A stretch of 55,391 bases of DNA, counting the filler, from Basidioascus undulatus (lineage: Eukaryota), in NCBI GenBank assembly GCA_000826855.1. It is 4 parts of 4 records of this genome, joined end to end, with 100 filler letters (N's around TTAATTAATTAA, not from the genome) between each part and the next. Parts side by side here need not be neighbours in the genome. Positions count along the whole stretch, not along the records: positions 13,904 to 27,690 come from JTLS01000787.1; 3 more parts are not named here. The stretch is one strand, 5' to 3'. Shown here piece by piece: positions 1-55,391 of this stretch (its first letter is position 1; each line of letters begins with the position of its first letter). The translations under genes and the position numbers were made by a program. The notes beneath the pieces were generated by a model. It saw nothing but the letters and a program-made list of their open reading frames with translations, ran no database searches and was not told where the DNA came from.

Positions 1-652
1 CCGGGCCCCTCCCCCCCCCCCTCCACGGCCATCGCCTCCCCCCACCCCGCAACCCCACCCGTCCCCGCTATCCCCTCCTCCTTCGGCATCCACTCCACCG
101 ACGCACAGAGCCCAGACTTCACCGTCCCACCCCCCCGCGCCGGGAGCGCACCGGCCCCCAGTCGGAGCCCGGTTCAGGGGATCTTGAAGAACAAGGATCA
201 CGGGCAGAACGCCGCCAAGCTGGATCAGCTGCTTGCGAGCGGGTGAGTGCAGCTGGTCGGAAGGAAAGCAGGGAGGAAGAGATGCTGATGAGGCTTTGGG
301 TGGGCAGCGAGGGGCAAGATACGTTCGGAAACACCGGCATCCTCCGAATCCCCACTGGCGCTGGTGCGTTCATCCTCCTTACCCTCCTCTCCGCCTCCCT
401 GCTCCCTGACTGACCCTTCCCCGGCGCACAGCATTTGCCTCCTCCCGCCTCCCGTCGCAGCGCACCGGCCTCCCCCCGCAGTCGACCGGCTCGCCCTGGG
501 GCCAGCCCTCCGGCTCGAACTTCGCGCCTAACAACCCCTTCGGCCAGCCCCAACAGCAGCAGCAGCAGAACGGGTTCGGCGGCGCGTTCTCCCCGCAGCC
601 GCAGCCGCAGCAGCAGGGGCAGAACAACGACCAGCCGTTCTTCTCTATCTGA
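1..652 (+). CDS. Epsin (Ent1/Ent2-like) endocytic adaptor, 3' portion, 2 introns; 5' end beyond contig start
   Basis: Spliced translation ...NKDHGQNAAKLDQLLASG|EGQDTFGNTGILRIPTGA|AFASSRLPSQRTGLPPQSTG...NNPFGQPQQQQQQNGF...NNDQPFFSI* (TGA 650-652). DTFGNxGxLRIP, LxxQxTG repeats, NPF and poly-Q are typical of fungal epsin C-termini. Confidence 0.8.
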
Positions 653-3120
653 TTACCGACCTTTCTTCTTTCTTCCGTGTACCTTAGTTTGCTTTCGTTG
701 AGATTGAGATGATCCCCACGACTCGACACTCCCATAGCCTTTTAGTTCCTTACGTTTTCCGCTGTCGCATTGCGTTCTGTTCTTTTGCCTGCTTCGTTTT
801 TCTTTCTTTCATGGCGAACTTGTGCAATGCGTTGGGCTTGGCTCGAAGATGAAGTTTGAAGATAAAGTTTGAAGATGGTACAGAAGATGCAATACGGTGG
901 CCTGATACGAGTGTGCTTGCGTGCGGGTTGCGACGTGCGGTGGGTATGGGGGACGAGGATTTGCCTGTCTCCCTTGGGGTTGCCCGTGGTACCGGTAGGT
1001 AGGTAGGCGAGATGTGAGGCGAGTTCAAGTGCAAGAAAATAAAGAAAAGATGCGGTGCCTTTCCGGTTTCGTTTTGCCAGATGAGCCCCTAGACAGAGAA
1101 AATGGCCAGTCGCATCGGCCTCACGACCATTACGCATGTACATTTACCCAGCGTACCCTTCCTCCTTGCGGGTAGAAATAACGTCAGCCTGAGGCAACCT
1201 GCACACTGGGAGCCTGAGTGTGGTGAGACTGTCATCCTGCTCGTCCACCGCTGCAATGTCAACAGCCGCTCGAAGCTGATCTCGGTAAGATGTGCTTGCT
1301 CAACTCCTGCGCGAGCGGCTGACCTCACCACAAGGGAATCTTGGAGACAGCTCGCGCTGCGGGAGTGTCGTCACTTTCGACGTCGACAGTGAAGTGGACA
1401 AACTGAACGTGAGCTGGAATCATCAGGGGATGCTCAGCGGCGTTTAGTGGAAGCCTGTCTTGATCCAGAGAACTTCGAGCGCCAAGTTTCAGAATTTTAA
1501 AATACTCCAAAGCCCCTCGAGGGCGCTGGGTTGAACGAGCGACGTCGCTCAGCGGGCGTGACCTGCCGCTGACGTAGAGTGTGTTAGTACAATCTGCATA
1601 GACGGTAAATGGTGGGGGATGGCGCTTGAGGGAGGTGAACATAAGGACAGGAGTGCAGGTTCATGAATATGCGAGAGAACAATACAACCCGTGCTATCCG
1701 GAGTAAAAGAGGCACTGGAATCCGTAGACCCCAAAAAGCTTTAAACTCAGTGAGACTTCTTGAGCGGGTGGCAAGGCGGGCTTGGGGCGGCCGCGGACTT
1801 GAGCGGTGGGGGGAATCTGTGGAGAGGTAGGTCCGTAGAGCGTGGCGCGTAGTGGCACGAGAGTCAGTAGCGGCTCCGTGGAGCTGAGGCGTTGGGTGGT
1901 CCTGAGTCTGGAAGGGGGTGTCTAGCTGAGAGGACGATGGCGGGGAAGCAAGAGAGAGTGGCGTGGGCAGACGAGCTCGAAAGAGGTGGGTGCGGACGCG
2001 GGTGCTGGACTGGAATGTGCCAACGAAGCCGAGCCTGCCACTAATGCTGATGTTCGCATATCGTTTGTTCAATTAGAAAGTAGCGTGGAATTTTGACATT
2101 CATGTACTATGACCTTGAGTGTCATGGGTGTAGACAAGGATAATAACGCATCCACCGTCACAAAAAACATCACTGTTGACTGTGTCGTGCCCCGACCTTG
2201 GCTGCCTTTATAGTGTCTTGCCGGTGTTCGGCCCAACGTATCGGCTTTGAATTTGGGCTGCACTGGACTTGAAGCACAGCCAAATTCGGCTTGGTGGTTG
2301 AACGCACGCCTGAGTCGGTTTTGTTAAAGGCCCAAATGTTTCGATGCTCTTCATTGGATTTATCCAAAGGATCTACCATCCAATGAATCGAGCCTTCGAG
2401 ACAAGGATGCTTGACGACCTGTACTCTCAGGCTGGCGCAACCTGGCGGGATGTGAAAATGACTGCTGGGAGGCCTCCTCAACCGTTTTATTTGAACGAAC
2501 CGCTTAACTCTGATCTTGGGGATCGGCACTTGCACGACGAATGGAAAATCAAAATATTTGGTCTATATATTCTTGCAAGTCCACCTCCGTCGGCACAGGG
2601 CAAGTCTTCATACCGCTCGTCGACAGTCGACATTGCTTGCCAGGAGAAGCACCATTTCCTGAACCTGTACGCAGTTGGAAGAGGTGATCTGATAAATACT
2701 ACGGGAATAAGCCGACTGTTGTTTTATTTTCTGATGCAGTTGTCGCAGGTCAGCTTTCCAGGCACCGCCCCCCATTCACGGGGCGCACACGCTTTGCTCG
2801 TTCCACCTGTGCATCCAGAACCTGCACGCGCTCAAACGAATGGGAACTTGAGCCTCGTGCGGTAATATTCTGGAGATTAAAATCGAACTTTATCTCGAAG
2901 ATCTGTAAAAGGAGCTTCAGAATGCAGAGCTCCAGCCAGCCAAGCCGGCGTCTTCCTCCTGCCTCCCGCTTCTTCTCGCCGTCCGCTCGCTCGCCTTCTT
3001 TTCGTCATTCGGCCAGAATCGGCTATCAAGGCCCATATAACGCTTGCGAGGCCTCCCACAGCCCTTCTGCATCTCTGTCTCTCATCTCCCCACACCCACA
3101 ACAGCTTTACAACACCCATC

Positions 3121-4130
3121 ATGTCTGCACCCGCCACCACGGACGCCACCACGGACGCCATCACCCGCGTCGCCGCGTTAGACCCTACCGGCACACCTTC
3201 GGGGCTGGTGAGTCGCTCACCTGCATATCAGGGTGAGGGTATGAACGGAACTCACTGTTGTTCAATCGCTCAACTACAGGAGGACCCCACCAAGCCGCCC
3301 GTCGTGCCGAAGCAGGAGATCCACACGGTCGAGGGACCTCCCGGGAAGGAGGTTAAGGAGAAGAAGCAGGCCCGCCACATGGTGATCGCTTGGGACCGCA
3401 CGGAGGGCGCCGAGAAGGCGCTGCAGTAGTACGTGGATGTTCACAGATTCTTGTGGAGAAAGCGCTGAGACACTGCGGTCTTCAACAGCTACGTCGACAA
3501 CCTCGTCAAGCCGAGCGACCAGTGCGTTTTCGTATACTCGGAGCAGCTCACAAGGTTTATATAAACTGAACTGGTATACCAGTGTCTTCCTCGTCACCAT
3601 CCTCCCCACCTCGCTCTACGAGCCTCGCTCTTCTTCGACATTGGCTCCGAACTCGACAACAAGCGCAACCTCGCGCTCCTGCGCCAGATGCGCGAGAGTG
3701 CGCTCCTGCACCTGAAGGAGGCAGGAAAGAGGGCGGAGGAGAAGGGGTGCGTCCATTTTCTGCTCTTCTGGTTGATTGGTGGTAGCGGTGCTGAAGTTGT
3801 TTGGGAGAGGGTAGGTCGAGGTCACGTATCACATCGCGCACTCGAGCTCGGCCAAGCTCGCCCTTCCTGAGCTTGCGGAGGAGCACTATGCGGACTTGAT
3901 CATCCTCGGTAAGTTGGAACGTTTCCCCGCGTATCATGGATGTGTGGCTGAAGTCCCCTCCGTCTTTCAGGCTGCCGCCACCTCGGTCGCTGGCAATGTA
4001 CGGTCTCGCCGGGCAGGTGAGAAGACTTCCACAATTGGACAGAGGGAAAACAGACTAACATAGGCCTTGCCTTAGCGTGTCCTCCTACGTCTTGACCCAC
4101 ACCAACAAGCCTGTTCTGATCGTGAAGTGA
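3121..4130 (+). CDS. Universal stress protein (USP) domain gene, multi-intron, apparent 1-nt frameshift near 3623-3632
   Basis: ARHMVIAWDRTEGAEKALQY|YVDNLVKPSDH|VFLVTIL ... ADLIILG|CRHLG ... SVSSYVLTHTNKPVLIVK* (TGA 4128-4130) matches the USP beta1/alpha1, DLIIxG and GSVSxYVLxHxxxPVLIV motifs. The frame switches inside one exon. Confidence 0.75.
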
Positions 4131-4594
4131 GGGTTGGGCGCACGTCTCGTTCGTTGGTGTTTCCTCATGTCTTTACTAGTCCTTGTCTGATGTACAATTG
4201 TAAACGCTCTCGAGAAAAAACTTGTCCGAAATATTCGTATGGTTTGGGGTGTACAACGAGCGAATGTGAAGTGCGATGCACCGGCGCTCCGGCTCGGCTG
4301 TTCAGAGTGTCTTGAAGCGCTCATTGTAAACACGGCTCGGTGGAGCCATGGACTAATATTCAGTCCTCTTAGTTGTCAAAGATCACTCTTGGACATTTTA
4401 CGACAGTCCATTCATGCATGTGCAGTCCTCAGAAAAGGAAAAGAGGAAACGCCGTCGATGCCCGTGGGAACTGCTGAATGGCACGGAGCGATCCCCGACA
4501 TTGCCCGCCAAATTCCCGTCTTCTCACTTGATCGTTTCTCGGTCTCGATACCCATCTTGGCCTCCTCCCCCTTCTTCCCGGCATATCCGCCATA

Positions 4595-7862
<3,268 letters not shown>

Positions 7863-8374
7863 TCGCCGTTCTGGGACACCCTTTTCACCGCCTTCTTTCC
7901 TTTCTGCATACTTTCGCTTTCCTAGTTTTCCTTTGTTTCCCCTCGTGTTGTACCATCGCAGCCCGCACACTCCCCACTCGCTCGCAGCATGCATTAGACA
8001 GAACGCACTTGTGCGCGGTGGGTTCCACTTCAGAACGAATGCGTCGCCAGTACCCCCATCCGACAGCGACAGCCTCACGGATCTTACATCTTACCTTCAT
8101 CGCGCTATATACTAATCAAGTGCTGGCGCGCGCCGTGCGGAGCACGATGCATGTTGTTGATCATTCATGGTGCGTTGTTCGTATCGAAGCGAGCTAGCGA
8201 GGCGAACTAACACCCCCGACTAACCTCGTCTCATCTCGGCGACCAGCCCCCCTCAAATGAACTTCTCGCTCTTCCTACCGGATTTTCCCCCTTCTTCCCT
8301 TTCACTCATCACCTTTCTCATCCGCGTCGGTCGCGCTTCTCTCGTCCTCTTTAAGTTCTCCAGCGCAGGTCGCC

Positions 8375-9464
8375 ATGTTCGCACTCTTCGCCTTCTGCAC
8401 GGCACTGGCTGCCCTTTCGCAGGCTGCGCCTATCCCCTCGATTTCTTTCAGCTCGCCTACCGCCTTTTCTTCGTACCGCCAGGATGACAATGTCACTGTT
8501 TCCTGGTAAGGCCAATTCCTCTGCTTGGGAGGATTCTAGCTCAACCGCATGCGTCGGCAGGAGCACCACTTCGCGCGCTGCGGCGGTCGAGTTCCCCACT
8601 CTGCAGCTCTGTATCGACGACCCTCTCATGCCCGAGTCGCTCGCATGCGGTGCCACCAACTGGACGACACCTGACTACCAGGATGGGGTTTATACGGTCA
8701 CCATGTAGGCCTTGTATCCCCTCGACTTGATTAGCTATCGTGGCGCTTAACACTGCGGGATAATCAGGCCGGTGCCAGACGTCCTTCGCGCGGCGCATTA
8801 CATTTTCTGGCTGCGCGACCGCGGCATCGGCGGCGGCTGGAAGTCTCCCACTTTCGACATCTCGCGTATGTACAGTTTTACCGCTGTTGATACTCGGAAA
8901 TTTCTCAGCGATGCTCAACTGTGCTGTCGGGCAGCTTCCCCTGCGACCTCCGCGACCCCAGCGTCCGCTGTTGCCTCGTCTGCAGCCGCCGCCAAGTCCG
9001 CGCACGGTATCCACGCCGCGACAGTCTGCCTGGCCATCTTCCTCTCCCTCTTCGGCCTCGCAGTTCTCGCCGCGATCGGGATGTGGTGCATCGAGCGTCG
9101 GAACCGCAACCGCGCTTCGGCGGAGCTGGCTGAGGCGACGATCGTCCCGTACACGTACACACCAGACGAGAAGGGCGGATTCGAGCCGATGCCAGCGTAC
9201 CCTGCCCACGCGCTCGTCCGCCAGGCTTCGTCACTGAGCCACAAGTCCAGCTACTTGAGCGACTCCGCGCCCCTGGCCACAGCGCAGTCGAAGGACTCCG
9301 ACCTCCCTCCATACAGCCAGCCTCCGCCCAGCTCTCCAGCGTCGACTCCGAACGAGCATCACGCTGACGACGGCCAGGAACGCGGTGTGGCAAGCGCGCG
9401 GCGGATGGAAGCGACGAGCCCGCGAGCGTGGTACGCTTGGGTGGAGCGCACTGCCGGCTGCTAA
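8375..9464 (+). CDS. Predicted type-I single-pass membrane protein (signal peptide, small extracellular domain, S/T/A stalk, TM helix, cytoplasmic tail), 3 introns
   Basis: MFALFAFCTALAALSQAAPIP signal; exons join in frame through GT-AG introns (...NVTVSW|STT...YTVTM|PVPD...WKSPTFDIS|PSPATSA...); TM VCLAIFLSLFGLAVLAAIGMWCI followed by basic ERRNRNR; tail contains LPPYS. Confidence 0.75.
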
Positions 9465-9773
9465 GCCAAGGCTCATTTTCTTGACTGTCGTCCACCGATC
9501 TTTTTCAAGCTTTCTGGATCAAGAGATCATGTTTATGCTTTACTGTTGTTCTATATGCAGCATCATTCGTTTGAATCGTCGAGTTTTAGTCATGGACTGC
9601 CATCGGCAAGCACGAGACGAGACAAGACAAGTTGATGAGGAGGGCCCTACGAAGACGGGAATCGGGAATAATGCCCAAGACATTGAGAAAGCTACTGGCC
9701 CTGAGAGGACTGCCACAGTGTGACAGTAATAAATGTGCCAGGGCGTCGTCAGGCAGTGGACCACAGGATTGGC

Positions 9774-11150
9774 CTACGTGAAGACGAACGCATGGCAAGG
9801 GCTAGTCTCGTACGCGGGGGCCTCAACGTCCTCCTCCAAGCCCAAGCTTTCTAACCCATATCGAAGCGCGACGCTCTCGAGCGAACAACACTTGTCCACC
9901 AACTCTACGGGGAAGTGGGTGGGATAGCGATGGCCGACGTTAAGGGTGTTTGGCGACTCAAGGGAGTCGCACTCGCACTCCCACTCTTCGCAAGCCAAGT
10001 GAGGCGTCGCAGGTGTTTGAAGCGCGGTAATGCTCTGCTGAGCGCAGACTGTACATAAAAGACGCGGCCAACGAATGAGCCATCCTGTTCAGAACGCAGG
10101 TTCGTGAGAGTCGCTCACCTGGAACTCGTTAGATAGCACGTCCGGCTCGTTAAGACCATTCCAAGTGCGGAAATTCTGGGAAACCGGTCAACAGACACGT
10201 CACGACGCGATCGCATTCCAAGTCGGTAATCGTCTTCAGACAAACTTCAAGCGCGGTAACGCCCGCATTGCGGAGCGAAGCCTCGAGGACCTTCGAGGTC
10301 GCGGAACATGACCGTATTGGCGGTCGAATCGGGCCCAAATGTCGAATTGAGCGACTGAAAAGAGCTTGAGATAGCGCAGGGGTGCGCGAGTGGGCGACGG
10401 GCGAGGCTGTCGGGCGTCTCGAGCGAAGGAAGGCGCGGAAGAAAGCCCCGGTTGTGGACCTCCTTCTGGAGCAGCTCAGGGGCTCCAGAATTGCCGTAGA
10501 AGAAACGAAGGCGCAGGTCCTCGAACGTCGGTAAAGATGCGAGGACAGCATGAGCGGAAGGTGGGAAGGGGATCGACTTCCCACTAGCCCTCTTCGTCGG
10601 GCTGGTGAAGGGCGTATAGATCGAGTGAGCGAAGGCGCGAAAGTTCCGAAACGACGCGGCCAAGCGGAGGAGCGAACTGTAACGAGTGTCAGGATCGTCC
10701 GCGTGGAGTCCGAAGTGCTCGAGGTACGTCGCGTAAGCGGCGGGTCGCAACCAGATGCACGCTGTCTGGCTGTCCTCGAGACCGAGCACCGGTCCTACTG
10801 TGAGAGCCCTGAAAATAGAACTTATGGTGCTTAAGCCACTCAAACCCGCGGTAGACTTGAACGCGTACGTACCGAACGCCTTTGCGAGCTGCAGGATTAG
10901 TGAGGATCTAGCGCACGCGTTCAAGCAAGCGCAGAGATTGCTCCTTCTCTGCTCCCGAATGGTAGATCCTCCAAGGGTCGAGAAAGAGCCTGACGCTTTT
11001 GAACAGAAGATCAAAGACGTCCCTGCGCGTGGACCGATTTACGAGCGAGAGCTCGAGAACGGTCTCCTTGTCGGAGTGCTGCGCGGTCGCGCGGACCACC
11101 TCCGGGGGAAGCTTCGTGTACGCCGTCGGTGTGCTCTGCCGGTATCCCAT
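9774..11150 (-). pseudogene. F-box/LRR-like gene relic
   Basis: N-terminal YTKLPPEVVRATAQHSDKETVLELSLVNRSTRRDVFDLLFKSVRL is F-box-like. There is an in-frame TAG at 10910-10908, after which ILTNPAARKGVRYVRV continues. LRR-like stretches (VLASLPTFEDLRLRF) lie in another frame. 3' end approximate. Confidence 0.6.
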
Positions 11151-12015
11151 AAACTAGGTGGGCTGCGAATGTAAGCGCAAGTCCCCGGGTCCGAGAGGGA
11201 AGGTGCTTCGTTCAGTGCCTCATGCTGCGACTGCCCTTGGAATTGATGTGTCGGTCCGTCTATCTTTGACGCAAAAATTTTGGAGCAGGATTTTAGTCAG
11301 GCAGGAAGCACTATTACTGGATGGCAAATGGAGCATAAGAACATGCTGTGGCACGCAGACGTTAGCTTAGGTCTTACACAAGCCGTTCTCAAGTAAGGAA
11401 CCCGACAAATGTGGATATATTCAGAGAATTTGTACAATCTCAGCCTCTTTACCCGTCAAGACTGTCAACATGCGTAAGGGGAACCAACCGCCCAGAAATC
11501 TGTGAAGACCGCCGCAACTTGTACCCGCTGACATGACTGCCAATACCTAGCCTACGAACCGCGAAAGTCAAACCGTATCTCTGTTTTCGAATTCCAATAA
11601 GTGAGAGATGTACAATAAAAGAAAGAGCGCTGATACTGAGGGAGTGCAGTCTTGAAATTTCTGTTTTTTGAAATGCCAAACAGTCAGCGCCCGCGTTCCA
11701 CAGAACCATCGTGTCACCGAACATTTTGTGGTGTACGTCTTCAGCGTGGACGGTTCCCACGTCATCTTCGGACACCAGAGCTCAAATATTTCAATGAAAT
11801 TGTTACCGGACAAACGAAGGAAAGTTCAAACAGGCACTTCGTCGTCGTTCCTGCTCATAATGAGCTCCGCCTGCCCCGCCATCAACGCCGTCGTCGGCCC
11901 GCTTCCCGCTTTCCCTTTCCTCGCGTGTGCGTTTCCGGCCCCCAAATAATCGACTTGACTCCCTTGTCTCCATTCCAAACCGCTCCCTGCCTTCCCGAAC
12001 CATGACCGTCCCAGC

Positions 12016-12645
12016 ATGCAGCGCACCGCGTCGAGCACCGCCAGCAGCACGAGCACCACCATCAGCAGCCTCAGCAGCGTGCGCACGCCGCTCACGGTGC
12101 GGGACGTCCTGCGGCAGCACCTGGGCCTGCTCCGCTCAAAGTCAGCCATCCCAGAATGGTCCCCCAGTCCGTTCCTTCTCCCTCCCCTCCCCATCGCTCC
12201 CGTTCGCTCTCCCCAAACTGATCTGCGAGTGCTGGAACTGCACAGTGATGACCCTCCCCCCCGTCGAGATCACCCACCGCCCGAGCCCCGTCCCCGGCGC
12301 GCTGACCTTCCAGGCGTGGACGTCCTTCTTCGGGTCCGCGGCGGACGTGTCTGCCCGGGTGGGCGACAACGTGCGCGCGCTGGAGGCAAGCGGGCGGTGG
12401 AGGGTCGGGCTGCTGCAGGTCAGGTGTGTGCGCGTCCCCTACAAGCCGTTTCCCCAAGGGGAATGTTAGAAACGGACAGGAAGGGGAGCAGACTGATGAA
12501 AGCGGCGGTGGCGGAGCATAGCGTCGCAGCCGAGTGGAAGCCGCAGTTTCACAGCTACAGCGACGAGGGGTCCGTGACGCTCTACCTTGATTGGCTAGGT
12601 CCTAAACGGGAGGACGAGGGGGAGGAGCCGAGCATCCATTGGTGA
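12016..12645 (+). CDS. Hypothetical small protein, 2 introns, frame ambiguity at a C7 run (~12256-12262)
   Basis: GC3-rich codon usage. The middle exon ...ALTFQAWTSFFGSAADVSARVGDNVRALEASGRWRVGLLQV joins through GT..TAG in frame to VAAEWKPQFHSYSDEGSVTLYLDWLG...SIHW*. The exon1/exon2 junction fits only if the C run is one base shorter. Confidence 0.5.
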   Translation: MQRTASSTASSTSTTISSLSSVRTPLTVRDVLRQHLGLLRSKSAIPEWSPSPFLLPPLPIAPVRSPQTDLRVLELHSDDPPPRRDHPPPEPRPRRADLPGVDVLLRVRGGRVCPGGRQRARAGGKRAVEGRAAAGQVCARPLQAVSPRGMLETDRKGSRLMKAAVAEHSVAAEWKPQFHSYSDEGSVTLYLDWLGPKREDEGEEPSIHW

Positions 12646-13025
12646 GTTTGCTATTCTTCATCCAAACAATCCCGCAAAATGCCGAGAAGCTGAACGACTG
12701 AGGGGGCCGCGAGGACAGGCTGGCGGAGCGCGTAAGGGACGCGCTGGTCTGCAGTGGGGGTGTGTGCTCAGACAATTCAGAATGGGCGGGGTGAGGCTGG
12801 GCATCTGCAATCTATCAATGCAGCTTGAGCGCCCCTGGGTGGGTTGATAGACTGTTTGAACAGCTGGGAGTGGCCTGCACTGGCAGAAGACCCCAGCCTC
12901 TCTCGAAAGTCGCACAGCTCCCCAAACCAAGCGCCAAACTTTCAAACATGCCTCGACAGATAAACCAACAAAGATGCAGTATATGAATGCAAAAATAAGA
13001 GTCTGACCCAACGCGCTCGCCCCGC

Positions 13026-13709
13026 TCAGTCCGACTCCCCATCCGCGTCGATCAGGTGCGCGTAGTCCTCGTACGACCCGAACGTCGGCAGCTTGGCGCG
13101 CTTCTTCTTTTTCTCCTTCTCCCCGCCGCGCTTGCGCTTCCCGCCCACCGCCTCCTCCTCCTCCTCCTCCTCGCCCACGGGCAGGAGGTCGTCGTCCTCC
13201 TCGTCAAAGACGGGGAGCTCGTCATCATCCTCGTCCTCGTCCTCGATGCGACCCGCGCCGTCGGACTCGTCCTCCTCCTCGGCAGTGGCAGAGGCGGTGT
13301 CCTCGTCGGACGAGGACGCCATCTCCGCGGGGTCCAGGTCCGACCCGGAATCTTCCATGAGGTCCGCCTCGTCCTCCTGCCCCGGCATGGACGCTTGCAT
13401 AGCCTGCACACCATTCCCAATCCCAACCCGTCAGTGTCCAGCTCACCACCCTTCCCCCTGCAGCAAAAAAAGCAAGCGCACCTTCCAGATCTCGTCCTCG
13501 TCCATATCGCTCGCGTCCTCGTCCTCCTCATCTTCATCCACCGCCCCGCCCTTTTCATCCTCGCTCGACGCGCCGGCGTCCGCCTCCGGCTCCGCCTCGC
13601 TCACGACGTCCTCGTCGTCGGAAGCGCCCGTGCCCTTGCGCTTCCGGATCTTGTCCGCCTTATCCTGCTGCCTGCGCAGCTTTTGGGAGAAGAACTTGTG
13701 GAAGAAGAG
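13026..13709 (-). CDS. MAK21: Ribosome biogenesis protein Mak21/Noc1 (CBF family), C-terminal two exons
   Basis: LFFHKFFSQK...MDEDEIWK|AMQASMP..., a long acidic tract, then KRKR...KKKKRAKLPTFGSYEDYAHLIDADGESD*. FFHKFF, EDEIWKAM and LPTFxSYEDYA are characteristic of the Mak21/Noc1 tail. Confidence 0.85.
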
Positions 13710-13803
13710 CTGTACCAACGAGTCTCGTTAGCGACCGAAGACGAGCGGCGATGGAAGAGTGTCTAGGATTCAGGGGAAGGGAAGGTGGGGGAAAGGGAAG
13801 GTG

Positions 13804-13903
13804 NNNNNNNNNNNNNNNNNNNNNNNNNNNNNNNNNNNNNNNNNNNNTTAATTAATTAANNNNNNNNNNNNNNNNNNNNNNNNNNNNNNNNNNNNNNNNN
13901 NNN
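13804..13903. other. Artificial contig linker N44-TTAATTAATTAA-N44
   Basis: Exactly 100 nt; the palindromic 12-mer gives stops in all six frames; identical to the other two gaps. Confidence 0.98.
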
Positions 13904-14734
13904 CCCCCCGGGGCGGCTTATCTGGAGCCTATATTCTAAGTCCAAGTTCCCACATCCAGTTCGACAGTGTTCTATTTAGAAGATCCACTGCGAGTGCTAG
14001 GACTACCGCTGCGTCCTCCCGGCCCTGCAGCATGTTGTAAGATGAGGTGCGTTTTGTTACGACTATATTAAAAACTCAAATATTCTATGATGTCCATTTC
14101 AAATGCACCAACATTTTCTTTTGAGGACGAATAGACCAATTCTGCGGGTTGGGTTTATCTCGACACAGAGAAGTGCGAGCCTATGTGAGCAGACTGTACT
14201 TCCCCAGTGGCTCGTACCTGAACAAGCATCTGGCCTACTATTTATAAAAAAGAACAATTCCCCAAACGTTCACTCGTTTGCGTACTAAAAATCACTCACA
14301 AGTTCCGATTCAACCGACCTTGGTAGGATTCGAAGGCACGACCGGCTGCGTTCCCGGCGGGAGTGACAAGGTCGGGTGACGGCTCCGCAAACGCAAGCAA
14401 ACGTCCGGTAGGGAATTTATCCTCGGCCTCTTTATGCGCAGGTGCTGGTCTGCAAATGGGACTACATAAAATCATGTGAAAATGGTGCATAGTGCTTTTG
14501 TATTGTGGAACTATTACATTGCCAGCAAGAGGTTGCGGAGATCTTTGGCCGACGGCGAAGGTTCAGGCCGGGGCCAAAAGTGTCAAAAAGCTGGGCGGAT
14601 CGGGTCGGACCTGATCTTTCCCGAGGTTGCTGCATGCGCCCTTCTCGCCACGATCTTCTCTTGTGACTCGTCCCCACTCTTCCTCTTCCTTTTCCTAGTC
14701 CCTACCGTCGCCACTCCCGCCTCTGGTATCCGCC

Positions 14735-16454
14735 ATGTCTGCTGAGAACCCCACCATCGTCGGCTCTACCTCGGGCTCTGGCACCCCCGCCGTCTCCCGC
14801 ACCAACGGCGGTGGCCGCGACGGCAACCTCGGCACTTTCGGTGTCAAGACTGGTGAGCCGGCGACTTTATACGGTATTGGGGAACCAGTATACTGAAGTG
14901 TGGTTTCCATAGGCCTTGCGCAGATGCTCAAGGTGTGTGGTTGTGGCGGGGTTGCTCCTGATAAGAAGACTGATCCAGGGCTTCTCGCGTTGTGGACGCC
15001 TTAGGGCGGTGTGATTGTACGTCCTGATTCCTGTCTCATCAATCTGGAATGATGGTTTGACATGGTTCCATCTTCAGATGGACGTGTATGTACACCCTCA
15101 TCGTCACTTCCCTTCTTCATAGCTAAAGTCGCCGCCCTCACTCCAGCGTCAACGCCGAGCAGGCTCGCATCGCTGAGGAGGCCGGTGCCTGCGCCGTCAT
15201 GGCGCTCGAGCGTGTGCCCGCCGACATCCGTGTCGAGGGCGGTGTTTCCCGCATGTCGGACCCCAAGATGATCAAGGAGATCATTGCGGCCGTGACCAGT
15301 ACGTCTCATCGTCTTCCTTCCTAGGTGCGTGAGACGGAAGGGGCAAGGGGCTGATCGAGAGCTCGCTTCCGATAGTCCCCGTCATGGCAAAGGTCCGCAT
15401 TGGCCACTTTGTCGAGGCGCAGATCCTCCAGGAGGTCGGCGTCGATTACATCGACGAGTCCGAGGTCCTCACTCCTGCGGACGAGCAGCACCACAGTGCG
15501 TTCTATGTCCATGAGATGCTGCCAGCGTTCAGCAGCTCATCCTGTATCGCGTTCCAGTCAACAAGCAGATCTTCAAGGTCCCCTTCGTCTGCGGCTGCAA
15601 GAACCTGGGTGAGGCGCTCCGGCGCATCTCGGAGGGTGCGGCCATGATCCGCACCAAGGGCGAGGCTGGCACTGGCAATGTTGTCGAGGTGCGTTCTGCT
15701 TCCCTCACTTCCTCTTCTTGAAATACGCACTTGACTCACCGTCCTCTCGCTCTACAGGCTGTCCGCCACCAGCGCCAGGTCCAGGCCGACATCCGCCGTG
15801 CCGCCTCCATGTCCGACGAGGAGCTGTACGCCTTCGCCAAGGACCTGCAGGCGCCTTACCACCTCCTCAAGGAGACTGCTCGTCTGAAGCGCCTGCCTGT
15901 CGTTTCTTTCGCTGTAAGCATTCCCTGCATTTCGCTGGCGTCTGAATTCATCTAACATGCCTCGTCTCTTTCTCAGGCTGGTCAGTCGACGTCCGCATTC
16001 CTGCATTCATGATTCTTCCCATGCTTACCTCACTCCGTACTTACAGGCGGTGTTGCGACCCCCGCGGACGCGGCGTTGATGATGCAGCTCGGCTGCGACG
16101 GTGTCTTCGTCGGCTCTGGCATCTTCAAGGTGCGCTCGCAGGCCACTCATCGCTCGAGCCACACTCCTCCGCTCACCTTTGTCCCATTTTGCGCTACAAC
16201 AGTCCGGCGACCCCCTGAAGCGCGCGCGCGCGATCGTCCAGGCCGTTACGCACTACCAGAACCCCAAGGTTCTCGCGGAGATCTCGGAGGACCTTGGCGA
16301 GGTGCGTTTTGCGATTTCGCACCCATCAGCTTGCTGGGTCGTGCAGAAGCCACACCGCTAACTCGAGACGAATGGATGCTTGGGATAGGCTATGGTCGGC
16401 CTGAACGTCGACAAGAACCTGAAGGGCGGCCAGTTCGCTCAGCGCGGGTGGTAG
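14735..16454 (+). CDS. SNZ1: Pyridoxal 5'-phosphate synthase subunit (SNZ1/PDX1), with several micro-exons
   Basis: [134 protein letters not shown] (TAG 16452-16454). Confidence 0.97.
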
Positions 16455-16728
16455 ATCGGCATCGGGCGTAGAAGACAGCGGGAGGGTGGGGAGATCTGGA
16501 CGAGGGCTTGATTCGCTTTTATGTTTTCATTTTGGCATTGATTCTAAATCTTGACTCGAGACCAGATTGACGGCAGCGGACTGTGGCGTTCGGGTGCAAG
16601 GCTCGCGGTACAAACATCCGTCTGCGAGGTTGCACGCCGAATGTTGTCTAGCGATGTTGCATGTTTTCAATGGGTATCGCAGAGAAGGCCAGTGGAACAG
16701 GAAGGGACAACTGCCGCGCGCTTCAGAT

Positions 16729-18214
16729 TCAAGCAGCGCTGCCCTCCAACGCCCTCCAGAACGCACTGCTTTCCCTCCCCTCCTTAACCCCAACGATCTC
16801 CCACTCGTCCCTGCCCTCACCCTTCGCACCAACAAACGCCTCAGCCCGCCTGATTCCCGCCTTCTTCTCGTCTGCGCTCGCCTGCGAGCCGATCCACACC
16901 CAGACTGCACGCGACAACGGCGAGTCCAGGATGAACACGTCGGACGCTTGAAGGGAGGAACGAGCCGCAGGTACGGGGGCGAATAGGATGTTGGAGGACA
17001 CAGCGGGGACTGTGAGGCGGTAGAGCGCGCTCGGGGCGGACGGAGTTTCGGCGCGGGGAGCGGTGCGCGGAGCAACGGTTGAGGGCTGGATTGAGGAAGG
17101 TGAGCCGGCAAGCGCCCTGTAGAACTTGCCCGAGCCTGAGCCTTCGTCTGCAGAAGGAGCGAATTCAGTTAAGTTCTGTAACACGAAGTAAAGTGACGCG
17201 CGAACCGAGAACCTCGACCTTCCCCACCCCGCCCTTACGAGCAACGATCTCCCCCGCAATCTCCCCAGCCTTCACGCGCTCCTTCCCGGTGCTTTCGCGT
17301 CCGCACCACACCCAGGCGCCCTGGCCGTCGTCACCCTCGGTCCCGCGGTCCAGGACGAACGCATCGCCCGAGTTCAGGCTCGCGCAGTCGAGGGGGACTT
17401 CCCAGACTGCCAGTGCGCCGGCGGTGGAGGACCGCACGTGGAAGAGCCGCGCCGGCTGCGGCGGCGGGGAGGTCGGGTGCGTGAAGCCGGAGGGCGCTCC
17501 GCCGAGCAGGTAGATTGGTGCGTTCGGGAACAGGGAAAGGAAGGATCGCGATTCGTGCGATTGGAGCTGGCGGTGCTGGACTGGGAGACCGTGCAGATCT
17601 GGAGGGCATCGCGATAATGTTAGTAGGTCAGAGTGTACTTGCAGACTGAGGGGCTTGAAAGGCATACAGTCGTCCAGCTCAACTGTGAATTAGAAGGGAT
17701 TTAGCGAACCCAAGGAGACCTTTGTGAATGCAAATTCAACATACCGGTCTTGTACGCAGCGACACCCCGCTCATCCTGCGTCGAGAGGCTTCCCAGCCAC
17801 AAGTGAAGGTCATAGAGGAGCTTGTCGCTGCCGGCTTCCTTATAAGTCTGCAGAAGAAATCTCTGCCTCTTCAGATACGTCTTTTGTAGACATGAAGGGC
17901 TCTACTCACATGAAGGACGAGGTAGCTGTCGCCTTCGAACCATTTCCCGTACTCGCGCTCGGGCCACGGCTCAACCTCGAAGTCTACGATCCTCCAAACC
18001 TGTACACCGGGTTTGGTCCCTCCGCCCTTCCAGGCAGACTCGGTGTGCGCTGCTGCGAGACGAGATTGAATCTCGGCCTAAGGCAAAAAAAAAATGGGTA
18101 AGCAAGAACGCTACGCTGTAGAGATGTGAGGATGTGAGAACGTACGCTGGACCCGAGGAGGGCGATGTTAGTTGCCTCGATGGGCAGTTGGGACTGGTGA
18201 ACTAGGCCTGACAT
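16729..18214 (-). CDS. Three-domain gelsolin/severin/fragmin-like actin-severing protein
   Basis: IEATNIALLGSS|AEI...AWKGGGTKPGVQVWRIVDFEVEPWPEREYGKWFEGDSYLVLH|TYK...YDLHLWLGSLSTQDERGVAAYKT|VELDD|YLHGLPVQHRQ...SLNSGDAFVLD...WVWCG...SDVFILD...VWVWIGSQAS...KEGRESSAFWRAL. Confidence 0.92.
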
Positions 18215-18633
18215 TTATGATGGGTTTATCAAAGTGTGGTTACGGTAGGGTGGACGGACCGCGGTGAAGGTCGAAGGGGGAAAGGGGGAAAAGTCGATGT
18301 CGTGGCACTGCGCTGCGCAGCTCAGGTGATGCAAGAGAGCTGGTCTGTGCCAAATAATGCGTCTGTGGGCAGGGAGCTTCCATCATGCCTTCCTAGTGCT
18401 GATGAAAAAGTGCATATGTACAAACAGTAGACATTGTGTTTGCTGGGCAGGGTAGTAGGATCGATGCGACTGCAACAGCCCAGTGGACGGGAAGGGATAC
18501 CACAAGTTCTTGTGCAAACCAACCGTTCCCTGTCTTCTATCTATCGATGATCAGAGGTTTCAATGAATGTTTCCATTTGACTTAATTTTTTCACTTCCAC
18601 CGAGGCTGCGCTCCCGGAGGCAGTCAACGGTGA

Positions 18634-18672
18634 GTGACCGCATCGTAAAGTTGGCGGAAGGGTGACCGCATC
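18634..18672 (+). promoter_or_regulatory. 11-bp direct repeat GTGACCGCATC x2 in the divergent gelsolin/6PGDH-like intergenic region
   Basis: Exact copies at 18634-18644 and 18662-18672, about 110-150 nt upstream of the ATG at 18783. A regulatory role is inferred only. Confidence 0.35.
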
Positions 18673-18782
18673 CGTTTGAGTTGCTGCGAGAGCCTGCCTG
18701 CGCTCTACAACATCAACAGCCAGCGTCGTGTTCGCTACACCAAAAGATCCCAGTCAATCTACTCTGAATATTCCCCTCGAAG

Positions 18783-20944
18783 ATGTCTACCGCCGCGCAG
18801 GGTCAAGCGGATGTCGGGGTTGTGGGACTGGGCAGTATGGGCGGTGCGTCGTTTTATCAAGTCTGGACTGCGAAGTACGAAAGAAACGGGTGCTCATTTT
18901 GGGGAAACCTCAACAGGTTGCATGAGCCTCCTGTTCGCAGAGCACGGAAGCCATGTCGTTGGAGTCGACGTTGACCCTCGCCGGCTCAATAAAATCAAGA
19001 AGACGGCGGAGGAGCTCAAGCTGCCCATTCAGGCGTACGACTCGCTCGAGCCGTTCGCGGCGGCTTTCAAAGCCGGCCGGCCGCGTACCATTATCCTCTC
19101 TCTTCCGCACGACGGGCCCATCGACGCCGTTCTCAAGACACTCCTCCCCGTGCTCGACCGCGACGACATCGTCATCGACGGCGCGAACGAGTGGTACGAG
19201 GAGACCGAGCGCCGCCAGAAGTGGTGCATGAAGGAGAAGGGGGTCCTCCTCATCGGCATGGGCGTCAGCGGCGGCTACCAGTCCGCCCGTCGCGGGCCTA
19301 GCATGAGCCCGGGCGGGCCCCGCGACGCATACATGGTCGTCGAGCCGATGCTCAAGAAGTGGGCAGCCAAGGATCGCCACGGCAACCCCTGCGTTGCATA
19401 CATCGGCCCCGGAGGTGAGTCGAGCTTTTTTGGTGAAGACAGAGAATGTCGCATGAAGAAATGCTTCACAGGATCTGGCCACTATGTCAAGACCATCCAC
19501 AATGGTATCGAGCAGGTGCGTCATCCTATTCCAGTCCATGACCTTTCACTAACATTTCAACTGGGTTAGGGAATCATGGGCGTCCTCGCCGAGGCGTATG
19601 ACTTGCTACGCCACACCCTCGGGTTCAAGAACGACGAGGTCGGCGACATCTTCGCCGGCTGGAACGCGAAAGGCGAGCTTCGCGGCAACTTCCTCGTCAA
19701 GCTCGGTTCGGAGATTGTTAAGTTCAAGAAGGGGGATGGGCACGAGAACCCCGAGGGTATCATCGACGACATCGACGACAAGGTTCGTCTCAAACATCAC
19801 CTCCGAAGCTCCATTCTAGCTAGACTAAGACTACCGTACTTCTCGCTGCAAAGGTTGTGCAAGACGTCGATGAGGAGGAGGGCACTGGCGTCTGGACTTT
19901 CCGCGTGCGTGCAGTCGTCTAATAACCGTGAAACAACCTATCAGCGTAACCTCACAGCGGCTTTGCAGGAAATCGCCTACCGCCACGTCGCCGGAAACAC
20001 CATCACCGGGTCGCATCAGATGCGCATCATCTCCGCGAACAAGGGCGAGCGTCGCAAGGTGGCAGCGAACCTCAGCCTGCCCCCTCGCTCGAAGGCCCCG
20101 TCGGGATTCGACCGGATCAAGTTTGTCGAGACGCTGCGGCTGGCGGTGTACGGGGGAACTCTCGCTTCGTTCATCCAGGGCATGGGTGTACGTACATCTC
20201 AACTCGCCTTGGGATATTCAGCCCCGTTGCTGACCAGAATCTTCAGATCATCGCCCGCGCCTCTGCGCAGCAGAAGTGGGACGTCTCCCTCGCGACATGC
20301 CTCAACATCTGGCGTGCGGGTTGCATCATCCAGAGCGACTACATCGCGGACTTGCTGATGCCCATCGTCGAGAAGGACCCAGGCTGCAATAACCTCTTGC
20401 TCGCGCCCGATGTCGCGAGGGAGCTGAGCAAAACGTTCGAGTCGCTCGAGCAAGTGGTCAGGCTTGCATTGGACAGGCGAGCGATCATTCCCTCTATCTC
20501 GAGCACCCTGGAGTACGTCAAGCAAGTGGGCTCGACCGAACTTCCAACGAGTGCGCACCGTCTTATCCTTTTGCTTCTGCCCTTGGACTCAAGCTGACCT
20601 GGATCACAATTTTTCAGACTTGTACGTTCGGCGTTCACAGTCCTTTCATGTGCGCGGACTGACCAAACGCTTCGTTATGCTTGTAGTATGGAAGCCCAGC
20701 TCGACGCTGTAAGCACTTACTCTTCAAAGCTGACAGATGGCTCACATGGCTCACATACACCGCAACGCACGCGTATCTTCAGTTCGGGTAAGCAGGTTCT
20801 CTCCAGATTCCTTCCAGCTCTTCACGTTCACACCCTTGCCCGGGAAACTTCGAAACACAAAGAGAGCACATGTACGACCTGAAGGCCGAGAAGCGTCCGG
20901 ATCCGGTCAAAGGCCTGTACCATACCGAGTGGCGGCCGGCTTGA
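18783..20944 (+). CDS. 6-phosphogluconate dehydrogenase-family protein, divergent paralog
   Basis: VGVVGLGSMGG Rossmann motif, DIVIDGAN, GMGVSGG..ARRGPSMSPGG, GSGHYVKTIHNGIEQG, EGTGVWT, IWRAGCIIQS, LPTNFMEAQLDAFGEHMYD...YHTEWRPA* (TGA 20942-20944). Confidence 0.92.
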
Positions 20945-22066
20945 GAGTGACGAGAGGTAGACCTGGGGAAAGGATGGGGTTGCTGTGGTGGGTGAAAAAA
21001 ACGAAGTCGTGCTGGGGGAAGAAGGGTTTCGGCGGGAGCTCTCTTGATGTTGCGCGAATAAAGTTATATTCATTTCTGCCGGATGGTTTGTATGTGCCCC
21101 TGTTGCTGCAATGGTACTTTCGACTGATTGCCTTACAGAAAAAGTCAGCGAGAGAATGATTCCAGACCATCGTCTGGCATTGCCTTTCAGACCCTCTGAT
21201 TATTCTGAGTACACCCAGCGATTTTGTGACGTCCACTGTTCACTGAAGAGCAGGGTGTTTCGCTAGTTAACCCGTAGCACGGCGTGAGGAGCTTGAATAC
21301 GCTCCGTGTAAGTCTGAAAGCAGGAACTACGTTCATATTCCGCTTTCCACTTCACAACTGACTTTGCAGTGAACATTTTTGATTTACAGCTATTTTTAGG
21401 ATGTATAATCTAAGGGTGTCCAACCGGGTGTCGGCCTCAGGTAATGCTACGGACGGGGAAACGTGCTCGGAAACAAGGCCCTCGGACTGTGTGAGCGCTC
21501 GTCACTTCAACGAGGTTACAAGGGCACTCAGTATCAAGCTAGCTCAACATATCCCACAATTTTTTTTTGAAACTGCAACTCTGACCTTCCCGAAATGGGC
21601 GTCTTCTGGATGAGGAGCGTAAGGTCGGAGTGGCCGCTGCACTGCGCATCCCATTTTCTCCAACTTGCTGAGCAGAACCGCAGTCACACGCCCCTACAAG
21701 CTCCCTAGAATTGTTGCTTCGAAAGCGGGGGACAGCTTCTAAAGTTGAACCTGCCAATGAAAGGGCTACTGCCTTTCGTTCTGACGCGCCCATACAATAC
21801 TAGGACTGGTTGGAAGCCGCAGGTTGGTCCATAACAGAGAGAGACTGGGAGACGTGACAGGACTCTGAAGTGAACCTCTCAATCATTCAGAAAACCGGTA
21901 GAGCGCCAGAGCACCGTGGACGGCGGCGAGAGCGGCGGCGCAGATCCTGGGTCCGCTGGCCAAAATTGCACCTTGATCTTTCGCCGTCATCACCGCCTCT
22001 TATCACTCGTCTTTCCCCATAGCATCGAAGCCATTTTACAAATACCTCTGCGGTCCTGTTTTCATT

Positions 22067-23430
22067 ATGGCGGCTGCTATTACTTTCCGACCCTCCCCGC
22101 TCCTTGCGCTCCCGCTCGAGCTCGTGGAGCACATCTTCTCTGAGCTGCCTGACCTTTCGTCCAAGCTCAGCCTGACACATACCTGCTCTTAAGTTTCGCC
22201 GCTCGTTTTCGGACCCCTCGTACTGGGCTGCGACCTGCTTCGCGGCCGGCATCGGATGCCCGAAGACGCCTGCTTGGGCTACGCCGCGTGAGTCCGAGGC
22301 GCTCCGGAGCTGGCTTGCGCGCGCAGGAGTGGAGAAACTCGACGGGCTGGGGCTTATGGGACGGAATGAGCGACTGTCCTGGTTGGAATGTGCGAAGGCG
22401 TTGGGAGCTGACGGGAGTGCGAGGTCTGCGACAGGTGGTCGAGGGTGTGGCCGCCTTTGGCAGACGTGGACGGAGACGTCGGTGCGTCAGTGCACCATAC
22501 TCTCTCATGCAGCTTGACGAGGTATTGAAGCTGAATTCACTCTTCAGGCGGCGATGCCGTTTGACCCTCTGGCCCCATCCCGCTCTCTCCCTCCGAGATC
22601 GCATCCCTGCCCGTTCCGCTCATCCTCCACCCCGCACTGCTCGACTGTCTCCGCCTCTCACTCTCGGGTCCTCTAGAGAACGCCCTTGCAGATAAGGCGG
22701 TTTCCAACGGACGCTGCGAGACGTGCGGTGAGCTGGTCGAGCTGACCGACGACAAGCCACGGCGCTTCAGCACCTGGCCGCCCACGCGCAACGCGCTGCT
22801 GTACCGGCACGAGAGCATCGCTCTCGCTCTCGCTACCTGGCCGCCCGTCAAGCGCCTGGGCGTCCGGGTAGTTGCAGATGAATCTGATGAAACTGTCTTC
22901 GTCGACGGAGACGAGGGCGGGGAGGTGCGCTGGGTGTGGAACGAGCGGGGGGTGACTGTGTCGGATGTGACGAAGGACATCACCGAATTGTACCTCCCCA
23001 CACTTCCCATAGCTTTACAGATAGGACAGACTCTATTGTAGCGCCTCTCAACGTCTATCGGTCGCGCAGCAGCAAGCGCGGGTACGGCCTGATTTACCAG
23101 AACGTCGCCCATCGCGCCTGCTGGGAACTCCCCGACGACGCTAGAGATTCCTAATACCATGAGTACGCCTTCATATTTGCCCTCATTTGATTAGAAGGTC
23201 TTGACGCAACTTGTATACGAAAAGGCTGTTTTTCGAGCCTGAGCTATCTGAGAACTACGATGCAGTCCTCAGCCAAGCCACACGCGGTGGGCGCTCTGTG
23301 CATGCCCCAGCGACGACTGGTATGTCCGTACTTCTTCCTACTGATCTTGCTCAGGTAAAAATACTGAGTGGAGCTCACAGCCCCGACGGCTTCTCCTACC
23401 GGACGAGGGCGAGGACTTACGTGCAGTGAC
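22067..23430 (+). pseudogene. F-box protein gene with early frameshift/stop
   Basis: MAAAITFRPSPLLALPLELVEHIFSELPDLSSKLSLTHTCS* (TAA 22190-22192). Removing one T gives ...TCSKFRRSFSDPSYWAATCFAAGIG.... Downstream coding-like segments (e.g. LALATWPPVKRLGV) are fragmented. 3' end approximate. Confidence 0.7.
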
Positions 23431-23929
23431 TGACCTGCGAGTTCAGGGACAATCACTAACCGTGGTCAGGGTCATACATGCCGAGATGCGTGTCTTAATA
23501 TTCCCTTGCTTGTAAATTATTGCAGACGTGCTCGTTCACTGCATATCTGAGGGGCGGTCGCTGGAGGCATCCGGCACATTGGTTCGAAATTAAAGGACGA
23601 CACAGCGGAAACCGAGATGAAACGCCCCGAAGTTACGTCATTTTGCGAACCAACTGAAGCCAGACCGCTCAAGGACCGCTCGAAGGGGCAGGGTCGATCT
23701 TCGAGCTTGCTCTCCCATCTTTCCCTCTCGTCCAACGCTCTTGTTGTACACAGCACATACTCATATTTACGAATAATCAGGCGCCTTGTGCACAGTAATT
23801 CCTGATCAGAAATTACAGAGCTGCATACGACCTGTGAGCTCTACATTAGCGTACGCGCCTTGTCCTCGCACTCACACACTACCTACAGAACCACATCTTT
23901 CACAGGCTTTGTGCGCGCCTGAAGCTCCC

Positions 23930-26900
23930 ATGTACACGCCCCTCCTGCGACGCGGCGCGCTACTGCAGGGAAATGCAGCAGCATCAAGGCTAGCTCTCCG
24001 CCCTCTTCCTCCGCCGCCCCGGCGGGCTCTCACAGCCGCGGCCGGCGCTCCACCTGACGCTGCGGAGCCTGCAGACCCGGCTGTGTCTGCCCAGGAGCCT
24101 CAGGTGGGTACAGGTGATGGCAAGATCTGAGCTGGATCAGCAAGGGCATGTGTACGTAGGCGCTGTTCTGATAGGCCATGGGCGCGGGGGAGCAGGCGAG
24201 TCCGCTGGGTGGGGAAGGGGTGTTCGATAAGGAGGTGCTGGTTTTCCTGGAATCTGTGCGTACTCTTTCCTCAATATATCCTCAAACTTGATTATGAGCT
24301 CAATTTAGTTGATGTGGAACGGTACAGATCTTCCCCATCCGCCTAGGGACCTTTGACCCGCGACATCTCATCGCTTCCCTCCGCCAAGACGCCGTCCTCT
24401 CATCGATCAGATCTCGTCTGGCCTCAGCGTCCGACGGGTCCTGGGTCGTCCGCTCGGTCGAGCCACGCATGAAGGACGGCGGCGCGTTTGTGCGCATCGC
24501 GTACCGTTCTAGCCCTGGCGCGGCGGAGGGTCAAGCGGAAGGGGAGGAGGCGCGCGTGGAGAAGGTCGTCAAGGCCGCGGTGGAGAAGGACTCGGGGAAA
24601 TTGACGTGGAGCGGGGTGGGGGCGGCCAAGGCGTTCTTGGTGAAGGGGAAGCCGTGGATGGAGGTGCGTGGATTGGTGTGAGTAATGGATCCTTGCGCTG
24701 GGGCTGATATGGAAATGGGTTGGCACAGGACCTGTACCGCTTCCCTTCGCCCCGGATACGAGTCGAGTTCGACGGCCCGGACGTGCCTCAACAACCCCTC
24801 TACTCCCTGTTCCGAGTTCCGTCCTTCCCCTCTCTCCATGCCTTTCCACATCCTCACGCTCATCTACCCTCCCTCGCCCGCAGCCATACGGCCACATCGC
24901 CGACCTGCACCCGCCCTCCCCCGTCTCGAAGGACCTCCCGCGTGCCACCACGGTCGCCTTCAACCGCCTGCGCTCCGCGACCGCCGCGCGCAACTGCCTC
25001 GACGGGCACGTTCTCCGTCTGCCAGACGGCGCCGGCCAGACGCGCCTGGGCGTCTTCTACGAGCGCCAGATCGCGCGACACGCAGTGCGCGACTGGCTCA
25101 CCTCCCACCCACGGCTCGTCCTCCCCGTCATCGTCTTCCTCCTCGGTAGCATCAGCTACGCGATCTTCAATCCCGTCCGGGAGTGGTTCGTCGAGAGCAA
25201 GCTGCTAGGGCGGTTCGATTTGGATAGTGCGTTTTTTGCTCGGGTGCGAATCCTTGTCGGGCCAAGGGGAAAGAGAAGGAGAAATGATGCTGATTGGAGG
25301 GGAGCGTTCAGAGAACTCTACAGTCAGCTGGCTCCGCACCCGCACGCTTTCGCTCTTCTCCTCGAAGGACGACGGTGATGCTGGAGAAATATGCAGCGGC
25401 GTCTGGCGCGACCGTAAGGAGGCAGTCGAGCAGGTGGAGGCGAGGCTGAAAGACTACCCTTGTGCGTTGGGATCATTTGGGTTACGAGCGCCTTGACTGA
25501 AAGGGATGCCCCAGCTACGTTCATCACGATCACCGGACCGCGGGGATCGGGCAAGTCGGCGCTGCTGCAGCGGGCCACGAGGGACCGGTGCGTGAAGATT
25601 ATGATGTGAGCGGAGAGAAAGCTGAGGCTAACGAGACCGTCATGATCAGGCGGACGCTCACGATCGATTGTGCGGAGGTGTGCAAGGCCTCTTCGGACGC
25701 CGGGCTCGTTTCTGCTTTGGCTGAGCAGACGGGGTACTGGTACGTGCTGCGGGATCCGTTCACGCCTTCGTCGACAAGTAGAATCCATGATGATGGTCGC
25801 TGAATCTTCGCCCGCTGTTCAGGCCCGTATTCGGCTTCCTCGCCTCCGCCTCAAACCTGCTGGACCTCGCTGCGGTCGGTGTGATGGGCCAAAAAGGCAG
25901 GCACTCTCCTTCTCAGCGCCTTTCCGCTTCGAAACCCAGCTGACCCCCGTTCTTCTCTGCGACAAACGCAGCCGGCTTTGCCACGCCCATCGAGGACCAG
26001 CTCAAGCAAGTCCTGGAAGTGACTGCGCACGCCCTGACGTCCGTTTCCTCCTCGACTCTTCACGACCGCGAGTGCGCCTTCTCCACCGCTGCGGCAGACG
26101 CGCAGGCCGAGCTGGACCGGGCGTCGTTCATCGAGCGCGCGCGCCGCAACGGCGTGTGGCACGACGGGCGGCTGGATTGCATTGCGGGCAACGGGATCAT
26201 GAGCGAGCTCGGGCTGGGGCTGGAGAGCGACGAGGAGGTCCGCAGCGGCCGCGCGAACGAGGACGACGTCCCCACCCAGGCGGACGCGGCTGTCGTGGGG
26301 GTCGTCGTCCCTACTGAGGCGGGGGCGGGAAAGGCCGAGGAGAAGAAGGAGAGGAGGACTTTCGATAAGGAGCGGGAGGCGGTCGAGGCACTGCCGGTTG
26401 TCGTGCGTCTTTTCTCTCCCTGCTTTCTTCATTTAGGCTGGAGCGGGACCGAGACGCTTATCACTGTGGGTACGCAATAGGTCATCAAGGGCTTTGAAGC
26501 CAAGGGCGCGAAGAAGGAGGTCCTGTTCAACGTCCTCGCCGAGTGGGCTGCGGGGCTTGTGTCCAACCGGGTACGTTGTGTGCGCGCCCTTCCTTCTTTC
26601 ATGGAGCTTGTCGAGACTGACCGTGATGGGGATTGTGCCAGGCCGCACATGTCATCATTGTATCGGACAACACTTCCGCCAACAAGCGTTTGGCTCGGGG
26701 TGCGTGACGAGTTTGTAGCCTCGGATGGGCGCTACTGCTGTGGCTGCCTGCGTTGCTAACATGGCTTGTCTGGGCCACAGCGCTGCCGAACAAGCCTCTC
26801 GCCGCGATCGGCCTCGCGGTACGTCTTCTGGCGCTCGATTTCTTACCTATTTCGGGGCCGAGCTGAGTCTCACACACACGATGCATAGGACGCCGATCGC

Positions 26901-27649
26901 GATAACTCGTTTCACTACATCGCGACGAAGCTCGGCAGCCTCGACCCGCCCGTCGAGCTGCGCAACGAAGACCGCACGGAGGTGGAGCGCCTGGGTGGGC
27001 GGTTGACGGACTTGGAAGACGTATGTTGCAGCTCGCGCTCGCGCTTCAAAAAGAAGAAGTCGCTAACATAGCACGTTGTGCGTCGGACACCGGTCAGCTT
27101 ATTCATAAAGTCCGCAGCGGCTCGTCGGTGCGGGAGGCGGTTGAAGAGCTCATGTGCGTCGCTGCGTGCTTGTCATTCCGAAGGAGAGGGCGTCTGACAG
27201 CCGGTCGGTCCACAGCGCCCAGAACGTCATCGAGCTCCGGCAAGCTGCGTTCGGCGAGGACATGGACGCTGCCAAGGAGCTGCCTTGGTTGCGCGAGCAG
27301 GTCTGGTTGATGATCAAGGCGCTTGCAACAAACGACAAGGTCTGTATTCGGCGCATAAACCAAACCCACGTTGCAGTGAGAGTTTTTGACAATTCGCTGC
27401 GCGGTGTCCAGCTCAAGTATGCGGACGTTCTCGCCGACTGGCCGTTCAAGGGCAAGGAGAGTGCGCTGCACGCGCTCGAGCACCACGATTTGATCATGAT
27501 CTTTCACAAGAACGGTGGGCGGATTTCCAGGCAGCTGAATTAATCCTCATGGTAATCTGACGTTTGGATTCATCGCGACACAGGGCGCCCCTCCCTCATC
27601 CACCCTGGCAAGCCCATCTACCGCTCTGCCTTCGAGCGTCTCCTGCAAG
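23930..27649 (+). CDS. YME2: Mitochondrial escape protein 2 (Yme2/Rna12), 3' end truncated by contig end
   Basis: Presequence MYTPLLRRGALL; VEPRMKDGGAFV, AFLVKGKPWME|DLYRFPS..RVEFDGPDV..LYSLFR|PYG, AFNRLRSATAARNCLDG, WLTSHPRLVLP TM segment, P-loop-like GPRGSGKS, QTGYW|PVF, LGGRLTDLE, GRPSLIHPGKPIYRSAFERL. Confidence 0.93.
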
Positions 27650-27673
27650 GTCCGTCGTCTTCCTACCTCCCCT

Positions 27674-27690
27674 AGATCGGAAGAGCACAC
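27674..27690 (+). other. Illumina adapter read-through at contig end
   Basis: AGATCGGAAGAGCACAC is the start of the standard Illumina TruSeq adapter and directly abuts the gap. Confidence 0.95.
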
Positions 27691-27790
27691 NNNNNNNNNN
27701 NNNNNNNNNNNNNNNNNNNNNNNNNNNNNNNNNNTTAATTAATTAANNNNNNNNNNNNNNNNNNNNNNNNNNNNNNNNNNNNNNNNNNNN
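27691..27790. other. Artificial contig linker N44-TTAATTAATTAA-N44
   Basis: Same 100-nt structure as the other gaps. Confidence 0.98.
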
Positions 27791-29588
27791 AGGGACGACG
27801 GAGAATCTGCTGCACAAGACGCCCGAGCTCCACCGCGGCCAACTGGGCGCGTTCCTCGCCGCGCCCGCGCACGGCCCGATCCTCGGCGCGTTCGTCGACC
27901 GCTTCCGCCTCATGGGCGTCCGCGTCGACGACGCGCTCAGGGTCTTCCTCGCCTCGCTCCACCTCGGCACGGACGCGGCCAGCGCAGAGCGCCTCCTCCA
28001 CGGCTTCGCGGACCGCTACTATGCCGCAAACGCCGCGCTCCTCCCGTTCGACCGCGAGCTCACGGACCGCTTGATCTTTGCTATCATGGAGCTCAACGAC
28101 GCGCTGCATTCGGGCCTCGAGGCGGGGAACCCAGGCGCGGCGAATCTGTTCTCCTTCCCCAACCAGGCGATCTCGGCGGACGACTTTATCGACGCTTTCC
28201 GTGTTCGCGATCCTGAGGTTCGTGGTCTTGCTCAAAATTGCCGTTCAGGATTGGGAGGCGAGGGGCTGACGTGATGTTCTGCTTGATCCCCGACCTGCAG
28301 CACAAGGTCCCGCATGATCAGCTCGAGCGTATCTACGCCAGCGTGCGCCGTGAGCGGATCGAGCAGGCGCGCGAGCGCGACTCGTCCATCCCTGAGCGGC
28401 TCGTCACGCTCAAGCCACACCGTCTGCCATCCCGCCTCGTCTACGGCGTGCCCTCCGAGCCCATCACCGTCACCCTCCCTGCGCCCGACCCGGACTTTTC
28501 GATCAAGCTTGTGGGTGAGTACATGAGCGTTTCGAGGGGCTCTCCACTCCAGGAGCGCACCGCTGACGCTGGTGATCCGCGCAGGCCACGACATGCAGTT
28601 CGACCCGCCCGTGCTTCGCTTCAGCGACTCCGCCTCTGCATCGTTCCGTGTTACTGGGACGGCGCTCGGCTCGCGTGCGATCGTTTTCGTGCGCCTTGGT
28701 GCGAACGCACCCCTCTATGCTTCGCTGCCGCCCAGCAAGGGCTTCATGGTTGAGCGCTCGTTCATGGTGAGTAGCGCAGCCGTGTCGCCGACAGGCAGGC
28801 CGAATCCTGATACCAGTCCTTGCCTCCAGCGCCACACGTTCCAGCTCAGCTTCTTGAACCACTTGAACGTCAAGCGCAAATACCTGTTCAGTGTCGACGA
28901 TGCCGAGACTAGGAACGACTGGGTGCGTTCTGACTTTCGAGCACGATCCTATCAATGCAATTCTGGACTTGGACTAATGGGCCAGTTCGCGCACAGGTCG
29001 GCACGCTCAAGGCGAGCATTGAGCAATGTCAGCGTGCGGCGGCGCAGACATCCGATCGCTCTCCGCTTGTGACCGCGAAAGTGCAGCGCGCAGCGCAAGT
29101 GGTCGGGCTACAAGTCCTGCGCGACGCGCTCATCAAGGAGGACGGCGCCGCGGCCGGAACCAACGGGCGGGGCTCGACGCCGATATCCCGCGAGGGGCGA
29201 CCGGAGACCGGAGACCCCAGCGGCAGGACGCCGTCACGGCACCAGCGCTCGCAGTCCGTTAGCCGGCTCTTCCCCGTTGGAGGGAGGGGCAACGGATCGG
29301 ACACGTCGCAGAAGACGCGGAGCGGCAAGAGCGTCCCTGCGCCTACGCAGGAGGACATGCAGGGGTGCCGCGGAGGGGGCGACATCGGTCAGTCTTATTG
29401 CTGTGTTCTTCGTTTTTGTGTGGGGAATGTGGGACTGACCGAAAAGATTGCATGGCGCGCTCGTAGTCTTGCTCGCCCAGCAGAACTCGCTAGTTCCCCT
29501 CGTCTTGTCCTTCCTGCAAGCGGCGAAGCCCGAAGCGCGGTACGGCTACCAGGCGCCGCCGGAGCCCGAAGTGGGTATGGCTCTCTGA
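27791..29588 (+). CDS. Sec7-domain protein with downstream PH-like region, 5' part missing
   Basis: LGAFLAAP..ILGAFVDRFRLMGVRVDDALRVFLASLHL...ERLLHGFADRYYAAN...LIFAIMELNDALH...ISADDFI...LERIYASVRRERI (Sec7 helices); then RHTFQLSFLNHLNVKRKYLFSVDDAETRNDW; spliced end QQNSLVPLVLSFLQ...GMAL* (TGA 29586-29588). Confidence 0.8.
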
Positions 29589-29966
29589 GGCATTTCATCT
29601 CCAATTTTATTCTTCTTTGGGTACGTTCTGCCAGCCGCTCGACTGCGCTTCTTCCCCCAAATTGTTGACGTCGATTCGTTTTTGCACGTCTCGCAGTCGC
29701 ATATTGCCTTTGTTTCCTGATAATCTCTTGATTGATCGCATCATACAGTGTACTCGTACAGCTCAATATCGCTCGTTCTTGCATCCACTCATACCTTGTT
29801 TTCTGAAAGCGACGGCCAGTCCGCCGAGAGTGCGAGGAAGAGATGACGCGTGCATGGGCTCGTGAGAACAATTCTCTGCGCTCGTTCATCGGTGACTGTT
29901 CCTCTCCTACAACCACCCTGATAATCCATACTTCAAAGGAGTGCTTATTCTGGGTAACCATCCATC

Positions 29967-30355
29967 ATGCCTTACTATTCGGTTGTGACGGGCAGGCACC
30001 CAGGGTGAGTCCGCTGTTGGGGGTCGCCGTCGACGCTCTGCTTACTTCCCTTTCATGCGCTGGGACCAGGATATTCGATGACTGGTCAGTGTCACATCCT
30101 ACTTCCGCTGGCGATATTGCACCTCAAAGCCGAAGTCTCGGCCCCGTTGGATGCAGGAACGACTGCAAGAAGGAGATCGCCAACTTCCCTGGGGCCCGCT
30201 ATCACAAGTTCGACGCGCTCGACGAGGCCGAGGAGTTTCTCGCACTAAACGTGGCGCCACTGCCCTCTGCTGCACCTTCACCAGGACCTGAGGACGCTCA
30301 GAAGGAGGCGGAGAATGCCGGGATCGAGGACGTCGGGTTTCAGGGGATCTCGTAG
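29967..30355 (+). CDS. 83-aa protein consisting of one RNase H1 N-terminal hybrid-binding (caulimovirus viroplasmin-like) domain plus short acidic tail
   Basis: Exons 29967-30004, 30070-30084, 30157-30355 with GTGAGT/GTCAGT donors and CAG acceptors give MPYYSVVTGRHPGIFDDWNDCKKEIANFPGARYHKFDALDEAEEFLALNVAPLPSAAPSPGPEDAQKEAENAGIEDVGFQGIS*. Confidence 0.85.
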
Positions 30356-31292
30356 CGGGGCGGACAGGTGCGCGGGAGGGTTTCGGTGGGCTGGGCGAGA
30401 GACGTGCTACTAGTCAAGTGAGTGTCGAGTGCTTAGCGTGAGGGCGAGATTTTTTCATGTGATGATTAATGAGAGGGTGCATGGGCGCTTTGGTGTAATA
30501 GACGGCAGATTGAAGAAAGAGGGAATGACCTATTCCAAGCTTACATCGGCCTGTACCCTGATATACATGGCCATCATACTCACACGCAAGTTGGTCTAAG
30601 GCTTATTTTAATTTCGCTTGAATCTTTGAAATGGCAATCCCCGACTCGCTCGAGCGTGTGACGAGTCCGACCGGGCATGCGGAGGGCACATAAAAGCGCA
30701 GCTGCAATTTCAACAGCTTCGCATTCCCCTTCAGATGCCAACAGCCATATCTCAGCAAGATGCAATGCATCGCGGAAAATACCCGGAAGCGCTTCTTTCA
30801 ACGGTCTCGACGAAATTGGTCGCACGTTTCGAGCTTCGGAGGTCTATGTGCAATGCACGATACCCAATTGCGTGTGGCATAACTACGTGATCCGTAAGGT
30901 CCTACCCTACAGGCTTGCCTTCACTAAGAACACCGATTACATACCACCCTCGTTCGTAGCTTCAGTGTCTCAACAGCGACTCTCGGCTCAGCGGCGTAGC
31001 CAACCTCTGCGTGAGCTGCAGCTGCTGCCCACATTTTCTGCTCCACTCTCGCCTCGACCCCCGTACAGTCCCAGTATTGTATCTCAAGAGCCTAGGCTAC
31101 CATAAAAAACCAAGGAGCCAAGGCACACCAACAGATTTCGTCAAAGTCAAGCTTGCATTCCCATCCTCGCTCTCTATTACAGGATGTCGTTGTCGTTGTG
31201 TTGTTCGTTTCAGACTGTGGGGTAATGTTCTTAGCGACATACAGCCACTGGATACTGCGGACTAAGCAGGCTCACATGTGGTTTCTGTAGGT

Positions 31293-33139
31293 TTAAGCCA
31301 ACTCGGCCTCGATGATGTCGACAGCGTCCAAAAAGTGAGGAACGAACTTCTTCGGCGCCTCCGTGGCGGGGAAGTGACCCAGCCCGGGCATGATCTTGCA
31401 GTGGGCGCCAGCGATCTTCTTGGCTGTAGCCTGCGAAAGTGCGGGAGTGCAGGACCAGTCGTATTCTGGTAGACAATTCGTGCTCAGCTTCGATGTCCGT
31501 GCGGTTATCCGGCTACCACATACCACCAGTGAGCATCACGACCGGACATTTCTTGGTGTCGATCTTGCCGACCCGGTCACGGCCCTAAGGAGATTGCCAT
31601 TCAGAACGAAGGACGTGAGATGCTGCCCTTTTGGAGCATTAAACTCACGTCGAAGCCACGGAAGTAGTAGATGAGGTCGCCATGCTGCGTGTTTCATGAA
31701 ATTTTTTCAGGGGGATGCAAGACAAGTAGAATGATAAGACTACTCACGAAGATACCCCAGCCTTGAGCCGAGTACATCCACCAAATCTCCCGCTTGCGGC
31801 GCTGGCTGGTTGTTGGCGAAATCATTCCAATGCTGCGTGTAACAGGACGGCTGTCAGCGTCGAAGTACAAAAGATCAGGGAGCCAGACGTACATCCACTC
31901 GGGATTGAAAAGAGACTGGTTGATCGTCGGGTCGCGGCACCAGTCGGGAAGAGCCCTGTATAAAGGGAGTACATTGCCATCAGCTTAACTTGTGCTGCGG
32001 GATATCGGGCTGCAGTAGCCCGTACATGTCCACGTAGTCGGCACCCTGGCAGGGAATCACTCCGCCTGCGCCAATCTCCTCGGGATACATTGCGACCTGA
32101 CATTGAAGGAGGGTCAGCGGACTTCGAAGTTGTAGGTACTACAGAAGACTCACGTTCAAGCAAACCTCCCCAGCCATCGAGGCACCGCAGACGATCGGCT
32201 TGTTGAGCTTGAGCTTGTCGATGACAGCCTTGATAAATCCGAGGTACTTGGCCTCCGTCAACTCGTGCTGCCCCGGTTGCTCGCCGAGGACGGGGAAAGA
32301 GCGCCCATGTCCGGGCAAGTCGACAGCGACCATGTTGCAGCGGGCGCGAGCGCGGGGATCGTTCATGACACCGTGGTACTGACGGCTGTCGGATCCAGCG
32401 GTGTGGAGGAAGAGAACGTCCCGTTTACCCTCACCGGCCTGGTCGTAGAACAGCTTGGTGCGCCCCCAGTTGGGGATGTCGGTCCAAACGTAATGACTAT
32501 TGAAAGGACTGCGTCAGCTTGGGCCCAGGAAAAAGGAAAGCGGCTAGAATCACCCAGTGAGGACGTCCTCCGTTTCAATATCGTCTTGGTCCGTCTCCAC
32601 GACAGACCCGTTCTGCGCGTAGCGCGCAACTTCTAGAAGGCGGCGCCAGAGGTGTGCGAACCGGACGAACTTTCTGTTCAGGCAGCGTGCTCATCAGAGA
32701 TCAAATTGTCGAAAGCCCCGCTTTCGGTTGCGCAGTCCCGAACACCTACTGTTTATCACCGTCGACACACACGCCCTTCTGATTGACGTTCATGCCGAAC
32801 ATCCTACAGAACATGCTTCTGTCAGGCTACACACCATGTTCGAGGCAGTCCTGGCACATACCCGAAGTAAGACTGGAAAGGCATCTTGGGGAGAGGCTTG
32901 AGGAACTCGACCCACTGCTGCGTGTTCGCTAGCAGCGTGAACTCGGGCTTGGCACCTTGACCGAGAGCAGCGATGTTGCCCTGGCGGCCCTGGACGTCCA
33001 CGAGAATGCCATCGCTAGCGTTGTCGGCGCACGCGACGGCGAAGACGACGCTGGCGGCGTGCGTGAGGGAGAAGAACTCGCCGTCTTTGGCAAGTTCGAC
33101 ATTGAGCTTGGAAGCGAGAGGAGTCCAGACGTTCGACAT
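31293..33139 (-). CDS. Alpha/beta-fold hydrolase with an extra N-terminal (SCP2-like?) domain, multi-intron, intact
   Basis: VLFLHTAGSDSRQY, AVDLPGHGRS, nucleophile elbow GASMAG, CPVVMLTG|EYDWSCTP (acid) and GLGHFP (His); all exons splice in frame; TAA at 31295-31293. Confidence 0.88.
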
Positions 33140-34563
33140 AGTTGGAGTTCGAATGGGGAGATCAACGGGAAAAGTATATGGTTGTGAACGAAAAGCGATG
33201 GGAGATCTTTTAATATGGTGGTCGCCTGCACGGGTCCGTGTGACTTCCCGGGAAGACTATGACTGTGCAACCGACATGCACGTTGTAGTCCATAGACAGA
33301 CAGCAGATCACATGGTGTACTACCTGCCTTTTTCCATGGTGTGCAGGCGTTACTTGATTACCGAAAGCTGTCGTTGCAGTTCACGAGACGACCACCGGCT
33401 GCTTGCCGGACCTCCACTCCCCACTCTAGGTCCATTTGGTTTCTCTAACAGCGTCACCATACTCATGTACCCCTTCATACTCGACTTCTTGAGAGATGGC
33501 TTACTGCGACGTGAACGTGGCTCTTCCGGTTGGGATCCCCCAGTCTGGCAGCATCGGCACACCGCTGCAGCTGACCCAGAGGCCGGCCGGCTGTGCTGTA
33601 CAGCCGCTTATGATGGTGGAGGTACCTACTACTTTGTGATCAGACCTCTCAACTCGACACTACGGAACAGTCTCTGCATCAAAGCCCCAGAAACTGCTCA
33701 GCCGCGGGGGGGGCTTTCTCCTGGCTCTGTCTTGCCTGTAATGACATTACACTCCACACTCCTGAAGGCATCACGCAAGATATTCTATCCCAAAAAATGA
33801 TTTATGTAGGTAATTTGAAAGATAATGGCAACGGCTGGTGGGCAGGCAGTGTAAAGAAAAATTGTGTCTCCAGTGGAACCGTGAAGCTTGAAGTCGCGTG
33901 TACGATAGCCGGTGTCGAACTGGGTGAACAGAGCCGAGAAGCTGGAAGCTCCTGCTTTGGCATATTTTCTAAAAATTCAAATCCAGGTGGCATTGTGGGA
34001 GATCCAAGGGAAAGAGAAACACATCTGAGTTGCGTGAGAACGACAATGAACTGGCGAGCAGTCCGCTGGCTCAGAAAACGATGTTGATGCCTGGTGACTA
34101 AACATAGTAAACTGGGATAATGGGACGTTGACAAACAAGCTGAATCCCCAGGGCATGTCTGGAACGATGTGGCTTGGAAAGGAGGGCCGAGGGTTGAAGC
34201 CCATATGGGCGAACTTAATTTTCAAAGACCTGATGCATAGTTGATGTACACTTTCCATCGTCGGTGGGACGTCTGCGATTGCTGCTGAGGGCTCCGGACA
34301 GTTTTTCAGAGTTGAAGCCGTCTTTTTTGCATTGAACTGATGCGAGGTGAAAACATTGCGGAACACTCGGGAAGGAAGACCTCGCTGCTGTCAAGAGACC
34401 CGAGCGTCATTCATATTGGCCCACTGGCGGTTGTCATCCGTCTCTCACCACTCATATCCTCACTTCCCCACTTCGCTTTTTGACCACACCCACAACGGTA
34501 TGTAATACTTAAATATCTTAGAACCTGCTGTTAGACCTTCACGCGCTCGGCGCAGTTCTCGCG

Positions 34564-36190
34564 ATGGTCGATCGGTTTTCGACGCTCGGTCACGGGCTTT
34601 TCCTCAACATCGTTTCCCGTCTCCCCGCCTCGACTCTCGCTAATTTTCTGCGCGTCAACCGCACCATCCATAAGCGCGTTCATTCTTCGATCGAAAACCT
34701 ACATGGCGACCATGCCACGACGTCTCTCGCCGCGGCAGCCCGGCCGTCGCTCCGCGTCCTCAAAGCCGAGCTCAGCATCGAGAACGACGCCCAACTCGCC
34801 CCCGTATTCAGCGCTCGCGGCCCTGCCCGCGCTCGAGCATCTCGATCTCGTGGTAGATGGGCCCCCCGACGTCTTCTTTAACTACTCGCGCTATACGTCC
34901 GAGATGAATGGATGTTCGAGACTATACCACCTCAGCATCGATATTCGAAGGAAAGATCGCGATATGCAATTTGGTCAACACAGAATCATCAAGTGCTGGT
35001 TGGATAGGTGCCATCGGGTGCGTACAACCCTCTGTTCCTCGTACACCTGACGCCTAGACTGACGCAACACTCCTTGGTGCCCCCCGCGCATTCGTCCGCT
35101 CCACCGTCGCTTCCAGCGCCAGCAGGCTCCGGACCCTGCGTATTCGCAGCTGCGAACAGTCCAACGGCGTCGACGTGTCCCCAGGCAGAGATCTGCTGCA
35201 ACTTCCCTCACTTTTGGACTTCGAGATCGTGGACACCGAAATGGATCTGTCATCCGTCCGCTTCGGCACCATCGGCTCTGCGCTCTTGCGCGCCATGCCC
35301 AACCTCCGTTCGTTCTAGATCAGGCCCTCCGAATATTCAACCTCGGAACTCGATCGCTTCCCAACGTGGCCGAAGAGCAACCTCCCAGCTCTTGGCCGCT
35401 TCGAGGGACCCTGGGGCACATGCGCAAAACTGCTGGCAGCATCGAACCCGGCGGACGGGGCCGCGGGCTGCGGGCGCATGGCCTGCGCTCGAAGAGCTGT
35501 GTCGTCTGGCACGAGTGGGGCTTCAGTCGGGAAAAACCCGCAATTCGGGCCGACTTCAAGCGCTTCGTGAACTCGGCGCGCGCGGGGCAGATTCGCGCGC
35601 TCGTCTTCGACGGCTGGGTCATAAACGGGTCCTACGACACGGTGTCCATGCTGCGCGGGCTCGGTCGATCTTTCGCCAACCTCGAGTCGTTCGTCTTACG
35701 CGAGAACTCCTACCGCATGAGGGTCTAAAGCCTCCAGACGCCCTCCGCGATTTGGCCCGCCTCTTCCGGACGGCAAGGAGCTCTTCAGCGCCCTCTCAAT
35801 TCCCCTCGCTCCGCAGCTTCGGCTCCATCCGCGTCAGCGACCCCTTTCCCCGCGGCCAAGGAGCTCAAGCGCTTCCACGAGCTCCTTCAGCTCCGGACTT
35901 GTTAGATTGAGGCGGGACGGGAGGTGGGTGTATGCGGTGAAGTAGAAGGGGGTGGCGGATGTCTGGTGAAGAGGTGTGGAGGGCGCTTCCGAAGCGCAGA
36001 GGTACCAGGACCTGAATGGCTTCGATGCTTCTCTTCCATATGCACAGTAACAAGAAGGCTCCTGCTAATATGCTCCTATCCACGGCGCTCTACGTATTGC
36101 CCGTCAGCCATTGTGCCGTTGGACGCCAGAACCAAAACTCTCCGTAAACCTGACTCCCCAATAGACGCCTCGCCGAGCGAGATGTTATGA
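34564..36190 (+). pseudogene. F-box/LRR (RNI-like) gene relic with multiple frameshifts
   Basis: MVDRFSTLGHGLFLNIVSRLPASTLANFLRVNRTIH is F-box-like. LRR-like units PSLRVLKAEL, ALPALEHLDLVV, SRLYHLSIDI, QIRALVFDG and SFANLESFVL are spread over different frames. 3' end approximate. Confidence 0.55.
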
Positions 36191-36376
36191 AGGGTCTCGA
36201 GACGTATGTCAGCAGATGTGGTCCCAACCGTGGCAATGATGCAAATGCCATTGCAGCGTCACATGCCGCGCAAGCCCAATAATGGTTTGTCAATCATCAT
36301 GCTTCGCAGCTCGGCACGCGGCGTCCAGACAGCTCCAGAACCTCGCCCGCCGACCCTTCTCACGTCGCCCGCTCAC

Positions 36377-38048
36377 TCAGTTGATGACCCGCGAGAGCTT
36401 CTGGACTTGGTTGAGGAGCAGGTCGCCCTGCTTGACGACGAGCTCGTACTGCGCGTTGCGCTTGTCGGGCCGGTTCGTCTCGATCACGCCGTTCACCTTG
36501 TCAATCACGCAGTTCAGGCGGCCGGTGGAGATAAGGCGGGAGAGGTCGCTGTTGGCAAGGAGATGAACGGTCAGCCATCGTGAAGTTGGAGTGAAGAAAG
36601 AAGGCGGAGAAAGAACGCACTGGTCGAGGTACTCCTCCGACACGCCGAACGCGCGCGTCATGCTGTCCATCGTGAAGGAGCGGTACGACTCGAGGAGCTG
36701 GCCGTACGCGCGGATGCGCATCTCGCGCGTGTAGTAGCGCGCGTGCTGGGAGAGCAGGCGGGACGGTCGCAGGTACTCGTCCTCCACGGCGGCTGATGGA
36801 AGTGAAAGAAGGCGGGAAGGTCAGGCTGTGAGGGCGGATGGCAGGGACGGAGAAGAGGATAGAGATGAACCGAGAGAACGGAAGAACTTCGCATAGTCGC
36901 AGCTGTACAGGGAGTTGGCAAAGTCGCGGAGGAGCGGCGCTTGGGGGAGGACTTGGAGGATTTCGGGCGAGGCGATGATCTGTCCATGCATCCCACGTTC
37001 AGAGCGGGTCTTGAGCACCTGCTGCAAGGAGTCGCCTTACCTTCTTCTTCAGGTCGACACGGTCCAATGCAAAGACGCCAGCGAGGACGGTGAGGCGGAT
37101 GAACTCTTCGTAAGGCATGAGCTCGGTGCTCGTGAACGTCGAGAGCGCGTCGAGGAAGTTCGTCGCGGCCGACTTGAAGTCGCGCACGGCGAGGGCGTGC
37201 ACGCCGGAGTACACCTTGAGCCGGTTCCGCCGGTCCCAGTCGCCGCCCTCGTCCACCAGACTGCCGTCCCGCCAAGCGGGCTGTCAGTTTCAAGCCAGAG
37301 AACGATGGGTCCGGTGCGGAGGCAGGACGAGGGGCAGGGTAGAGGAAATGTGAACATACGCTTTGGCGGCGGCGATGTTGTCTACGATGAGCTTGTTGTC
37401 TTGGAAGAAAAGGCCGATGCGGATGAGCGCGAGCGTGATGTCGATGCGTGCTCCGAGCCCAGGCGTCTTCTCTATCGCCAGCTTGTGCGCCTCGACCGCC
37501 TTGTCCTGCAGACCCCGCCATCAGTGAGCTCACGCCGGGATTGTCTGCAACCCGAAGATGTAGGAAGAATAAAAGCCGAGCTGCACACTCACCTTCTCGC
37601 CGATCAGCGCATAGTATGTCGCCCGTGCCCGCAGCGCCTCACTCAGCTCCGACTCGCCCAAGTTCTCCTCCGCCTCCTTCACCCGCGCATCCAGCTTCTC
37701 CAGCTCCTCTGCGTTCGCCTTCCGCAGCCGCTCCAGCAGCGCCCCCGAATCGGGCAGCAGCGTGGGTGGCAGTGATGCGAGGTAAGGCGCCGTCTCTGAT
37801 AGGCAAACAGCTCAGCACAAGAGCAGAAGGTTAAAGTTCCTTCGCGGCGCACCATCCTTCTCGATCATTTCCCGCAAGCGTGTGCGCGCGTCGTCGTGGA
37901 GGTTGGTCAGGGCGGGGTGGGCGAGGATGAATGCGGCTTTGGGGACTTCGAGGTTCGGGATCGGCAGGAGGACGTCCTCGTCGCCGCCGACAGCCACGGG
38001 TGCGCCGGGCTTTTGCTGGGACTTGTCGGTAGTGCGTATTCCGGCCAT
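36377..38048 (-). CDS. RPN7: 26S proteasome lid subunit Rpn7
   Basis: [138 protein letters not shown]. Confidence 0.97.
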
Positions 38049-38486
38049 CGTTTCGGTGCTGGTTTGAGAAATATAGCAAATGCGGGGTGTACAAGGTGTT
38101 CGTGGCTAAAGGGGAAGGCACTCTGGCCCAGCGTCATCTCGACGCGCGTCGCGCCAGCCATTTCGGCTGGGACAGAATTTTCTGCCAGAGCCCTTTCGGC
38201 CAGAACCGCCCATCACACAGCACCTTTTCCTTAGCTTCTCTTCCCGCTTTCCTTGCTATACCCACCATTCACTGTAAAAAATACATACATTTGCTGACAG
38301 ACCGTTCACTAATCAAATCAAACTACAACTCATCGCACAATGCCCGCTGACCTGCCCTCAGCCTTCTCGCTCACGCTCACCGTGCATTCCTTCTTTCGAA
38401 CCCCCTCGAGCCGCTCGATTCGTGAGGAGGCGATTCAGCTACTCACACTCTTCCAGTCTGCATAGAAAGGTGTCACGTCGGGAATC

Positions 38487-39210
38487 ATGAAGCCCGTACC
38501 CTCGCTCCACATCTCCCTTTCTCGCTCCCCATCCGGCGGCGTCGAGCTCTCGAGTGCATTCCGGCCGGAAAGCACGCAAGAGCTTGGAGATCCCCCTGTC
38601 ATGCGCCTCGCGAGGAGGAAGAGGATGTGCGGCGTGTTATCTTGGAGCTCTCGGCGCTGCTTGAGGACTTGCCCATTTCAAGCCCTCCCGGCTCAAGATC
38701 TACGGCTTCGAGTGCGCCTTTGCTCGCTGTGCAGTGTTTGATTTCAGCGCTGACCGTGTGCATCACTGCATCAGCACCCAGATCCACCTCAAGACGCCCA
38801 CGTTCGAGTGGAACGACATCTGCGCGCAACCTTTTTTTTTCTCCCCCTTCTTCCCTCAGGGATTGGTTGCCAAGCGCCGAGCTGACTCCCATGCTCCCAC
38901 GCAGCCCCAGCAGGATGCGCAATCAACCCTCTCTCGCTCTCGCTGCAGCCAAACGCGGACGAGAAAGCGCGCTTCAAGCAGGCTGCCTCCTGCTCTCTCT
39001 GCAGGACAAGGCGGCCGAGCTCGAGCGCGAGGGCGAGACTTGGTCGTAGATGGACAGGGCTTTATGCGAGGGTGGTTCGGAGGGATTCTCGGCGAGGACT
39101 GCGACACTCGGGTTGACTTTGTGGTTGAGAGGTGTGCAGGGGTGTCGCTGAAGTGGCTGCCATGGCTGTTGGGGGGTGGGGGTCTTTCGACACTGCATGA
39201 GCGCCTGTAG
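38487..39210 (+). pseudogene. Possible degenerate orphan gene divergent from RPN7
   Basis: Three overlapping ORFs in different frames with protein-like pieces (EEEDVRRVILELSALLEDLP; LLLSLQDKAAELEREGETW; GWFGGILGEDCDTRVDFVVERC); no family recognised. Confidence 0.25.
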
Positions 39211-39646
39211 ATTACCTAGGTCGTACTGACTACTCCTGAACTTTATTCATCATAGCACCGCTGGAGCTTTTTGGGGCTTGATTTGCCTCCGAAGACGAGG
39301 TGCATTCAAGGCAGCTGCAGCGCTGCCCGTGCGAACGGGGCAAGTGTAAACCTGCAACCGTTGAGAAAGAGCCAACCTGCAGTTCCGAGGGACTCAAGCA
39401 GAACTCTCGCTATGCTGATGCACACAGCTCAAAATACCTGAAGGTTGAAATGGTTTTTCCGAGCTGCAGTGAAGGGGAAATGAATACACTTTCTTTTGGC
39501 GTTTCGGCGTGTTGGCCCGCCGTTTTGTGCCGGCTTCCTCGATCCTCAGGTTGCTGTCTACCATCACCGCTCTCGAGGGCTGCTTCGCCCCATTCCGGCT
39601 CTCACCTCGATCATTGCTCAGAAAAAGCTTTAAACAGCCGCTCCCC

Positions 39647-40774
39647 ATGGACTCCAGCTCCCTGCGCTGCTAAACCCTAAGCCACGGAGGGAGACTATAG
39701 CGACGATCTGGTTAGCCGCCGCAGTCTCCCCGTCGTTTACAAGGAGCTCTATGTGTGAGACTTCGACCTTCCGTCTTGCATTCTCGAACAGGCCGAATGA
39801 TACTGATACCGTATGATTATGCCCACGGACAGCGCTGTCTTTACAGGAGTGTGACTCTGCGCAGCGCGGACTCCATCGAGCGCTTCTTCGCATCGCTTCA
39901 CTTCCCCTACGAAACAGCCTTCCAGCGCAATATAGCCGTCAGGAAGCTCGTTATAGATGTGGAATGGCTCAGCGGTCCAGAGGCTGAGTTCGAGACGCTC
40001 GACTTCACCTTCGCGCCCCCCTTGTTTTGGCTTCTCACCCGACTCGAGTCTTTCGAGTGTATCGGCATCCAGGACTTCCGTGTACCTGCCGGGTTTCACA
40101 CCGTCATGGCGCTTTAGATCGCTGCGGATGCACTCTCAAAGCTCTGAATCTCGGGATCGACCTGTCCTGCGACCCTGCCTACTCGCTCGCTTGTCTCGGC
40201 CGCTTCACACAATTGCGCACATTCGCCATTACCACGACCGAACAACCCACAGTACTATTGGTTGTGCCTCATTTTTACCTGCCGCTTTTGACCAAGCTCT
40301 CAATAGATGCTGATCTATCACTTGCGCGGGATGACAACGGCAACTATTGGATCAGCAGCGTCACCTTTCCTCGCTTGGCCACTGTCGAGCTCGATCTTTC
40401 CGACAGCGTCTTGGCTTCATCAAGGTGCACAGGGACGGGATCAAGGCATACGCGTTGACTCGACGGTCTCGAGCATGATCTCCCCAAAGCTCCGCCTACC
40501 CATCTTCCCGAGCGAATTAAATGGTAATCTTGACCAGCTCGCGACCGTTTCCGATGCCCTTCTGGGCCGTGTATCCCTTTCGCTGCTGGAGATCCAGTTC
40601 ATCAACTTCGCGACGGTCTTTTCGTGGCTTGACGTGAAGACCGCGCGTTTTCGGGACTGGGTGGTAGAACAGGGACTCAAGCTAAGGGGGCGCAACGTTG
40701 CACTTCTCGACGGGCATGATGACGTGTTTGATGCGTACTTGTATAACATAGTTCCGATGTCTTTCTGTTACTAG
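39647..40774 (+). pseudogene. F-box-associated/LRR-like gene relic
   Basis: RCLYRSVTLRSADSIERFFASL...AVRKLVID...LLTRLESFEC, then in another frame TLKALNLGI..GRFTQLRTFAI..LPLLTKLSID..FPRLATVELD, then a third frame VSLSLLEIQF...RGRNVALLD. The 5' F-box part is eroded by stops. Confidence 0.55.
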
Positions 40775-41199
40775 CTGTGCACCTGCGTCCGGTTTGCGCT
40801 CGAGGTCAGCGCGCTCAGACTGTCTGCACAGCTGCATAACGACAAAAGGGTGGCAATCTAGGTGAACTACCGCAACGACTGGGATCAAGTCACCGTCTGT
40901 GAAAGGGCGCCTCGTTCCGCGCCAGTTTTGCCCAGCACCACGTTCTACCCAAAGCTGCGCAAAGCGTTCAGCAAGGTGTATGAAGTACAAGGGCGCCCCG
41001 AAAGACCGGAGGGAACTAGAGAACGATAGAAAGCAACATGCGGCAGAGACGCGAAAGAGGACCTGCGCACTAGTACATGCAAGAGGTAACAAGCGAAGTG
41101 CACACACACGAAAGCTCAAGTAAAATCCAAAAGGTGGCATACGCCCAAACGTCCCTCGAAAAGTCCATGTCCATCCCATTCCAGACCCCATCTCCCTAC

Positions 41200-41561
41200 C
41201 ACGTCTTCGACTGCCATCGTCTGCGCCATCCTCTGCAGTTGTATGCGCGCGAGCAGGAACAGGCGCAGGCGCAGGCGGGGTCGTCGTCATCTGCAGCGGC
41301 GTCGCGCTCGATGCGCGGACGGTAGGCCGCTGCGGGGAGTCCGTCGCCGCGCGAGATGAGACTGGCGCGACGGGTAGCGCTATGGGCCTGGCGGGGCTGC
41401 AGGGACGTGGTAGCGTGGCGGCCCCGGCTGCTGGAGTTGTTGCGGTGGAGGAACCGGAGCGGAGGAGGGGAACCGCTGCGCCTGCTGCTGCTGCTGCGCG
41501 CACACGTGCGCCTCGAGCTGCTCAACCACGCGAGCTGAGACGGGCTCGATCAGGCGCTCGC
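41200..41561 (-). CDS. 3' fragment of an unidentified Gln/Pro-rich protein gene at contig end
   Basis: Minus-strand frame ERLIEPVSARVVEQLEAHVCAQQQQQAQRFPSSAPVPPPQQLQQPGPPRYHVPAAPPGP* with GC3-rich codons; true stop uncertain. Confidence 0.35.
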
Positions 41562-41661
41562 NNNNNNNNNNNNNNNNNNNNNNNNNNNNNNNNNNNNNNN
41601 NNNNNTTAATTAATTAANNNNNNNNNNNNNNNNNNNNNNNNNNNNNNNNNNNNNNNNNNNN
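41562..41661. other. Artificial contig linker N44-TTAATTAATTAA-N44
   Basis: Same 100-nt structure as the other gaps. Confidence 0.98.
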
Positions 41662-42493
41662 GGCGAAAGCGCGGGGGTGATGGGGTGGTACTGCCAACCT
41701 TGATTCCCTCTGCTGATAGGCAGGAGTACTAGAAGCCCATTACCGCAGTACTGGCACATGAGTTTGTGTGCGCGAACAGAAGCGGGCTGTAAGATATCGG
41801 GCGCCGGACGGGACCGGGCTGGACGCTTCCAGGACGCGGGGAATAGTCGCCGAAGAGGGGAGGTGGAAGTACACCTCTGAAAGTCAAAGTTGCCCTGTAA
41901 TGTGACCGCAAATCAATAATGCCGCGACCGGCTGCTCCATAGCACATGCAAACGCGTCGAGCGACTGTCAACGTGAGCGTGAAATGCGCTGAGTCGTCGC
42001 AATGCTCTTTGCCGCTTCAGAGCTGCCTTAGGATGCTCCGTCCTGATTAGCTGAAGCGAAAGGCCGGAGTTCTCGGTGATGCGGACGTTTCGCTCGGTAC
42101 ATTGGCATTCGAACGAAGAGTCGAGTCGACGAGCCGCTTGCCATTTGTTTCTCTGTCTGTATGCCTGCATGCTGTAGCTGCATTCTTCAGCTGCACAGTT
42201 AGAGGCAAAAAAAGATCCAGAAAAAGTGCAGAAACTGTCCCGCTTTCTCGTTGGGCCTAATGCTCCCAGTTCTCCGCCTCCTGGTGCTCTCTGGCGCCTG
42301 TATGGGTACCTCATGCAAGCTGAGCCAGAATCCTCCACGACCATCAGGATGGATGCGTCGACATGTTGTGGAATCCGAATGGTCTTTATGTTCTTGTATG
42401 AGGCAACCAAGATCACGGGCATGATCCTGACAGCCAGGAAGTGAAGGCTGGGCGAGCGATGATTTGCAGACGCGCGGTGGAACTTGTCAGGGA

Positions 42494-42552
42494 AAGCTTG
42501 AAGCTTGAAGCTTGAAACTTGAAACTTGAAACTTGAAGCTTGAAGCTTGAAG
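42494..42552. repeat. 7-bp tandem repeat AA(G/A)CTTG, 8 copies plus partial
   Basis: (AAGCTTG)3(AAACTTG)3(AAGCTTG)2AAG read directly. Confidence 0.9.
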
Positions 42553-45500
42553 ACTCGGAGTGCCGGGAGCAGGGATTTCATCGGTTTCACAGCGTCAGAG
42601 TGTGTATGAAATCGGGCAAGGTCCACGTGTTCCCTTCGTTGAGGGAAATGCAAGACGAGAGTAGGCAAGCATCCGCAATTGAGTCCGCTGCACCGGCGTT
42701 CTCATCGAGATCCAAAGTGTCGTTGATCCTGCTGGTCAACAGTCTGAGCACTCTTGAAAAGATGTTCCTGCAACACTTGTTTTCAAGTGGTCCTCATAAG
42801 CCGAGAACAGGACAGCGGCCACCCACGCTTTACTGTCCTTGCGATCGGTCTTTAAACCCATGAGCACAAGCGGGCTTCACAAGCAAGTGTTCCAAGAATA
42901 AAAAAACCATTATATAAGGTAAACTTTTTCTTCAGGGACACACTGCACTCGAGAAGCCTCCTGAATGCTGCTGCCGCGTAGGACACACAACAGAAGCAAG
43001 TAACAGCCGCTCACAGACTTGTTCGTGTGGTGGTGCACATAGAGCGTATCGAAGTATCGCGACCGGTCATGATCCTGAACAACTGATTGATCATGCTCCT
43101 CAAAATGTGCTAACAGTGGCAGCCAGGCAGTCTGTGCGCGGTTGTTTTGCTTCCGGTGCTGGCCCTCTCGAAAAACTGTGACGAATGAGCCGCCTTTGTC
43201 AACAGTTGGCCGCCATGCAGAGGAAAATGATAACAGTTTTGAATACAACATACTACAATTGCAAGCACCTCTCGTCGTTGCCGGAGCTGGCCTGGGTCCG
43301 CGTGCTGGGACGTCGCCACTCTGGTCAGACAACTGTGTCGCCCTCATTTCCGTGTCTTGCAGAGATGAACACCCATTTAACTCATAAACACATCTACATA
43401 AACTATTAGCAGGAGAGGCCAAATCTTTACACACAGGCAGGGCCTCTGGCTCCCTGCCTATCGTGCAGCTGGCAGCGTTGCCACGGGAGTGAATTACTGT
43501 ACCAGACGAGCAGATTCTCCCAGTAGCTTACTGCTCCTACTCTCTCTTAAAGAAGGGTGATCAGAAACATAGTCCAGAAATCGTGTAAACCCATCAGTGG
43601 CCATTGTCGCCAGTCCTCTGCTTTATGCACATCGTCGGAAGTGGCCCACAAAGAAGAAGTACCCTCAGGCTGCCGCGTATCGGTAAAGCCGACCAACCAC
43701 TACATGACTAAGGATTGTTTCCGGTCCTGACCACCTGTTTGGCTTCTGCGAAGAAAAGCCGATACGCAGACAAGCGATGGGCGGCGGCACTTTGCGGCTG
43801 TGTGAGGCTGCGGGCTGGCCTGGATCTGGATCTGGCGCTCTCCAGCGCTGCCTCCCGGCCCATCTCCCGCTGTCCGTTTCTCAAAATACGATGCGACATG
43901 CGACAGGCTCGTCTGGAGTGCACCACTCTCAGATGACAAGGAATGCGTTCGAGCGTCTGGGTAGCCCACTGGGTACACCAATCACAACGACCAGATGAGG
44001 CAGCGGTTCCAGAACATCATTATGACGATGCGAAAACTTGTACAACCGGTCTTCCACGAGACTTGCGTGCGAAGATCACCGTTGAACGACGAAGGGCAAT
44101 GGTCATGTACATGCAGTCCACTAGAATAAACGTACACGTTCAGGAGTTGTCAGGAGCAACTGATATCACAGTTACGCAACGACAAAGCGCCTGCACGAAA
44201 GCGCAAGAAAGTGCGTTGCCAAGCATGAAACTTGACTCATCTCTCGTCAAGTCGACCAGAAGCAATCCTCTGCCAAGCTTACAAGTCGTCACGCATCTGA
44301 AAAAACAAGGTTGAGCGAGTAAGTAGGTAGGTCTGCGCTGGAGCGCGTGGCCCGACAGTGCCGCCGACGAATAATTCACCCTCTGTCGGTCGACAGTGAA
44401 AGAGCGCACGACACCGGCAGAGTCGGAGTTTCGTTGAGGAAGGCGGCCGCGAGTCGCTTGCGAAGCGCAGATTCACCCGCGAGCTCGACCTGAAGTACGG
44501 CCTCGGGCGCGTCGCCGAGCGCGTCTTGCCCGTTGGGCCTGAGCTCAGCGACCCCAGCAACAGCAAAACGAGCTCAAGGCGGTGGGTGCCGGTGGGTGGC
44601 TTGCCGGCCCGGCCGTGGCGTCGGGGGCTCGGGGCAGAGACCCGAGGCGACTGCAGCTCGGGATCGGCACACAGTGCGCCCTGCCTGCTCCGGACTGCCG
44701 TCGAGATACTTACCAATAACTTGCCGGGCAGGCGGAGGCGACCAATTACATGCGGCTGGAGAGATTGTCTGAGCGGAAGGTTGTTTACATGTTACGTACA
44801 TAAAAGGCCCGGTTACATGCGGACACAAATATGCCGCGGCAGTGGACGAATGTTGGCTTCAGCGGTCGCACGACCAACGGAGAGGGAAGTCGCAAGGGGA
44901 CGAGGACGTTGCGACTTGCGACCTGTAATAGGAGGTGTGTTGAGGGGTCGTGGAGTTGGTTTGGGTTGTTATTCAACAAAATAGAGGGATACCGGAGTAC
45001 GTCGCATGTTTCCAACGTGACTGCTGCAGCCAGGGCACGGCATGGCCGCATGCGGCTCGAATCTGACGGCCGTTTCGAAATGCAAGGAGGAGGAGTCGCG
45101 CCCGCCCGAGAGAAGACGCGGGCTGGACATAGGGCGCAGGTCCATGACGTCGATGCCGATCGCTCTGATCTCGGCACGTACGCTAAGTGATAGTAGAAGG
45201 ACGCTGGACAAATCCGCGCCGTCCGTGGCACTGATCCTCCGGAGGATGAAAGCGGAACGGCCTTCGCTCGTGGAGAGCTCGAGCAAGCGAGGCACAAGCT
45301 GTCGCTAGAGTTGCAAGTTGAAACGACAGAGATATGTTTGCGGATCGCTATTGGATATGTGCGCAGCAAAAAGGGGGGGCATCCATATGCAGAATAGACC
45401 TTGGCGCAGCGCCAAATGGAGCGACCTTCCAAAAAAATACACAGAGCGTGGGGCGAGCGGGGCCAGGAGGGGCCAGTGTCGAACGTCTGGCGCCTGTCTG

Positions 45501-45788
45501 GCTCGGCCATGGCACGGCGCGTCCCGAAATAGTTGTCGCTTGACGGCGCCGTTCCCGCGGACGTTGGATTGGCTGGCTCAGCGTGAGCTCGCCCGCTGCA
45601 AACCCCTGCCTGCGCCCTCTGGCCTTACTTTTCCCCTCGCGCGCCCTGGAATCTCTCTCTTTCTCCTTCACCTTCCATCCCCCCCTACCCCGCTGCCCTC
45701 TAATATTTCCCTTCCCTAGTACTCCGACCCTCTTCTCCCCTTCCCCCCCCCTCCCCTTCCCATCACCGCCGCTTGAAGCGCGCACACG

Positions 45789-48700
45789 ATGTCGGACAAC
45801 CACGAGAAGGCCGCGGGCGACGCCCCGGTCACGCCCCCCGCCGCCGAAAACGAGAAGATTGCCGTCCCCGAGGCTGAGAAGAAGAAGCGCGAGTACAAGG
45901 TGTGTGGTAAGGGCGGGACAGCGTGCGAGGCTGGCATCGATCTCTGTTCAACATCTCGCTCATCGCGAGCGTCTTCTTTTCATTCTAGGACTTCGGTGAG
46001 GAGAAGGAGAAGGCCACCCATGCCCTGGTCGACATGTCCCAGGTCAGATTTTTGCATTCCCCCGTCTGTGGTCCTGCAGCGCAGCGTATTCACTGTCATC
46101 GCACCGGAATCCAGATCGACCTCAAGGCGGAGGACCTCTACGACAAGGACAAGGTCGACCTCGAGACCGTCGTCGTCGAGGACGTCTTCAAGCTCCTCCA
46201 GTGCACGGAGGAGGGCCTGACTGCCGCTGAGGTCCAGCGTCGGTTCGAGATTTTCGGTCCCAACAAGCTTGAGCACGAGGAGCAGAACGCGTTCCTGCAG
46301 GTTCGTTGCTTCATTTTCCACGCATGGCCGGGCTCGGGCTGTGGGTTGACGGGCTTTTTGCATCGTTATCAGTTCCTCTCGTTCATGTGGAACCCGCTCT
46401 CCTGGGTCATGGAGGGTGCCGCCATCGTCGCCATCGGTACGTCTTCTCGCGGAGTCTTCTCTTCGTCTTCTGAGTGCTGACACATCTCATCGTTTGCCTC
46501 AGCTCTTTCCAACGGGTTCGGCAAGCCTCCTGACTGGCAGGACTTCGTCGGTATCGTCGCTCTTCTGTTCATCAACGCTGGTATCGGCTTCTACGAGGAG
46601 CGCTCCGCTGGCAACGCCGTCTCCGCTCTCATGGACTCGCTCGCGCCCAAGGCCAAGGTTCGCCGTGACGGTGCCTGGAACGAGGTTGAGGCTTCCGAGC
46701 TCGTTCCTGGTGACATGGTCGCGTTCAAGAGTGGGCCTACACTGTTAGTACGCTGCGCCGTCGCACAAGCTAACGTGGATGCCTTCGCTCCCTAGTTGGT
46801 GACATCGTCCCTGCCGACTGCCGTCTCACTGAGGCCATCAACGTTTCGATCGACCAGGCCGCCCTCACCGGCGAGTCGCTCCCTGCGTCCAAGTCGAACG
46901 GCGACCAGTGCTTCTCCGGCTCCATCTGCAAGCAGGGTGAGGCTGAGGGTGTCGTTATCGCCACCGGTGGCAACAGTACGCTTCTTTCACTGTCTCTACG
47001 TAGTGTGCCATATTTTGACCTCATCTTGGCGCCTTTTCCAGCCTTCTTCGGTCGTGCGGCTACTCTCGTTGGCCAGGCCGGCGACGAGGACACCACCGGT
47101 CACCTCCAGAAGGTCCTCGCCAAGATCGGTCTCTTCTGTCTCGTCTCGATTGGTCTCTTCGTTCTACGTACGTTGCCTGCCATTCTCCATACGTCATGAT
47201 ACCGGTATTGATGCTTCTCATCACCTCCAGTCGAGATCCTCGTCCTCTACGCCGCGTACCGCTACCAGTACCGCCGTGGTCTCGACAACATCCTCGTGCT
47301 CTTGATCGGTGGTATTCCCATCGCCATGCCCACGTACGTCGCGTCGACGGGTCCTGCGCTACTTCAAATTGCTCACGTTCCATCTTGCTGCAGTGTCCTG
47401 TCCGTCACACTCGCCGTCGGTGCTCAGCAGCTCGCCAAGCACAAGGCCATCGTCACCCGTATCACTGCCATTGAGGAGCTCGCGGGTGTCACCATCCTTT
47501 GCTCGGACAAGGTACGTTCTTTCTCCCGACGTTACGTTCAAATTTTGGTGCTGACGTTCCTCCCCCCACAGACCGGCACGCTCACGACCAACAAGCTCAC
47601 GATCGACAAGGAGCTTGTCAAGACCTACGGTCCCTTCAACGCCGAGGAGGTCATGCTCCTCGCCGCCTACGCTTCCCGTACCGAGAACATGGACGCCATC
47701 GACGGCTGTGTCGTCGGCTCCGTCGCTCCCGGCAAGGCTCGTGAGGGCATCAAGCTCCTCGACTTCAAGCCCTTCGACCCCGTCTCTAAGCGTACCGAGA
47801 TCACCTACCGCGAGGAGTCCACCGGCAAGCTGAAGCGTGTCACCAAGGGTATGACTGGTATCATCGTGCGTTACTATTCCTTCAAGCGCTTGTTGGTCGC
47901 CCATGTTGCTGACCTTCCCACCTCTTCCACCTCCAGATCGAGCTTTGCTCGCGCAACAAGACCGAGGAGCAGGAGAACGCGCTCGAGGGCGACGTCGAGG
48001 AGTTCGCCAACCGTGGTCTGCGTGCGCTCGCCGTCGCGTACGAGGAGGTCGCCGGCGATGACCCCGAGGCTGAGGGCAACGGCTTCGAGCTCATCGGTCT
48101 CCTCGCTATCTTCGACCCGCCCCGTTCCGACACCAAGCAGACGATCGACGACGCGCAGGCCCTCGGCGTCCGCGTTAAGATGGTTACCGGTGACCAGCTC
48201 GCTATCGCCAAGGAGACCGGTCGTCGTCTCGGCCTCGGCGACCACATGTACGCCTCCAAGGTGCTCAAGGAGGGTCCTCCGCCCGGCGGCGCCCACCTTT
48301 CGCTCGACGAGATGATCATGGACGCCGACGGTTTCGCTGGTGTCTTCCCGGAGCACAAGTTCGAGATTGTCAAGCGTATCCAGGCTCAGGGTGAGTGTCT
48401 TGAAGCCGTTCAGCGGCGTTGTTCCTGGACAACATACTGACTTGCTGATTCCTTCGTCCTCAGGCCACCTTTGCGCGATGACCGGTGACGGCGCGAACGA
48501 CGCTCCTGCTCTTGCCCGTGCCAACGTCGGTATCGCTGTCGAGGGTGCCACCGACGCTGCCCGTGGCGCCGCCGACATCGTCCTCACCGAGCCCGGTCTC
48601 TCCACCATCGTCCACGCCATCCGCGGCTCTCGTATCATCTTCCAGCGTATGCGCAACTACTCGATCTACGCTTGCGCCGTTACGATCCGCATCGTCGTTG

Positions 48701-49844
48701 GTTTCGCCGTTCTCGTCTTCTCGTACAAGTTCGACTTCCCGCCGTTCATGGTCCTTGTCATTGCGCTCCTCAACGACGGCACGTAAGTACCGTCGATGTT
48801 TTCGTTGCTTTCCTCGTCTCGTCCCCCAGTGACTGACTTGGCCCACGCGAATCCGCAGGATCATGACTCTCTCCCTCGACCGTGTCCTTCCGTCCAACGA
48901 GCCCGACCACTGGGACTTGGCGGAAATTTTCCTGTACGCCATCTTCTACGGCCTCTACCTCATGCTTTCGACCGTCATCTTCTTCATTGTATGTTGCGAT
49001 CGGACTCTTTTCTCTGTTCGTAAGCGTCGTGTCTAACCTGTCCGCCGCAGGTCATCTGGGAGACGACCTTCTTCGAGGACAAGTTCGGCGTCGACTCGTA
49101 CCACGACGATGTCAACGACCCGCACCTCCACATGATTATCTACCTCCAAGTCGCCATCATCTCACAGGCGCTCATCTTCGTCACCCGCTCGCACTCCTTC
49201 GTACGCTGGCCTCCCCTTCTCGTCTTGCGGAGCCCGCGCTGACGTGTTCTCTCCTTGCAGTCCTTCCTCGAGCGTCCCTCGGTCGCGCTCATGGCCGCGT
49301 TCTGCCTTGCGCAGCTCGTCTCGTCCATCATTGCCGCGTACGGTGACTGGGGCTTCTCGAACGTGAAGGGCATCTCGGGCGGCTGGATCGGTATTGTCTG
49401 GGTGTGGAACATTGTGTGGTATGTGCCGCTCGACCTCCTCAAGTGCGTCCTCTTTCCTTTCTGTTTCTCTTTGCACCGCCGGGCATGTCCGCTCATCTGC
49501 ACTCTCCCCCGTAGGTTCGCTGTCCGCTACGGCGTCATCATTCCGTACCGCAAGCGCTTCGCCAAGATGCCCGACGCGTTCGCGAAGCCGTTCGAGGGCG
49601 GCGTCCCCGTCTCGCGCACGGTCTCCCATCACGAGTCGCTCTACTCGAACCGCACCTCGTTCCTCAAGCACGCTACCCGCCGCCTCGGTCTCTCGAGCAA
49701 GATAGTGCACATGTCCCAGAACGTGCTGCAGCGCTTCGGCTCCATCAAGGCTCATCAGGTGCGTCTTTCTCTGGTTGTTCTGTTCTTTGATCGCAGTCGT
49801 CCGTTAATGACTCTGTATTTTGTGGTAAACAGTCTGGCCAGTAG
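45789..49844 (+). CDS. PMA1: Plasma-membrane H+-ATPase (P3A type)
   Basis: [139 protein letters not shown]. The first in-frame stop after the last intron is TAG 49842-49844 (see findings). Confidence 0.97.
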
Positions 49845-50263
49845 CTCCAGCGCTCCGCGTCTCGAGGCATGAGTTTTATAGTTCCCTCATAGAGAATTCA
49901 TTGTTCTGTGCATCCGGTGCCGCCATCATTCTCCTTCCTTCCTTTCTCTTTTGTGGGCTCCTAGTTCTTTTTCCTACATGCGAGTTTATTAGAGCTTGCG
50001 GCATCTATTATCTTCAACCTTCATATTTGTACCGTCTTTCGGGGCATTCAGTTCCTCTTTCCCCCCGCCGCCTTACCTCAACATGATGCATTGTAGCAAG
50101 CAGTATATTCTATGCTCCAAAAGTGTTTGTGCGCGTGCACTGAAGGAGCAAGGAAGGGAAATGGACTTGGAGCAGCATCGCTAGCAGCCTTGAGGCTGGG
50201 AGTTTCGACACGTTCCGCATGCAAGGCTTGCGTTCGACGCGATTAGGCCAGAAAGCGGATCTT

Positions 50264-53165
50264 CTATTGGACCTTGACAGCATCGCTGCCCTCCTTCTCT
50301 TCCTCCTCTATCACGCCCTCCACATCCTCCCTCTCCGTGAACGTTCCATAAACATCCTCGTCGTCCACCTCTCCGCGACCTAGAGGTGGCCAGATCCAAT
50401 TCATGGCCAGGTATACCACTGATGCAATCGAAAATCCTGTTGGTCGACCGCCGGTGAGTAACGAGTCATCGGCTACAGGAATAAAATCACTTTACCAACT
50501 ACGTAGCTGATATAGTTGACACGCATCCAGCCTTGCGTCACTGTTACTCGTCCGCCGGACACTGCTGCTGCAAAACCGGGCATGGAGGGAAAGACGCCCT
50601 GTCGTTCGAGATCAGCCGCGCACCGTCAGCGACTACGAGTCTTGCATTTCACTGATAAAGGTTAACGTACGATTACCCAGGCAACCGGTGCTCGCCAGTT
50701 GATACCGTGCCAGTAGAAATAGTGGGAGGAAGCGTCGGCGAGGTAGAGGTGCGTGAGCTTGACGCGCCGACATCGAACCATTTGATAGTCCATACTGCAT
50801 ATACGGTCAAAGTCAGCTGTCCAACCAGAGACTTATCAGCATCTGCGTAAGCGCACATCATAATTCCCGTGAGAGGAGACAAAATGGTCGCATAGGATCC
50901 CAAAACGGAGATACTGCGAAAGAATAGCGAGTCAGCCTTGTCATGACGCCAATGGGACCCAGGCGTGCATGACATACAAGGTGTTAGCAGTCTGACGATG
51001 GAAGGCTGGTTCAGCCTCGGGGCGCCGAGTACAGGCCAGGCAGCTGAACACGCACGTAGAGCAGCTCCCACGGGTTGATGCACAGTCCAATCAACGCGAT
51101 GAGGTACGATCCGCGGCGGACGTCGATGTATTTCGGAAGTAAGCCTGAGAGATCGATGCCGCCTATAATTGCATTTCCGGATATCTGCGGAGATGCGTTG
51201 AGCAGAGCAAAAGAGGGATGCAATGGACGAGGCGCCGCTGTGAAGCTCGTACATTCAAGGTGAACTGCACGAGGAAGAAGGAGAATGCTGCGAACTGCAA
51301 CGGAGGGGAGCGTCAGCCAATGAAGGCATGAAGTGGGAAGAAGCAGAGAACGAAATTGGACACGCACAAAGACGGCTGCTCGTGCGCCAGACGTTCCCTC
51401 GTTGCGCTGGATGGCGGCGAGGAGATCGTAGGGACGCCTAGTGGAGGACATAATCAGAATCGCCCACGCGCGTTTAACCACAATGTGTGCAGCTCACCAA
51501 AGCAGCTTCTCATGCGGGTAAAACACCGTCGCGCACGACGTCGTGACCGTCCCGAACACCGAGCCCACGACGAGACATACGGGCCTGTCACCGCCTTCCC
51601 CATCATCAGCCGTCCTCCCCACCCCTCACCCGCCCAGAAAGGAGCCCGCGCAACGCACATGACGAACACCTGCCCCCAGACCTGGTCGTGCGGCCTCATA
51701 GAGAAGCGCGACCAGTCGTTCTGGTACAGGATCGCGCCCGCCCAGCTGCCGATCGTGCTCGTGATGCAGCGGAGCATGACCCAGCCCAGCTCGGACCCGC
51801 GCTTTGGGGACACGCCGTACACGTCGGGCGCACTGTGAATCAGCTTGCCGGGGCCGTGCGCTTTGGCGAGCGCCCCTGGGAAGGAGGCTCGTTAGTGTCA
51901 GTCGGGGGAGGATGGGGTGGAGGCGGAGGGTAGGATGAACAAATCACTGTTAGGGGGATATGAGATTAGATATTGGGGATGTTAATGAAAACAGAGACTT
52001 TACGCACTGATCGCGAAAACAGTCACCGTCATGCACACCGACGCAAACAGCGCGGGGTACTTGTATCTACCCATCTCACCTCCAACAAGATCAGCCATCT
52101 CCCCTCGGACCCCCTAGCCCACACCGAGATACCGTTCCGGCTTAATCGCAATCAGGGGCAGGCTGATCAACCAAAACAAGAAGAACGACACTGTGTAACC
52201 CCTCGGCTCAGTCCAGCAGCCTTCCAGGTCAAGGAAAGAGACGAGAAAGCGCACGGAAGTCGGAGCTCGTCATGTGCGCGCTGTCTGGGAGGGTGTTCCA
52301 GTTGTAGTAGGACGGCCCTGTCACACCCCATGGTGAGCGTTGGAAACCCCTTCAAGATGCGGCTTGGAGCGACATACAGATCGCACCGATCATCACCTTC
52401 AGACACGCCCCGCCGTACCACGCCTGGACGCCATCTGCCCCATCCTCTCCCTATCAGCTGGCTGAAAGGTCTTGGCAAGAGCTCAACGAGAAAACGCACA
52501 CCACACGCAAGACAAGATGATCCGGTTCGCGAGGGGGAACCATGTCCCGCGGATGCCCCACGCGGTGCCTTTCCAATCCACATCAGCATCAGCCCTTCCC
52601 ATTTTGTTTGGGGGGCGGGTGGGGGGGAAGGGAGAAAGAGACTCACGGTTCAGCACCGCAAAAGGCACATGCCACTTGGCCCCGCCCATCCCATTCGCGA
52701 CGAGGCACAAGCAGATGATGCTCGAGCCGATTAGGTCCACTGTTCTCATTCCACCCCATAATCAGCCTTCTATCCCTTTGTCGATACTTGTATCTGCGAG
52801 AGCGCACCTAAACAGGCTTGCCAGACGTTCAAACCCAGTGCGAGCCCGGCGGCGGCGGAGGCCCAGCCTGGAGGTGGAACTTCATCAGCAGAGGTTCATC
52901 TTTGCTTCTCCAGCATACACACCTCCCACGTTGACGGAGGTTCCCAGCCAGAACCACACGAACGTCCGTGCGCTCCACGTCCTTCGGCTCGGCGGGAGGG
53001 GGAGGATGTCATGGTTGATCTATTTTCACCCCACACACCCAGCACAGCACATCGATAAGCTTTTTCTCGCTCGAGAGAGAAGGCGGTAAGGGGAACAGAA
53101 TGGACATAGGACGTCGCCTCCCCCGGAACGCGCAGCTTCGCGAGGAGCCTCGACGCGGCGGACAT
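50264..53165 (-). CDS. NCS1-family nucleobase:cation symporter (Fur4/Dal4-like permease), many introns
   Basis: INHDILPLPPSRRTWSARTFVWFW, LALGLNVWQA, GAKWHVPFAVLNR|..WGIRG, YQNDWSRFS, GNAIIGGIDLSGLLPKYIDVRRG, CINPW, LSPLTGIMI.DY, YFYWHGINWRAPVAW, PSMPGF; TAG at 50266-50264. Confidence 0.92.
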
Positions 53166-53775
53166 GCTGTCCGGAGCGAGGTGAGGGGTGCGATCAAGGA
53201 GGGCCCGCTTAGGGGAATCGAAGTGGTATCAGTTAGTCCGTCTATAAGTCCGGCTACACGAGAAACCGAGCGAGCGAGCAAGAAAGAGAGAGAGAAAAGC
53301 GAGAAGACGACGGGCAGAGGCAAAAAGCGAAAGCGCGACGCATCGCGGCGAAACGCGAGTGGCGACGCCAGTGCTGCCCCAACAGACTTGTCACAGTACT
53401 GGCAAGTGACTGGGGCTCGGCGCTGTGACTCGGCAGCACAAACCAACGTGTTTTCTTAGGTTGTGGAGGGTCGGATCGAGAAATAATCAACCTGCCAAGA
53501 GCGCCTCCTTCGGAGCGCTGCACCGAAGCTTCGACCGAATCGATCCGAAGCAGAGCTGAGGATGGGTGGGGTCTGGAGCTGGCTTTCGATGCATACAATG
53601 TGGCAAACGAAACGGAATGGACAAGAATGGATTGGAAAGGAAGCGAGCAAGCAGGGAGCTGAGAGCACAACGACGACCATGCGATGCAATGCGGTGGACG
53701 ACAACCCATCTATCCCTCCCCCTCCTCAATGTTACGTCTCTCCCCACCGATCCTGTCCCCAACGCTGCTCCCGCC

Positions 53776-54947
53776 TCACATGAACTGCCGCGCGTCCCAC
53801 CATACTCAGCGTCCCCGTTCCAGCTCCTCCTCAAAAAAGGGCATCCACTCCACTCACATCCAAGTCGTCCCCATCATCCAGCGCCTCCTCATAAGCAGTC
53901 GTATCGTAAATGCTCGCGCTCTTCCCACCCCCAAGCGTAGGCTTCGCGTGCTTCTTCCCCTTGGCATTAGCAGCTTTGGCCGCCCGCGCCTTCTCGTTCG
54001 CGAGCGCGGTCAGCCGCGCCGCGAGCGCCTTGATCTCGCTCTCCTTCAGGGTCGAGGCCAGGTTGTACGCGTGGTGCGTCACGAACTGCGCGTAGAGCGG
54101 GGCGGTCGCGTGGGGGGCGATGAGCGAGGATTGGATGGAGGAGGAGTGCGACTGGAATTCGGGTAGCGTTTTGGGGCGCGCGCGGGAGAGGGCGACGAGG
54201 TCGGAGGGGACGTCTGCGGGTGGGAGGGTTAGTGTGTGGAGCGGAGGGTGGAGGGGAAGAAAGAAGGTGTGGGGAAGTGGGAAGAGGGAGAAGGGGAAAG
54301 GAACGGGGAGGGAAAGAGCGGTGGGAGGAAGAGGGGCGAGTAGGAGGAAGGGGAACGAGAAACGCACCACCACCCGAAACGCTCGCCTGCCCAAACAGGT
54401 CCGTCGCATTCTTCATGTCCGCCTCAACCTCCTTCTTCTTCGCGATCTCGCGCTCGTTGCGCTTCTGCTCGGCCCAGTCAAGCGCGTCGCCGTCGTCGAT
54501 CTCCTGCCCGGCCGCCAGGCGCGCCGCGCGCTCGGCCTCCTTCTGCGCGAGCTTCGCCTTCAGCGTGCCCTTCTTCTTCGGGGGCGCCACGGGCGGCTTG
54601 GGGGCGGCGGTGGTGGCAGCGGCGTGAGCGGGGGACTCGTCCGCGGAGGAGGCGTCCCAGTCATCCTAGGGAGAAGGCGGTGGGGTTCAGCTCGGTGTCT
54701 CGGAGACAAGTTTGCAAGATGGGGAGAGAAAGAACGCACCGCCACATCGTCCTCCGCATCCTCGTCGTCCCACTTGCCCTTCTTTACCGGCGCAGCAGCC
54801 TTCGGTGGCGCCGCAGCGGGGGGCGCGGCGGGCTTCGCGGTGGTGGTCGCGGGGGTGTCCGAATCGGAGGCGTCTGTTGGTGTCCTCTCCTATCAGCCTA
54901 CGCCTTGGCTGCAAAAGTAGCCGGGAGAGCGCACCCCAGTCGTCCAT
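53776..54947 (-). CDS. HCR1: Translation initiation factor eIF3 subunit J
   Basis: MDDW|DAS...KWDDEDAEDDVA|DDWDASS..., KKKGTLKAKLAQKE, EVEADMKNATDLFG, PKTLPEF, LYAQFV, LTALANEK..KKHAKPTL, YDTTAYEEALDDGDDLD|FM*. Confidence 0.9.
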
Positions 54948-55164
54948 GGTGTCTGAAGTGTGAAGTGTCCAAGTGTGTGGATGAGGAAGACAAGGCGCAG
55001 TGGCTCATGATTTCTCGCAAGCTGGGGCGCTTTCGGCTAGGCGGAAATTTGGAAAGCCGATACGCGGCCCAGGCGCTCGTGCGAGCTCATCGATCCCAGC
55101 TTCCCTTTGCCCTCGACCATCCATCTCCCAATATTTGCTTTTATTTTTGGGTGGCAAACGGACG

Positions 55165-55380
55165 ATGTCAGGTGTGGCGGGATACCTCTCCTCGTTCATC
55201 TGGTCCAAGGACGCCGCGTCCGGTACGGGGGCAGGAGCGGGGGCGGAGAACGAGAAGGCAGCGTCGACCACTGTCTCCTCCGCCTCCCCGTCCATGCCAG
55301 GCGCTTTCGACACCTCCCCCACCCCACCCATGGACCGCTCTCGCTTCAAGTCCCACAGAACCGGCCCTAAGCAACCCTGA
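55165..55380 (+). CDS. Possible 5' end of an unidentified gene divergent from eIF3j
   Basis: MSGVAGYLSSFIWSKDAASG...SPSMPGAFDTSPTPPMDRSRF...; ATG about 220 nt from the eIF3j ATG; TGA at 55378-55380 close to the contig end. Confidence 0.4.
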   Translation: MSGVAGYLSSFIWSKDAASGTGAGAGAENEKAASTTVSSASPSMPGAFDTSPTPPMDRSRFKSHRTGPKQP

Positions 55381-55391
55381 ATAGCAAAAGG

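Follow-up and report, generated by a model that had tools for sequence, protein, structure and literature searches.

A fungal 6PGDH-fold paralog family with an intact catalytic set and altered phosphate sites: candidate dehydrogenases for a non-phosphorylated hydroxy-acid

6-Phosphogluconate dehydrogenase (6PGDH) is among the best-studied enzymes of central metabolism. A 55,391-nucleotide stretch of Basidioascus undulatus DNA, filler included (the window), carries a gene of the 6PGDH fold in which the catalytic residues are in place and residues that hold the phosphates of cofactor and substrate are replaced. The question raised by this locus is whether such a protein is a modified 6PGDH, a decaying copy of one, or an enzyme with another substrate. 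A sequence-only reading had proposed the last of these, an NAD+-linked dehydrogenase for a different, possibly non-phosphorylated sugar acid.

The predicted gene runs from an ATG at 18783 to a TGA at 20942-20944 on the + strand and comprises 11 exons and 10 GT..AG introns, each of 54-75 nt. The spliced open reading frame is unbroken and gives a 1503-nt CDS encoding 500 aa, so that the gene is intact as had been claimed. A tblastn search with relatives found a single matching locus in the window. The features of the gene are listed here.

18783-20944, + strand: whole coding region of the 6PGDH-fold paralog, start codon to stop codon (11 exons, 500 aa)
18783-18843, + strand: exon 1, aa 1-21, with the dinucleotide-fold motif G-L-G-S-M-G at 18825-18842
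18917-19414, + strand: exon 2, aa 21-187, coenzyme domain (Pfam NAD_binding_2, E 1.3e-24), with D38-V39-D40 at 18967-18975, SLPH (H85) at 19099-19110, N111-E112 at 19186-19191 and S138-G-G-Y141-Q142 at 19267-19281
19472-19515, + strand: exon 3, aa 187-201, with the catalytic motif K193-T-I-H196-N197-G-I-E200-Q201 at 19489-19515
19570-19782, + strand: exon 4, aa 202-272, where the helical domain begins (Pfam 6PGD match on ORF 19570-20355)
19854-19904, + strand: exon 5, aa 273-289, active-site lid VVQDVDEEEGTGVW (19854-19895) with the acidic insertion, E281 and T283
19969-20187, + strand: exon 6, aa 290-362, with H295 (19984-19986) and H305 and R308 (20014-20025)
20247-20550, + strand: exon 7, aa 363-464, second half of the helical domain (Pfam 6PGD, E 4.9e-23, on ORF 19950-20594)
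20618-20621, + strand: exon 8, predicted 4-nt micro-exon (ACTT between cag and gtacgt) that finishes N464 and begins F465
20687-20708, + strand: exon 9, aa 465-472, tail helix M-E-A-Q-L470-D-A, with L470 in the place of R446
20783-20787, + strand: exon 10, predicted 5-nt micro-exon (TTCGG between cag and gtaagc) that gives F473 and the first two bases of G474
20863-20944, + strand: exon 11, aa 474-500 and the stop codon, with H476 and the C-terminal Y-H-T-E-W-R-P-A at 20918-20941

The 4-nt and 5-nt exons are required by the frame and restore the family-conserved F465, F473 and G474 (each in 112 of 121 family sequences). Alternative splicing cannot restore the lost residues, since Q201 is encoded by the final complete codon of exon 3, exon 5 contains the entire lid and L470 is inside exon 9. 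Intron-free orthologs exist in ascomycetes.

The assignment to the 6PGDH fold was confirmed. Pfam NAD_binding_2 and 6PGD matched the exon-bearing ORFs (E 1.3e-24, 7.2e-21 and 4.9e-23), and the protein has the layout of the long-chain enzymes, with NAD_binding_2, a duplicated all-helical 6PGD domain and a C-terminal tail. An AF2 model of the relative P0004 (pLDDT 92.6) found 6PGDH structures as its best Foldseek matches, with TM 0.86/0.94 at 28-32% identity. The features of the beta-hydroxyacid dehydrogenase superfamily given in a 2022 review (PMC8900737), namely the dinucleotide fold, all-helical domain, S-G-G loop and catalytic Lys and Asn, are all present.

Residue equivalences were taken from an alignment with E. 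coli Gnd and 52 fungal Gnd1 sequences; over 102-287 the E. coli Gnd numbering is the sheep numbering. The canonical NADP+ enzymes (EC 1.1.1.44; sheep 1PGP/2PGD, yeast Gnd1 2P4Q, L. lactis 2IZ0, E. coli Gnd) have the same three-part fold and Pfam domains as the paralog and share with it N102, S128, G129, G130, K183, H186, N187, E190, T262, R287 and H452. The window equivalents of the catalytic and carboxylate-end set (N111, S138, G139, G140, K193, H196, N197 and E200) are all present, and T262, R287 and H452 correspond to T283, R308 and H476. Every motif quoted in the sequence-only reading was found in the predicted protein: GVDVD (D38-V39-D40), DGAN (N111), GVSGG (S138-G140), the catalytic motif GHYVKTIHNGIEQG (K193, H196, N197, E200, Q201), QMRIIS (R308) and EAQLDAFGEH (L470, H476). 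The protein retains the 6PGDH fold and the full catalytic set, with K183 as general base, E190, the S128/H186/N187 triad, N102 and the SGG loop. E190 and the triad reportedly have a role in decarboxylation, to which the title of a 2006 paper by Li, Zhang and Cook also points.

In contrast with the canonical enzymes, N32-R33-T34 has become D-V-D, Y191 is Gln, K260 is Glu and R446 is Leu (Leu or Met in the family). The lid has gained a 5-residue acidic insertion (Q275, D276, D278) ahead of the K260 position, where E281 now stands; this placement includes an alignment of the relative P0002 to L. lactis 6PGDH. Other differences are E131-E132 to Y-Q, A76 to His, and G274 and V284 to His. Among the 14 sheep residues that contact 6-phosphogluconate (6PG) (PMC1919378, Table 2), 11 are retained and Y191, K260 and R446 are altered; the same paper describes the 6PGDH substrate-binding residues as identical in the species compared. 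According to the review (PMC8900737), N32-R33-T34 bind the 2'-phosphate, which an Asp in that place hinders, and the 6-phosphate is flanked by Y191, K260 and R287, with R446 and H452 supplied by the partner subunit. K260 and R446 are there called crucial for 6-phosphate binding; as the K260 contact is partly through the main-chain amide, the change of K260 to Glu is by itself weaker evidence than that of R446 to Leu. The window protein has D38-V39-D40 in place of the NADP 2'-phosphate triad, and its 6-phosphate site has lost three residues and kept the equivalents of T262, R287 and H452.

These changes recur throughout the 120 homologs listed, which come from fungi plus one amoebozoan and one rotifer-labeled record, and a later search gave a second amoebozoan member; judged from these sequences, the family is fungal and extends into Amoebozoa. 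It accounts for at least 23 of the best 150 representatives at 50% identity and for more than 120 clusters at 90% identity. The altered states run through the 121-sequence family alignment and occur neither in the 52 canonical fungal sequences nor in E. coli Gnd. D38 is found in 115 of 121 sequences, with V, P, I and Y and no Arg among the residues listed at the R33 position; Q275, D276 and E281 are each found in 118 of 121, the Y191 position holds Q, G, H or N, and L or M stands at the R446 position in 116 of 122. The catalytic set is not only intact in the window, as had been stated, but near-invariant across the family: K193, H196, N197 and E200 are each present in 120 of 121 sequences. The G-x-G-x-M-G motif is invariant, R308 is kept in 120 and H476 in 113 of the 121.

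The family also has invariant residues of its own (H85, E112, Y141, Q142, D276, E281 and H295). At 63 of the 64 positions conserved at 95% or more, the window protein has the family residue, and it carries every feature that marks the clade: H85, E112, Y141-Q142, H295, H305, L/M at R446, the lid Q-D-x-D-x-x-E-G-T and the C-terminal E-W-x-P end. In the gene tree it falls inside the paralog clade, with the Calocera viscosa protein P0011 as its nearest neighbor. On this alignment and tree, the residue changes are traits of a clade and not decay, and the computation supports a coordinated loss, shared by the whole clade and subject to purifying selection. The idea that both phosphate sites were lost together without decay is borne out in this way, and the substitutions mark a clade. 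Asn stands at the N32 position in 2 of 23 paralog-type representatives, so cofactor use may vary within the family; P0247 reads Y-N-R-P-E-E in the N32 region, as does P0038, a relative that came from the first search.

The paralogs are clearly separated from canonical 6PGDH. Their identity to fungal Gnd1 has a median of 32% (range 27-37%), and fungal Gnd1 is closer to E. coli Gnd (50%) than the paralog is to Gnd1; the canonical clade, E. coli included, has a support of 1.0 in the tree. Six relatives of the window protein were scored against the curated models, and all six fell below both cut-offs: 323-376 bits for TIGR00873 (cut-off 426.7 bits) and 352-388 bits for NF006765 (cut-off 413), versus 746-750 bits for both canonical fungal Gnd1 sequences. 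The short-chain NAD+-type 6PGDHs (G. oxydans 6XEQ, G. diazotrophicus 6VPB; TIGR00872), which are tetrameric or dimeric, share the beta-hydroxyacid dehydrogenase chemistry but are without the duplicated helical domain; their Foldseek TM to the P0004 model is about 0.5, and the TIGR00872 scores were 140-179 bits against a cut-off of 297.2 bits. Canonical GND1 and the paralog occur together in five named species, all of them ascomycetes while the window is basidiomycete-like, and in fungal contigs (G001) within one metagenome-assembled genome (MAG). Rasamsonia emersonii was rejected as a sixth two-copy species, its cluster members being MTA phosphorylases drawn in through a fused gene model.

On balance, we favor the view that the window gene is functional and belongs to a conserved long-chain 6PGDH-fold paralog family, its product acting as an accessory enzyme for a non-phosphorylated acid. 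From its residues, the protein most likely prefers NAD+ and dehydrogenates or decarboxylates a hydroxy-acid that carries no phosphate. It would still bind a hydroxy-acid that bears a carboxylate and use a nicotinamide cofactor to oxidize the hydroxyl; decarboxylation would most likely come next. The cofactor would be NAD+ rather than NADP+, since Asp stands at N32, R33 has no Arg as its counterpart and nothing is left of the 2'-phosphate triad. The substrate would be other than 6PG, as Y191, K260 and R446 are replaced, the lid, which closes over the phosphate, is 5 residues longer and acidic, and H295 and H305 flank R287. The pocket that once took the dianionic phosphate may have been remodeled to accept a distal group with no charge or a single charge, with free aldonic or other polyhydroxy acids as candidate substrates. 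R287, T262 and H452 remain, and as these too are phosphate-site residues, an anionic distal group could still bind. Where both genes are present, Gnd1 would carry the pentose-phosphate flux and the paralog would serve an accessory catabolic route.

The gene is surrounded in the window by genes for mitochondrial EF-G, a gelsolin-repeat protein, RNA12, Sec7, RPN7, a P-type ATPase, a purine/cytosine permease and an eIF3 subunit; these are housekeeping neighbors that offer no pathway clue, and no metabolic cluster was seen within the window. Among 26 de-duplicated metagenome locus groups with sufficient upstream DNA, eight carry a PF01261 TIM-barrel gene in divergent (head-to-head) orientation about 0.3-0.8 kb upstream of the paralog. 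These eight form two separate gene-tree clades, one beside Penicillium/Thermoascus and one beside Exophiala proteins. The pairing is absent from the window and from the other 18 groups, some of whose loci have 9-10 kb of DNA upstream. Among solved structures, the TIM-barrel protein is closest to the P. putida QuiC1 dehydratase domain (5hmq, E 1.2e-22), and its sole NCBIfam match is QuiC.

Inositol and quinate catabolism are known examples of pathways in which a dehydrogenase is followed by a TIM-barrel dehydratase. The paralog might then supply the dehydrogenase for a two-step route in which a cyclic or other polyhydroxy carboxylic acid is oxidized and dehydrated, with decarboxylation optional; the substrate would be a quinate- or shikimate-like or keto-sugar acid and the partner the dehydroshikimate-dehydratase-like TIM-barrel enzyme. 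The divergent gene in 8 of 26 groups and two clades, together with its likeness to QuiC1, speaks for such a route, which we nevertheless regard as unlikely. The pairing is missing from most loci, the QuiC scores (34-71 bits) are far under the 1200-bit cut-off, and E190 and the S128/H186/N187 triad are retained; all eight paired groups also lie beside Eurotiomycete proteins, so that inherited synteny may explain the arrangement. The bacterial L-threonate and D-erythronate routes, in which LtnD/DenD carry out NAD-linked oxidation of a free sugar acid and are encoded beside the PF01261 isomerase OtnI, resemble the eight paired loci by description, as both place a superfamily dehydrogenase beside a xylose-isomerase-like TIM barrel. 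However, LtnD/DenD are short, HIBADH-like proteins and the paralog is a long-chain 6PGDH, and its neighbor is closest to a dehydroshikimate dehydratase domain whereas OtnI is an isomerase. The conserved dehydroshikimate-dehydratase-like neighbor on Eurotiomycete-like contigs does widen the candidate substrates to other hydroxy-acids, and the sugar acid first proposed is only one option.

A search for the lid motif with a degenerate DNA pattern gave three matches across the genomes of 185,579 species. Two were chance matches in zinc-type alcohol dehydrogenases and the third lay on a fungal contig inside a "Deltaproteobacteria" MAG, so that this strict pattern found no bacterial family member in that set. 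The TIM-barrel neighbor, used as a query, had no match in the MAG's genome, which is an incomplete assembly.

Could the protein be a genuine 6PGDH that merely prefers NAD+? Such an enzyme would be catabolic and GntZ-like (B. subtilis GntZ is the textbook NAD+-preferring long-chain 6PGDH) and would hold the 6-phosphate by R287, T262 and H452 plus H295 and H305. The retention of R308, T283 and H476, with two new histidines near R308, is compatible with this, every source names the family 6PGDH, and Asp at N32 is common. In a control set of 127 non-paralog long-chain representatives (from the best 150), 39 have that Asp, one of which, P0252, is an aberrant sequence. The remaining 38, Asp-type and mostly without Arg at R33, share the catalytic set with the paralog and all retain Y191, R287, R446 and H452, with K260 in 34; over the full 127, Y191 is kept in 126 and R446 in 125. 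Thus all 38 regular Asp-type enzymes use Asp and still keep Y191 and R446, and a switch to NAD does not account for the lost phosphate site. None of the 38 has the acidic lid insertion. The paralog has the Asp expected of an NAD+-dependent 6PGDH (EC 1.1.1.343), but its 6-phosphate site is not intact. The short-chain G. diazotrophicus 6PGDH, with an Asp-Arg-Asp motif, prefers NAD+, according to the review (PMC8900737). The replacement of R446 by L or M in 116 of 122 sequences, at a residue described there as crucial together with K260, the three or four carboxylates gained by the lid, which should repel a dianionic phosphate, and the scores of the relatives under both curated cut-offs make an NAD-preferring 6PGDH quite improbable.

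A decaying or non-catalytic GND1 copy, to which four altered canonical motifs and an evolution faster than that of Gnd1 (median within-family identity of 46% vs 85%) might point, is hardly credible given a frame intact over 11 predicted exons, catalytic residues near-invariant in 121 sequences, the match at 63 of 64 conserved positions and the family's own invariant residues, which indicate selection for a new function.

The favored reading, an accessory enzyme for a non-phosphorylated acid, leaves room for a bolder and more doubtful one, which we offer tentatively: a new activity on the 6PGDH scaffold, either an NAD+-dependent oxidative decarboxylase or a 3-dehydrogenase for a free, non-phosphorylated hydroxy-acid. 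If true, free aldonates would be converted, for example gluconate to ribulose or gulonate to xylulose, providing a non-phosphorylative side entry to pentose metabolism in fungi and some Amoebozoa, coupled in Eurotiomycetes to an uncharacterized dehydroshikimate-dehydratase-like TIM-barrel enzyme.

The family is widespread in fungi and apparently unstudied. A full-text literature search that included locus tags, with supplements and most subscription journals outside its scope, found no work on it; the 2022 review separates only long- and short-chain forms and two tail types, and the words "fungi" and "fungal" appear nowhere in its text (PMC8900737). As had been predicted for automatic annotation, the sources call family members 6-phosphogluconate dehydrogenase, and the ESM Atlas gives only the automatic names "6PGDH" and "xylose isomerase-like". 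Because of this uniform label, metabolic reconstructions of fungi may count the paralog as a second pentose-phosphate enzyme. The family would retain the chemistry and has discarded both phosphate sites. If the substrate is a free acid, a new reaction would be defined and many annotations would be corrected, and the family would offer a naturally evolved case of a remodeled phosphate pocket.

The paralogue gene is intact, as the sequence-only reading had claimed: 11 exons separated by 10 GT..AG introns of 54-75 nt, placed by reading the sequence and its splice sites, give one frame with a CDS of 1503 nt and a protein of 500 amino acids. This splice model rests on homology and includes two predicted micro-exons needed for the frame.

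Features of the paralogue locus
18783-20944, + strand: paralogue gene, 11 exons
20618-20621, + strand: predicted micro-exon of 4 nt
20783-20787, + strand: predicted micro-exon of 5 nt

Both micro-exons yield family-conserved residues (F465, F473 and G474, each in 112/121 aligned sequences). Located close to the gene's 3' end and flanked on both sides by introns of 65-75 nt, they would be easily overlooked by gene predictors. Among the 120 homologue models listed, 30 are incomplete in the alignment at the N- or C-terminus or in the catalytic residues, for which missed micro-exons may be partly responsible. Pfam recognized NAD_binding_2 (E 1.3e-24) and 6PGD (E 7.2e-21 and 4.9e-23) in the exon-bearing ORFs. 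In tblastn searches of the 55 kb, queries from a canonical Gnd1 and two relatives matched this locus alone.

The spliced protein was aligned with E. coli Gnd, taken from the K-12 record and numbered as the sheep enzyme between positions 102 and 287, and with 52 canonical fungal Gnd1 sequences; every motif quoted in the sequence-only reading was found in its place. The paper describing the yeast Gnd1 structure (PMC1919378, Table 2) names 14 residues of sheep 6PGDH that touch 6PG. The window protein retains 11 of these contacts (N111, S138, G139, G140, K193, H196, N197, E200, T283, R308 and H476, in its own numbering), and its catalytic set is complete. The other three are altered (Y191>Q201, K260>E281 and R446>L470, sheep residues first), and a 5-residue insertion bearing Q275, D276 and D278 precedes E281, so that the active-site lid is longer and acidic. 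At the cofactor site, the 2'-phosphate triad N32-R33-T34 has become D38-V39-D40. The correspondences between relative P0002 and Lactococcus lactis 6PGDH (2iz0; phmmer E 1.2e-73) agree with this alignment. In its passages on these sites, a 2022 review (PMC8900737) states that N32, R33 and T34 hold the 2'-phosphate and set NADP+ specificity, and that an Asp replacing the Asn impedes the 2'-phosphate. The same passages locate Y191, K260 and R287 at the 6-phosphate, have R446 and H452 contributed by the partner subunit, and term K260 and R446 crucial, the K260 contact being made partly via the main-chain amide.

These changes are conserved across a family. Searching with exon 2 picked out 361 proteins from 728 candidates. 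Those listed, 120 in number, all carry the 6PGD domain and measure 294-534 aa; they belong to Basidiomycota and Ascomycota apart from one amoebozoan record (Planoprotostelium) and one rotifer-labelled record, and the closest of them is 56% identical over exon 2. Database names for the family are 6-phosphogluconate dehydrogenase or hypothetical, much as had been foreseen for automatic annotation.

Conservation of window-protein residues in the 121-sequence alignment
D38 (cofactor motif): 115/121
K193, H196, N197, E200: 120/121 each
Q275 and D276 (lid): 118/121 each
D278 (lid): 105/121
E281 (K260 position): 118/121
R308: 120/121
H476: 113/121

The Y191 position is variable (Q 54, G 27, H 21, N 17), and that of R446 is L or M in 116/122 family sequences. 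Compared with the 53 canonical sequences, the family differs invariantly at A76>H85, S103>E112, E131-E132>Y141-Q142, G274>H295 and V284>H305 and is variable at K264. At 48 positions, identity reaches 95% or more in each group. The window protein matches 63 of the 64 family positions conserved at 95% or more, the sole mismatch being D86 for G, an agreement that reads as the signature of purifying selection on an altered function.

This residue pattern suggests that the paralogue prefers NAD+ and acts on a substrate with a carboxylate but without a 6-phosphate, with oxidation retained and decarboxylation probably too. According to the counter-view, the substrate would still bear the 6-phosphate; R287, T262 and H452 are indeed retained, but the replacement of three phosphate-region residues argues against it. 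Counting against the NAD+ preference is a small subgroup (P0038 and P0247) that retains Asn-Arg in a cofactor motif reading Y-N-R-P-E-E, still with L at R446 and with a less acidic lid insertion (V-V-Q-D-A-N-S-S-E-G-S-G), and family members may thus not all favour the same cofactor. A switch to NAD+ as the sole cause of the altered sites was rejected. Asp stands at N32 in 39/127 non-paralogue representatives; one of these, P0252, is an aberrant sequence, and the other 38 all retain Y191, R287, R446 and H452 (K260 in 34), so the loss at the 6-phosphate site is a separate, clade-specific trait. Alternative splicing restoring the Tyr, Lys and Arg, which the sequence-only reading had named as a refutation, is excluded because the Q201 codon is the final complete one in exon 3, exon 5 encodes the whole lid and L470 falls within exon 9.

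The phylogeny proposed in the sequence-only reading was built, and the substitutions do define a clade. In a FastTree tree of 175 sequences, for which every second of 104 canonical matches of 470-515 aa was sampled, canonical fungal Gnd1 and E. coli Gnd formed a clade (support 1.0) separate from 122 paralogues. Median identity is 32% between paralogues and canonical sequences and 46% within paralogues; fungal Gnd1 sequences share a median of 85% with one another and 50% with the E. coli enzyme. Six of six relatives, scored in place of the window protein, fell below the cut-offs of TIGR00873 (equivalog; 323-376 against 426.7 bits) and NF006765 (352-388 against 413 bits); two of two canonical fungal Gnd1 controls scored 746-750 bits. 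A profile of 39 members searched against 1.84 billion representatives recovered full-length members at 614-774 bits, with P0250 (452 bits) and P0252 (428 bits) outlying, one of them from the amoebozoan Dermamoeba, and canonical sequences from about 414 bits downward. Judged by their site states, 23 among the top 150 matches were of paralogue type. The fold remains that of 6PGDH: the AF2 model of the Mrakia relative P0004 (52% identical to the window protein; pLDDT 92.6) has 6PGDH structures as its top fold matches (TM 0.86/0.94, 28-32% identity). The only segment of this model with pLDDT below 50 is residues 146-150 (G-Y-Q-S-A), directly after the S-G-G carboxylate loop, where the family has Y-Q for canonical E-E.

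The family coexists with canonical GND1 in other fungi, namely Xylographa trunciseda (paralogue P0096, canonical P0182), Thermoascus thermophilus (P0118, P0175), Thermoascus aurantiacus (P0571, P0167), Thermomyces lanuginosus (P0390, P0163) and Thermomyces dupontii (P0391, P0177). Fungal contigs of genome G001 also carry both, the paralogue on C192 and, on C58, a canonical GND1 with introns whose queried exon shares 99% identity with a Cadophora protein. All these fungi are ascomycetes. Rasamsonia was withdrawn as a sixth two-copy species, its cluster members being MTA phosphorylase; such proteins enter the paralogue's 90% cluster because one record fuses the two in an 814-aa gene model (P0571 and P0574 involved). 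G001 is a species-representative MAG filed as 'Deltaproteobacteria' (L002, NYXK01000188.1; L005-L007, C192 and C58), and its fungal contigs, with low coding density, 2EXR-domain ORFs and the intron-bearing GND1, are contamination or mis-binning. A strict DNA pattern of the lid motif found no bacterial family member across 185,579 species' genomes; of its three matches, two were chance and one was the fungal contig of G001.

In the window, the paralogue's neighbours are housekeeping genes for mitochondrial EF-G, a gelsolin-repeat protein, RNA12, a Sec7-domain protein, RPN7, a P-type ATPase and an eIF3 subunit.

Neighbouring genes in the window
5839-7344, + strand: housekeeping gene
16530-17689, - strand: housekeeping gene
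27145-28271, + strand: housekeeping gene
36380-36820, - strand: housekeeping gene
45989-48437, + strand: housekeeping gene
53834-54665, - strand: housekeeping gene

For the EF-G exon, no listed protein (most come from basidiomycete yeasts and Mucoromycota) exceeds 86% identity, over 56% of the query; the organism is thus poorly sampled, and the proteins searched include none from a close relative.

Scanning metagenomes with the family alignment gave 80 loci, by motif 74 of paralogue type and 6 canonical, whose flanking ORFs were clustered after de-duplication at 85% DNA identity. A PF01261 xylose-isomerase-like TIM-barrel gene recurred, divergent (head-to-head) and upstream by about 0.3-0.8 kb, measured from the ORF end to the start of the match, in 8/26 locus groups with enough upstream DNA (L013, L016/L018, L019/L020, L021, L012/L053, L036, L044/L045/L059 and L046). 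Among solved structures, its one clear relative is the dehydratase domain of Pseudomonas putida QuiC1, a 3-dehydroshikimate dehydratase (5hmq, E 1.2e-22), and its only NCBIfam match is QuiC (34-71 bits against a cut-off of 1200). In the gene tree, these eight groups belong to two distinct clades, by Penicillium/Thermoascus and by Exophiala proteins, and all adjoin Eurotiomycete proteins; the pairing was found neither in the window nor in loci of other clades whose upstream DNA extends 9-10 kb. The pairing serves as a lead and may be synteny inherited within Eurotiomycetes. Eurotiales-like loci carry an MTA phosphorylase/purine nucleoside phosphorylase gene downstream of the paralogue:

L013, 5751-6542: phosphorylase gene
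L019, 12166-13167: phosphorylase gene
L021, 15928-16927: phosphorylase gene

In another clade, a Pex2/Pex12 RING peroxin gene adjoins the paralogue in six locus groups (L034/L082, L040, L041/L043, L065, L069 and L087), probably by inherited synteny. On L021, a fungal-looking metagenome contig, an ORF a few kb from the paralogue (13684-14316, - strand) matches the TNT domain (tuberculosis necrotizing toxin, NAD+ glycohydrolase; E 1.8e-34).

We found no full-text literature on the family, supplements and most subscription journals lying outside the scope, and the words 'fungi' and 'fungal' are absent from the 2022 review. One could imagine the lid carboxylates forming hydrogen bonds with hydroxyls at the far end of a free polyol acid; alternatively, they might occupy the former phosphate site by R308, H305 and H476, leaving a shorter pocket. 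An accessory catabolic role would fit the paralogue, and the family is a directly testable lead for enzyme discovery.
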